DNA from: a virus | Lineage: Duplodnaviria; Heunggongvirae; Uroviricota; Caudoviricetes | Direction: 5' to 3' (one strand) | DNA: 6,521 bases | Virus record (IMG/VR): IMGVR_UViG_2534681674_000007 | Shown: piece after piece, positions 1-6,521 of the stretch | Position numbering within the stretch: the stretch's first letter is position 1 | How the letters are laid out: each line of letters begins with the position of its first letter | Program-made: the position numbers and the translations under genes | Notes under the pieces: generated by a model | What the model saw: the letters and a program-made list of their open reading frames with translations, nothing else | Told to the model about the DNA's origin: nothing | The model's database searches: none

Positions 1-41
1 ATTTTGCTGGCGCGTGAGGAATATAGCCCCGAATAAATCAT
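1..41 (-). CDS. 5' end of a nin-region gene continuing beyond the window start (N-terminal fragment only, MIYSGLYSSRASK...)
   Basis: ATG at 41..39 on - strand lies 9 nt downstream of the NinE stop; frame stays open to position 1. Only 13 codons visible, so identity unknown. Confidence 0.25.
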   Translation of the reverse strand, partial: MIYSGLYSSRASK

Positions 42-49
42 CGCGTCAA

Positions 50-232
50 TCACCTTGTTTTCCTCGCACGATGTCTTAGCCACCGGATATCCCACAGATG
101 AGCCGTGTAGTTGAAGGTTTTTACGTCAGATTCTTTTGGGATTGGCTTGCGTTTATTTCTGGAGCGTTTCGTTGGAAGGTATTTGCAGTTTTCGCAGATG
201 ATGTCGGTGATACTTCTTCGCTGTCGCCTCAT
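50..232 (-). CDS. ninE: NinE-like protein (60 aa)
   Basis: Translation from internal Met ([23 protein letters not shown]...[16 protein letters not shown]) matches my recollection of lambda NinE. ATG at 232..230 overlaps the upstream methyltransferase stop (229..231) in an ATGA coupling motif. The ORF-track start at 322 would overlap the upstream gene by 90 nt and is not preferred. Confidence 0.7.
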
Positions 233-756
233 GCCGCCCTTCTGACGCCCTGCCCGATCGCCATCAATGCCGCTTTGGATACGGTAGTAAACATCCGTCG
301 AGGACTGATGAACGGTCGCCAAATCAGCAGCATGGAGCCTTTGCTGTTTCCCTTCTTCTCCAGCCCCGTCGATGGTTCGATAAAATTAATCCGTCCATCA
401 GTGATAATGCGAACTTCGTCGACACTCTCCAGAGCCTTGCTGAACCATCCGACTGACATATCCTCTGGCACAAGCATCACTACCGTCTGTCGCTGTTGTA
501 TGCACTGCTCAGCGGCTTTTTCCACCCACGGCCTGATATTGCTGTACGGTGGGTTATTCCAGATTGCCCCGTGGCTTATCCACTCAGAATTTAGCGCGTC
601 GTCGGCCTCAGTTAGCCAGTGAGCACACAGAGCATTTTTGTCGCTCGCTGCCGAATCCAGCCAGAATCCAAACTCAATATCCAGTGCATCAAAAAGCCAA
701 AGCGGCGTTTGCCAGCAGTCCTTGTCGTGTGCTGGCGTATTTGATTTGATAGTCAT
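229..756 (-). CDS. phage DNA N6-adenine methyltransferase (Dam-like, orphan MTase)
   Basis: Translation [26 protein letters not shown]...WNNPPYS... carries the NPPY catalytic motif and the DxxCWQTP N-terminal motif of phage Dam-family MTases. ATG at 756..754 overlaps the NinB stop (ATGA). Position between ninB and ninE is typical of lambdoid/Stx-type phages. Confidence 0.85.
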
Positions 757-1196
757 GCTGCCCGATCTCCCCATCGCGCTTTCCATTCGAGAGCCAGTCG
801 AGCTTCGTCTGACCACTTAACGCCACGCTCTGTACCGAATGCCTGTATAAGCTCTAATAGCTCCGCAAATTCGCTTACACGCATCCTGCTGGTTGACTGG
901 CCTATTACCACAAAGCCATTCCCGGCAAGGTTAGGAACAACGTCCTGCTGCTTTAATGCTGCGGTAAACACACACTTCCAGCTTTCTGCATCCAGCCAGC
1001 GACCATGCCATTCAACCTGACGAGAGACGTCACCTAAGCAGGCCCATAGCTTCCTGTTTTGGTCTAAGCTGCGGTTGCGTTCCTGAATGGTTACTACGAT
1101 TGGTTTGGTTGGGTCTGGAAGAATTTGCTGGATAGCTTGAATGGCGTTCTGCTGATGGATGGGGCTTCTTAGTTCAAACGTTAGTTTCCTCACCAT
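753..1196 (-). CDS. ninB: NinB (Orf-family recombination mediator)
   Basis: 147-aa translation (MVRKLTFELRSPIHQQNAIQAIQQILPDPTKPIVVTIQERNRSLDQNRKLWACLGDVSRQVEWHGRW...) is near-identical to lambda NinB as I recall it. Strong SD (AGGAG, 5-nt spacer) upstream of ATG 1196. Confidence 0.9.
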   Translation of the reverse strand: MVRKLTFELRSPIHQQNAIQAIQQILPDPTKPIVVTIQERNRSLDQNRKLWACLGDVSRQVEWHGRWLDAESWKCVFTAALKQQDVVPNLAGNGFVVIGQSTSRMRVSEFAELLELIQAFGTERGVKWSDEARLALEWKARWGDRAA

Positions 1197-1338
1197 TTAC
1201 GCTCCTGTAATCGTCAAGTGCAGCTGCAATAGTCCCTATCTGGTCATGGTCTTGCCCGATAATCTCATTTACGTTTTCATCTTCTTCCACACCGAAAAAG
1301 AATCGCAGGGCTAACATGATTTCTTCGTATGCGCTCAT
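1174..1338 (-). CDS. small acidic hypothetical protein (54 aa, ~13 D/E vs 2 K/R)
   Basis: Not in the ORF track (<60 aa). ATG at 1338..1336 is preceded by AGGAG with a 5-nt spacer; translates MSAYEEIMLALRFFFGVEEDENVNEIIGQDHDQIGTIAAALDDYRSVNGEETNV; stop TGA at 1176..1174. Starts 2 nt after the stop of the upstream 87-aa ORF and overlaps the ninB start by 23 nt. Confidence 0.4.
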   Translation of the reverse strand: MSAYEEIMLALRFFFGVEEDENVNEIIGQDHDQIGTIAAALDDYRSVNGEETNV

Positions 1339-1340
1339 AC

Positions 1341-1604
1341 TCACTCCTTCACTTTGACTCCAGCAGTGCGGATGGCCTCTACATCGCTTTCGTATTGTGA
1401 TTCTGCACCTGTGTCATAGCCAATGTGATAATCACCGGGAAGTGGGCCTTTCTTTGGCTTTTGCAGCTCAATTTCAAAAGCTGCTCGCGATGCCTGCCAC
1501 GCTTGCCAATACATCTCAACCATATTGGCGTATATTTTATTTTTAGGATCACATCCGGTGTAATTTTCAAACCATTCTTCAAACTGCTTTCTTGATTCGT
1601 CCAT
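1341..1604 (-). CDS. hypothetical phage protein (87 aa)
   Basis: Open frame with SD-like GAGGG 8 nt upstream of ATG 1604; tightly packed in the operon between the helicase and ninB. No family recognised from sequence. Confidence 0.5.
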   Translation of the reverse strand: MDESRKQFEEWFENYTGCDPKNKIYANMVEMYWQAWQASRAAFEIELQKPKKGPLPGDYHIGYDTGAESQYESDVEAIRTAGVKVKE

Positions 1605-1621
1605 CGGTACTTACCCTCAGT

Positions 1622-1828
1622 TCAACTCACAAAACGCCACGCCATTTTTGCTACGACAACAGGCATAACACCGATAATCACCCACAGGAAAATGCTACCG
1701 AGAAGCACACCAACCAGGTCTTTACCTTCGCCTAACAACCGGACAAAACTGCTGGCAACCACGATGAACGTCGACACCATCCACATAGCACCGAGAATCC
1801 TCAATGCAGAGAAAATTAACTCAGCCAC
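1622..1828 (-). CDS. small hydrophobic membrane protein (68 aa, two predicted TM helices)
   Basis: GTG start at 1828..1826 preceded by GGGGAGAG (6-nt spacer). Translation shows two hydrophobic stretches (approx. residues 5-28 and 40-60) separated by a short charged loop (RLLGEGKDL). No family recognised. Confidence 0.45.
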   Translation of the reverse strand: MAELIFSALRILGAMWMVSTFIVVASSFVRLLGEGKDLVGVLLGSIFLWVIIGVMPVVVAKMAWRFVS

Positions 1829-1842
1829 GATTTACTCTCCCC

Positions 1843-1875
1843 AAAATAAAAAGGCCTGCGATTACCAGCAGGCCT
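1843..1875 (-). terminator. Rho-independent terminator candidate downstream of the helicase gene (tR2-like position)
   Basis: Perfect 8-bp GC-rich stem (1852..1859 AGGCCTGC / 1868..1875 GCAGGCCT) with an 8-nt loop; on the - strand it is followed by TTTTTATTTT (plus-strand A-run 1841..1851). Lies 26 nt after the helicase stop. Confidence 0.5.
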
Positions 1876-1900
1876 GTTATTAGCTCAGTGATGTAGATGG

Positions 1901-3277
1901 TCATACGTCAGCCCCTTGTGCATATCGTCTGCCACGTGCAGCGGGTGCATTTGATGTTGTGCAAATCTGTCTGGCTTCATCCTGGTCACACGCAACAAAG
2001 TGTCCGTTGCAGAACCGCTGGTAAACCGTACCAAGCGAGCCAAAACGGTTTTTCGTCACGATGATTTCAGCAAATGGCGCGGCGCTACTGTTCTCGTCAT
2101 ATACCGCTTCCCGATAGAGCATGATGATTGAGTCTGCGTCCTGCTCAATGCTTCCTGAATCACGCAAATCTGCGTTTGTCGGGCGTTTATTTGGTCGCTT
2201 CTCAACATCGCGCGAAAGCTGACTCAGGGAGATAACAGGCGTTTTCAGGTCTTTCGCCATCGCCTTCAGGCTTCCGGAGATGTGAGCAATTGCAAGGTCG
2301 TTGCGGTCTGCTTTCGGCTTCTCAATCAGGCCAAGATAATCCGCCATGATGAGTGACAGGTTTGGATTTTCCTGTTTGTGCCGTTCTGCGATTGAGCGTA
2401 TTTCTTCGACCGATAACCGCGATGCATCGACTACCCATACATCCAAATCTGCAAGCTGACTCATGCCGTTAGCAACACGCGCCCAGCCTTCGTCATCCAT
2501 CGATGCAGGATTTCGCAGCACGCTAACCGACATCCTCCCGGCGTTGGCAATGCTCCGCTCTGCAATCTGCAATGCGCTCATTTCCATTGAGAAAATCAAT
2601 ACTCCGCGCCGGACGTCAGAACCAGGAATAACGCGGCTTGCAACACCTTCGGCAATCTTCAGCGCCAGTTCGGTTTTCCCCATACCAGGACGAGCGGCGA
2701 TAATCACCAGGTCTTCCGCGTTCATCCCTCCGGTGATAGCGTCAAGTTCTTCGATTCCGGTCTTCAGGGTATCGGACTCTTCTCCGTTCCTCAGACGCCT
2801 GTCAAGCGTGTCAGTGTAGTCAGTAATGATTTCCCCTAACCGTACAGGTTTAACCTCGTCACTGGGCTTTCTGATGGCTGAAAGACGCTTTACAAGCTCA
2901 TCCATCGCCTGACTCGATGCGTCGATGGTTCCGCTCTGAATTGGTTCACGCATTTCATCCATGATTTCCAGCACCAGACGGCGGTGATAGTTATCCGCGA
3001 CCATTCCGGCATATCCCTTCAGGTTTGCGGCGCTCGGGCAGTTTTTGCTGGTCATCAGGATTGACGTGAAATGCTCCTCTCCGCACGCCTCGGCAACCAT
3101 CAGCGCGTCGATTATGTTTCTGTTTCGCGCCTGCTTGCGGATAACCTCGAAGGCTTTCCGGTAGAGCGGAATTGAAAACGCTTCCGGCTCCAGCGTTGCA
3201 AGAACGTCACTGGCGGTTGGAGTTAATCCACCAATCAGCAGGCCACCGATAACGCTCGCTTCGATATCCTGTCTCAT
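1901..3277 (-). CDS. replicative DNA helicase, DnaB family (phage P22 gene 12-like)
   Basis: 458-aa translation has DnaB hallmarks: N-terminal [13 protein letters not shown], Walker [26 protein letters not shown], and C-terminal [36 protein letters not shown] at 3277..3275 overlaps the upstream gene stop (ATGA); SD GGGGGA upstream. Confidence 0.92.
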
Positions 3278-3846
3278 GCAATCCCCCTGTCTGCAAACTT
3301 CCCTTCCCGTACTCCCGTTAACGAATCTTCCCTCAGCAGGTAATCAAAATCTGCCGTCCAGCCAGTGTCGTTGTCTCCGAAGTAAAACGGCTTGGCCTGA
3401 TGCACAAACGCCCTGACATACGCTCTGAAACCGTCCACGTTTGGCGTTTTCAGTTGTGGGATGATTTTCTTCAGGCGGCGTTTGCGTTTCTCGTTGACCG
3501 CAACAGCGTGTGGCAGTCTGTCACCGACTTCGGTGTTGTAGGCGTTCAGGAAGGATTCGTAGTCGATTCGTTCTGCCTTGCGACGTTCAGGTTTAACCTG
3601 CCCATCGCCTCCCCCATTGGGGGGTAGGGGGGTATTATTTATATTCTTGTTAATACCTTCTTGTTCATGATGTGCGGTTGTTTGTGCGGCTTCATGTGCG
3701 CTTTCATGTGCGGCATGTGCGCTGAAAGCCGCGCCATTACTGTCTTCGTCATGTGCGGCATCATGTGCGGTTGTTTGTGCGGCTTCATGTGCGGGTAAAT
3801 TGTCCATTTTTTGAGCATATTCATGGTAATTTGTGATGGTTATCAC
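3274..3846 (-). CDS. replication initiation protein, lambda O / P22 gp18-like, N-terminally truncated at the IS junction (linker plus C-terminal domain only)
   Basis: ORF opens with GTG at 3846..3844 immediately adjacent to the IS end; the in-frame stop upstream lies inside the IS terminus. The 5' third encodes AH[E/D]AA-type repeats, then an Asn/Gly/Pro-rich linker, then a C-terminal domain (..[25 protein letters not shown]..) resembling phage replication initiator C-termini. Sits immediately upstream of and translationally coupled to the helicase. The N-terminal iteron-binding domain is absent. Confidence 0.6.
3666..3795. repeat. iteron-like tandem array: about 9 copies of (C)ATGTGCG(G) at roughly 12-bp phasing, including an exact 31-bp direct repeat (3670..3700 and 3763..3793)
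   Basis: ATGTGCG at 3670, 3694, 3706, 3715, 3751, 3763, 3787 and TTGTGCG at 3683, 3776. ATGTGCGGTTGTTTGTGCGGCTTCATGTGCG is repeated exactly 93 bp apart. Lies inside the O-like gene and is followed (in the direction of O transcription) by an AT-rich tract at 3633..3655. Confidence 0.6.
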
Positions 3847-3888
3847 TGAACCGCCCCGGGTTTCCTGGAGAGTATTTTATCTGTGAAC

Positions 3889-4776
3889 TCAGGCTGCCAG
3901 ATCATTATTTCCGATGGAAGCATAATAAGCTTTTTCTGCTTCTGCCGGAGGAATATGGCCCAGCCTTTCCAGCAATCGTCGATTGTTATACCAGTCCACC
4001 CACGTTAGTGTGGCCAGTTCCACTTCTGTCCGGTTTTTCCAGCTATTACGGTGTATTACCTCCGCTTTGTAAAGACCATTGATGCTCTCAGCCATCGCGT
4101 TGTCATACGAGTCGCCAGTACTCCCTGTTGATGCCAGTAATCCGGCTTCCTTAAGCCGCTGCGTGTAGGCCAGCGATACATACTGAGAACCTTTATCACT
4201 GTGATGGATTGTGCCGGACGGCCGACGGGCCCACAACGCCTGCTCCAGTGCATCCAGCACGAATGTCGTTTCCATAGACGATGAGACTCGCCACCCCACG
4301 ATACATCCGGCAAACACATCAATGATGAACGCCACATAGACGAAGCCCTGCCATGTGCTGACGTAAGTAAAATCAGCCACCCACAGCTGGTCAGGACGTT
4401 CTGCCACGAACTGACGGTTTACGCGGTCGCCTGCGGAAACGGCTTTCCGGCTGACGGTAGTACGGACCTTTTTACCCCGGAGAACACCGGCAAGTCCCAT
4501 AACCGCCATGAGGCGCGCCACTGTACATCTGGCCACCCTGATACCTTCGCGTAACAACTGGCGCCAGACTTTACGCACACCGTACACCTGATGATTTTCA
4601 TCGTATACGCGCTGTATCTCTCTCTTCAGCCAGTCATCGTGCTGCGCACGGGCACTGCGTTTATCCGGATGATGTCGCTGTTGCTGACAATGGTAATACG
4701 TTGACGGGGCAATATGCAGTTCGCTGCATACCGGTCCGACCCCGTACTGCTCACGCAGCTTATCCAGCAGCGGCAT
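3889..4776 (-). CDS. IS629-like transposase OrfB (DDE catalytic domain, 295 aa)
   Basis: Contains the DDE triad context (..LWVADFTYV.., ..HHSDKGSQYVS.., ..DNAMAESINGLYKAE..) typical of IS3-family integrase-fold transposases. In -1 frame relative to orfA, with overlap at 4776. Confidence 0.9.
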   Translation of the reverse strand: MPLLDKLREQYGVGPVCSELHIAPSTYYHCQQQRHHPDKRSARAQHDDWLKREIQRVYDENHQVYGVRKVWRQLLREGIRVARCTVARLMAVMGLAGVLRGKKVRTTVSRKAVSAGDRVNRQFVAERPDQLWVADFTYVSTWQGFVYVAFIIDVFAGCIVGWRVSSSMETTFVLDALEQALWARRPSGTIHHSDKGSQYVSLAYTQRLKEAGLLASTGSTGDSYDNAMAESINGLYKAEVIHRNSWKNRTEVELATLTWVDWYNNRRLLERLGHIPPAEAEKAYYASIGNNDLAA

Positions 4777-5102
4777 TATTTTTTCCAGAGGCGGTCGAAC
4801 TCCGCCTTCGCAAAATAAGCGGAAGCCTGGCGAAGGATATCGTTACTGCGGCGCAGTTCACGATTTTCACGTTCCAGCTCTTTCAGACGCTGACGTTCAG
4901 CGGTGGTGAGTCCACCATCACCACTCCCGGTATCCCGCTCACGCTGACGAACCCACACACGCAGAGTCTCTGGTGTACAGCCAATCTTTGGGGCAATGGA
5001 ACAAATTGCCGCCCATTGTGAGTCATATTCGCCCTGACTTTCCAGAACCATACGAATCGCCCGCTGACGGACTTCGGGGGAAAAACGAGTATTTTTAGTC
5101 AT
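4776..5102 (-). CDS. IS629-like transposase OrfA (HTH DNA-binding subunit, 108 aa)
   Basis: [51 protein letters not shown]... with a leucine-zipper-like C-terminus ([30 protein letters not shown]), typical of IS3-family OrfA. Ends in AAA AAA TAA overlapping the orfB ATG. Confidence 0.9.
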
Positions 5103-5293
5103 CCTGTTTACCTCTTTCTCAGGGAGTTTAGTCTCCAGGATTTCCGGGGCGGTTCATTACCGATATCGATACATCAGGAATATTTGATTCAGATGATATG
5201 ACTATCAAAGCCGCCTGAGCGCGGCTTTACCGCATACCAATAATGCTTCACGAGAGGCATTTTCGTTATGCAATCAAATATAAGGAGTTACCC

Positions 5294-5428
5294 ATGATGC
5301 ACTTTCAGCTCGCGGGTAGCGGCGTCATGTCCGCTTTCTACCCGCACGAATCTGAATTATCACGCCGAGTTAAACAATTAATCAGAGCAGCAAAGAAACA
5401 ACTGGAGGCGTTATGCGCAATGAAATAG
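5294..5428 (+). CDS. small hypothetical protein (44 aa)
   Basis: ATG 5294 is preceded by TAAGGAG with a 7-nt spacer; translates MMHFQLAGSGVMSAFYPHESELSRRVKQLIRAAKKQLEALCAMK. The ORF-track upstream start at 5243 has no SD. Confidence 0.4.
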   Translation: MMHFQLAGSGVMSAFYPHESELSRRVKQLIRAAKKQLEALCAMK

Positions 5429-5565
5429 CCATTAATCACCAGATGCTTCGTGCTGCACAGAACAAAGCAGTAATAGCCCGATTTATTGGTGATTCAAAAA
5501 TGTGGCTTGAAGCAAATAAAGCGATGAAATCAGCTATCAACCTTCCGTGGTATCGCAGGAAATGA
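5413..5565 (+). CDS. small hypothetical protein (50 aa)
   Basis: Not in ORF track (<60 aa). ATG 5413 is preceded by GGAGG (4-nt spacer); translates MRNEIAINHQMLRAAQNKAVIARFIGDSKMWLEANKAMKSAINLPWYRRK; stop TGA 5563..5565. Confidence 0.4.
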   Translation: MRNEIAINHQMLRAAQNKAVIARFIGDSKMWLEANKAMKSAINLPWYRRK

Positions 5566-5720
5566 GTTTTACAGATAACTGGTCAGACGAAGAATTCATT
5601 CGTCAGATGAAAGATTTAATCGGTAACGAAGGAGATATTCATGTCACTTGCAACCACAGTGAAGGAGAGCAAGTTACAGAGACGCATGTACACGCAGAAA
5701 GCTCTCTGGTATCGCCATAA
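5562..5720 (+). CDS. small hypothetical protein (52 aa), alternative to or overlapping 5641..5811
   Basis: ATG 5562 overlaps the preceding stop (ATGA); weak SD. Translates MSFTDNWSDEEFIRQMKDLIGNEGDIHVTCNHSEGEQVTETHVHAESSLVSP. Overlaps the next candidate in a different frame, so at most one model may be fully correct. Confidence 0.3.
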   Translation: MSFTDNWSDEEFIRQMKDLIGNEGDIHVTCNHSEGEQVTETHVHAESSLVSP

Positions 5721-5811
5721 TGGCGACCGCGAAGGAATGCGGGTATGCCTTAATTTGTCCCGAGTCGAAGTATTAAATCAGCGTTATTTTCTTGGGCCAT
5801 GTCCATTCTGA
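5641..5811 (+). CDS. small hypothetical protein (56 aa), alternative to or overlapping 5562..5720
   Basis: ATG 5641 is preceded by a near-ideal SD (AAGGAG, 6-nt spacer). Translates MSLATTVKESKLQRRMYTQKALWYRHNGDREGMRVCLNLSRVEVLNQRYFLGPCPF; stop TGA 5809..5811, 8 nt before the downstream gene. Confidence 0.35.
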   Translation: MSLATTVKESKLQRRMYTQKALWYRHNGDREGMRVCLNLSRVEVLNQRYFLGPCPF

Positions 5812-5819
5812 GGTGAATT

Positions 5820-6521
5820 ATGGATTTGAACAAATTCGATGAGCCATTCAGCCCTGAAGATATCGAATGGCGAATACAGCAAAGCGGTAAAACACGCGAT
5901 GGAAAGGTGTGGGCTATGGTGCTGGCTTATGTCACGAACAGGGCAATCATGAAACGCCTGGATGATGTTTGCGGCAAAGCAGGATGGCGCAATGAATACC
6001 GCGATATTCCCAACAACGGCGGCGTTGAATGCGGCATATCAATAAAGATTGATTCCGAATGGGTAACCAAATGGGATGCTGCTGAAAACACGCAGGTAGA
6101 AGCCGTCAAAGGTGGTCGTTCCGGTGCAATGAAGCGCGCTGCCGTTCAGTGGGGAATCGGTCGGTATCTGTATAACCTTGAGGAAGGTTTCGCACAAACA
6201 TCTCTCGATAAAAAGCAGGGGTGGCACAGGGCAAAACTGAAGGATGGAACAGGATTTTACTGGCTCCCTCCATCGCTTCCGGGATGGGCAATCCCAGCAT
6301 CAGATAACAAACCATCACCAGAAAATACCAACCAGAAATCTCCATCGGTTGACTGCGAACAAATCCTGAAAGACTTCAGCGATTATGCGTCAACAGAAAC
6401 TGACAAGAAAAAACTCATCGAGCGTTATCAGCGTGACTGGCAATTAATGGCTGGCAACGAGGAAGCGCAGGCTAAATGCGTTCAGGTAATGAACATCAGA
6501 GTTAACGAACTAAAACCGTAA
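5820..6521 (+). CDS. Rad52-like single-strand annealing protein (phage Sak/Rad52 family recombinase)
   Basis: 233-aa ORF with SD AGGTGA upstream of ATG 5820. N-terminal region (..VLAYVTNRAIMKRLDDVCGKAGWRNEY.. and ..VKGGRSGAMKRAAVQWGIGRYLYNL..) follows the conserved Rad52 N-terminal-domain pattern (RLD..G..GW and a K(R)A...G(I)GRYLY-like motif). Assignment from motif recollection, not a search. Confidence 0.65.
   Translation: MDLNKFDEPFSPEDIEWRIQQSGKTRDGKVWAMVLAYVTNRAIMKRLDDVCGKAGWRNEYRDIPNNGGVECGISIKIDSEWVTKWDAAENTQVEAVKGGRSGAMKRAAVQWGIGRYLYNLEEGFAQTSLDKKQGWHRAKLKDGTGFYWLPPSLPGWAIPASDNKPSPENTNQKSPSVDCEQILKDFSDYASTETDKKKLIERYQRDWQLMAGNEEAQAKCVQVMNIRVNELKP

What the first reader, a model, noticed from the sequence alone, without database searches (positions are those of the whole stretch)
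1174..1828. Uncharacterised three-gene cassette between the helicase and ninB (lambda ren position): small 2-TM membrane protein plus two acidic small proteins
This slot varies between lambdoid phages; lambda carries ren here, which is unrelated to these proteins. The cassette encodes a 68-aa two-helix membrane protein with its own strong SD and GTG start just after an intrinsic terminator, an 87-aa protein, and a 54-aa highly acidic protein (approx. net charge -11) with a strong SD that overlaps the ninB start. Small membrane proteins in such slots are often superinfection-exclusion, toxin or abortive-infection factors, and small very acidic proteins can be DNA mimics or anti-defence factors. 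None matches a family I recognise, so this is the best candidate in the window for an undescribed accessory function, but it is speculative.
Basis: inference. Interest (0 to 1): 0.5.

Follow-up and report, generated by a model that had tools for sequence, protein, structure and literature searches.

The report
Three unlinked small phage nin-region genes
The three small genes between the helicase and ninB of this E. coli prophage are real, but they are separate, interchangeable, dispensable phage accessory genes from already catalogued families of unknown function, not a co-inherited cassette.

Summary
On the minus strand, after the DnaB-type helicase and a strong intrinsic terminator (the one annotated tR2 in phage HK620), lie a 68-aa two-helix membrane protein (A, 1622-1828), an 87-aa acidic protein (B, 1341-1604) and a 54-aa protein of net charge -11 (C, 1174-1338) that overlaps ninB by 23 nt. 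All three are conserved under purifying selection and match PHROGs 1165, 343 and 1603, all of unknown function.

The "cassette" reading does not hold. The genes assort independently. A is in 526, this B allele in 164 and C in 26 of 5,426 complete E. coli genomes, and the contiguous trio is in 9. A occurs alone in HK630. The slot is empty in a 96%-identical prophage, where the same terminator and ribosome-binding site feed ninB directly.

No space for a promoter exists between tR2 and A, and the genes are chained by overlapping stop and start codons. They are therefore best read as nonessential delayed-early nin-region genes that depend on antitermination, not as genes expressed from the lysogen.

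Structure models of B and C match no known fold, and the "VOC" label on some B relatives is unsupported. Biochemical function stays unknown. The only notable pattern is that unrelated small membrane proteins recur in this slot. The finding is ordinary, with low-to-moderate interest.

The parts
1901..3277 (-). DnaB-type replicative helicase (the lambda P position). It is the upstream neighbour that defines the left edge of the slot.
   Evidence: Pfam DnaB_C 9.6e-78 and DnaB 8e-13. RefSeq annotates the homologue as a replicative DNA helicase.
1821..1904 (-). 27-aa hydrophobic mini-ORF ninA ([27 protein letters not shown]). Its ATG overlaps the helicase stop (ATGA), it is read through the tR2 hairpin, and its TGA overlaps codons 1-3 of gene A.
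   Evidence: Translation. Annotated as ninA in HK620 and HK630. phrog_5907, E 2e-16. In the empty-slot prophage it ends in an ATGA overlap with ninB.
1852..1875 (-). Intrinsic terminator, equivalent to the tR2 annotated in HK620. The 8-bp GC-rich stem is AGGCCTGC/GCAGGCCT, followed by TTTTTATTTT.
   Evidence: Terminator scan. RNA fold. Nearly invariant alignment with the HK620 tR2, HK022 and a Salmonella P22-like phage.
1622..1828 (-). Gene A: 68-aa two-transmembrane-helix protein of phrog_1165, function unknown. The charge distribution suggests N-in/C-in topology with a short GEGKD periplasmic loop.
   Evidence: Homologues down to 38% identity keep W16, T20, F21, G35-K36-D37, W49, G53, P56, K61, W64 and R65. 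526 of 5,426 E. coli genomes carry it. pN/pS 0.51.
1341..1604 (-). Gene B: 87-aa acidic soluble protein of phrog_343, function unknown. Close homologues carry precomputed Pfam PF26207. It is internally mosaic: the N-terminus, the WQAWQASRAAIEIEL core and the IRAAGIKVKE C-terminus are conserved, with variable parts between them.
1174..1338 (-). Gene C: 54-aa, net -11, predicted three-helix protein of phrog_1603, function unknown. The last 23 nt overlap ninB, and its C-terminal tail (GEETNV) is dictated by that overlap.
   Evidence: The tail is shared with unrelated proteins in the same position. No fold or sequence match to solved structures. Homologues lie in virulent Klebsiella phages between nrdD and nrdG.
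753..1196 (-). ninB (Orf-family recombination mediator), the downstream neighbour that defines the right edge of the slot.
   Evidence: Pfam NinB 2.4e-54 and phrog_72.

Best explanation
The interval holds three separate, individually exchangeable accessory genes of the lambdoid 'nin' region, plus the 27-aa ninA bridge ORF. It is not a functional cassette.

How they are expressed: they sit immediately downstream of terminator tR2 in the rightward early (PR) operon and have no room for a promoter of their own. They are chained to the helicase and to ninB by overlapping or closely spaced stop and start codons. They would therefore be made only when antiterminated (N-modified) polymerase reads through tR2, that is, as delayed-early proteins of lytic growth. 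This step is inferred from sequence plus established lambda biology.

How they came to be here: each gene is a mosaic module swapped in and out by recombination at gene boundaries.
- The left junction is the shared tR2 and ribosome-binding site.
- The right junction lies inside the first codons of ninB.

What the proteins are likely to be:
- A is an inner-membrane helical hairpin.
- B is a soluble acidic alpha/beta protein of a very large phage family.
- C is a small, very acidic helical protein.

Their biochemical roles are not shown. My best guess is that A acts on the envelope of the infected cell during lytic growth (for example lytic-phase exclusion of further phage DNA, or membrane modulation), and that B and C act by binding host or phage proteins. 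All three are dispensable for phage growth.
For: Position and signals:
- The terminator sits at 1875-1852, and only 23 nt separate the hairpin from the GTG of A.
- The same element is annotated tR2 in HK620 and is nearly invariant across phages.
- No minus-strand promoter-like site was found in 700-2100.
- Translational chaining runs helicase ATGA ninA, then ninA TGA overlapping the GTG of A, then 17 nt from A to B, 2 nt from B to C, and a 23-nt overlap of C with ninB.

Independent assortment in viral contigs:
- Among 80 loci found through A, B is present in 45 and C in 4.
- Among 47 loci found through C, A is present in 16 and B in 38.
- In 70 unique slots found through B or C: A and C together 9, A only 25, C only 19, neither 17.

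Independent assortment in 5,426 complete E. coli genomes:
- A is in 526, this B allele in 164 (27 at 80% or more of its length) and C in 26.
- The contiguous trio is in 9.

Dispensability and junctions:
- A stands alone in HK630.
- The slot is empty in strain CUVM3, where the same tR2 and SD drive ninB directly.
- Slot length ranges from 284 to 1531 bp over 101 unique versions.
- Unrelated proteins in the last position share the ...EETNV tail imposed by the ninB overlap.

The genes are real: PHROG E-values 1e-28 to 1e-35 and pN/pS 0.18-0.51.

Literature: the lambda nin region is a cluster of nonessential delayed-early genes in the PR unit that is subject to N antitermination (PMC10695390). Its genes are tightly packed with ATGA overlaps and their functions are largely unknown (PMC8022706).
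Against: - No expression data were examined, and leaky read-through of tR2 in a lysogen cannot be excluded.
- The viral-contig loci were found through the three genes themselves, so the co-occurrence fractions are biased, although the E. coli genome counts are not.
- C is accompanied by a B-family gene in 38 of 47 loci. That could reflect a functional link rather than the sheer commonness of B.
- The proposed roles of A, B and C are guesses with no homology or fold support.
- In this particular window the prophage has lost its immunity region, PR and N to an IS3-associated deletion. The normal expression logic may therefore not apply in this host.
Confidence: 0.8

Rival explanations
1. The three genes form one functional system (for example a membrane effector with two soluble regulators, a toxin-antitoxin-like module, or an abortive-infection or superinfection-exclusion module) that is inherited as a unit.
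For: The genes are adjacent, co-oriented and tightly packed. The exact trio recurs at 91-100% identity in a handful of genomes. C usually has a B-family gene upstream, in 38 of 47 loci.
Against: - A is 20 times more frequent than C in E. coli genomes.
- A and C are, if anything, negatively associated (odds ratio 0.32).
- A stands alone in HK630.
- C homologues occur without A, B or ninB next to them in virulent Klebsiella phages.
- There are no PADLOC hits.
- Tight packing is the rule for all nin genes (PMC8022706).
Confidence: 0.04
2. Gene A (with or without B and C) is a lysogenic-conversion 'moron' expressed from the repressed prophage. In this reading it gives the host superinfection exclusion or abortive infection against other phages.
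For: - Small membrane proteins of temperate phages are often exclusion factors (general knowledge, not tested here).
- A has a strong SD.
- 57 of 70 slots carry some small membrane ORF.
Against: - There is no room for a promoter between tR2 and A, and no promoter-like site was found.
- The start of A overlaps the stop of the upstream ninA ORF.
- No terminator-like site was found downstream of A within 700-2100. A moron typically brings its own promoter and terminator.
- There are no PADLOC hits.
Confidence: 0.07
3. Gene C is a DNA-mimic or other acidic decoy that inhibits a host DNA-binding defence or repair enzyme (restriction enzyme, RecBCD or similar) during lytic growth. This reading is compatible with the main explanation.
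For: - Net charge -11 in 54 aa, and a predicted compact helical fold.
- Strong purifying selection, pN/pS 0.18.
- It is found both in temperate lambdoid phages and in virulent Klebsiella phages, as mobile anti-defence genes often are.
- It sits next to recombination genes.
Against: - There is no sequence or fold similarity to any solved structure, and the PDB holds known DNA mimics.
- The family is narrow: 23 clusters at 90% identity and only 26 of 5,426 E. coli genomes.
- Two of the acidic residues lie in the tail imposed by the ninB overlap.
- Acidity alone is weak evidence.
Confidence: 0.15
4. Gene A is a holin, antiholin or pinholin-like regulator of lysis timing.
For: It is 68 aa with two transmembrane helices and a short basic C-terminus. 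The first helix is less hydrophobic than the second. That size and layout resemble class II holins such as S21 of phage 21 (recalled from memory, not tested).
Against: - It lies in the early nin region, not in the late lysis cassette next to an endolysin.
- There is no Pfam or PHROG holin match. phrog_1165 has no annotation.
- There is no charge-rich C-terminal domain.
- It is absent from many otherwise similar phages.
Confidence: 0.05
5. One or more of the ORFs is a chance open reading frame and not a gene.
For: The ORFs are very short. Some phage records (HK620) do not annotate the A homologue. Overlapping alternative-frame ORFs exist.
Against: - PHROG profile matches.
- Intact alleles across dozens of divergent loci with pN/pS below 1.
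- Conserved start codons and SD sequences.
- Protein-level conservation down to 38% identity for A and about 27% for B.
- Confident structure models for B and C.
Confidence: 0.02

Closest known systems
Lambda ren and the nin-region genes of lambda, P22 and HK620 (ninA-ninH)
   Same: - Same position: between the replication helicase-type gene and ninB, at terminator tR2.
- Same organisation: a chain of tightly packed or overlapping small genes in the PR operon.
- Same genetics: nonessential, delayed-early, mosaic between phages (PMC10695390, PMC8022706).
   Different: No Ren family appeared among the Pfam or PHROG matches of A, B or C. Ren is a soluble protein linked to escape from Rex exclusion (general knowledge), whereas A is a membrane protein.
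HK022 genes 58-60 and HK630 gp52 (hypothetical proteins)
   Same: HK022_58 is 87% identical to A. HK022_59 sits in the B position and HK022_60 in the C position, in the same slot. HK630 gp52 is the A homologue, annotated from a downstream start.
   Different: - HK022 has additional ORFs between the helicase and its A homologue.
- HK022 carries an 84-aa gene in the C position instead of the 54-aa C. It is the same length and position as the 84-aa gene that RefSeq names a FlbD family protein in another E. coli prophage.
- HK630 has A only.
- None of these genes has been characterised.
phrog_343 / Pfam PF26207 / NCBI 'phiTE_015 family protein'
   Same: B matches phrog_343 over its full length (E 2e-28). 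Homologues 94-99% identical to B carry precomputed PF26207. A homologue of identical length (264 nt, probably the 94%-identical P0009) is named 'phiTE_015 family protein' in RefSeq.
   Different: These are names without a function. The NCBIfam copy available here gave no hit. The 'VOC family' label on a few relatives is not borne out by score, model or fold search.
Small acidic phage inhibitors and DNA mimics (for example Ocr, ArdA, T7 gp5.9)
   Same: C shares small size, strong negative charge and a predicted all-helical fold.
   Different: C shows no sequence or structural similarity to any solved protein. No target or activity is known. The resemblance is compositional only.

Membership tests
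PHROG families 1165 (A), 343 (B) and 1603 (C) | A significant full-length match to the family profile HMM. | tested here: met
   E-values 5.6e-35 (residues 1-68 of 68), 2e-28 (1-87) and 2.2e-32 (3-55 of the 56-aa form). All three families are annotated 'unknown function'.
Lambdoid nin-region accessory genes | Location in the PR operon between the replication genes and Q, downstream of tR2. | tested here: met
   The order is helicase, tR2, A, B, C, ninB, Dam methylase. In the 100%-identical segment of CP027587 it continues ninE, antirepressor genes, ninG, ninH, Q. The terminator aligns to the tR2 annotated in HK620.
Lambdoid nin-region accessory genes | Tight packing, with overlapping stop and start codons linking neighbouring genes. 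| tested here: met
   Helicase and ninA share an ATGA. The ninA stop overlaps the start of A. The A-B gap is 17 nt and the B-C gap 2 nt. C overlaps ninB by 23 nt. The literature describes this as typical (PMC8022706).
Lambdoid nin-region accessory genes | Dispensable for phage growth and dependent on N antitermination for expression. | not testable with these tools
   Indirect support only: the slot is empty in a prophage about 96% identical to the window over the aligned 65% of it, and the lambda nin region is nonessential (PMC10695390).
Co-inherited multigene cassette or defence system | The component genes co-occur across genomes far more often than apart. | tested here: not met
   A, B and C are in 526, 164 and 26 E. 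coli genomes, against 9 for the trio. C is present in 4 of 80 loci found through A. The A-C odds ratio is 0.32. There are no PADLOC hits.
NinA (P22/HK620), considered for gene A | Homology to the ORF annotated ninA. | tested here: not met
   The 'ninA' label under the tblastn hit of A comes from a few bases of overlap. ninA is the separate 27-aa ORF across tR2, present here at 1821-1904 (phrog_5907).
Lambda Ren | Sequence homology to Ren. | tested here: inconclusive
   No family matched by A, B or C in Pfam or PHROGs is named Ren. No direct comparison with the Ren sequence was run, and I did not verify that a Ren model exists in these libraries.
VOC / glyoxalase superfamily (label on some B relatives) | A Pfam match above the gathering threshold. 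| tested here: not met
   Glyoxalase_4 scores 21.4 bits against a cut-off of 27. A second B variant scores 17.3 bits.
VOC / glyoxalase superfamily (label on some B relatives) | The beta-alpha-beta-beta-beta module fold. | tested here: not met
DNA-mimic or acidic anti-defence proteins (for C) | A highly negative surface charge. | tested here: met
   13 D+E against 2 K+R in 54 aa, pI 4.05.
DNA-mimic or acidic anti-defence proteins (for C) | Structural or sequence relation to a known mimic, or demonstrated binding to a DNA-binding enzyme. | tested here: not met
Class II holin / pinholin (for A) | Two transmembrane domains in a protein of about 70 aa. | tested here: met
   The hydropathy profile shows two segments.
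Class II holin / pinholin (for A) | Encoded in the late lysis cassette next to the endolysin, with a match to a holin family. | tested here: not met
   A lies in the early nin region. No holin family was hit in Pfam or PHROGs.
Moron (autonomously expressed lysogenic-conversion gene) | Its own promoter upstream and its own terminator downstream. | tested here: not met
   There are 23 nt between the tR2 hairpin and the GTG of A. No minus-strand promoter-like site and no terminator-like site downstream of A were found within 700-2100.

The most novel reading that the evidence does not exclude
The position right after tR2 may be a hotspot where at least five unrelated families of small membrane proteins replace one another by non-homologous displacement. 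The families seen are phrog_1165 (A), 5903, 667 and 2531, plus two with no PHROG match. 57 of 70 unique slots carry at least one such ORF. That would imply a selected but undescribed membrane-acting function during early lytic growth, for example lytic-phase exclusion of competing phage DNA or evasion of a membrane-linked host defence. The last position before ninB (C, a protein with a sub-threshold FlbD-like match, a Cys-rich protein, a two-helix membrane protein) would be a second such hotspot, with C acting as a new small acidic inhibitor of a host protein.
Probability: 0.15. Interest if true: 0.55.

Novelty: already known. Interest (0 to 1): 0.2.

Why it matters
As it stands, the finding matters little. 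The genes are identical to RefSeq "hypothetical proteins", belong to catalogued unknown-function phage families, and sit in a slot whose mosaic variability has been known since the lambda, P22, HK97 and HK022 genome comparisons.

The useful outcomes are corrective:
- The trio should not be treated as a system.
- The "VOC family" name on some B relatives is unsupported.
- "NinA" refers to a different, 27-aa ORF.
- A is unlikely to be a gene expressed from the lysogen.

If the recurring small membrane proteins after tR2, or the acidic protein C, turned out to act in phage-phage competition or anti-defence, they would add small and easily testable effectors to a very well-studied phage group.

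Tried and rejected
Homology and family searches:
- Pfam, NCBIfam and PADLOC scans of A, B and C gave nothing above threshold.
- PDB profile searches with family alignments of A, B and C gave no hit below E 0.47.
- A full HMMER scan of 1.84 billion cluster representatives with the B profile found 817 relatives. All of the 150 best listed are small (45-161 aa) stand-alone proteins, some with short N-terminal extensions and none with an informative domain fusion. All 40 relatives then scanned match phrog_343.

Structure:
- The afdb50 library was unavailable.

Labels I rejected:
- "A is NinA", suggested by the feature names under tblastn hits. Reading the HK620 and HK630 records showed that ninA is a separate 27-aa ORF.
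- "B is a VOC/glyoxalase protein", suggested by NCBI names and a sub-threshold Pfam hit.

Other checks:
- Literature searches for the accession numbers, locus tags and PHROG ids of the three proteins found no paper. Broader searches on nin-region accessory or membrane proteins found only general descriptions.
- Rfam found only the IS3 frameshift pseudoknot, and nothing in the interval.
- A first script for the C-terminal tail analysis had an off-by-one error and was rerun correctly.
Full report
**What is in the window.** All relevant genes are on the minus strand. From high to low coordinates they are:
- an IS3-family element (3889-5102);
- a 5'-truncated replication-initiator gene (3274-3846);
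- a DnaB-type helicase (1901-3277; Pfam DnaB_C 9.6e-78);
- an intrinsic terminator (hairpin 1875-1852 plus T-run);
- gene A (1622-1828, 68 aa);
- gene B (1341-1604, 87 aa);
- gene C (1174-1338, 54 aa);
- ninB (753-1196; Pfam NinB 2.4e-54);
- a phage Dam methylase (229-816).

This is the early-right (PR) operon of a lambdoid prophage. The interval 1100-1950 is 100% identical to two E. coli chromosomes. In one of them the segment lies in a Stx1a prophage and continues through ninE, antirepressor genes, ninG, ninH and Q to stx1AB.

**Checking the observation.**
- A starts at a GTG preceded by GGGGAGAG. It is very hydrophobic (GRAVY 1.50), with two membrane-spanning segments (about 11-30 and 38-60) joined by a GEGKD loop.
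- B has pI 4.9.
- C has 13 acidic and 2 basic residues (net -11), an AAGGAG SD, and overlaps ninB by 23 nt.

The ORFs are real genes:
- Each matches a PHROG profile over its full length: phrog_1165 at 6e-35, phrog_343 at 2e-28 and phrog_1603 at 2e-32.
- All distinct alleles recovered from viral contigs are intact, with conserved start codons.
- Pooled pN/pS is 0.51 (A), 0.26 (B) and 0.18 (C).
- A keeps about 20 invariant positions down to 38% identity, and B keeps its core motifs down to about 27% identity.

A 27-aa ORF lies between the helicase and A at 1821-1904 ([27 protein letters not shown]).
- Its ATG overlaps the helicase stop (ATGA).
- It is read straight through the terminator hairpin.
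- Its TGA overlaps the first codons of A (cGTGGCTGA).

This ORF is what HK620 and HK630 annotate as ninA. The hairpin is what HK620 annotates as terminator tR2, and the 27-aa ORF matches phrog_5907. The terminator, SD and start codon are almost invariant between this window, HK620, HK022 and a Salmonella P22-like phage. The "NinA" label that appears under tblastn hits of A comes from a few bases of overlap, so A is not NinA. The HK620 record simply does not annotate its A homologue.

**Are the three genes a unit?** No.

In 5,426 complete E. coli genomes:
- A-like DNA is in 526 genomes.
- DNA of this B allele is in 164, but only 27 carry 80% or more of its length. B is itself mosaic.
- C is in 26.
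- The contiguous interval is in 9.

In viral contigs fetched through each protein:
- Of 80 loci found through A, 45 carry a B-family gene and 4 carry C.
- Of 47 loci found through C, 16 carry A and 38 carry B.
- Over 70 unique slots found through B or C, A and C together occur 9 times, A alone 25, C alone 19 and neither 17. The odds ratio is 0.32.

Across 101 unique versions the slot varies from 284 to 1531 bp and holds one to seven ORFs from dozens of families. A stands alone between tR2 and ninB in HK630. HK022 has A, a longer gene in the B position and a different 84-aa last gene.

In strain CUVM3 the prophage is about 96% identical to the window over the aligned 65% of it, and its slot is empty. 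There the same tR2 and GGGGGAGAG SD are followed directly by the ninB ATG, and ninA ends in an ATGA overlap with ninB.

The right-hand junction is just as clear. Unrelated proteins in the last position all end in (G/H/D)E(E/K)TN(V/I/L), because their last codons overlap the conserved start of ninB at the same offset. These proteins are C, a protein with a sub-threshold FlbD-like match, a Cys-rich protein and another.

The trio is therefore three modules inserted between a shared left junction (tR2 and SD) and a shared right junction (the first ninB codons). This is the classical lambdoid pattern of recombination at gene boundaries.

**Expression logic.** Only 23 nt separate the tR2 hairpin from the GTG of A, so no promoter can lie between them, and the scan found no minus-strand promoter-like site in 700-2100. 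The genes are chained by overlaps or very short gaps from the helicase through ninB.

[quoted passage not shown] The whole region can be deleted without loss of plaque formation (PMC10695390). Its genes are exceptionally tightly packed with ATGA overlaps, and their functions are largely unknown (PMC8022706).

I therefore infer that A, B and C are made during lytic growth after antitermination. They are unlikely to be expressed from the repressed prophage. This weakens the idea of a lysogen-protecting exclusion or abortive-infection factor, which would normally be a moron with its own promoter and terminator. The inference rests on sequence and on lambda biology, not on expression data.

**What the proteins are.**

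A: no Pfam, NCBIfam, PADLOC or PDB match. It is a two-helix hairpin. Its basic residues cluster at the C-terminus (K61, R65) and the loop is neutral, which suggests N-in/C-in topology.

B:
- It belongs to a large family: 817 representatives of 50%-identity clusters at E of 0.001 or lower. The 150 best listed are all 45-161 aa stand-alone proteins, and all 40 relatives scanned fall in phrog_343.
- Close homologues carry the precomputed Pfam accession PF26207. One is named "phiTE_015 family protein" in RefSeq.
- The family consensus has an N-terminal SRxQFExW, a WxAWQASRAAIEIELP core and a C-terminal AIRAAGIKVK, with variable segments between them. Some members add an N-terminal CxxC...CxC extension.
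- The "VOC family" name on a few relatives, and the sub-threshold Glyoxalase_4 hit (21.4 bits against a cut-off of 27), are therefore unsupported.

C:
- It belongs to a narrow family of 23 clusters at 90% identity.
- Besides lambdoid and P22-like phages such as BTP1, it occurs at 55-59% identity in virulent Klebsiella phages, between nrdD and nrdG.
- The model (pLDDT 77) is a three-helix bundle with a disordered tail.

No paper mentions the accession numbers, locus tags or PHROG ids of these proteins.

**Most likely mechanism, and its limits.**
- Shown: position, signals, independence, dispensability and family membership.
- Inferred: delayed-early, antitermination-dependent expression.
- Guessed: A acts at the inner membrane of the infected cell, and B and C act by binding other proteins.

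The DNA-mimic or anti-defence idea for C rests on charge alone, and two of its acidic residues sit in the overlap-imposed tail. I give it about 0.15. A holin-like role for A fits its size and two helices but not its location or its family (about 0.05).

**The one pattern worth noting.** Small membrane ORFs recur in this slot.
- Of the 70 unique slots found through B or C, 34 carry A.
- A further 23 carry another predicted small membrane protein.
- These come from at least five unrelated families: phrog_1165, 5903, 667 and 2531, plus two with no PHROG match.

The sampling is biased and the hydropathy rule is crude, so this is a lead and not a result.

**Verdict.** The "cassette" idea, the "no recognisable family" claim and the implied autonomous expression are not supported. 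These are ordinary, already catalogued mosaic nin-region ORFs. Interest 0.2.

Noticed in passing
window 1821-1904 (-), with hairpin 1852-1875: The 27-aa ninA ORF is translated straight through the tR2 terminator hairpin. It is linked by overlapping stop and start codons to the helicase upstream and to gene A downstream, or to ninB in empty-slot phages (L209:1340-1430). Ribosomes crossing the hairpin could modulate termination at tR2. I found no test of this.
   Followed up: partly
window 3274-5102 and 5243-6521: An IS3-family element (3889-5102; ALIL frameshift pseudoknot at 4705-4821, Rfam 120 bits) abuts a replication-initiator gene that lacks its 5' part. Beyond the IS come plus-strand early-left-type genes, including a Rad52/Rad22-type recombinase (5820-6521). 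Compared with the related prophage in strain CUVM3 (L209), the whole immunity region from cII, cro and cI through ral and kil is missing. This prophage therefore looks like a defective remnant without PR, PL or N. No complete E. coli genome in the collection holds 80% or more of the window in one place.
   Followed up: partly
L001 (CP027587) 6802-9491: In strain 2013C-4974 the interval 1100-1950 is 100% identical to the window. There, however, an IS3 element sits inside the helicase gene and the immunity region is intact. The same prophage backbone has thus been hit by IS3 at different places in different strains.
   Followed up: no
window 1341-1604 (-); alignments A1 and A5: Gene B is mosaic within itself. 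The first roughly 15 codons, the WQAWQASRAAIEIEL core and the last roughly 10 codons (IRAAGIKVKE) are conserved, while the segments between them are swapped among alleles. Only 27 of the 164 E. coli genomes that match this allele hold 80% or more of it. Some relatives (127-161 aa) carry an N-terminal CxxCxxTG...CxC zinc-ribbon-like extension.
   Followed up: partly
window 1174-1196 (-); many IMG/VR loci: Unrelated proteins encoded just upstream of ninB all end in ...(H/G/D)E(E/K)TN(V/I/L). Their 3' ends overlap the conserved ninB start (MVRKLTFEL) in the same register, so the recombination junction lies inside the upstream gene's last codons.
   Followed up: yes
IMG/VR loci L083-L199 (helicase-ninB slots): 57 of 70 unique slots carry at least one small predicted membrane ORF, from at least five unrelated families: phrog_1165, 5903, 667 and 2531, plus a 60-aa and a 61-aa two-helix ORF with no PHROG match. 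This may be a hotspot for small membrane proteins. Sampling bias and the crude transmembrane rule were not controlled for.
   Followed up: partly
L203 (Klebsiella phage KP13-16) 2501-2656: A homologue of the acidic protein C (59% identity over 45 residues) lies between nrdD and nrdG in virulent Stephanstirmvirinae phages of about 137-141 kb. That is far from any lambdoid nin context.
   Followed up: no
L200 (HK620, NC_002730) 2001-2207: The HK620 reference record does not annotate its homologue of gene A (56% identical, intact 68-codon ORF with the same SD and GTG start). HK630 annotates its homologue from a downstream ATG as 52 aa.
   Followed up: yes

Follow-up and report, generated by a model that had tools for sequence, protein, structure and literature searches.

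Cryptic lambdoid prophages of EHEC, such as those in the prophage pool of O157 Sakai, have been disabled by IS insertions and deletions while their virulence cargo has been kept. IS629 makes target-site duplications of 3-4 bp; across four O157:H7 genomes, only 21 of the 47 sites have kept a perfect one, and 62% of the IS629 copies in O157:H7 genomes lie in prophages (PMC3271280). The element is behind many genomic deletions, and IEE-dependent deletions, which range from a few nucleotides to more than 40 kb, adjoin the IS (PMC9943667). IS629-associated deletions in EHEC are the subject of Ooka et al. (2009, Genome Res) and, for IEE, Kusumoto et al. (2011, Nat Commun), both as summarised in PMC9943667.

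Here, we describe a locus of E. coli 97.0246 at which a 5930-bp block has very probably been lost from a lambdoid Stx1a-type prophage, leaving an intact IS629 at the deletion point. The prophage resembles the cryptic prophages of EHEC in that it appears to have been disabled by an IS-linked loss. The window, by which we mean the whole stretch of DNA that was analysed, is 6521 bp long and represents the entire contig AEZJ02000010.1 of the draft assembly GCA_000194215.2. Like the published IS629 deletions of EHEC, the loss is bordered by IS629 ends, is of kilobase scale and lies in an STEC prophage; it differs from them in its host, which is listed as STEC O5:H- (PMC4551483) and is not O157.

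The element occupies positions 3847-5156 and is an intact 1310-bp copy of IS629/IS1203 (IS3 family), with the following features:

3847..5156, minus strand: complete IS629/IS1203-type insertion sequence, recognised by its inverted repeats, full-length identity and Pfam domains
3847..3887: terminal inverted repeat IRR on the orfB side, adjoining the truncated O gene (41-nt pair, 76% complementary)
5116..5156: terminal inverted repeat IRL on the orfA side, adjoining the DUF2528 remnant (the other member of the 41-nt pair, 76% complementary)
4776..5102, minus strand: orfA, 108 aa, with HTH_Tnp_1 (ORF list, Pfam)
3889..4776, minus strand: orfB, 295 aa, with HTH_21 and the rve DDE core (ORF list, Pfam)
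4705..4821, minus strand: ALIL pseudoknot RF01497, the IS3-family frameshift stimulator (Rfam, 120.2 bits, the gathering score being 50; E=1e-31)

The termini read TGAACCG...CGGTTCA, and the 41-nt repeats are imperfect. The two reading frames overlap at an A-run, with an orfAB fusion via a -1 frameshift; the gene caller reported a single 404-aa gene, and homologous IS copies bear the annotation 'programmed frameshift'. Over its full length, the element is 99.9% identical to E. coli copies annotated as IS3 family transposase and shares 95-99% identity with copies annotated as IS1203, with matches in 7013 E. coli records and in 4257 of 5426 complete E. coli genomes. The initial annotation had placed an IS629-like element of 1310 bp between divergent operons, a description that the repeats, Pfam domains and identity bear out; its outer coordinates, 3833-5204, turn out to be only a loose frame around the IS. 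The copy agrees with IS629/IS1203 in its 1310 bp, TGAACCG termini, orfA/orfB -1 frameshift, ALIL pseudoknot and rve DDE core, and differs in the want of a 3-4-bp target duplication, one or both of its original flanks having presumably been deleted. A missing duplication is expected of a copy that borders a deletion and has no bearing on the identity of the element.

On either side of the IS, intact genes of two divergent early operons can be recognised:

1901..3277, minus strand: intact DnaB-type replicative helicase, the P22 gene 12-like 'P', downstream of the O remnant (Pfam DnaB and DnaB_C)
5294..5428, plus strand: cIII, with which the intact part of the early-left operon begins to the right of the IS; its promoter pL is deleted (Pfam cIII, gene call)
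5413..5565, plus strand: kil (Pfam Lambda_Kil)
5820..6521, plus strand: Rad52/Rad22-type recombinase (Pfam)

To the left of the IS, the minus strand carries the O remnant, the helicase, small nin-region ORFs, NinB and a Dam methylase, and the contig ends at dam. By Pfam and synteny, both operons fit a lambdoid phage with a replication module of the P22/CUS-3 type: a Phage_rep_O initiator, a DnaB-type helicase and nin genes, with a cIII-kil-recombinase operon running the other way. The synteny of the module was compared with CUS-3, the Stx2a phage 981509 and Stx1a prophages, and Pfam was run on the window ORFs and on intact O. No cI, cro, cII or N was found in the window by ORF list, Pfam or gene calls, in agreement with what the initial annotation had reported.

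The genes that adjoin the IS are both truncated, and the breakpoints could be placed to the base:

3844..3846: left deletion breakpoint, CAC (TCAC at 4 bp), where ...ATCAC continues in intact relatives as ACG(G/A)CCTTTTTGC (base-level alignment)
5157..5159: right deletion breakpoint, TTA (TTAC at 4 bp), where intact relatives read ...GGAATAAGAA followed by TTACCGATATC (base-level alignment)
3274..3846, minus strand: the remaining 3' part of replication gene O (codons 106-295, out of 295), without the Phage_rep_O DNA-binding domain (ORF list, alignment)
5157..5218, plus strand: 3' remnant of the DUF2528 gene, the last 20 of 122 codons, ITDIDTSGIFDSDDMTIKAA and stop (alignment to the intact gene)

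Alignment with CUS-3, two Stx2a phages, 2013C-4974, TW10590 and CDC#03-98 puts both breakpoints exactly at the IS termini, between ...ATCAC and ACG(G/A)CC... on the left and between ...AAGAA and TTACCG... on the right. Intact O has 295 aa, with Phage_rep_O at residues 1-112 (Pfam); the window retains residues 106-295, and the GTG 'start' of its 190-codon frame is the internal Val106. There was no Pfam match in the remnant, and an alternative 177-aa start was not on record in a protein look-up. The view that the O-like frame begins at the IS boundary without its N-terminal DNA-binding domain, and that the missing part does not lie to the right of the IS, therefore stands: the first 105 codons are lost, and the minus strand there opens with TAA at 5159..5157, in the same frame as the TAG at 5204..5202. 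A translational fusion of orfB with the O remnant was considered and rejected, the two being in the same frame with TGA at 3891..3889 and TAA at 3879..3877 intervening.

The open 190-codon frame from GTG is the one feature that could suggest that the IS had simply inserted into a phage with a natural O of about 190 aa and immunity genes located elsewhere. We regard this as virtually excluded. A 295-aa O, 100% identical over the shared 190 residues, is found in sister strains and in 938 contigs, in CUS-3 and the Stx2a phage 981509 the protein has 315 aa and reads on across the breakpoint, cII-cro-cI-N lies directly upstream of O in every relative, and the IS has no target duplication. The breakpoint alignments, together with the intact 295-aa O at 100% identity, refute a naturally short O.

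The source of the block is indicated by the mapping of the two flanks. The left flank (1-3846) has 100.0% identity to the Stx1a prophage of 2013C-4974 (NZ_CP027587.1, 531530-536688), in a match that a further IS splits within the helicase gene, and also 100.0% identity to the Stx1a prophage of OkiPb01713. The same prophage of 2013C-4974 also matches the right flank (5156-6516) at 100% identity (positions 5001-6361 of the fetched locus L003). The flanks are collinear there and in native orientation, with exactly 5930 bp (525600-531529) between the breakpoints. The window flanks are thus collinear on one intact reference that holds extra DNA, and the breakpoints are the IS termini, as for an IS-associated deletion. 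The undeleted reference, at about 517-545 kb of NZ_CP027587.1, differs from the window prophage in keeping the full immunity region and in carrying its own IS629 copies in the helicase gene and in a 3'-5' exonuclease gene.

The segment that is missing from the window is annotated in 2013C-4974, in order from the right-hand breakpoint, as the first 102 codons of DUF2528, a hypothetical protein, N, a small hypothetical protein, a Ser/Thr kinase, a hypothetical protein (RuvC-family), DUF3024, a LexA-family cI, cro, cII, a hypothetical protein and the first 105 codons of O. Pfam assigns N (WP_000340008.1) to N36, cI (WP_001274756.1) to HTH_3 and Peptidase_S24, cro to Cro and cII to Phage_CII. In the sister strains, the module runs on through ant, ninG, ninH and Q to stx1A/B. 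The contig ends at dam, and it is by extrapolation from these two sister strains that the affected element of 97.0246 is taken to be its Stx1a prophage.

These results settle much of what the initial annotation had put forward. Its proposal, that a deletion linked to the IS or a recombination event between two copies of it had occurred, is supported by the collinear flanks at 100% identity with 5930 bp between them, and it had asked whether both flanks map to one phage and whether an intact cI-cro-N locus exists in other strains; both flanks lie on the prophage of 2013C-4974, which has that locus. Its estimate that about 2 kb or more was missing was too low, the segment measuring 5930 bp. The observations that it had named as evidence to the contrary were not made: the flanks carry no duplicate, 3846 and 5157 are adjacent in no reference, and O has a full-length form of 295 aa at 100% identity.

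The mapping also bears on whether the window might be a chimera, produced by recombination between IS629 copies of different prophages or by an IS-mediated inversion. Such strains do carry at least 40 IS629 copies and several lambdoid prophages, and large prophage- or IS-mediated rearrangements are documented in EHEC. Against this, both flanks match a single Stx1a prophage of 2013C-4974 at 100%, in native order and orientation and 5.9 kb apart, whereas the identity of the flanks to other prophages is only about 94-97%; after an inversion one flank would be reversed, and neither is. A chimeric origin is accordingly very improbable.

A simple insertion should leave a target duplication, and the flanks of the window IS were noted from the start not to be a direct repeat, which holds at both lengths (CAC against TTA for 3 bp, TCAC against TTAC for 4 bp). 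As a control, the bases flanking IS629 were inspected at eight further full-length copies in the loci fetched. Clean duplications of 3-4 bp were present at five of the eight (CTC, TTG, GATC, GAA and CCC, compared with CAC/TTA in the window), one was imperfect (GTG/GTT, in the helicase gene of 2013C-4974) and two copies had none. The unmatched flanks of the window, set beside the duplications at five of the eight other copies, argue for a deletion associated with the IS over a simple insertion.

One of the two copies without a duplication lies in the closed genome of OkiPb01713 (NZ_AP042682.1), where IS629 replaces 1772 bp (L003 4344-6115). By this mapping, it is an independent IS629-bordered deletion in the same prophage. 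It resembles the window in the prophage, the IS family, the missing target duplication and the truncation of genes on both sides, but has its own breakpoints: it runs from the hypothetical gene after N to rad52, both truncated, leaving cI, cro and O intact, and its IS is in the opposite orientation and differs from the window IS at 40 of 1310 positions. OkiPb01713 has another IS629 upstream of N, with a 3-bp duplication. Descent of the window IS from that copy by a two-sided deletion was rejected, as 39 of 1310 positions distinguish the two. Compared with the four other copies of the sister-strain Stx1a prophages, the window IS has 10-40 differences over 1310 positions, and up to 61 compared with copies in other fetched loci.

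Further IS629 copies are found close by in other strains. F8798 has a simple insertion in DUF2528, 108 bp from the window site, strains of O103/O121 have IS629 just after kil, FDAARGOS_1301 has it in O, about 46 bp from the window site, and CE10 has an IS629-like copy with a truncated iss gene on one side and, directly on the other, DUF2528-cIII-kil. The early region of the prophage clearly attracts IS629. In three closely related genomes, the same early region has undergone five different IS629 events (three insertions and two deletions), which illustrate the fast erosion of Stx prophages by IS629 and open no new question. The loss in the window is a private instance of a process that is well documented in EHEC prophages and already known.

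Very probably, then, the window prophage has lost a block that runs from O codon 105 through cII, cro, cI, the kinase module and N to DUF2528 codon 102. As to the order of events and the mechanism, we infer that IS629 would have inserted in the block or at its edge, and that the DNA from one IS end to a distal site would then have been removed. With one copy, an insertion at one breakpoint would be followed by a transposase- or IEE-type deletion that starts at the other IS end and reaches the distal breakpoint; this IS-adjacent deletion is the route we favour, with about even confidence. With two copies, insertions in the same orientation in O and in DUF2528 would be followed by homologous recombination between them. 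Because relatives carry IS629 insertions nearby, this second route is still realistic, and we hold it as a tentative possibility. Either would leave a single IS copy with non-matching flanks. No single-insertion precursor at either site was found among the 5426 complete E. coli genomes, a result with which the one-copy and two-copy routes are both compatible; since the IS is retained, there is no host-flank joint in which to seek microhomology.

The same genomes were searched for the junctions themselves. Neither junction of the window had an exact occurrence in the 5426 complete E. coli genomes, and scanning the species-representative genomes for the exact left junction gave 0 matches. Genomes that seemed to contain 'left flank + IS' or 'IS + right flank' were set aside, non-adjacent pieces having been joined in these matches and the IS lying at other sites in the region. 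Both predicted reciprocal junctions were likewise not found in the 5426 complete E. coli genomes, a result that for the DUF2528 junction applies to 12 of the 22 records with a query coverage of 80% or more. The searches for all four junctions found only IS copies 46-410 bp away, in F8798, the O103/O121 strains and FDAARGOS_1301.

At the protein level, an exact stub of O residues 1-106 is on record (WP_172942245.1, from a 1259-bp contig of uncertain origin). It was rejected as evidence for the reciprocal junction, as its cluster holds many stub lengths, from 67 to 120 aa. Products of read-through from DUF2528 into the IS, with 180, 181 and 116 aa under models of a 0-, 3- and 4-bp duplication, were not on record. 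The product of a fourth model, ending after codon 102, is on record as a 102-aa stub, and such stubs are common.

The searches are relevant to a further explanation, namely that the window is an assembly mis-join. Two IS629 copies, in O and in DUF2528, would flank a real 5.9-kb segment, and the outer flanks would have been joined via a collapsed IS. The genome should then contain the junctions in which the IS is followed by CAC-ACGACC... and ...AAGAATTA is followed by the IS, with normal coverage of the segment. The window is indeed a whole short draft contig spanning a repeat with tens of copies per genome in related strains, its junction is unique to GCA_000194215.2 among the collections searched, and the O stub WP_172942245.1 equals the product that a simple insertion duplicating CAC would leave. 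Assemblers, however, normally break at a multi-copy IS and do not bridge it without spanning evidence, the flanks are collinear, correctly oriented and from the same prophage, as for a true deletion, and a comparable deletion of this prophage is seen in a closed genome, that of the sister strain OkiPb01713. With stub lengths of 67-120 aa in the cluster, a 106-aa stub is expected by chance, and this one is probably due to a contig break. We therefore consider a mis-join unlikely, and a deletion in the prophage remains our preferred reading.

Together with the segment, the prophage would have lost cI, cro, cII and N, the intergenic regions holding pL, pR and pRM, and the origin-binding domain of O. 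From established lambda biology we infer that it is unable to hold immunity, to be induced by the SOS response, to antiterminate or to replicate, and would be locked in the chromosome. Such a deletion would be viable because the early promoters of kil and of the replication genes were removed along with the repressor, so that kil and the helicase are not derepressed. The Stx1a-type prophage of 97.0246 is thus very probably non-inducible and non-transmissible, which bears on antibiotic toxin induction and on the spread of stx phages.

A different outcome of the deletion, which we consider doubtful in the extreme, is that read-through from the IS end or a hybrid promoter has replaced pR, so that the late regulator and the toxin are expressed at a low level independently of SOS, or else that ori and the C-terminal O fragment interfere with related superinfecting phages. 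Read-through is conceivable because the transposase genes and the O'-helicase-nin(-Q-stx1) operon share one orientation, and if it occurred, toxin would come from a prophage no longer able to excise or to kill the cell. A scan for outward promoters at the IS edges gave one site, against 2.3 expected by chance, and so lends the idea no support. The sequence that the superinfection variant would draw on lies within the O remnant and is, by its repeat structure, probably the phage ori:

3619..3806: repeat-rich stretch in the O remnant, with 12-nt periodic repeats, an A+T-rich stretch and two copies of GGGGGGTA

Across three closely related strains, the early region of one Stx1a prophage carries five different IS629 events. 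In three of them the element has inserted (upstream of N, within the helicase gene and within a 3'-5' exonuclease gene), and in the other two it borders a deletion, of 1772 bp and 5930 bp. The copies found in the two sister strains are as follows.

IS629 copies in the Stx1a prophages of the sister strains
17365-18674, strain OkiPb01713 (L009, NZ_AP042682.1), IS629
19432-20741, strain OkiPb01713 (L009, NZ_AP042682.1), IS629
8963-10272, strain 2013C-4974 (L008, NZ_CP027587.1), IS629
7120-8429, strain 2013C-4974 (L003), IS629

Pairwise, the IS629 copies of the Stx1a prophages differ at 10-77 of 1310 positions, showing that several subtypes are active in the lineage of the three strains.

Through its deletion, the window has lost a cargo module that the immunity region of this prophage family holds between cI and N. 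In the reference locus L008, the deleted segment encodes a eukaryote-like Ser/Thr protein kinase (3512-4558; Pkinase, E=2e-46), adjoined by DUF3024 and a RuvC-family gene.

The right breakpoint (5157) falls at a codon of the DUF2528 gene where many draft contigs break off. On ~180 draft-genome contigs, the DUF2528 proteins recorded as 'partial' are exactly 102 aa long; they belong to several alleles (such as proteins P0016, P0018 and P0026) and represent contig breaks at this same codon. Codon 102 may be a site that IS629 hits repeatedly, or it may mark a repeat boundary between prophages; among the matches listed, no complete E. coli genome has an IS at the exact site. In E. coli CE10 (L012, NC_017646.1, 1689-3555), a truncated iss/bor-type lipoprotein gene, an IS629-like copy and DUF2528 are directly joined, and the block that follows the IS629-like copy, DUF2528-cIII-kil-gam-bet, is intact. 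This CE10 locus is another prophage remnant that lacks an immunity region beside an IS.

At the other edge of the IS, its transposase genes point in the same direction as the truncated O-helicase-nin operon (- strand; window 3847-3906), and orfB shares a reading frame with the O remnant, the two being separated by two stop codons. Transcription reading through from the IS into the replication and nin genes is possible; a promoter scan at the IS edges gave nothing above chance.

The O remnant itself contains the following elements, in the order met when reading along O.

Repeat features within the O remnant (window coordinates; O is on the - strand)
3749-3794 and 3683-3714, 12-nt periodic repeats, consensus TCATGTGCGGCT
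~3634-3660, A+T-rich stretch beyond the 12-nt repeats
3619-3634, two copies of GGGGGGTA, also beyond the repeats

The 12-nt repeats are translated as HEAAQTTAH-type peptide repeats. Since the layout at 3619-3806 is similar to that of the lambdoid ori, which is embedded in O, the ori may have been kept despite the loss of the O DNA-binding domain.

At the right end of the contig, every BLAST match stops at 6516, and the final five bases (6517-6521) read CGTAA where 2013C-4974 has AGGCG. Because of this divergence, the Rad52-type ORF is 233 aa long in the window, versus 235 aa. Either strain 97.0246 has a further junction here, or the divergent bases are an artefact of the contig end.

Follow-up and report, generated by a model that had tools for sequence, protein, structure and literature searches.

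A candidate iteron-type replication origin within the truncated O-like initiator gene of a lambdoid prophage

Genes of the window and truncation of the initiator gene

The DNA analysed here is a single stretch of 6,521 bp (the window), the minus strand of which carries the early-right genes (replication and nin) of a lambdoid prophage. Its features are listed below.

229-816, minus strand: phage Dam methylase gene
753-1196, minus strand: NinB gene
1901-3277, minus strand: intact DnaB-like replicative helicase gene of the P22 gene 12 type (Pfam DnaB_C, E = 9.6e-78; DnaB N-terminal domain, E = 8e-13)
3274-3846, minus strand: 3' remnant of the gene for an O-like initiator (295 aa), covering codons 106-295
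3611-3632, minus strand: C6-TA-C6-AAT-G5 tract (coding strand), encoding PLPPNGG
3633-3655, minus strand: AT-rich tract TATTATTTATATTCTTGTTAATA, a predicted DNA-unwinding element on the basis of duplex stability, and also a mosaic breakpoint
3656-3672, minus strand: nearly invariant junction CATCATGAACAAGAAGG, leading from the last repeat unit to the AT-rich tract
3670-3713, minus strand: putative iteron block 2, four 12-bp units, linked to block 1 by a 31-bp repeat
3715-3721, minus strand: off-phase ninth core copy, 9 bp from the next unit
3727-3741, minus strand: spacer motif AGTAATGGCGCGGCT (coding strand) between the blocks, found in nearly all homologous arrays
3751-3794, minus strand: putative iteron block 1, four 12-bp head-to-tail units, invariant in viable relatives
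3847-5156, minus strand: IS3-family element, IS629-like, 1310 bp, with Pfam matches to orfA and orfB and inverted ends, truncating the initiator gene
5243-6521, plus strand: early-left genes beyond the IS, small ORFs matching the kil/DUF2528 region of relatives
Within 5243-6521, plus strand: Rad52/22-family recombinase gene, continuing past the end of the window

The helicase gene overlaps the stop codon of the initiator gene by 4 bp. From gene order and domain swapping, we infer that the DnaB-like helicase is the partner of the initiator's C-terminal domain. No tRNAs were found, and no promoter-like sites were present within 3200-4000. An alternative-frame ORF of 61 aa (MNMLKKW..., 3639-3824, minus strand) is a by-product of the repeats and is unlikely to be a gene.

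The initiator remnant was 100% identical to WP_023568659 of E. coli 2013C-4974, with the identity ending exactly at 3846, and shared 97.9% identity with the phage CUS-3 gene O across the same stretch. Val106 of the initiator is natively encoded by the GTG at 3846, which is no true start. A Pfam search with the 190-aa remnant returned no domain. The intact initiator has an N-terminal Phage_rep_O domain (PF04492, E = 3e-15, above the curated cut-off), which spans residues 20-132 in intact homologues (CUS-3 numbering) and is followed by the array and then by the C-domain. The window retains only the array and the C-domain and therefore lacks a functional Phage_rep_O initiator. The preliminary description of this DNA had proposed that the N-terminal iteron-binding domain was deleted, and this was borne out: residues 1-105 are replaced by the IS, and the gene is cut at 3846/3847.

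The element was named IS629-like because of its 1310-bp length and its ends. IS629 is 1310 bp long, and adjacent deletions by IS629 are known in EHEC (PMC3064760). An ALIL pseudoknot, the programmed-frameshift signal of IS3-family transposases, was detected at 4705-4821 on the minus strand (Rfam, 120 bits) and was the only Rfam match in the window. The element is not flanked by a target-site duplication (CAC versus TTA), and the sequences on its two sides are separated by 5.9 kb in E. coli 2013C-4974, the intact relative; the deletion therefore covers kil, N, cI, cro, cII and initiator codons 1-105. Thus, the IS629-like element and an adjacent deletion of ~5.9 kb took the DNA-binding domain of the initiator, the pR promoter and the immunity region. 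The exact IS junction of the window was found in no complete E. coli genome of the collection. The transposase genes read towards the candidate origin described below, so some transcription across it may be possible. The prophage of E. coli 2013C-4974 (locus L002) carries the closest intact copy of the initiator (3686-4573 of that locus), and its helicase gene is split by another IS3-family element (5475-6688), the reciprocal of the defect in the window.

Layout and length of the repeat array

Seven copies of the heptamer ATGTGCG were found in the window, where ~1.5 would be expected; all of them lie within 3670-3793, and none of 200 shuffles reached this number. Two extra copies read TTGTGCG (3682-3688 and 3775-3781), giving nine copies of TGTGCG (CGCACA on the coding strand) within 124 bp. 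The cores start at 3670, 3682, 3694, 3706, 3715, 3751, 3763, 3775 and 3787, in steps of 12, 12, 12, 9, 36, 12, 12 and 12, and Tandem Repeats Finder reported two arrays of period 12. The array thus has the minimum of four repeated sites above chance expected of a lambdoid origin, and there is no second array of cores elsewhere in the window. Its units are 12 bp long and arranged head to tail, and the 7-bp core of each (coding strand CGCACAT) is asymmetric. In block 1 the coding-strand cores are CGCACAT, CGCACAA, CGCACAT and CGCACAT (plus-strand positions 3787-3793, 3775-3781, 3763-3769 and 3751-3757); those of block 2 lie at 3706-3712, 3694-3700, 3682-3688 and 3670-3676. Two details reported earlier were confirmed: a 31-bp direct repeat is exact between 3670-3700 and 3763-3793, and the repeats encode a low-complexity peptide, a 10-residue repeat that is present twice.

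The preliminary description had counted about nine copies of ATGTGCG(G) at roughly 12-bp phasing. Seven copies are exact and two are near matches, but the copy at 3715 is off phase and the conserved set is 4+4. At the position of this ninth copy, CUS-3, JEP4, the Stx2a phage and Kapi1 read CGTACA, CGAACA or AGTACA. Since the copy at 3715 is both off phase and unconserved in close relatives, the real set consists of two blocks of four, and the ninth copy (3715-3721) probably does not function as a unit.

In nearly every homologous array the DNA sequence of the spacer motif is conserved. Its counterpart in phage L is AGTAATGACGCGGCT, even though the phage L protein is only 23% identical. The motif AGTAATGGCGCGGCT did not match DnaA, IHF or the other sites checked, and the candidate origin as a whole contains no DnaA box, IHF consensus or GATC cluster. 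At the junction CATCATGAACAAGAAGG, each column was at least 90% conserved across 23 loci with 68-88% N-domain identity.

The AT-rich tract adjoins the repeats, as had been described, and the segment 3632-3656 is the least stable duplex in the 6,521-bp window, both as a 25-mer and as a 40-mer (nearest-neighbour energy). The energy of the tract is -23.2 kcal/mol compared to a window mean of -34.2 (sd 2.7). An easily melted tract therefore comes right after the repeats, as expected for a lambdoid origin. On the coding strand, 26 of the 37 nt of the AT-rich tract and junction (3633-3669) are purines. The adjoining homopolymer runs were also as first reported, and on the plus strand comprise C5 (3611-3615), G6 (3619-3624) and G6 (3627-3632). 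This C6/C6/G5 tract is kept in P22, the HK97 type, S.Inf 5-2, ENT1, L051 and L055, across different C-terminal domains, but the Klebsiella 2b and phage L types lack it. A hairpin between the C6 and G5 runs was no better than those of shuffled sequences (z = -0.33), and because of this we claim no structural role for the tract. It may form a GC boundary to unwinding.

Comparison of copy number among relatives, proposed in the preliminary description, showed the 4+4 set in close relatives. Across near-identical initiators (P0001, P0003, P0039, P0050, P0051 and L138), the array varies in steps of 31 codons (93 bp), and 93 bp is the distance between the two 31-bp repeats. The proteins are 264 aa (3 cores), 295 aa (8-9 cores), or 326 and 357 aa (three and four blocks) long. 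A first scan of IMG/VR, which covered near-identical N-domains only (at least 98% identical) and was used for copy number and not for covariation, showed the two-block length in 77 of 78 contigs, with seven cores in 13 contigs, eight in 49 and nine in 15. Near-identical proteins with just 3-5 cores also exist (P0050, P0051, P0044 and L138); therefore, eight units may be dispensable, or those prophages may be defective. The initiator homologue of Xenorhabdus ehlersii diverges past block 1 and stops at 156 aa, a decayed gene with half of the array left.

Modular exchange, DNA-level constraint and covariation of the array

The array in the window is colinear with its counterparts in Stx2a phages and in the viable phages CUS-3, Kapi1, JEP4 and HF4s, and is 98% identical to them. 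By translated search and genome scanning we identified Klebsiella, Yersinia, Salmonella and Enterobacter phages and about 47 Enterobacterales prophages with the same layout, in the common order of N-domain, three or four 12-bp units, spacer with AGTAATGGCGCGGCT, three or four units, CATCATGAACAAGAAGG and AT-rich tract. Relatives with 68-88% N-domain identity have CGCACAT or CGCGCAT cores, and those with 47-52% have CCGATRA (S.Inf 5-2) or GTCGAA (ENT1), with the two-block layout kept. With phage L included, the alignment became too divergent to be used in a locus search.

HK97, Nil2, the Stx2 phage 1717 and many E. coli prophages share the C-terminal half of the gene at 96% identity, from ~3650 downward, and have a Phage_rep_O N-domain different from that of the window's relatives. 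At the position of the array, the HK97/Nil2-type alleles carry four ~18-bp dyad iterons with 20-24-bp spacing, followed by the AT-rich tract and CCCCCTTACCCCC. P22 gene 18 follows the same plan, with four repeats of its own and an AT/C5 segment that is 96.7% identical. Backhaus and Petri (1984) reportedly located the P22 origin in gene 18. Gene O of lambda contains four ~20-bp iterons to which the O protein binds, and P22 gene 18 holds four different ~20-bp repeats (PMC8022706). The comparison with origins of the P22/lambda family that had been called for thus places four iterons in the P22 and HK97/Nil2 alleles exactly where the array lies. Given these allelic iterons at the same site, the repeats of the window stand where a modular origin has its iterons.

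Homology to alleles with other N-domains begins at the AT-rich tract, which is thus a mosaic breakpoint. The N-domain, array and AT-rich tract are joined to at least five unrelated C-terminal domains (L005, L006, L008, L010, L051, L055, P0079 and P0085), and the joint always lies just past the AT-rich tract. Downstream of these fusions are genes for DnaB-like helicases, or smaller genes annotated as "DNA replication protein" or "replication protein P".

To examine constraint on the DNA itself, codon usage was compared between the repeats and a control drawn from the same genes. Among 210 Ala-His units from 46 loci, alanine was encoded by GCA (118) or GCG (92) and never by GCC or GCT, which account for 59% of Ala codons in the control. 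Histidine was encoded by CAT in 208 units and by CAC in 2, compared to 106 and 96 in the control. The codon preceding Ala-His encodes Pro, Ala, Thr, Ser or Gly, yet its third base was C in 209 of the 210 units (control 28%). In 23 colinear loci, identity of the 7-nt core was 95% among units within a locus and 88.5% between loci; the 5 nt between cores were ~50% identical in both comparisons. Third-codon positions compared between loci were 94% identical inside the cores versus 52% in the N-domain. Synonymous sites in the cores are thus not free, as they would be in a plain coding microsatellite or low-complexity linker. The repeats of phage L have an 11-bp period and hence run through three reading frames; they therefore encode three different peptides, and the constraint there is on DNA. 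Judged from these sequence comparisons, selection on the cores is acting on the DNA and not on the peptide alone. A purely coding segment with no repeat conservation at the DNA level had been named as the finding that would speak against an origin, and intact homologues show the opposite, with cores conserved at synonymous sites.

All units of one locus carry A, or all carry G, at base 4 of the core, a synonymous difference. In 44 loci this base tracks residue 80 of the initiator perfectly, Asp80 occurring with A (CGCAC) and His80 with G (CGCGC). Residue 62 is Ala or Pro in one core class and Ser or Thr (with two Leu) in the other, with no overlap between the classes. On an N-domain tree built without columns 62 and 80, the core class switches at least three times independently; L042 and L021, for instance, are 87% identical but belong to the G class (His80) and the A class (Asp80), respectively. 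Three further IMG/VR scans with divergent queries provided 167 further contigs with 81 distinct N-domains, in which 58 of 58 His80 sequences had CGCGC and 23 of 23 Asp80 sequences had CGCAC. The rule thus holds in 125 distinct sequences (44 + 81) with zero exceptions, and the repeats co-vary with the initiator N-domain as expected of a specificity module. Residues 62 and 80 are encoded ~110-230 bp from the array, and this physical linkage therefore adds to the covariation. The concerted switch of every unit calls for a common reader, and the helix-turn-helix of the initiator is the sole co-varying candidate. The pairing of Asp80 or His80 with A or G may represent a recognition code of O-type initiators in which one residue reads one base.

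An AlphaFold model of a 295-aa homologue showed a winged helix-turn-helix, with a helix at 62-68, the recognition helix at 79-91 and the wing at 95-109 (pLDDT about 70-90). This model puts residue 80 second in the predicted recognition helix and residue 62 at the start of helix 2 of the helix-turn-helix. Residues 118-196, which correspond exactly to the repeats, the AT-rich tract and the C/G tract, were predicted to be disordered (pLDDT < 50), and the C-domain was helical. Matches to known structures were weak and of the generic winged-helix kind (best Foldseek E = 0.057; PDB profile E = 0.33); they support the fold class and no specific family.

Interpretation of the locus and comparison with known systems

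We consider it likely that the repeats and AT-rich tract within 3611-3795 represent the iteron array and unwinding element of a lambdoid origin of the CUS-3/Kapi1/Stx2a-phage type. The proposal of a replication origin within the O-like gene is supported by allelic position, synonymous constraint and covariation. This reading also rests on the location of the array between the PF04492 N-domain and the C-domain, upstream of a DnaB-like helicase gene; on the recurrence of the N-domain, array and AT-rich tract as a unit with at least five C-terminal domains; on the two-block layout that distant homologues keep despite different cores; and on the colinearity and 98% identity of the array with those of viable phages.

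In the mechanism we propose, monomers of the winged-helix N-domain would bind the eight CGCACAT cores head to tail with a 12-bp pitch, as the covariation suggests. The resulting nucleoprotein complex would stress and open the AT-rich tract at 3633-3655, a step consistent with its duplex stability and with the analogy to ori-lambda. The C-domain would then recruit the phage's own DnaB-like helicase, encoded immediately downstream, as gene order and domain swapping suggest. The P22 gene 12 protein is a DnaB-type helicase (cited in PMC8022706). The array DNA would double as the code for a disordered linker between the two domains of the initiator.

If the repeats were a mere slippage-prone, low-complexity linker (AH-x-x) with no role of the DNA in cis, and the origin lay elsewhere, one would expect the predicted disorder of this region, the 93-bp steps in copy number that take near-identical proteins from 264 to 357 aa, and a 12-bp period that preserves the reading frame. 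We nevertheless regard this as very unlikely, since synonymous sites of the cores are 94% versus 52% identical with extreme codon choice, the equivalents in phage L have an 11-bp period and encode three different peptides, and the concerted synonymous GCA/GCG switch follows a residue of the recognition helix. Some of the data would fit cores that bind the N-domain for autoregulation (as a transcriptional roadblock), initiator titration or handcuffing while unwinding starts at another site. The covariation supports binding and not firing as such, and lambda iterons alone can mediate inhibition phenomena (PMC3349717). Against this, the array directly adjoins the least stable duplex of the window, it occupies exactly the position that iteron arrays have in P22- and HK97-type alleles, beside the same AT-rich tract, and the window contains no second array of cores. 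We judge such a separate purpose to be unlikely.

The mosaic junction at the AT-rich tract, the at least five C-terminal partners and a spacer motif conserved even in phage L could also be accounted for by module-boundary sequences, kept by lambdoid recombination, with the repeats and flanking motifs hitch-hiking without a function in replication. This explanation appears highly improbable to us. It cannot explain how a 7-bp core is conserved while the intervening 5 bp diverge to 50%, nor how all units switch base 4 together with residue 80.

Under the preferred reading, that of an iteron array with its unwinding element, the origin in the window would be orphaned in cis, as had been anticipated: the array is intact, its own initiator N-domain is deleted, and pR is also gone. 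Because the N-domain is deleted, the origin could fire only with an Asp80-type initiator supplied in trans. There is a slim chance that the orphaned origin, which may be transcribed co-directionally from the IS, is not inert and that an Asp80-initiator phage, co-resident or superinfecting, uses it in trans, leading to titration or to firing in situ. Ectopic copies of ori-lambda interfere with the phage (PMC3349717, PMC4488673), and titration of the initiator would hinder the incoming or resident phage in the same way. Firing in situ would amplify the surrounding chromosomal region of the STEC strain. Such an origin might respond to related phages in poly-lysogenic STEC.

This replication module is found in Stx2a-converting phages and in many P22-like prophages of E. 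coli, Salmonella, Klebsiella, Yersinia and Xenorhabdus. The analysis provides a comparative map of its candidate origin, with two sets of four 12-bp units, the spacer between them and the predicted unwinding tract, and the candidate single residue/base specificity switch is a target for mutagenesis. There is also a lesson for annotation, in that a "replication protein" pseudogene may still hold what looks to be a complete cis-acting origin.

An origin within an O-like gene is the textbook arrangement. In plasmid iteron origins such as those of pSC101, P1 and R6K, directly repeated sites for a winged-helix Rep protein lie beside an AT-rich unwinding element. Plasmid iterons are ~17-22 bp long and lie outside the rep gene, whereas the units of the window are 12 bp long and lie inside the initiator gene. 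No homology to plasmid Rep initiators was detected, and searches of the PDB gave generic winged-helix matches only.

In ori-lambda, which lies inside gene O, four 18-bp iterons precede an AT-rich region of 38 bp (PMC3349717). The window shares with ori-lambda, P22 and HK97 an origin position inside the initiator gene, between the Phage_rep_O N-domain and a C-terminal recruitment domain, with repeats and then an AT-rich tract along the direction of transcription, repeats that encode the linker, and joint inheritance of N-domain and repeats as a single specificity module. Alleles of the P22 and HK97 types have the very same AT-rich and C5/G5 tracts as the window. In contrast, lambda-type origins have four dyad sites of ~18-20 bp, 20-24 bp apart, and the window has 12-bp units with an asymmetric core in two fours around a spacer. 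The suggestion that the arrangement mirrors ori-lambda therefore holds for the location in the initiator gene and for the order of repeats and AT-rich tract, but not for the iterons themselves, since the window lacks the ~18-20-bp dyad iterons that L003 and P22 do have. The helicase partner also differs, being a phage DnaB-like protein in the window's type, as in P22, whereas lambda has a P-type loader.

The closest parallel in repeat size is Salmonella phage L. Gene 18 of phage L/ST64T contains six imprecise 11-bp repeats, TGTCCAACGGA, described as a putative origin (PMC8022706), and in MW013502 this segment is annotated as rep_origin, "putative origin of replication", a sequence-based prediction. 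Phage L gp18 is 23% identical to CUS-3 O over the full length (E = 7e-13), as for a homologous initiator. Phage L and the window share a pair of blocks built from short direct repeats, a common spacer motif (AGTAATGACGCGGCT in phage L), then AACAATAATATAAATAATAT and an AT-rich tract, with a DnaB-like helicase gene downstream; the window thus has the features that define the phage L type, namely two short-repeat blocks, a conserved spacer and an AT-rich tract. They differ in that phage L has 3+3 TGTCCAACGGA units with an 11-bp period and a different core, and the window has 4+4 units of 12 bp. A short-repeat variant of the origin had therefore already been noted in silico for phage L. In the searchable literature there was no description of a repeat or origin for the CUS-3, Kapi1 and Stx2a-phage module, nor of HK620 or Sf6 iterons. 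What appears to be new here is the comparative case for constraint at the DNA level, together with the proposed rule that links Asp80 or His80 of the initiator to A or G in every unit of its array.

Follow-up and report, generated by a model that had tools for sequence, protein, structure and literature searches.

IS629 is known to inactivate genes and to generate adjacent deletions that range from a few nucleotides to more than 40 kb, and one described class of these deletions keeps the IS intact (PMC9330008; PMC9943667). The ends of IS3-family elements such as IS911, IS2, and IS3 can switch on adjacent genes from promoters that point outward or are hybrid (PMC9330008). In phages P22 and lambda, the origin of replication is annotated within the initiator gene, and the replication module of each provides a reference for the locus described here. 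Lambda O binds the iterons through its N-terminal domain and contacts the partner protein through its C-terminal domain, the latter as known from lambda genetics and biochemistry. The window analyzed in this study is the entire 6,521-bp contig AEZJ02000010.1 from the draft assembly of E. coli 97.0246, in which an IS629-type element abuts the remnant of an initiator gene. The original prediction was that the terminus of the IS gives this remnant a GTG start and a possible Shine-Dalgarno (SD) sequence. We consider it likely that an IS629-type deletion junction in a lambdoid prophage that carries a P22-type replication module has left a promoterless, 5'-truncated initiator pseudogene, probably without meaningful expression of the remnant. 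The locus is a textbook case of IS629 deletion and of ordinary prophage decay, with nothing beyond the known kinds of system.

We identified a complete IS629/IS1203-type insertion sequence of the IS3 family at 3847..5156 on the minus strand (1310 bp), based on its inverted repeats, its Pfam matches, and its ALIL frameshift pseudoknot. Its two ORFs, orfA (HTH; 5102..4776, minus strand) and orfB (the DDE 'rve' transposase; 4776..3889, minus strand), overlap and are joined via a programmed -1 frameshift; the Pfam matches are HTH_Tnp_1, HTH_21, and rve. The pseudoknot (Rfam) lies at 4705..4821 with a score of 120 bits, and a 404-aa frameshifted orfA-orfB product is called in the annotation. The left (5116..5156) and right (3847..3887) terminal inverted repeats, both 41 nt long and given on the minus strand, are imperfect, being 76% complementary (TGAACCGCCCCGG...CCGGGGCGGTTCA), and the right one reads outward as ...CCCGGGGCGGTTCA. 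The element starts with TG and finishes with CA, and the terminal 13 nt, TGAACCGCCCCGG, are identical at both ends. Full-length copies with 97–99.9% identity are the top listed matches among 3,387 matching plasmid records, the right-end part was matched in 4,134 of the 5,426 complete E. coli genomes, and chromosomal copies share 99.1% identity with the terminal 215 bp at the right end (window 3836..4050). The matching E. coli copies are annotated merely as 'IS3 family transposase' and some related ones are labelled IS1203; judging by the terminal repeat, the isoform is probably IS629. The element is a complete IS3-family member of the IS629/IS1203 group. No target-site duplication surrounds it, with TAA on one side and GTG on the other where a 3-bp duplication is expected for the group; a sister copy of the same IS type in a related strain has the 3-bp duplication CAA/CAA. 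The 5,930-bp deletion described below accounts for the missing duplication, which does not speak against the identity of the IS.

Both flanks of the IS are 100% identical to strain 2013C-4974 (NZ_CP027587.1), where they keep the same order and orientation and lie 5,930 bp apart. Mapping onto NZ_CP027587.1 puts the left edge of the deletion within a DUF2528 gene that belongs to the early-left operon; the final 62 nt of this gene (5157..5218, plus strand) abut the left end of the IS. The missing interval contains the greater part of the DUF2528 gene, N, a gene for a Ser/Thr kinase, the gene of the LexA-family repressor cI, cro, and cII, as well as a hypothetical gene, two further genes, a small ORF, and initiator codons 1–125. 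By analogy with the layout of P22 and lambda, the early promoters pL, pR, and pRM would have been lost along with this interval. The IS629-type element would accordingly mark the junction of a deletion that removed N, cI, cro, cII, the promoters, and initiator codons 1–125, and the event was probably an IS- or IEE-type adjacent deletion, an intramolecular transposition, or a recombination of two IS copies. No microhomology was visible at the deletion ends.

The arrangement resembles the IS629 deletions, including IEE-promoted ones, of EHEC/STEC prophages in several respects: a full-length IS629-type element lies beside a multi-kb deletion in a lambdoid Stx-type prophage, the IS is without a target-site duplication, and related strains carry the same IS type elsewhere in the prophage, namely as an insertion into the helicase gene of 2013C-4974 and as two copies near N in OkiPb01713. 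In the latter strain, the same replication module is located upstream of Q and stx1a in the Stx1a prophage. Unlike in those deletions, the present junction was found in no other genome searched. As an alternative, two IS copies in the same orientation, situated at the DUF2528 and the initiator sites, respectively, might have been collapsed during assembly, in which case the 5.9 kb would never have been deleted. The 6.5-kb draft contig does cross a multicopy 1310-bp repeat, a related strain has up to two IS copies in the same prophage, and a collapse would likewise give no target-site duplication; but the flanks are collinear and oriented as for a simple deletion, and deletions adjacent to IS629 are well documented (PMC9330008; PMC9943667), so that we regard such an artefact as improbable. 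If it were true, the 3847/3846 junction and the disruption of the initiator would stand, and the claim of a deletion would change.

On the minus strand, the junction reads ...ccaggaaaCCCGGGGCGGttca/GTGataaccatcac... and, over a longer stretch, ...CTCTCCAGGAAACCCGGGGCGGTTCA/GTGATAACCATCACAAATTACCATGAATATGCTCAAAAAATGGAC..., where the slash stands between 3847 and 3846 and the IS ends at 3847 with CA. The first triplet beyond the IS is the GTG at 3846..3844 (minus strand), the nominal start of the ORF; in the frame of the remnant, an in-frame TAA at 3879..3877 is followed by this GTG as the earliest start-type codon. The original prediction was correct in all of its coordinates (the IS end at 3847, the GTG at 3846..3844 as the first triplet outside, and the ORF at 3846..3274), and its headline statement that the IS supplies the GTG was not borne out. 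Two intact initiator genes aligned to the DNA read ...AAA GGT CGT GTG ATC ACC ATC ACA..., with variation among intact genes after the GTG (...GGT CGT GTG ATC/ATA ACC...), and the prophage of 2013C-4974, whose flanks are identical, reads ...GGTCGT/GTGATAACCATCAC at the breakpoint. Because the intact genes align with GTG at the same place, the triplet is identified as the initiator's own Val codon, number 126 in the 315-codon form and 106 in the 295-aa RefSeq form; on this alignment, the GTG belongs to the initiator gene itself, without contribution from the IS. The structure of the locus and the origin of its GTG are both demonstrated. A native internal start at Val126 in the intact phages was also considered and was rejected, as the upstream AAAGGT abuts the GTG with an aligned spacing of ~0.

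The apparent start codon is the native Val126 that came by chance to lie in frame after the breakpoint. Start-type codons (ATG, GTG, and TTG) account for 11 of the 315 in-frame codons of the initiator, and a random breakpoint would fall directly before one with P = 0.012 and within 0–6 nt of one with P = 0.075. A breakpoint beside a start codon is unremarkable, since E. coli harbors thousands of copies of this IS type and such a coincidence is expected somewhere. At the outward ends of sister IS copies, an adjacent start codon was seen in one of seven cases (TTG, in L005; judged by eye), which is compatible with chance. The exact 49-nt junction gave 0 matches in the GTDB representative genomes, and megablast searches with 401-nt and 116-nt queries returned no junction-spanning record among the 5,426 complete E. 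coli genomes, in which the IS half alone was matched. As it is absent from the searched genome sets, the junction is strain-specific, without sign of retention.

The 5'-truncated replication-initiator gene, of the P22 gene 18/O type, occupies 3274..3846 on the minus strand and keeps 190 of the 315 codons, from the GTG to the TGA at 3276..3274. In GenBank, it is entered as the hypothetical protein EIG94508.1, called from the GTG at 3846. The remnant shows 96.8–97.9% amino-acid identity to the final 190 residues of full-length phage replication proteins, and its residues 3–190 align with positions 110–295 of the 297 positions in PHROG 345 ('replication initiation O-like') with E = 4e-72. Searched against Pfam, NCBIfam, and PDB sequences, the 190-aa remnant gave no match, and it was recognized by PHROGs alone. 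In an intact relative, the Pfam domain Phage_rep_O (PF04492), which represents the origin-binding N-terminal domain, covers residues 20–132, and the cut at 125/126 lies almost exactly at the border of this domain. The PHROG 345 alignment and the Pfam boundary together uphold the earlier proposal that the ORF comprises the linker of an O-type initiator together with its C-terminal domain. Judged by these profile matches, the remnant is a fragment of an O-type initiator and would not be a functional member of the family.

Comparisons of the remnant with P22 gp18 and lambda O indicate that the name 'O-like' is appropriate for the architecture and that the family is the P22 gene 18/12 type. The last 124 aa of the remnant show 59% identity to the C-terminus of P22 gp18, while residues 1–61 are unaligned. 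In the case of lambda O, we found no detectable similarity to the C-terminal domain of the remnant, the best E value being 0.022 over 37 aa of the linker. The two systems share a two-domain logic, the intact relative has a Phage_rep_O domain, and iterons with an AT-rich region lie inside the gene in both; in contrast, the C-terminal domains are dissimilar, and the partner here is a DnaB-type helicase instead of the P-type loader of lambda. The P22 replication module is similar in having an internal ori in the initiator gene, a gene 12 helicase whose counterpart here is 90% identical, and the same 4-nt stop/start overlap between genes 18 and 12. It differs in that the remnant has lost the N-terminal domain for origin binding and in that the iteron sequence and the linker are not the same.

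Nine iteron-like repeats with the motif SCGCACAWNM are arranged in two clusters with a 12-nt spacing at 3668..3794 (minus strand), where Tandem Repeats Finder (TRF) reports a period of 12. The motif count exceeds the 0.6 expected, and none of 200 shuffles reached nine. The iterons encode approximately residues 15–60 of the remnant, in the linker. They are followed by an AT-rich stretch at 3630..3667 (minus strand), with a GC fraction of 0.33–0.38 compared with 0.5–0.6 in the flanks, which is presumed from the example of ori lambda to be the unwinding region. By analogy with the annotated origins of P22 and lambda, the iterons and the AT-rich stretch constitute an ori within the initiator gene. 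The origin is wholly kept, whereas its presumed binding domain is lost.

An SD-like run, GGGGCGGU, is located at 3850..3857 on the minus strand, within the terminal repeat of the IS and 3–4 nt before the GTG; the minus-strand stretch CCCGGGGCGG at 3860..3851 also lies inside the IS. With the 16S rRNA tail, 5'-ACCUCCUUA-3', GGGGCGGU forms a duplex of -7.2 kcal/mol that consists of 7 bp around a C·U mismatch. Among the 644 start-like triplets of the window, 4.3% attain this energy or a better one, and the spacing of 3–4 nt is short yet usable. The real genes in the window have SD energies from -6.1 to -9.4 kcal/mol, similar to that of GGGGCGGU; an SD complementarity that equals several real genes is a point against a pseudogene. 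The SD-like pairing belongs to the IS terminus as a constant feature and not to the 3847/3846 junction. Because the G-run is present at both IS ends, in the terminal repeat that binds the transposase, its presence is explained by transposition, and the apparent SD is this transposase-binding repeat.

In the predicted minimum-free-energy (MFE) fold, the G-run pairs with an upstream CUCC, and the GTG is sequestered in a native hairpin, GUGAU-AACC-AUCAC (3833..3846, minus strand), whose sequence also occurs in the intact prophage. The SD region and the GTG start are predicted to be unpaired with probabilities of 0.25 and 0.20, respectively. In the two models used, opening the GTG site costs 10.5–11.9 kcal/mol and opening the helicase site 3.4–8.5 kcal/mol; of the seven sites compared in the first model, the GTG site is the most costly to open. 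We also calculated a crude sum in the style of the RBS calculator, which adds the SD energy, the start codon, a spacing penalty, and the unfolding. The GTG obtained a total of +4.8 kcal/mol by this score, which is rough and also misranks NinB (+6.5); relative to all start-like triplets, this total lies at the 13th percentile, and it trails the helicase site by about 12 kcal/mol and equals the total of the ATG at 3807..3805. The weak SD that had been proposed is therefore real as far as its pairing goes (-7.2 kcal/mol, within the top 4%), but predicted stems hide both this SD-like run and the GTG, and poor initiation at the GTG is expected for that reason.

The in-frame ATG at 3807..3805 has a best SD duplex of +0.4 kcal/mol, and the earlier remark that it lacks an SD holds. 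Translation of the remnant from this ATG, or by re-initiation after the orfB stop that lies 42 nt upstream of the GTG, seems very unlikely. The ATG is situated in an open A-rich region (upstream probability of being unpaired, 0.76) and its crude total is the same as that of the GTG, and the orfB stop (3891..3889), which shares the frame of the GTG, lies just 42 nt away from it. Against this stand the lack of an SD at the ATG, the two stops between orfB and the remnant (TGA at 3891..3889 and TAA at 3879..3877), and the rare frameshift that the orfB product requires. The shared frame also raised a fusion of the transposase to the initiator by stop read-through, which was rejected as the same two stops intervene.

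With pR gone, a transcript across the junction would have to arise by read-out that begins in the IS or farther away, and any expression of the remnant would depend on weak read-out transcription from the IS. A consensus scan found no outward promoter in the IS; its single promoter-like site, at 5208..5179, is directed into the IS, and the counts are within the shuffle expectation. A relaxed scan gave one 8/12 site, CTGGCA-18-AATACT at 3900..3871, compared with 1.3 expected. No terminator-like site was seen on the minus strand between the orfB stop (3889) and the IS end; since an intrinsic terminator is not visible, read-out from the transposase gene is possible, an observation that speaks against the pseudogene reading. 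The RNA of the first ~230 nt of the remnant is C-rich and G-poor, with a C/G ratio of 2.0–2.7 compared with 1.65 at the 95th percentile of the window, and such a C-rich leader, if poorly translated, would be a plausible entry site for Rho. We found no literature report specific to an outward promoter, transcription, or read-through of IS629. The activation of genes by IS911, IS2, and IS3 is similar in that an IS end acts as the source of expression signals for the adjacent gene. However, the known cases provide promoter elements (a -35 box or the promoter in full) rather than a ribosome-binding site, and the present IS629-type end is without a convincing outward -35/-10 pair.

These results bear on the mechanism of the original prediction, in which read-out from the IS, the SD-like run of the IS, and the GTG at 3846 would yield a free linker and C-terminal fragment, coupled to the helicase. 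Such a fragment could sustain the expression of the helicase, or it could be dominant-negative and titrate the P22-type helicase from co-resident phages. We consider this mechanism unlikely, although it draws on several features of the locus: the strength of the SD-like duplex at a usable spacing, an ORF that is in frame with an intact helicase and the ATGA overlap behind it, a minus strand free of terminator-like sites after orfB, and the 8/12 site at 3900..3871, which would begin a transcript ~20 nt ahead of the GTG. The cut near the end of the N-terminal domain would also allow the fragment to fold, and a possible target exists, as Stx2a phages carry an initiator that is 96.8–97.9% identical to the remnant. 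On the other hand, base pairing is predicted for the SD-like run as well as for the GTG, the crude score merely equals that of an SD-less ATG and lies far below that of the helicase site, the promoter-like site is at chance level with pR deleted, the G-run is accounted for as a terminal repeat present at both ends, and the junction is unique to one strain.

The gene downstream of the remnant encodes an intact DnaB-family replicative helicase of 458 aa at 1901..3277 on the minus strand (Pfam DnaB and DnaB_C; 90% identity to P22 gp12). Its ATG (3277..3275) overlaps the TGA of the remnant (3276..3274) in an ATGA at 3274..3277 on the minus strand, and the same 4-nt overlap is found in P22 genes 18/12 and in the intact prophages, which makes the overlap native. 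An SD of its own, AGGGGGA, precedes the helicase gene at 3282..3288 on the minus strand, with -9.4 kcal/mol and a spacing of 4, and the helicase site has the best crude total of the window (-7.2 kcal/mol). Because of this good SD, translation of the helicase should proceed without the need of coupling to the remnant. The translational coupling that had been suggested is thus right with respect to the overlap, which is real and native, but the helicase does not depend on it.

A broader possibility is that the IS629 terminus CCGGGGCGGUUCA, identical at both ends, serves as a portable ribosome-binding site at truncated genes, that a helicase-binding gp18 C-terminal fragment made here interferes with or modulates the replication of co-resident Stx phages, and that the orphan ori is fired in trans by those phages. 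We regard this combination as highly improbable. If IS629 termini did restart truncated genes in general, the locus would be more interesting; if the fragment or the orphan origin did interact with co-resident Stx2a phages, it could influence the replication of Stx phages and toxin output. Stx2a phages are possible partners because they have nearly the same replication module.

Under the preferred reading, a deletion junction that left an initiator pseudogene, the event is routine IS629 erosion of an STEC prophage, a kind of event that is already known. The prophage should be non-inducible and unable to replicate alone, because the repressor, N, the early promoters, and a working initiator are missing. 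In the annotation, the 190-aa 'hypothetical protein' EIG94508.1 is better treated as a truncated initiator pseudogene. As an observation on the other side, the ORF of the remnant and the helicase gene are both undamaged, and the event is probably too recent for visible decay.

The 5,930-bp deletion was located by aligning the flanks of the complete IS629/IS1203-type element (abutting it at 5157 and 3846 of the window) with the related strain 2013C-4974, in which 1801..7730 of the homologous stretch lies between them. The genes lost with this segment are N, a Ser/Thr kinase gene, cI, cro, and cII, and, going by the layout of P22 and lambda, the early promoters would have been lost as well. The loss of cI, N, cro, and cII, together with that of the early promoters, thus leaves this prophage without immunity and without early transcription. 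The same module is included in the Stx1a prophage of strain OkiPb01713 (15283..16509 of its stretch).

The truncated initiator gene keeps a complete ori (3630..3794, - strand), consisting of nine SCGCACAWNM repeats with a 12-nt spacing and an AT-rich stretch; the origin-binding domain of the initiator is deleted. The ori in the initiator remnant is an orphan ori. The initiator of the Stx2a phages is 96.8-97.9% identical, and we infer that these phages might fire the orphan ori in trans.

The RNA of 3615..3848 (- strand) is C-rich and G-poor: two 78-nt windows have C/G ratios of 2.0 and 2.67, compared with 1.65 at the 95th percentile of the contig. If untranslated, this stretch looks like a Rho-utilisation region, which would add polarity on the downstream helicase gene. 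Two weak sigma-70-like sites are present on the - strand: TTGATA-18-AATATT (9/12; 5179..5208), directly outside the left end of the IS and directed into it, and CTGGCA-18-AATACT (8/12; 3871..3900), within the right end and directed outward. Both occur at a frequency expected by chance. The IS terminal repeat makes a terminator-like hairpin on the + strand (3856..3868), CCGGGTTTCCTGG followed by AGAGTATTTT, which would act on transcripts that run into the IS from the side of the initiator gene rather than on read-out from the IS into the remnant. The remnant and the transposase orfB share a reading frame, separated only by TGA (3891..3889) and TAA (3879..3877) within 3877..3891 of the - strand. 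This common frame looks like a coincidence, because a fusion would require two read-through events.

In related strains, elements of the same IS type occupy other positions in this prophage, a hot spot for IS insertion. In 2013C-4974, one copy lies within the helicase gene (9163..10472), flanked by an imperfect GTG/GTT pair, and in OkiPb01713 two copies are situated near N (106..1415 and 2173..3482), one with a CAA duplication and the other without a duplication and with truncated genes on its flanks.

In the ORF list, cIII begins at ATG 5243 (61 aa), but both the SD sequence (AAGGAG, -8.8 kcal/mol) and the gene as called favour ATG 5294 (44 aa; 5294..5428, + strand). Like the GTG "start" of the remnant at 3846, the 61-aa version is an artefact of ORF finding. 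The final five bases of the contig (6517..6521) are unaligned to an otherwise 100% identical relative, the match beginning at query base 6, and are probably a contig-end artefact.

Follow-up and report, generated by a model that had tools for sequence, protein, structure and literature searches.

Introduction

IS629 is among the best-known insertion sequences (IS) of Shiga-toxin-producing Escherichia coli, and both its organisation (two ORFs in a −1 frameshift arrangement) and its ALIL pseudoknot are already known from Rfam and from RefSeq annotation. The ALIL pseudoknot is said to have been described as a frameshift stimulator in IS3411 (by Mazauric et al., in 2008), and two motifs near the end of orfA, TTTTG and AAAAT, reportedly both act as −1 signals in IS629 and give rise to two fusion proteins (work attributed to Chen & Hu, 2006). 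On a broader scale, a review states for IS3411, and for 27 or more further IS elements, that the shift site is followed on its 3' side by an apical-loop/internal-loop pseudoknot (PMC5009743), while a systematic study of slippery tetramers combined with a pseudoknot arrived at the ranking A_AAG >> U_UUC > U_UUU > ..., in which U_UUU belongs to the tetramers that respond to the pseudoknot and is, when bare, only moderately shift-prone (PMC4066793). Furthermore, IS629 is known for gene inactivation and deletions (PMC9943667).

Here we analyse an IS629-like element carried by the window (i.e. the whole stretch of 6,521 nt under study), for which the original prediction, made from the letters of the sequence, had proposed that an A6 run directly before the orfA stop codon is the site of programmed −1 frameshifting. 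We compare its ends, reading frames, RNA structure and surroundings with those of related copies, and weigh the A-run against a U-run situated further upstream.

Results

Identity and boundaries of the element

Judged by its sequence, the element is an intact IS629/IS1203-type insertion sequence of the IS3 family (Table 1), since the megablast matches, the whole-profile match of its transposase and the IS629-named members of its protein cluster all point in this direction. In megablast searches the entire 1310-bp unit matched thousands of E. coli records, the identity over the full 1310 bp amounting to 99.9% for two E. coli genomes and to 98.8% for many copies of E. coli O157:H7 (the latter annotated with 'IS3 family transposase, programmed frameshift' and with an 'AL1L pseudoknot' feature). 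By the ISfinder convention, isoforms share about 90% DNA or 95% protein identity; the 98.8% DNA identity, a figure obtained against the O157:H7 copies, lies above the former limit. A direct comparison with one O157:H7 copy (L004) revealed 16 substitutions and zero indels, and the termini proved to be free of substitutions over the left 68 nt and the right 146 nt (none after IS position 1164). Both inverted repeats (25 bp each) are intact and end in 5'-TG...CA-3', as the IS3 family requires. Moreover, the 90% protein cluster that includes the window transposase contains entries named 'IS629 transposase OrfB' and 'IS3-like element IS629 family transposase', and the label 'IS629-like' given in the original prediction thus agrees with DNA and protein comparisons alike.

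Table 1. Features of the insertion sequence and its junction with the replication gene (window coordinates)
Feature	Coordinates	Strand	Basis
Replication gene of a lambdoid prophage, truncated by the IS to its 3' part; the apparent GTG start is internal codon 106	3274..3846	-	protein comparison
IS629/IS1203-type IS3-family insertion sequence, complete, 1310 bp	3847..5156	-	full-length megablast matches
Right terminal inverted repeat (IRR), reverse complement TGAACCGCCCCGGGTTTCCTGGAGA	3847..3871	-	22/25 positions match IRL
orfB, 295 aa from ATG, −1 frame, DDE catalytic core, starts MPLLDKL	3889..4776	-	Pfam HTH_21, rve, rve_3
ALIL pseudoknot (Rfam RF01497)	4705..4821	-	120.2 bits
ALIL stem-loop 2	4705..4744	-	RF01497 alignment, minimum-free-energy fold
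Flagged site TGG AAA AAA TAA TG: A-run (A_AAA_U), then the orfA stop overlapping the orfB ATG	4774..4787	-	read from sequence
orfA, 108 aa, HTH domain and coiled coil, stop TAA, ends ...DRLWKK*	4776..5102	-	ORF list, Pfam HTH_Tnp_1
orfA/orfB overlap, 67 nt, both frames open	4776..4842	-	orfB frame open from 4842
ALIL stem-loop 1, GGCGG-AGUUCGA-CCGCC	4790..4806	-	RF01497 alignment, minimum-free-energy fold, 100% of cells paired in 23 relatives
U_UUU_G slippery motif, zero-frame GCU UAU UUU GCG	4811..4815	-	read from sequence; first conserved block of the Rfam ALIL model
Left terminal inverted repeat (IRL), TGAACCGCCCCGGAAATCCTGGAGA	5132..5156	-	22/25 positions match IRR

Reading frames and the transposase

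The catalytic residues of OrfB are legible as D (in ADFTY), D (in HSDKG) and E (in AMAES), with 35 residues from the second D to the E, and the Pfam rve domain scores 92 bits over profile positions 2-101 of 102. The comparison with four other copies shows 1-4 amino-acid substitutions in OrfA and 0-9 in OrfB, and premature stops are absent from both proteins. A fusion of the two products, as modelled, combines HTH_Tnp_1, HTH_21 and a complete rve domain (Pfam), and the modelled OrfAB fusions match the NCBIfam model NF033516 ('IS3 family transposase') from end to end (363-368 bits at a cut-off of 160, profile 1-369 of 369); a fusion made at the U-run scores 367.6 bits and one made at the A-run 363.1 bits. 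The 67-nt overlap between orfA and orfB is the only place for a productive −1 shift. The earlier claims that both frames are intact and that orfB lies in the −1 frame held throughout: comparison with the four other copies revealed no disabling change, the inverted repeats are likewise intact, and no stop interrupts the −1 frame at the junction. On these grounds the copy looks functional, and its competence for transposition appears plausible.

The U-run and the ALIL pseudoknot

At the U_UUU_G motif, as read from the sequence, a slip by −1 would let tRNA-Phe pair with UUU once more. An Rfam scan of the window returned a single family, RF01497, whose untruncated match begins at CGCUUAUUUUGC, covers 117/117 model positions and far exceeds the gathering score of 50 (E = 1.1e-31). 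Stem-loop 1 starts 4 nt 3' of U_UUU_G, which is the usual place for a 3' stimulator and is compatible with frameshift stimulation. Six base pairs connect the apical loop of stem-loop 1 (GUUCGA, 4800..4795) with the internal loop of stem-loop 2 (UCGGAC, 4739..4734), and the 45-nt spacer left between the two stem-loops contains the A-run. By the published ranking of tetramers (PMC4066793), the U_UUU motif of this IS would be a moderate one.

The A-run, the stop and the start

The sequence of the minus strand confirms the arrangement that had been proposed for the junction, with TGG AAA AAA TAA at 4776..4787 and an ATG that extends two bases further (to 4774). As the last A of the TAA stop (4778..4776) is at the same time the A of the ATG (4776..4774), orfB is shifted by −1 with respect to orfA. 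For the composite AAAAAATRATG we counted one occurrence in the window, where shuffled sequences lead one to expect 0.02, while bare A6 runs are nothing unusual (3 found, 6.1 expected); the signal would thus consist of the run together with stop and start in their context, and not of the A-run alone.

At the A6 run AAA can re-pair to AAA in the −1 frame, downstream of which the orfB frame is open. As a mark of a stimulator at a slippery site we took an RNA structure located 5-9 nt downstream, and none was found in this interval 3' of the A-run: the next 34 nt fold at z = −0.35 relative to shuffles, no hairpin immediately 3' of the run rose above shuffled controls, and the nearest structure in this direction is stem-loop 2, which begins 33 nt downstream. 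The adjacent stop codon is hence left as the only candidate stimulator. Furthermore, the A-run (A_AAA_U, region 4783..4778) is situated 33 nt downstream of U_UUU_G. It lies beyond ALIL stem 1, so that a ribosome positioned on it has already melted this stem and the pseudoknot cannot act there. A role of the A-run as a second shift site is nevertheless plausible.

Conservation among relatives

Relatives were collected by scanning one genome per species, which yielded 80 loci with 47-98% identity to both ORF products, each of them anchored on the orfA stop codon. In approximately 37 distinct relatives (47-98% protein identity) the U-run was found at the same codon and followed by GGCGG-N7-CCGCC, and U-run and stem are kept in every relative that retains the two-frame layout (down to about 50% protein identity). 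The more distant relatives often carry the U-run as a full heptamer (e.g. GCU UUU UUC or GCU UUU UUU). The A6 run (AAA AAA) is present in 21 of the 23 distinct enterobacterial IS629-like sequences (which are not independent of one another); about 14 ALIL-bearing relatives at a greater distance lack it and have other sequence in its place, such as GCG AAG TGA or AAG AGU UAA. The stop/start overlap itself (TGATG, TAATG or ATGA) is common even in relatives without the A-run.

For the RNA structure, 23 distinct sequences were aligned and scored with the Rfam secondary structure, to which the apical/internal-loop pairs were added as a pseudoknot helix. Standard pairs occupied 91.5% of the cells, compared to 34-46% when the partners were slid by 1-3 columns, and the pseudoknot helix (4800..4795 with 4739..4734) was paired in 94.9%. 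At one pair of this helix 11 sequences have C:G and another 11 have U:A (a compensatory exchange); as this may represent a single event that divides two clades, we regard it as supportive and not as decisive. Some relatives (L042, L006, L045 and L073) no longer have the two-frame layout: their orfA and orfB matches share one frame or stand at +1 to each other, or the region is degenerate. Decay of the copy, or indels within its recoding region, probably accounts for these cases.

Placement of the frame join in databases

Both possible fusion proteins were modelled for five copies and looked up in NCBI as exact sequences. All five fusions made at the U-run (with the junction after ...AYF) are present, among them RefSeq proteins annotated at the fetched loci; that of the window copy is WP_432704390.1, found on a single contig (AEZJ02000010.1, assembly GCA_000194215.2), which is the window. 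Current RefSeq entries join the frames at the U-run, the protein annotated for the window included. The modelled A-run fusions of the five copies had no exact match in NCBI, an absence which is in part a matter of annotation convention (older entries read ..WKKLM..) and is for this reason not counted as biological evidence. Two older NCBI entries of the cluster, P0007 (99 contigs) and P0009, contain ...DRLWKKLMPLL... and thus join at the stop codon, so NCBI contains both placements. We stress that these database joins are annotation choices and not experiments. In addition, a 295-aa 'IS629 transposase OrfB' is annotated separately in NCBI (P0012).

Prophage context and the insertion locus

The IS adjoins the Val106 codon of the replication gene, whose first 105 codons are missing and whose remaining fragment is identical in 189/190 residues to residues 106-295 of a 295-aa protein of E. 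coli 2013C-4974. The other flank (the 5157..5428 side) carries cIII, kil and a Rad52-family gene. In relatives that are IS-free or differently interrupted, these two flanks have between them the remainder of the replication gene together with cII, cro and a repressor of the LexA family (about 3.2 kb in ECONIH6), i.e. the prophage immunity region is missing from the window. These observations suggest that an IS-adjacent deletion, or recombination between IS copies, removed the immunity region and left a defective prophage, while a mis-join of the draft assembly at the IS junction is also possible. The replication-gene/IS junction is shared contiguously by no complete E. coli genome in the collection searched.

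The element lacks a 3-bp target-site duplication, its flanks being TAA and GTG. We had considered this as proof of rearrangement and downgraded the argument, since, of the other full-length copies that we looked at, no more than about a third have a perfect 3-bp duplication; the missing duplication is a property of this copy's history and not of the family. For the IRL junction, the sole full-coverage match among complete E. coli genomes consists of two pieces spread across 227 bp of the record. In E. coli RM13322 (NZ_CP050498.1, 1415529..1415613) we observed a match to window positions 5132..5216 (85 nt in one piece, 95% identity). This match covers the flank plus IRL, the initial 25 nt of the IS, with no IS annotated at the place, and may represent an isolated inverted repeat or what an excision left behind.

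Genome ERL05-1306 was examined as a candidate for an insertion at the same site and rejected: it matches over 5160 bp, but its IS sits in the helicase gene. Separate IS629/IS1203 copies indeed interrupt a DnaB-type helicase gene in both E. coli 2013C-4974 (L002, 5418..6727) and ERL05-1306 (L087), and from these copies in related prophages the replication module appears to be a recurrent target of IS629. The DnaB-type helicase gene of the window itself (1901..3277) is intact. Within the replication gene (3664..3806) we also noted four overlapping copies of a repeat with a period of about 12 nt (CATGTGCGG-type units), which resemble the origin iterons that lambdoid phages have within this gene and which encode, at the same time, a repetitive peptide, AH(D/E)AA.

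Discussion

The anatomy of the junction and its open frames were observed directly, as were the match to Rfam, the pattern of conservation and the annotation in databases; that ribosomes slip at the U-run or the A-run, in what proportions they do so, and that OrfB is re-initiated, is what we infer. We consider it likely that the window copy contains an intact IS629-type recoding region, with U_UUU_G and ALIL as its main shift signal, the A-run as a second site and OrfB re-initiation as a possibility. In such a region most ribosomes would stop at TAA (4778..4776) and release OrfA as a small DNA-binding protein, while a minority, aided by the ALIL pseudoknot, would slip by −1 at the Phe codon of U_UUU_G (4815..4811) and produce a 404-aa OrfAB transposase. 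The A-run would most likely act as a second, structure-independent 'shifty stop' site, at which tRNA-Lys, held on AAA in the P site while a slowly decoded stop occupies the A site, may re-pair on the overlapping AAA. Slippage of a further minority of ribosomes on this last AAA would yield another fusion protein, distinct from the first in 11 residues, and the TAATG overlap may allow terminating ribosomes to re-initiate and make OrfB alone.

Among the alternatives, we regard as possible, if rather unlikely, that the TAATG overlap serves chiefly the translational coupling of OrfB as a protein of its own, with the A-run being two Lys codons (possibly providing an A-rich and unstructured start region); frameshifting further upstream would be compatible with such an arrangement. 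The recurrence of the stop/start overlap in distant relatives without the A-run (e.g. L057, L071, L074, L083 and L059) is in line with it, as is the separately annotated 295-aa OrfB, and the OrfB of IS629 is cited as lowering the frequency of transposition (PMC5771124). Against it, no strong Shine-Dalgarno sequence can be read 5' of the orfB ATG, the Met of orfB is also simply a part of the fusion protein, and coupling leaves the near-exclusive use of AAA over AAG in the IS629-like clade (whose sequences are not independent) unexplained.

A further reading, which we consider unlikely, elaborates on the two-site arrangement and holds that in the IS629 clade an ancestral heptamer (U_UUU_UUC/U) decayed to the present tetramer, as Tyr replaces the first Phe, and that the stop-dependent site at the A-run compensates for this loss. 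Two isoforms that differ in 11 residues would then be made, and the TAA that this copy has in place of TGA would alter both their ratio and the start of OrfB; were this true, the isoforms would differ at the end of the coiled coil.

That the A6 run before the stop is itself the (main) programmed −1 site producing OrfAB, as the original prediction had it, seems to us distinctly improbable. The run does permit tRNA-Lys to re-pair in the −1 frame with the stop immediately next to it and the −1 frame open, it is conserved within the IS629-like clade, some NCBI entries place the join there (P0007 and P0009), and it is reportedly one of two functional signals in IS629. It lies, however, 3' of ALIL stem 1, which a ribosome at this position has already unwound; the sequence separating it from the nearest 3' structure folds no better than shuffles; it is missing from all of the more distant relatives that keep U-run and ALIL structure; and both the current RefSeq joins (the window protein included) and the slightly higher score against the IS3 transposase model favour the U-run. 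Of the earlier proposal, the part that stands is a −1 shift leading to an OrfAB that matches the IS3 transposase model over its whole length, as well as the A-run as a plausible site with an open −1 frame; not supported is the A6 run as the conserved, structure-assisted site. We thus view the flagged A-run as at best a secondary site, and the placement as incomplete and not wrong.

In bacteria, efficient transcriptional realignment calls for runs of about 9 or more, and the present run has six A's. The fusion of the frames by RNA polymerase slippage (adding or removing an A in the mRNA), which the homopolymeric run and the realignment known for some IS elements (PMC5009743) might bring to mind, appears highly improbable, as the conserved ALIL structure favours a ribosomal mechanism.

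Returning to the reading with U_UUU_G and ALIL as the main signal, its value is one of annotation: the join of the transposase belongs at the U-run and not at the A-run, and beyond this correct annotation the importance is small. The position of the copy at a rearranged prophage fits the role of IS629 in gene inactivation and deletions (PMC9943667).

Comparison with known systems

At the A-run, the window copy resembles an IS1-type 'shifty stop' in that a stop codon follows directly in the zero frame and the frame beyond it is −1, and differs from it in that the run is second to a structured site and is without a 3' stimulator. In IS1 itself a homopolymeric run (A6C, near the insA stop) stands immediately before the stop. 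To the IS629/IS1203 elements of E. coli O157:H7 and Shigella the copy is alike in its 1310 bp, inverted repeats, 108-aa orfA and −1 orfB, and it shares with them U_UUU_G, the stem-loop and the A6 junction. Where the window copy ends orfA with TAA (differences at 4777, and at 4771), the O157:H7 copies have TGA; this exchange turns AUG AUG into AUA AUG in the −1 frame, so that orfB has one start instead of two (295 vs 296 aa) and the fusion reads ..EKIM.. and not ..EKMM... The residues that distinguish the window copy from O157:H7 IS629 (I16 and R54 in OrfA; R52, N244 and W262 in OrfB) are none of them catalytic. With regard to the ALIL family (RF01497), the window copy has the full 117-position match, both stem-loops and the loop-loop pairing just 3' of the U-run; it pairs GUUCGA with UCGGAC (including one G:U pair) where the consensus pairs GCUCGA with UCGAGC, and it places a tetramer (UAU UUU) before the structure where several relatives place a heptamer.

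Follow-up and report, generated by a model that had tools for sequence, protein, structure and literature searches.

The closest described relatives of the locus are phages of the HK97 group. HK97 (AF069529) carries the segment cIII - kil - gp42.1/gp42 - erf, and the same segment is present in HK022, HK106, mEpX2, mEp235 and Sf6 (genes 32-28). The PL segment of P22 reads terminator - c3 - kil - arf - erf. P22 Arf stimulates Erf-dependent recombination, an activity known only genetically according to the account of Poteete et al. (1991) given in PMC12315714. HK620 possesses the order cIII - kil - hkaM - sak4 (hkaL) (Hutinet et al., 2018; PMC5928155). In HK620 recombineering, SSB alone sufficed for the full stimulation of Sak4 seen with the whole module, with no sign of a role for HkaM (PMC5928155). 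The literature on HK97 gp42 and hkaM yielded nothing beyond Hutinet et al. (2018). O157:H7 genomes contain more copies of IS629 than of any other insertion sequence (IS), and prophage genes, stx2 among them, are known to be interrupted by it (PMC7430833).

The window analyzed here is the whole stretch of 6,521 nucleotides. Positions 5157-5811 hold four intact small genes on the + strand: cIII, kil, gene A and gene B. With high probability, this region represents the intact distal part of the early-left (PL) operon of an HK97/mEpX2/Sf6-type lambdoid prophage, in which promoter, N and repressor were lost via an IS629-associated deletion and in which A and B are both genuine. The locus is an ordinary decaying prophage. 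As a routine case of IS-associated inactivation by deletion in a lambdoid prophage, it has little biological importance, and the four small genes are all known biology, already present in phage records and PHROG families.

Organization of the gene cluster

The following features were assigned:

3847-5156, - strand: IS629/IS1203 (IS3 family), 1310 bp, assigned by inverted repeats, frameshift pseudoknot and identity to the copy in the reference locus L001
5158-5218, + strand: 3' remnant of a DUF2528 gene (ea10 position), 19 codons and stop, truncated by the IS
5207-5228, + strand: hairpin 1 (AAAGCCGC-CTGAGC-GCGGCTTT) at the tL2A position, minimum free energy stem in the fold of 5195-5300 (z = -3.2)
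5242-5271, + strand: hairpin 2 (AATGCTTC-ACGA-GAGGCATT), stem 5242-5261 with T-rich tail, the sole + strand terminator-like site in the scan
5294-5428, + strand: cIII (44 aa), PF08134, phrog_550, Shine-Dalgarno (SD) site AAGGAG at 5282-5287
5413-5565, + strand: kil (50 aa), PF06301, phrog_2055 (E 1e-35), GGAGG 7 nt upstream
5562-5720, + strand: gene A (52 aa), Arf-like, phrog_2123
5629-5634, + strand: SD site AAGGAG of gene B inside gene A, read from the sequence, 6 nt before the ATG at 5641
5641-5811, + strand: gene B (56 aa), HkaM-like helical hairpin, phrog_1723
5820-6521, + strand: Rad52/Rad22-type single-strand annealing protein, PF04098 (E 4.9e-26), phrog_1097 (E 4e-129)

The order is thus DUF2528 gene tail, two tL2-type hairpins, cIII, kil, A, B and the Rad52-like annealing-protein gene, the latter being the first gene of the recombination module. 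An earlier note on this DNA had listed + strand ORFs of 44, 50, 52 and 56 aa, all of which are present at the coordinates above. It had also placed them in the PL operon upstream of the annealing protein. This position is borne out by the same gene order, as annotated in HK97, mEpX2, P22 and HK620. The four ORFs lie far beyond chance: curated Pfam families are matched by cIII (E 2e-30) and kil (E 1.7e-20), and full-length PHROG matches exist for A (E 1e-41) and B (E 9e-36). Pfam contains no family for A or B. A NCBIfam search with the five cluster proteins gave no meaningful match. No RNA family was found by Rfam in 5157-5811; the only match in the window was the frameshift pseudoknot of the IS. 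With overlaps or couplings from cIII through kil, A and B to the annealing gene, the cluster would form a single translationally linked train.

The CIII protein matches PF08134 over the complete model (positions 1-37 of 37, 104.7 bits, cutoff 25) and is identical to HK97 CIII. By family membership, it would be an FtsH-inhibitory lysogeny factor. The PGAP and HK97 annotations place cIII at the same coordinates as the 44-aa model, which has the AAGGAG site and the end-to-end Pfam match. An ATG at 5243 provides an alternative start for a 61-aa cIII and is used in one GenBank record. Directly downstream and with a 16-nt overlap follows kil, in the same layout as in HK97, mEpX2 and HK620. Its product scores 72.6 bits against PF06301 (cutoff 27.6), is identical to HK97 Kil and, as a family member, would be a host cell-division inhibitor. 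Analogues of kil, gam and cIII had been expected at this place. The cIII and kil genes themselves were found, encoding the HK97-identical proteins, while a gam analogue is absent from 5157-5811.

IS629 and the loss of the immunity region

The IS carries terminal inverted repeats TGAACCGCCCCGG at both ends and an ALIL frameshift pseudoknot (RF01497, E 1e-31). Its orfA (4776-5102, 108 aa) and orfB (3889-4776, 295 aa) are both located on the - strand, and the end with the orfA start abuts the cluster. The copy in L001 is 99.2% identical to this element over 1311 nt. With CAC on one side and TTA on the other, the flanking triplets show no target duplication. This fits an IS-associated deletion or a recombination between two copies, not a simple insertion.

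The intact prophage of E. coli 2013C-4974 (L001) served as comparison reference. Identity to L001 is 100% on both flanks, at window positions 2776-3846 (L001 1-1071; 1,071 nt) and 5156-6516 (L001 7001-8361; 1,361 nt); the annealing-protein gene is included up to position 6516. Between these flanks, 5,929 bp of the intact prophage are replaced by IS629. The lost DNA comprises the 5' end of the O gene, cII, cro, a cI-type (LexA-family) repressor, a kinase, N and most of the DUF2528 gene. Since N and the immunity genes lie within it, PL and nutL are lost too. The 5.9-kb IS629-associated deletion removed PR, PL, nutL, N and the repressor. The gap supports the earlier statement that PL and N are deleted. 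The DUF2528 remnant translates into TDIDTSGIFDSDDMTIKAA*, with which the 122-aa DUF2528 protein of L001 ends. The deletion is recent, as the 100% identical flanks show, and this explains the intact state of the cluster genes. Full-window and junction searches found the exact IS-cluster junction in none of 5,426 complete E. coli genomes.

Gene A

Gene A, small and acidic, lies between kil and the gene of the annealing protein and is coupled translationally, which is an Arf-type position. Its start codon and the kil stop share the ATGA at 5562-5565. The N-terminal core, MSFTDNWSDEEFIRQMKDLIGNEGD, is conserved; the acidic tail behind it varies, contains no K or R and reaches 80 nt into B. The function of A would reside in the 25-residue N-terminal core, and the tail would merely run through the B start to the first stop permitted by the B codons. 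The alignment with P22 Arf is weak (hhalign probability 23%, E 9e-4, 18 columns, 44% identity around SDEEFI). One nr record names an 88%-identical relative of A 'accessory recombination function protein'.

The overlap of genes A and B

A and B overlap by 80 nt, with B in the +1 frame relative to A. The ATGA coupling and the near-ideal AAGGAG of the second ORF, both noticed earlier, were confirmed. For B, a genome-contig scan provided 7 loci and a first viral-contig scan 80 loci, the latter 80 with B proteins all identical. Diversity was gained by querying with divergent B proteins, and B was found at 126 loci in total. The codon-position test used 63 distinct haplotypes. Variable columns at A codon positions 1/2/3 numbered 7/7/19 in the 79 nt before B, 22/15/10 in the overlap, which equals B positions 3/1/2, and 26/14/6 after the overlap. 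Chi-square p values were 4e-4, 2e-3 and 3e-6, respectively; they overstate independence, as the sequences are related. Third-position variation thus follows frame A until the B start and frame B thereafter. The A core had a pN/pS ratio of 0.41 (1.3-1.4 for the other frames) and the A tail one of 1.66. For B, the ratio was 0.33 within the overlap and 0.13 beyond it. These patterns indicate that A and B are both real genes and that only the B frame is under purifying selection within the overlap. The gene models, previously regarded as ambiguous, are resolved by the codon-position variation in favor of both. The proposed comparison of synonymous and nonsynonymous change identified selection on the B frame and not on the A frame of the overlap, while the A core outside is selected.

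The length of the overlap is 80, 86, 92 or 137 nt depending on the lineage, at constant B protein. Resampling of B codons with the B protein fixed introduced an A-frame stop before 80 nt in 38-58% of trials and left the frame open for at least 80 nt in 42-62%. Lineages containing A have no stop before 80 nt of overlap, while stops occur at 14, 23 and 32 nt in lineages without A; independent lineages are few in this comparison. Some length constraint on the A tail is possible.

Two other readings of the overlap were weighed. B alone might be a gene, with A a chance open frame maintained by the codon content of B together with a leader upstream of B. The A frame indeed looks non-coding in the overlap, it stays open in about half of the resamplings as given above, B exists without A, PGAP annotates neither gene and many records only B. 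Yet the 79 nt before B are periodic in the A frame and selected there, and the A ORF is open in Enterobacter-type phages, in which the core remains recognizable at 37-47% identity. Every A indel is in frame: phiKp_30 lacks 5 aa, one lineage lacks 1 aa, and P0036 has an inserted 14-aa repeat (EFIRQMK x2). The ATGA coupling survives a change of the upstream gene, and in SEN22 the A core recurs with a different tail and without B. An A frame open by chance is therefore very improbable. Scarcely credible is a single 82-83-aa gene like HK97 gp42.1, from which the window would deviate by a frameshift or which would be translated by programmed +1 ribosomal frameshifting. The HK97 GenBank record shows a single 83-aa ORF across A and B, and sequence databases contain several A-B fusion proteins of 82 aa. 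But HK97 is the sole fused case among the 126 B loci and owes the fusion to two additional bases 7 nt apart. Fusions in the databases are rare, in clusters of 1-4 members versus up to 511 and 201 for the largest clusters of the separate forms, and their junctions lie at many differing positions, as sporadic 1-nt deletions or assembly errors would give. B also has its own ATG and strong SD site and stands by itself as a 56-aa gene in lineages lacking A, and the A tail is unconstrained and variable in length.

A single uninterrupted A-B frame of the gp42.1 type was rejected, the window and 125 of the 126 B loci being two-framed. A programmed frameshift pair was likewise discarded, on the pN/pS of 1.66 for the A frame in the overlap and on a B that starts from its own signals and occurs alone. 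With A and B as two genes, both should be called in annotations. Present records are inconsistent and contain A, B, both, neither or a fusion, because the 80-nt same-strand overlap exceeds the limit of common gene callers. In Prodigal, this limit is 60 nt. The fused gp42.1 model of HK97 is an exception that needs resequencing.

Gene B

Ungapped 56-aa homologues of B extend down to 48% identity. The C-terminal FLGxxPF is invariant, including P55 and F56. An equivalent SD site, GAAGGAGG, is retained in the Enterobacter-type lineage, where it encodes SEGG. The B stop overlaps the SD site of the annealing-protein gene (TGAGGTG). Alignment with HK620 HkaM by hhalign gave 95.6% probability (E 1e-8, 51 columns), and a profile search of 1.84 billion representatives returned 56-60-aa proteins of the same type. 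Together, phrog_1723 and HK620 HkaM form a set of 56-62-aa proteins with a C-terminal FLGxxPF (FLS...LPF in HkaM), encoded immediately upstream of the first recombination gene. The AlphaFold2 model of B (pLDDT 93) predicts helices at 7-27 and 30-51. A Foldseek search of the model against PDB found generic helical hairpins only, none at E <= 0.001.

B occurs without A in Salmonella, Erwinia and other lineages. At every locus with an identified downstream gene, it is located 2-17 nt before that gene, which encodes a Rad52-like protein, Erf (two types), Sak4-like AAA_24 (two types) or HNH plus Erf, with the junction exactly at the B stop. Judged from these alignments and positions, B is a distant homologue of HK620 HkaM that stands directly before the recombinase, whatever its family. 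It would be a separate and more widely conserved helical-hairpin protein than A, marking the junction where recombinase modules swap. A link is hereby drawn between phrog_1723 and HK620 HkaM, and the B stop codon is identified as swap point of the recombinase modules.

The tip of bacterial SSB ends in ...DDDIPF, and the terminal Pro-Phe of B resembles it. B might, as a distinctly improbable option, represent a narrow HkaM-related family of adaptors or decoys docking onto host repair proteins or the phage annealing protein at their pockets for SSB tails. If true, this would give B a recombinase-independent accessory role, assigned by no one so far. The B tail is not acidic. The conserved 3' end of B could instead stem from the ribosome binding site of the next gene or from a recombination 'linker'.

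Terminator-type hairpins and expression

Both hairpins fold stably (z = -3.2) and are found at positions of terminators annotated upstream of cIII in P22, HK97 and HK620. Hairpin 1 has a strong stem and only three T residues after the G+C core. In P22, the same stem is followed by TTTTT and annotated as terminator; HK97, HK620 and an Enterobacter phage carry different G+C stems with a T-run at the same aligned position. Hairpin 2 consists of 8 pairs, three of them G-C, and aligns with the HK620 feature annotated as tL2B. Given so short a T-run in hairpin 1 and so few G-C pairs in hairpin 2, the putative termination may be leaky. The literature on tL2 contained nothing usable.

A consensus scan of 5157-5293 detected no sigma-70-like site on the + strand, weak, non-canonical or alternative-sigma promoters being outside its reach. 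The earlier note had likewise found no convincing sigma70 pair there and had suggested read-out of the IS or a cryptic promoter. The former is less likely, since the transposase points away and two hairpins lie between; for the latter, 5157-5293 offers no promoter-like site. A promoter-like match is located inside gene A (TTTACA-16-AAGAAT, 5568-5595, 9 of 12). Expression of B and the annealing protein from this match is conceivable, yet the 2 matches found in the region versus 1.6 expected are at chance level. In the intact phage, the cluster would be transcribed from PL by an N-modified polymerase reading past the terminators, by analogy with lambda, P22 and HK620. Here, it would be left promoterless behind two terminator-type hairpins, with the IS transposase transcribed away. 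The cluster is probably silent or barely expressed, because of the lack of a + strand promoter-like site in 5157-5293, the two hairpins and the direction of the transposase. Silence would also fit the harm of unrepressed Kil to the host.

Alternatively, the cluster could be expressed from an IS-flank hybrid, a cryptic or an internal promoter and be kept as a domesticated module benefiting the host. IS3-family elements can create junction promoters. The 9-of-12 match inside A and the intactness of all five ORFs (cIII, kil, A, B and the annealing protein) agree with this, but intactness is explained by recency, the flanks being 100% identical over 1,071 and 1,361 nt. Moreover, the IS faces the cluster with the end upstream of orfA, and the orfA promoter is directed into the element, away from the cluster. 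In IS3-family elements, the outward -35 is situated at the other end. N and nutL are gone, and both hairpins separate the IS from a cluster that lacks a + strand site in 5157-5293. Transcripts were detected downstream of IS629 in the O157:H7 stx2::IS629 prophage (PMC7430833), but that case concerns strong antiterminated late transcription from upstream, which has no counterpart here. The absence of the junction from the 5,426 complete E. coli genomes means that the arrangement is neither fixed nor widespread. Domestication is consequently unlikely, and a disabled, mostly silent prophage segment remains the preferred reading.

Comparison with known phages

Cryptic lambdoid prophages of STEC/EHEC inactivated by IS629 have the element in prophage genes (stx2). 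In the window, IS629 lacks a target duplication and replaces the immunity region; its particular junction occurs in none of the complete E. coli genomes searched.

The PL segment of P22 has the same order as the window, with a small acidic ORF before the annealing protein, and the terminator after gene 17 shares its stem with hairpin 1. P22 Arf and A both combine an N-terminal [F/W]SDEEFI motif with an acidic tail, a similarity that is not statistically secure (hhalign 23%). The C3 and Kil proteins of P22 are of different sequence types. Gene B is missing from P22, where arf and erf are directly coupled by ATGA.

In HK620, HkaM occupies the position of B directly before the recombinase. HkaM and B have the same ...CCATTCTGAGG junction and a C-terminal PF, and hairpins of the tL2A/tL2B type precede cIII as in the window. 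HK620 differs by the absence of A, by Sak4 as recombinase and by the 62-aa length of HkaM.

The HK97 group has the same gene order, and its DNA is 93-98% identical to the window from cIII to B. These phages retain PL, N and the immunity region upstream, where the window has IS629. HK97 itself deviates from the window by the two extra bases that fuse A and B and by Erf in place of the Rad52-like annealing protein. The Rad52-like gene of the window is found downstream in mEpX2, mEp235 and Sf6, and mEpX2 and Sf6 possess the same two overlapping ORFs A and B.

Gene content and loss of the upstream region

The cluster (5157-5811) lies between an IS629 element and the gene of an annealing protein. 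An ORF listing and direct reading agree with the small plus-strand ORFs that an earlier note had read from the sequence in this interval.

Features of the cluster and its flanks
3847-5156, orfA and orfB on the minus strand: IS629/IS1203, 1310 bp, with matching terminal repeats and an ALIL frameshift pseudoknot
5208-5179, minus strand: promoter-like site TTGATA-18-AATATT (9 of 12), pointing into IS629 towards orfA
5207-5228, plus strand: hairpin 1, shares its stem with the P22 terminator that follows gene 17, but has only three T residues behind it
5242-5261, plus strand: hairpin 2, T-rich tail, aligns with HK620 tL2B
5294-5428, plus strand: cIII, 44 aa (Pfam PF08134, E 2e-30)
5413-5565, plus strand: kil, 50 aa (Pfam PF06301, E 1.7e-20)
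5562-5720, plus strand: gene A, 52 aa (phrog_2123, full-length match, E 1e-41)
5641-5811, plus strand: gene B, 56 aa (phrog_1723, full-length match, E 9e-36)
Downstream of B: gene of a Rad52/Rad22-type annealing protein (Pfam PF04098)

The cIII and kil products are identical in sequence to CIII and Kil of HK97. Direct reading also located the translational signals reported before: the ATGA at 5562-5565 is common to the kil stop and the A start, and an AAGGAG (5629-5634) precedes the ATG of B at 5641 by 6 nt. B overlaps A by 80 nt in the +1 frame.

In the alignment, 2776-3846 and 5156-6516 of the window match the closest intact prophage relative, in E. coli 2013C-4974 (L001), at 100% identity. 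Between these flanks, the relative contains 5,929 bp that are missing here. The missing segment comprises the 5' end of gene O, the regulators cII, cro, a LexA-family repressor and N, a DUF3024 gene, a Ser/Thr kinase gene, and most of a DUF2528 gene, whose final 19 codons and stop persist at 5158-5218. Thus PL, nutL and N are gone, in line with the deletion of PL and N suspected earlier. No target-site duplication was found around IS629 (flanks CAC, 3844-3846, and TTA, 5157-5159). This agrees with an IS-associated deletion or with recombination between IS copies, not with a simple insertion. The exact IS629/cluster junction occurred in none of 5,426 complete E. coli genomes.

A truncated O-like replication gene (3274-3846, minus strand) now adjoins the other IS629 end. 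L001 harbors an IS629 copy of its own (9119-10429, 99.2% identical), which sits in the exonuclease gene of this prophage; in the annotation, the DnaB-like helicase gene of L001 is incomplete and lacks the C-terminus. IS activity therefore seems frequent in this prophage lineage. In E. coli O157:H7 F8798 (NZ_CP038351.1, 1786213-1786474), an IS1203/IS629 element is likewise inserted in this DUF2528 gene, but at another site.

At the right edge, the homology to L001 ends at 6516, 11 nt short of the normal stop of the annealing protein. The window ends with ...AAAAC|CGTAA (protein ..ELKP*), L001 continues with ...AAAAC|AGGCGGCATAA (..ELKQAA*). Positions 6517-6521 may stem from another rearrangement or mark a mosaic junction.

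Coding in the overlap of A and B

Phage records as well as viral and genome contigs yielded 133 loci. The codon test used 63 distinct haplotypes with A in the same register, and variable columns were sorted by codon position.

Variable columns by codon position and pN/pS (63 haplotypes)
79 nt before the B start: A positions 1/2/3 = 7/7/19, chi-square p 4e-4; pN/pS 0.41 in the A frame, 1.3-1.4 in the other two frames
80-nt overlap: A positions 1/2/3 = 22/15/10 (B positions 3/1/2), chi-square p 2e-3; pN/pS 0.33 in the B frame, 1.66 in the A frame
After the overlap: A positions 1/2/3 = 26/14/6 (B positions 3/1/2), chi-square p 3e-6; pN/pS 0.13 in the B frame

The coding signal changes from A to B precisely at the start codon of B. 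Both overlapping ORFs noted before are therefore genes, and the supposed ambiguity of frame is resolved: the signal follows A up to the B start and B from there. In keeping with this, B proteins of close relatives are identical and A tails differ, with A/B overlaps of 80, 86, 92 or 137 nt. Indels in A are in-frame only, and Enterobacter-type phages (MSIADTWSEDAFVRLMQDLIGSEGG) retain its 25-residue core with 37-47% identity. B is ungapped at 56 aa down to 48% identity, and Salmonella, Erwinia and other lineages have B but no A. When synonymous B codons were resampled, the A frame closed early in 38-58% of trials; lineages lacking A have stops at 14, 23 and 32 nt and A-containing lineages none before 80 nt, few of these lineages being independent. 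The tail of A appears to be a passenger of B, though its length may be under selection, and both genes should be annotated.

In the HK97 record (AF069529), two extra bases in the overlap (C and G, 7 nt apart, 2960-2970) relative to the window and mEpX2 join the A frame to the C-terminal part of B. The outcome is gp42.1, annotated with 83 aa, inside which gp42 starts. HK97 is the sole fused locus among 126 in which B was found, and 82-aa database proteins matching both A and B are rare, with junctions at many different positions. A single A-B gene or a programmed frameshift is therefore unlikely. Sporadic 1-nt deletions or errors of assembly would scatter the junctions in this way; gp42.1 is an outlier, its extra bases being either a sequencing error of the original record or a strain-specific frameshift.

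Expression

A consensus scan detected no plus-strand sigma-70-like site in 5157-5293, confirming the lack of a convincing promoter claimed before. Across 4950-5900, two sites were found versus 1.6 expected, which is chance level; one is the minus-strand site at 5208-5179, the other lies inside gene A. Two stable hairpins form in the fold of the 106 nt ahead of cIII (z = -3.2). At the position aligned with hairpin 1, other phages have G+C stems that differ from it, plus a T-run. In lambdoid phages, N-modified polymerase overrides such terminators; N and nutL are missing here. IS629 borders the cluster with the end that lies upstream of orfA, and transcription of the transposase therefore heads away from the cluster genes. 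The outward-facing -35 of IS3-family elements is located at the other end. Together, these features suggest that expression of the cluster is most likely absent or close to it. The polarity of IS629 is incomplete where strong antiterminated transcription enters it (PMC7430833); no upstream source of such transcription is evident here.

Comparison with related phages

A resembles P22 Arf in its [F/W]SDEEFI motif at the N-terminus, in its acidic tail and in its place in the genome. Since the profile comparison was weak (23% probability, 18 columns), "Arf-like" is a lead, not a membership. Arf helps homologous recombination without being essential to it, and its molecular function is unknown (PMC12315714). 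Salmonella phage SEN22 contains an unannotated 35-aa ORF (1201-1308, MSFTDNWSDEEFIRQMNKIINHHKEQEKDDDSDSE) with the same first 16 residues as A. The acidic tail of this ORF is unlike that of A. The ORF shows ATGA coupling to a cIII-like gene and is not followed by B.

HkaM of HK620 is a distant homologue of B (hhalign 95.6%, E 1e-8), and phrog_1723 is thus related to HkaM. Hutinet et al. described HkaM as an orphan without known function, and when they assayed recombineering, SSB by itself reproduced the stimulation by the whole module (PMC5928155). B is modeled as a confident helical hairpin (pLDDT 93), for which no informative structural neighbour was found. A profile search of 1.84 billion representatives retrieved only about 17 convincing members (56-60 aa), all ending in FLGxxPF. 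An as yet unassigned role of an HkaM-like protein with an invariant C-terminal Pro-Phe is speculative.

B is located 2-17 nt upstream of six kinds of neighbours: Rad52-like, two Erf types, two AAA_24 (Sak4-like) types, and HNH followed by Erf. The sequence breaks exactly at the B stop (5811/5812 in the window, the equivalent point in the compared loci L084-L133), which is the exchange point of Rad52-like, Erf, AAA_24 (Sak4-like) and HNH modules. Even HK620 hkaM, with a protein identity of just 32%, keeps the motif CC[AGC]TTCT[GA]A. Matches to the window also begin at the first base of A or stop at the last base of B; hence A and B behave as a mosaic unit ending the cIII-kil block.

By megablast, the 0.7-kb segment is present in 2,141 of 5,426 complete E. 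coli genomes and matched in 291 phage records, including HK97, HK022, HK106, mEpX2, mEp235, Sf6 and Stx phages. The order cIII-kil-small ORF(s)-annealing protein recurs in annotated records; it reads terminator-c3-kil-arf-erf in P22 and tL2A/tL2B-cIII-kil-hkaM-sak4 in HK620. The cluster represents the usual distal part of the PL operon in an HK97/mEpX2/Sf6-type prophage, and an IS629-associated deletion has orphaned it. Its genes are already known and catalogued, as is such prophage decay.

What the first reader, a model, noticed from the sequence alone, without database searches (positions are those of the whole stretch)
5820..6521. Recombination module uses a Rad52-like annealase rather than a lambda Bet/RecT-type protein
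The 233-aa protein carries Rad52 N-terminal-domain-like motifs. Phage SSAPs fall into RecT/Bet, Erf and Rad52/Sak superfamilies. The partner exonuclease or other recombination genes should lie just beyond the right edge of the window. The module remains apparently intact although the regulatory region is deleted.
Basis: partly seen in the sequence, partly recalled or inferred. Interest (0 to 1): 0.35.

Follow-up and report, generated by a model that had tools for sequence, protein, structure and literature searches.

The report
Known Rad52-type prophage annealase gene
This is an ordinary, already-annotated Rad52-family DNA-annealing gene of a lambda-like E. coli prophage; it sits at the very end of a draft-assembly contig, so its last codons and its partner genes are missing from the data, not unusual.

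Summary
The ORF at 5820-6521 is real and its family assignment is right. Pfam Rad52_Rad22 scores 91.9 bits (cutoff 20.3). A confident AlphaFold model matches only Mgm101 and human RAD52 among solved structures. No ERF or RecT/Bet profile matches.

The gene is well known. It is Sf6 gp28 / mEpX2_034, which RefSeq calls "Rad52/Rad22 family DNA repair protein", and its core region occurs in 397 of 5,426 complete E. coli genomes.

The window is a whole 6,521-bp draft contig (AEZJ02000010.1). Its last 5 bases (CGTAA, including the stop codon) occur in no relative. The native protein is 235 aa and ends KQAA. Those 5 bases equal the start of the Cre-lox/454 mate-pair linker.

In 80 near-identical loci the downstream genes are always ssb then abc2 (anti-RecBCD). 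None has a lambda Exo/RecE-type nuclease. A DnaQ-like 3'-5' exonuclease is present in 21 of 80.

The protein is a chimera: a Rad52 core, a linker, and a three-helix C-terminal domain shared with P22 Erf. That domain has been recombined between ERF and Rad52 cores at least twice.

An IS629-like element without target duplication replaces the immunity region, but an assembly collapse cannot be excluded. Whether the module is intact cannot be judged. Low interest.

The parts
5820..6516 (+). [quoted passage not shown]
   Evidence: ORF. 100% DNA identity to strain 2013C-4974 up to base 6516. Residues 1-232 are 99-100% identical in 80 IMG/VR loci.
5829..6227 (+). Rad52/Rad22-type annealase core (aa 4-136 by Pfam; the structured N-terminal domain extends to about aa 160, nt 6299)
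   Evidence: PF04098 E=4.9e-26. AF2 model pLDDT 84.7. Foldseek hits to Mgm101 9yi9 (E=2e-4) and human RAD52 8bjm/5jrb/1h2i/1kn0.
6303..6344 (+). Disordered, Pro/Ser/Asn-rich linker (aa 162-175); the mosaic joint between core and C-terminal domain
   Evidence: pLDDT below 50 for aa 162-175. Variable in length and sequence across the family. Homology to P22 Erf starts here.
6345..6516 (+). C-terminal three-helix domain (aa 176-232 of a native 235), shared with P22 Erf; truncated by the contig end
   Evidence: 63% identity to the P22 Erf C-terminus, E=4e-29. tblastn hits in 117 phage records. AF2 model of the domain alone has pLDDT 88.6 and three helices.
6517..6521 (+). Five non-native bases (CGTAA) that create the apparent Pro233 and the TAA stop; contig-end artefact or unique junction
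   Evidence: Absent from all relatives. Equal to the first 5 nt of the mate-pair linker CGTAATAACTTCG....
5547..5811 (+). Two overlapping small ORFs (57 and 56 aa; homologs of Sf6 gp30/gp29 and HK97 gp42.1/gp42) in the position that arf occupies in P22
   Evidence: phrog_2123 and phrog_1723. Present upstream of the SSAP in 72 of 80 loci. No homology to P22 Arf.
5294..5565 (+). cIII and kil, the early-left operon genes upstream of the recombination genes
   Evidence: Pfam cIII E=4.6e-30 and Lambda_Kil E=1.7e-20; gene calls.
3847..5156 (-). IS3-family element (IS629/IS1203-like, 1,310 bp) with no target-site duplication (flanks CAC / TTA). It replaces the segment from the N-terminal part of O to the ea10-like gene, which includes cII, cro, cI, N and pL/pR
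   Evidence: Inverted ends TGAACCGCCCCGG.... NCBIfam transpos_IS3. The window lacks L001 6072-12000.
3274..3846 (-). 3' remnant of the replication initiator O gene (190 codons)
   Evidence: Matches positions 110-295 of 297 of phrog_345. 100% identical to L001 up to the IS junction.
753..1196 (-). ninB/orf recombination mediator in the nin region; a separate recombination function of the same prophage
   Evidence: Pfam NinB E=2.4e-54.

Best explanation
The ORF encodes the single-strand annealing protein (SSAP) of a lambdoid prophage with an Sf6/mEpX2-type recombination module. It has two domains. Residues 1 to about 160 form a Rad52/Sak-type core that, by homology, assembles into rings, binds ssDNA in a basic groove and anneals complementary strands. 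A disordered linker (aa 162-175) leads to a small three-helix C-terminal domain (aa 176-235) that is also found on P22 Erf.

In intact relatives the gene lies in the early-left (pL) operon in the order cIII - kil - two small ORFs - SSAP - ssb - (optional DnaQ-like 3'-5' exonuclease, HNH or gp26-type endonuclease) - abc2. The inferred pathway has three steps:
1. Abc2 binds RecC and reprograms host RecBCD to resect DNA ends.
2. The phage or host SSB coats the ssDNA.
3. The SSAP, probably recruited through its C-terminal domain, anneals it to a complementary strand. This gives RecA-independent recombination for genome circularisation, concatemer formation and mosaic exchange.

Shown here: family, fold, domain structure, synteny in relatives, prevalence. 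Inferred: ring formation, annealing activity, the role of the C-terminal domain, the order of events.

In this record the gene sits at the end of a draft contig. Its native last three codons (Q-A-A) and stop are replaced by 5 foreign bases. As assembled, an IS629-like element has removed pL, N and the immunity region, so the gene is most likely a silent remnant in a defective prophage.
For: Family and fold:
- Pfam Rad52_Rad22 scores 91.9 bits; no ERF or RecT hit.
- AF2 model pLDDT 84.7.
- The PDB fold search gives only Mgm101 and RAD52 with E below 0.01.
- BFVD top hits are Rad52/59/22 phage proteins, E down to 5e-20.

Already annotated:
- The same gene is annotated 'Rad52/Rad22 family DNA repair protein' in RefSeq and in mEpX2.
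- Its core region is in 397 of 5,426 complete E. coli genomes.

Synteny and partners:
- ssb then abc2 follow in 80 of 80 loci.
- The interval is fully accounted for, leaving no room for a lambda Exo/RecE gene.
- Partner domains: SSB PF00436, Rv2179c-like exonuclease PF16473, Anti-RecBCD_p2 PF11043.

C-terminal domain:
- Shared with P22 Erf, whose core is PF04404.

Contig end and deletion:
- Contig-end status and the unique tail.
- IS junctions and the missing immunity region.
- No promoter enrichment upstream: 2 sites found against 2.7 expected.

Literature on mechanism:
- Abc2 converts RecBCD for recombination, and the SSB C-tail stimulates the neighbouring SSAP in HK620 (PMC5928155).
- Lambdoid Rec modules with SSB-1, DnaQ-like nucleases and Abc2 are catalogued (PMC12315714).
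Against: - No biochemical data exist for this protein or for Sf6 gp28.
- Sequence-only searches do not reach any solved RAD52, and hhalign to human RAD52 failed. DNA-binding residues could therefore not be mapped.
- The isolated C-terminal domain has no significant structural neighbour (best E=1.8), so its partner-docking role rests on analogy only.
- Silence of the gene is inferred from loss of pL/N and a consensus promoter scan, not measured.
- The deletion itself could be an assembly artefact.
Confidence: 0.85

Rival explanations
1. The 233-aa form is genuine. A rearrangement in this strain (for example a 25-nt deletion joining ...CTAAAAC to nucleotide 15 of ssb, CGTAAATAAGG, or an insertion or mosaic junction) truncates the annealase by two residues and removes the ssb start.
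For: CGTAA does occur 25 nt further on in the reference sequence, within the first codons of ssb. IS elements do land in this neighbourhood in other strains: near the ssb start in TW10590 and in the exonuclease gene in 2013C-4974. Contigs often break at rearrangement or repeat boundaries.
Against: A 5-mer recurring within about 50 nt is expected by chance about 5% of the time. The AGGCG direct repeat that could mediate a deletion would give a different product (AAAACAGGCGTAAAT). No other genome or viral contig has this junction. The same 5 bases equal the start of the Cre-lox mate-pair linker.
Confidence: 0.3
2. The protein is an Erf-family annealase, as PHROGs ('Erf-like ssDNA annealing protein') and several GenBank records ('Erf', 'similar to P22 Erf') label it.
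For: phrog_1097 E=4e-129 carries that label. The Sf6 annotation says 'similar to phage P22 Erf'. The C-terminal 76 aa are 63% identical to P22 Erf.
Against: The similarity to Erf is confined to the C-terminal domain. The core gives no Pfam ERF hit, whereas P22 Erf scores 157 bits on ERF. Fold searches rank Rad52 proteins 15 orders of magnitude ahead of ERF proteins.
Confidence: 0.03
3. The 'deleted regulatory region' is an assembly artefact. The strain has two IS629-like copies in direct orientation flanking an intact immunity region, and the assembler collapsed them into one. In that case the recombination genes would still be under pL/N control.
For: The contig passes through a 1.3-kb element that has dozens of copies in related genomes. 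There is no target-site duplication (CAC vs TTA), which is exactly what two independent insertions would leave at the outer junctions. The rest of the contig is 100% identical to a prophage whose immunity region is intact.
Against: The same junctions are equally explained by a real IS-IS recombination or an IS-mediated adjacent deletion, both common in IS-rich pathogenic E. coli. Assemblers usually break at multicopy repeats instead of bridging them wrongly. No second contig could be inspected.
Confidence: 0.3
4. The annealase works as a classical two-component recombinase with a dedicated 5'-3' exonuclease (lambda Exo/RecE-like) encoded just downstream.
For: This is the commonest textbook arrangement. 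Some relatives do carry an 'exonuclease' gene two genes downstream.
Against: That exonuclease is a DnaQ/Rv2179c-like 3'-5' enzyme (PF16473), present in only 21 of 80 loci. The SSAP-abc2 interval has no unassigned space except an HNH endonuclease in 11 loci. abc2 is present in 80 of 80, which points to RecBCD as the resection machine.
Confidence: 0.05

Closest known systems
Shigella phage Sf6 gp28, Escherichia phage mEpX2 gp034, and E. coli RefSeq protein WP_000365280.1 ('Rad52/Rad22 family DNA repair protein')
   Same: Same gene: 96-100% DNA identity, the same upstream cIII-kil-small-ORF block, the same domain structure.
   Different: Those are 235 aa ending KQAA and are followed by ssb. The window copy ends 5 bases after the last shared base, with a foreign tail and no downstream sequence.
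Eukaryotic RAD52 N-terminal domain and yeast mitochondrial Mgm101
   Same: Same Pfam family (PF04098). They are the best and only significant structural matches to the predicted core.
   Different: 13-15% sequence identity; TM-scores of only 0.3-0.5; no detectable pairwise or profile sequence match to PDB chains. The eukaryotic C-terminal RPA/RAD51-binding region is replaced here by a 60-aa three-helix domain.
Phage Sak / Sak3-type Rad52-like SSAPs (e.g. lactococcal phage ul36 Sak; Lopes et al. 2010, PMC2896510)
   Same: Phage-borne Rad52-family annealases in recombination or replication modules, often next to an ssb gene.
   Different: Not compared directly here (no ul36 sequence in hand). 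Sak3-labelled proteins rank below Rad52-labelled ones in the fold search (E=1e-6 against 5e-20).
Salmonella phage P22 Erf (with Arf, Abc1, Abc2)
   Same: Same position in the early-left operon; the same C-terminal domain (63% identity, and up to about 91% to some family members); the same abc2 partner.
   Different: The annealase core belongs to a different Pfam family (ERF PF04404). P22 has arf and abc1 and no ssb; this module has ssb and lacks arf and abc1 homologs.
Phage HK620 hkaM-sak4-ssb-abc2 module (PMC5928155)
   Same: Same module logic: small ORF - SSAP - cognate SSB - Abc2. It gives experimental precedent that the adjacent SSB's C-tail stimulates the SSAP.
   Different: The HK620 annealase is a RecA/Rad51-like Sak4, and its SSB is a DUF669 type. 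Neither is homologous to the proteins here.
Lambda Red (Exo, Bet, Gam)
   Same: Same genomic slot downstream of cIII/kil and the same overall task. Bet shares the Rad52-superfamily fold at long range (Bet-labelled hits at E=5e-3).
   Different: No Bet/RecT profile match. No lambda Exo partner. RecBCD is modified by Abc2, not blocked by Gam.

Membership tests
Rad52/Rad22 (Pfam PF04098) single-strand annealing proteins | Significant match of the N-terminal domain to the family profile, above the curated threshold | tested here: met
   E=4.9e-26, 91.9 bits against a cutoff of 20.3; aa 4-136 cover profile positions 7-153 of 153. The precomputed PF04098 assignment holds for all 120 listed homologs.
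Rad52/Rad22 (Pfam PF04098) single-strand annealing proteins | Rad52-type core fold (beta-sheet plus helix, with beta-hairpin) | tested here: met
   AF2 model with pLDDT 84.7 and topology E-E-H-E-E-E-H. Foldseek probability 0.95-1.00 to Mgm101 and human RAD52, with no other fold at E below 0.01. This rests on a predicted structure, not an experimental one.
Rad52/Rad22 (Pfam PF04098) single-strand annealing proteins | Conserved basic residues lining the ssDNA-binding groove (human R55, K152, R153 equivalents) | tested here: inconclusive
   The family has invariant R41, K105 and R106, which are plausible equivalents. However, hhalign to human RAD52 gave no usable alignment (probability 0.6%), so equivalence is not shown.
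Rad52/Rad22 (Pfam PF04098) single-strand annealing proteins | Oligomeric ring formation and ATP-independent annealing of complementary ssDNA | not testable with these tools
   Needs purified protein (EM, mass photometry, annealing assays).
ERF family (Pfam PF04404; P22 Erf) | Match of the annealase core to the ERF profile | tested here: not met
   No ERF hit at E up to 0.1. P22 Erf itself scores 157 bits. BLASTP alignment to P22 Erf covers only aa 157-232.
ERF family (Pfam PF04404; P22 Erf) | P22-Erf-type C-terminal domain | tested here: met
   63% identity over 76 aa, E=4e-29. This domain is not part of the Pfam ERF model and is not specific to ERF cores.
RecT / Red-beta (Bet) family | Match to the RecT or Bet profiles, or closest structural neighbours being RecT/Red-beta | tested here: not met
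   No Pfam hit. No Red-beta or RecT structure among the top 50 PDB matches. RecT- and Bet-labelled viral models appear only at E=5e-4 to 5e-3, behind the Rad52, Sak3 and ERF ones.
Lambda-Red-type two-component recombinase (SSAP plus adjacent 5'-3' exonuclease) | A lambda Exo/RecE (YqaJ)-type exonuclease gene adjacent to the SSAP | tested here: not met
   Not testable in the window itself (contig end). In relatives, none appears in the annotated loci L001, L002, L003, L005, and there is no unassigned coding space in 80 loci.
P22/Sf6-type Rec module that uses Abc2-modified RecBCD | An abc2 (Anti-RecBCD_p2, PF11043) gene in the same operon downstream of the SSAP | tested here: inconclusive
   Met in 80 of 80 near-identical loci and in L001, L002, L003, L005. 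The window ends before this position, so presence in this strain is only inferred.
P22/Sf6-type Rec module that uses Abc2-modified RecBCD | Arf and Abc1 accessory proteins as in P22 | tested here: not met
   No Pfam Phage_Arf match for the small upstream ORFs, and only a 7-residue BLAST match. No Abc1 homolog in any of the 80 loci.

The most novel reading that the evidence does not exclude
The 60-residue three-helix C-terminal domain is a portable cassette. It travels independently of the annealase core and specifies which partner (SSB tail, Abc2-RecBCD, or a host factor) the annealase is coupled to.

The evidence is in the identities. The domain of P22 Erf (ERF core) is about 91% identical to that of some Rad52-core proteins. 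A second subtype is about 87% identical between an ERF-core and a Rad52-core protein. Yet the two ERF-core proteins share only about 45% in this domain. This implies at least two recombination events at the disordered linker.

The domain matches no Pfam family at or near its curated cutoff (the only weak hit is Swm2, E=0.1, 13 bits against a cutoff of 25) and has no significant structural neighbour. Zheng et al. 2025 explicitly left 'shuffling of partner interaction domains' unanalysed (PMC12315714).
Probability: 0.45. Interest if true: 0.35.

Novelty: already known. Interest (0 to 1): 0.12.

Why it matters
There is little new here. The gene is a common, correctly annotated prophage annealase. 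Lambdoid recombination modules built from a Rad52-type SSAP, SSB, optional nucleases and Abc2 were catalogued in 2025.

The practical lessons are technical:
- The window is a whole draft contig.
- The apparent stop codon is made of 5 foreign bases, possibly mate-pair linker.
- Claims about what lies 'beyond the edge', or about a deletion bridged by a multicopy IS, need the reads.

The one modestly interesting thread is the C-terminal domain shared between ERF and Rad52 cores. If it is the partner-docking element, it would explain how unrelated annealase cores plug into the same SSB/Abc2-RecBCD machinery. It could also guide the engineering of portable recombineering proteins.

Tried and rejected
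1. Sequence-only links to solved structures. phmmer and a 50-sequence family profile found no RAD52 chain. The family profile is too narrow (Neff 2.2), so no residue mapping is claimed.
2. C-terminal domain as a Red-beta-CTD / lambda-Orf-like bundle. The domain-only AF2 model was confident, but Foldseek gave only generic helical bundles (best E=1.8) and no Red-beta or Orf entry in the top 50. Pfam gave nothing meaningful. Weak colicin E2/E3/E9 coiled-coil hits (E=0.015) are treated as coiled-coil noise.
3. WW domain in aa 129-164. This was suggested by a Prp40 hit at E=0.1 and three short strands in the model, but there was no Pfam WW hit even at E up to 10. Not claimed.
4. The small upstream ORFs as Arf. 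No Pfam Phage_Arf match and only a 7-residue motif. Rejected.
5. Finding the downstream sequence of the source strain. The exact-protein look-up returned only this contig. The exact 28-mer scan of genome contigs found nothing. The accession was not found in the literature.
6. Distribution of the C-terminal domain with a single 64-aa query. This gave only 14 clusters at 50% identity, mostly fragments, plus one spurious 1,674-aa Ig-repeat protein. It was enough to show further ERF-core carriers, but not a census.
7. Own promoter for the stranded genes. The consensus scan found 2 sites against 2.7 expected by chance. No evidence.
Full report
OBSERVATION. The + strand carries an ORF from ATG 5820 to TAA 6519-6521 that encodes 233 aa. 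Residues 4-136 match Pfam PF04098 (Rad52_Rad22) at E=4.9e-26, 91.9 bits against a curated cutoff of 20.3. They cover profile positions 7-153 of 153, and no ERF, RecT or Bet model matches. The 'Rad52-like motifs' are therefore real and far beyond chance. PHROGs places the protein in phrog_1097 (E=4e-129), which is labelled 'Erf-like ssDNA annealing protein'. NCBIfam has no model for it.

THE WINDOW IS A WHOLE CONTIG AND ITS LAST FIVE BASES ARE FOREIGN. The exact-protein look-up shows that the window is the complete 6,521-bp contig AEZJ02000010.1 of draft assembly GCA_000194215.2, and that this exact 233-aa protein is recorded on no other contig. Alignment with three relatives shows identity up to base 6516. 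After that the window reads CGTAA, where all the others read AGGCGGCATAA followed immediately by the ATG of ssb. Several searches agree:
- None of 400 matching E. coli records extends past base 6516.
- An exact search of one genome per species found nothing.
- Of 80 IMG/VR loci that match residues 1-232 at 99-100% identity, 79 encode a 235-aa protein ending KQAA or KQVA, and one has a CAG>TAG nonsense change. None has the window's tail.
- Across a 50-member family alignment the C-terminus is ...ELK(Q/K)AA.

The native protein is therefore 235 aa, and the '233 aa' and the stop codon come from the contig end. Two post-hoc explanations exist for CGTAA. First, it equals the first five bases of the Cre-lox mate-pair / 454 paired-end linker 5'-CGTAATAACTTCG... 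(sequence confirmed in PMC5199103). Second, it recurs 25 nt downstream inside the start of ssb, so a 25-nt deletion would also produce it; a chance recurrence there is about 5% likely. I favour an artefact, but five bases cannot decide.

FOLD. An AlphaFold2 model built on 50 homologs is confident (mean pLDDT 84.7). It has three parts:
- a structured N-terminal domain (strands 15-24, 30-38, 56-63, 68-77 and 80-89; helices 40-51 and 93-110; and a small three-stranded element at 126-149);
- a disordered linker (aa 162-175, pLDDT below 50);
- three C-terminal helices (aa 179-230).

Foldseek against the PDB returns, at E below 0.01, only yeast Mgm101 (9yi9, 9yi6, 9yi7; E=2-6e-4; TM up to 0.49) and human RAD52 (8bjm, 5jrb, 8rjw, 1h2i, 5xrz, 1kn0). 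Red-beta and RecT structures are absent from the top 50. Against predicted viral structures the order is Rad52/59/22 proteins (E=5e-20 to 1e-7), then SAK3 (1e-6), ERF (1.6e-4), RecT (4.6e-4) and Bet (5e-3). This is the gradient expected for a member of the Rad52 family inside the wider Rad52 SSAP superfamily (PMC2896510; PMC11783212, which counts 1,178 bacterial Rad52-family proteins and finds RecT/Red-beta clearly separated from Rad52, Erf and Sak3). Sequence-only comparisons do not reach solved RAD52, so I do not claim residue equivalences. The invariant R41, K105 and R106 of the family are only candidates for the DNA-binding groove.

IT IS A KNOWN GENE. The cIII-to-SSAP block is 100% identical to a prophage at ybhC in E. 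coli 2013C-4974. It is 96-98% identical to phages mEpX2, ECP1, mEp235, Sf6, IME10 and HK75. RefSeq names the protein 'Rad52/Rad22 family DNA repair protein' (WP_000365280.1). GenBank mEpX2 names it 'Rad52/22 family double-strand break repair protein'. The 2003 Sf6 record calls gp28 'putative recombination protein; similar to phage P22 Erf'. The core-coding 421 bases occur in 397 of 5,426 complete E. coli genomes at 95% identity or better. More than 5,500 clusters at 90% identity match the protein, across Enterobacterales.

WHAT LIES DOWNSTREAM IN RELATIVES. In 2013C-4974 and mEpX2 the order is SSAP, then ssb (PF00436), then a 182-aa Rv2179c/DnaQ-like 3'-5' exonuclease (PF16473, E=1e-73), then abc2 (Anti-RecBCD_p2, PF11043). 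In Sf6 it is SSAP, ssb, gp26 (phrog_2340 'endonuclease'), abc2. In the 80 IMG/VR loci, ssb and abc2 follow in 80 of 80. The 3'-5' exonuclease is present in 21 and a gp26-like gene in 22. The SSAP-to-abc2 interval is fully explained by these genes in 69 loci. In the other 11 it holds one extra ORF, an HNH_3 endonuclease. A lambda Exo/RecE-type 5'-3' exonuclease has no room there. This agrees with the 2025 survey of 246 lambdoid Rec modules, which lists seven SAP sequence types of the Rad52/Beta/Erf/RecT family, SSB-1 of Sf6/ES18, DnaQ-like 3'-5' and HNH nucleases, and Abc2 (PMC12315714). These 80 loci are near-identical alleles and so are not independent samples.

LIKELY MECHANISM (inferred). 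By analogy with P22 and HK620, Abc2 binds RecC and converts RecBCD into a resection machine for phage recombination (Murphy 2000, as cited in PMC5928155). SSB coats the ssDNA, and its acidic tail recruits or stimulates the neighbouring SSAP (shown for HK620 Sak4/SSB, PMC5928155). The Rad52-type rings then anneal complementary strands. None of this has been tested for this protein.

A DOMAIN CHIMERA. BLASTP against P22 Erf aligns only aa 157-232 (63% identity, E=4e-29). The P22 Erf core is PF04404 (157 bits), and the window protein has no ERF match. The C-terminal 66 aa find 117 phage records by tblastn, including both Rad52-core proteins (Sf6, ST64T, ES18, epsilon34) and P22-type Erf. Identities show that domain subtypes cross the core boundary:
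- P22 Erf against the Rad52-core protein P0003: 77% including the linker, about 91% in the helices.
- ERF-core P0130 against Rad52-core P0044: about 87% in the helices.
- The two ERF-core proteins against each other: about 45% in this domain.

So cores and C-terminal domains have been recombined at the linker at least twice. This explains the 'Erf' labels. The domain matches no Pfam family at or near its curated cutoff; the only weak hit is Swm2 at E=0.1. It has no significant structural neighbour, and a single-sequence search of 1.8 billion representatives finds only 14 clusters. A partner-docking role is plausible, but it rests on analogy with the Red-beta C-terminal domain (PMC5052646, PMC8303780). 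Zheng et al. mention such shuffling as likely but left it unanalysed.

CONTEXT IN THE CONTIG. From left to right the contig carries ninE, dam, ninB, three small ORFs, an intact dnaB-type helicase and the last 190 codons of O. A 1,310-bp IS3-family element follows (3847-5156; ends TGAACCGCCCCGG...; transposase on the minus strand). After it come the last bases of an ea10-like gene, cIII, kil, two small overlapping ORFs and the SSAP. Outside the IS, every segment is 100% identical to the 2013C-4974 prophage: window 1-2417 = L001 913-3329, window 2416-3846 = L001 4641-6071, and window 5156-6516 = L001 12001-13361. L001 6072-12000 is missing. That stretch holds the O N-terminus, cII, cro, the cI-like repressor, a kinase, N and most of the ea10-like gene.

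The IS flanks (CAC and TTA) are not a target duplication. This fits either recombination between two IS copies or an adjacent deletion. It fits equally well an assembler collapsing two IS copies that still flank the immunity region, and I cannot separate these. If the deletion is real, pL, N and the nut sites are gone, the IS transposase reads away from the genes, and a consensus scan finds no excess of promoters. The SSAP gene would then be a silent remnant of a defective prophage. In 2013C-4974 the same prophage has IS copies in dnaB and in the 3'-5' exonuclease gene instead. 'Module intact' therefore cannot be assumed for the window's strain.

VERDICT. The 233-aa length and stop codon are an end-of-contig effect. 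The expected partner is SSB plus Abc2-modified RecBCD, not a Red-type exonuclease. The gene is common and already annotated. The only mildly new point is the quantified evidence that the Erf-type C-terminal domain has been exchanged between ERF and Rad52 cores more than once.

Noticed in passing
window 6517-6521: The contig's last five bases (CGTAA) equal the first five of the Cre-lox mate-pair / 454 paired-end linker CGTAATAACTTCG... (PMC5199103). This may be untrimmed linker at a contig end, and it creates a false stop codon.
   Followed up: partly
window 3847-5156 and flanks; L001 6072-12000: An IS629/IS1203-like element without target-site duplication sits where 5.9 kb of immunity region (O N-terminus, cII, cro, cI, kinase, N) lies in the otherwise 100%-identical prophage of strain 2013C-4974. 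That strain instead has IS copies in dnaB and in the exonuclease gene. A real deletion and an assembly collapse could not be told apart.
   Followed up: partly
L001 13373-13879; L003 6373-6879; compare L002 6118-6591: The phage SSB next to the SSAP in 2013C-4974 and mEpX2 has the canonical partner-binding motif DFDDDIPF followed by 15 extra residues (APVTLPFPRHAIHAI), so the Phe is not C-terminal. The Sf6 SSB ends normally in DDSDIPF. This could change which partners the tail can bind.
   Followed up: no
window 5547-5720 and 5641-5811: Two overlapping small ORFs (homologs of HK97 gp42.1/gp42 and Sf6 gp30/gp29) occupy the slot of P22 arf. PHROGs labels them 'recombinase', but they have no Pfam family and no real similarity to Arf. 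They accompany the SSAP in 72 of 80 related loci.
   Followed up: partly
window 6204-6311 (aa 129-164 of the SSAP): A WW-domain-like pattern (GW...FYW.PP.LP.WA.P, with invariant W148, P151, P154, W156) gives a weak phmmer hit to Prp40 WW domains (E=0.1) and is modelled as three short strands. There was no Pfam WW hit even at E up to 10.
   Followed up: partly
L020 5709-6176 (and 10 other IMG/VR loci): A 155-aa HNH_3 homing-type endonuclease with an HTH tail is inserted exactly between the SSAP stop codon and ssb in 11 of 80 related loci.
   Followed up: yes
L005 10373-11738 (E. coli TW10590): Another IS3-family element is inserted just inside the start of the ssb region, immediately downstream of an intact SSAP gene. 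The SSAP/ssb neighbourhood is hit by IS elements repeatedly in different strains.
   Followed up: no
L076 (IMG/VR), codon 233 of the SSAP: One natural allele has a CAG>TAG nonsense change that removes the last three residues (QAA), similar in effect to the window's artefactual end.
   Followed up: no
window 1341-1604 (minus strand): An 87-aa ORF between ninB and the helicase gives a sub-threshold Glyoxalase_4 hit (E=3e-4, 21.4 bits against a cutoff of 27). The gene catalogue assigns it to PF26207 Phage_phiTE_015. Function unknown.
   Followed up: no
alignment A4 (C-terminal domain profile): The C-terminal-domain profile weakly matches the coiled-coil receptor-binding region of colicins E2/E3/E9 (E=0.015-0.12, about 24 residues). 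This is probably helical-repeat noise.
   Followed up: no
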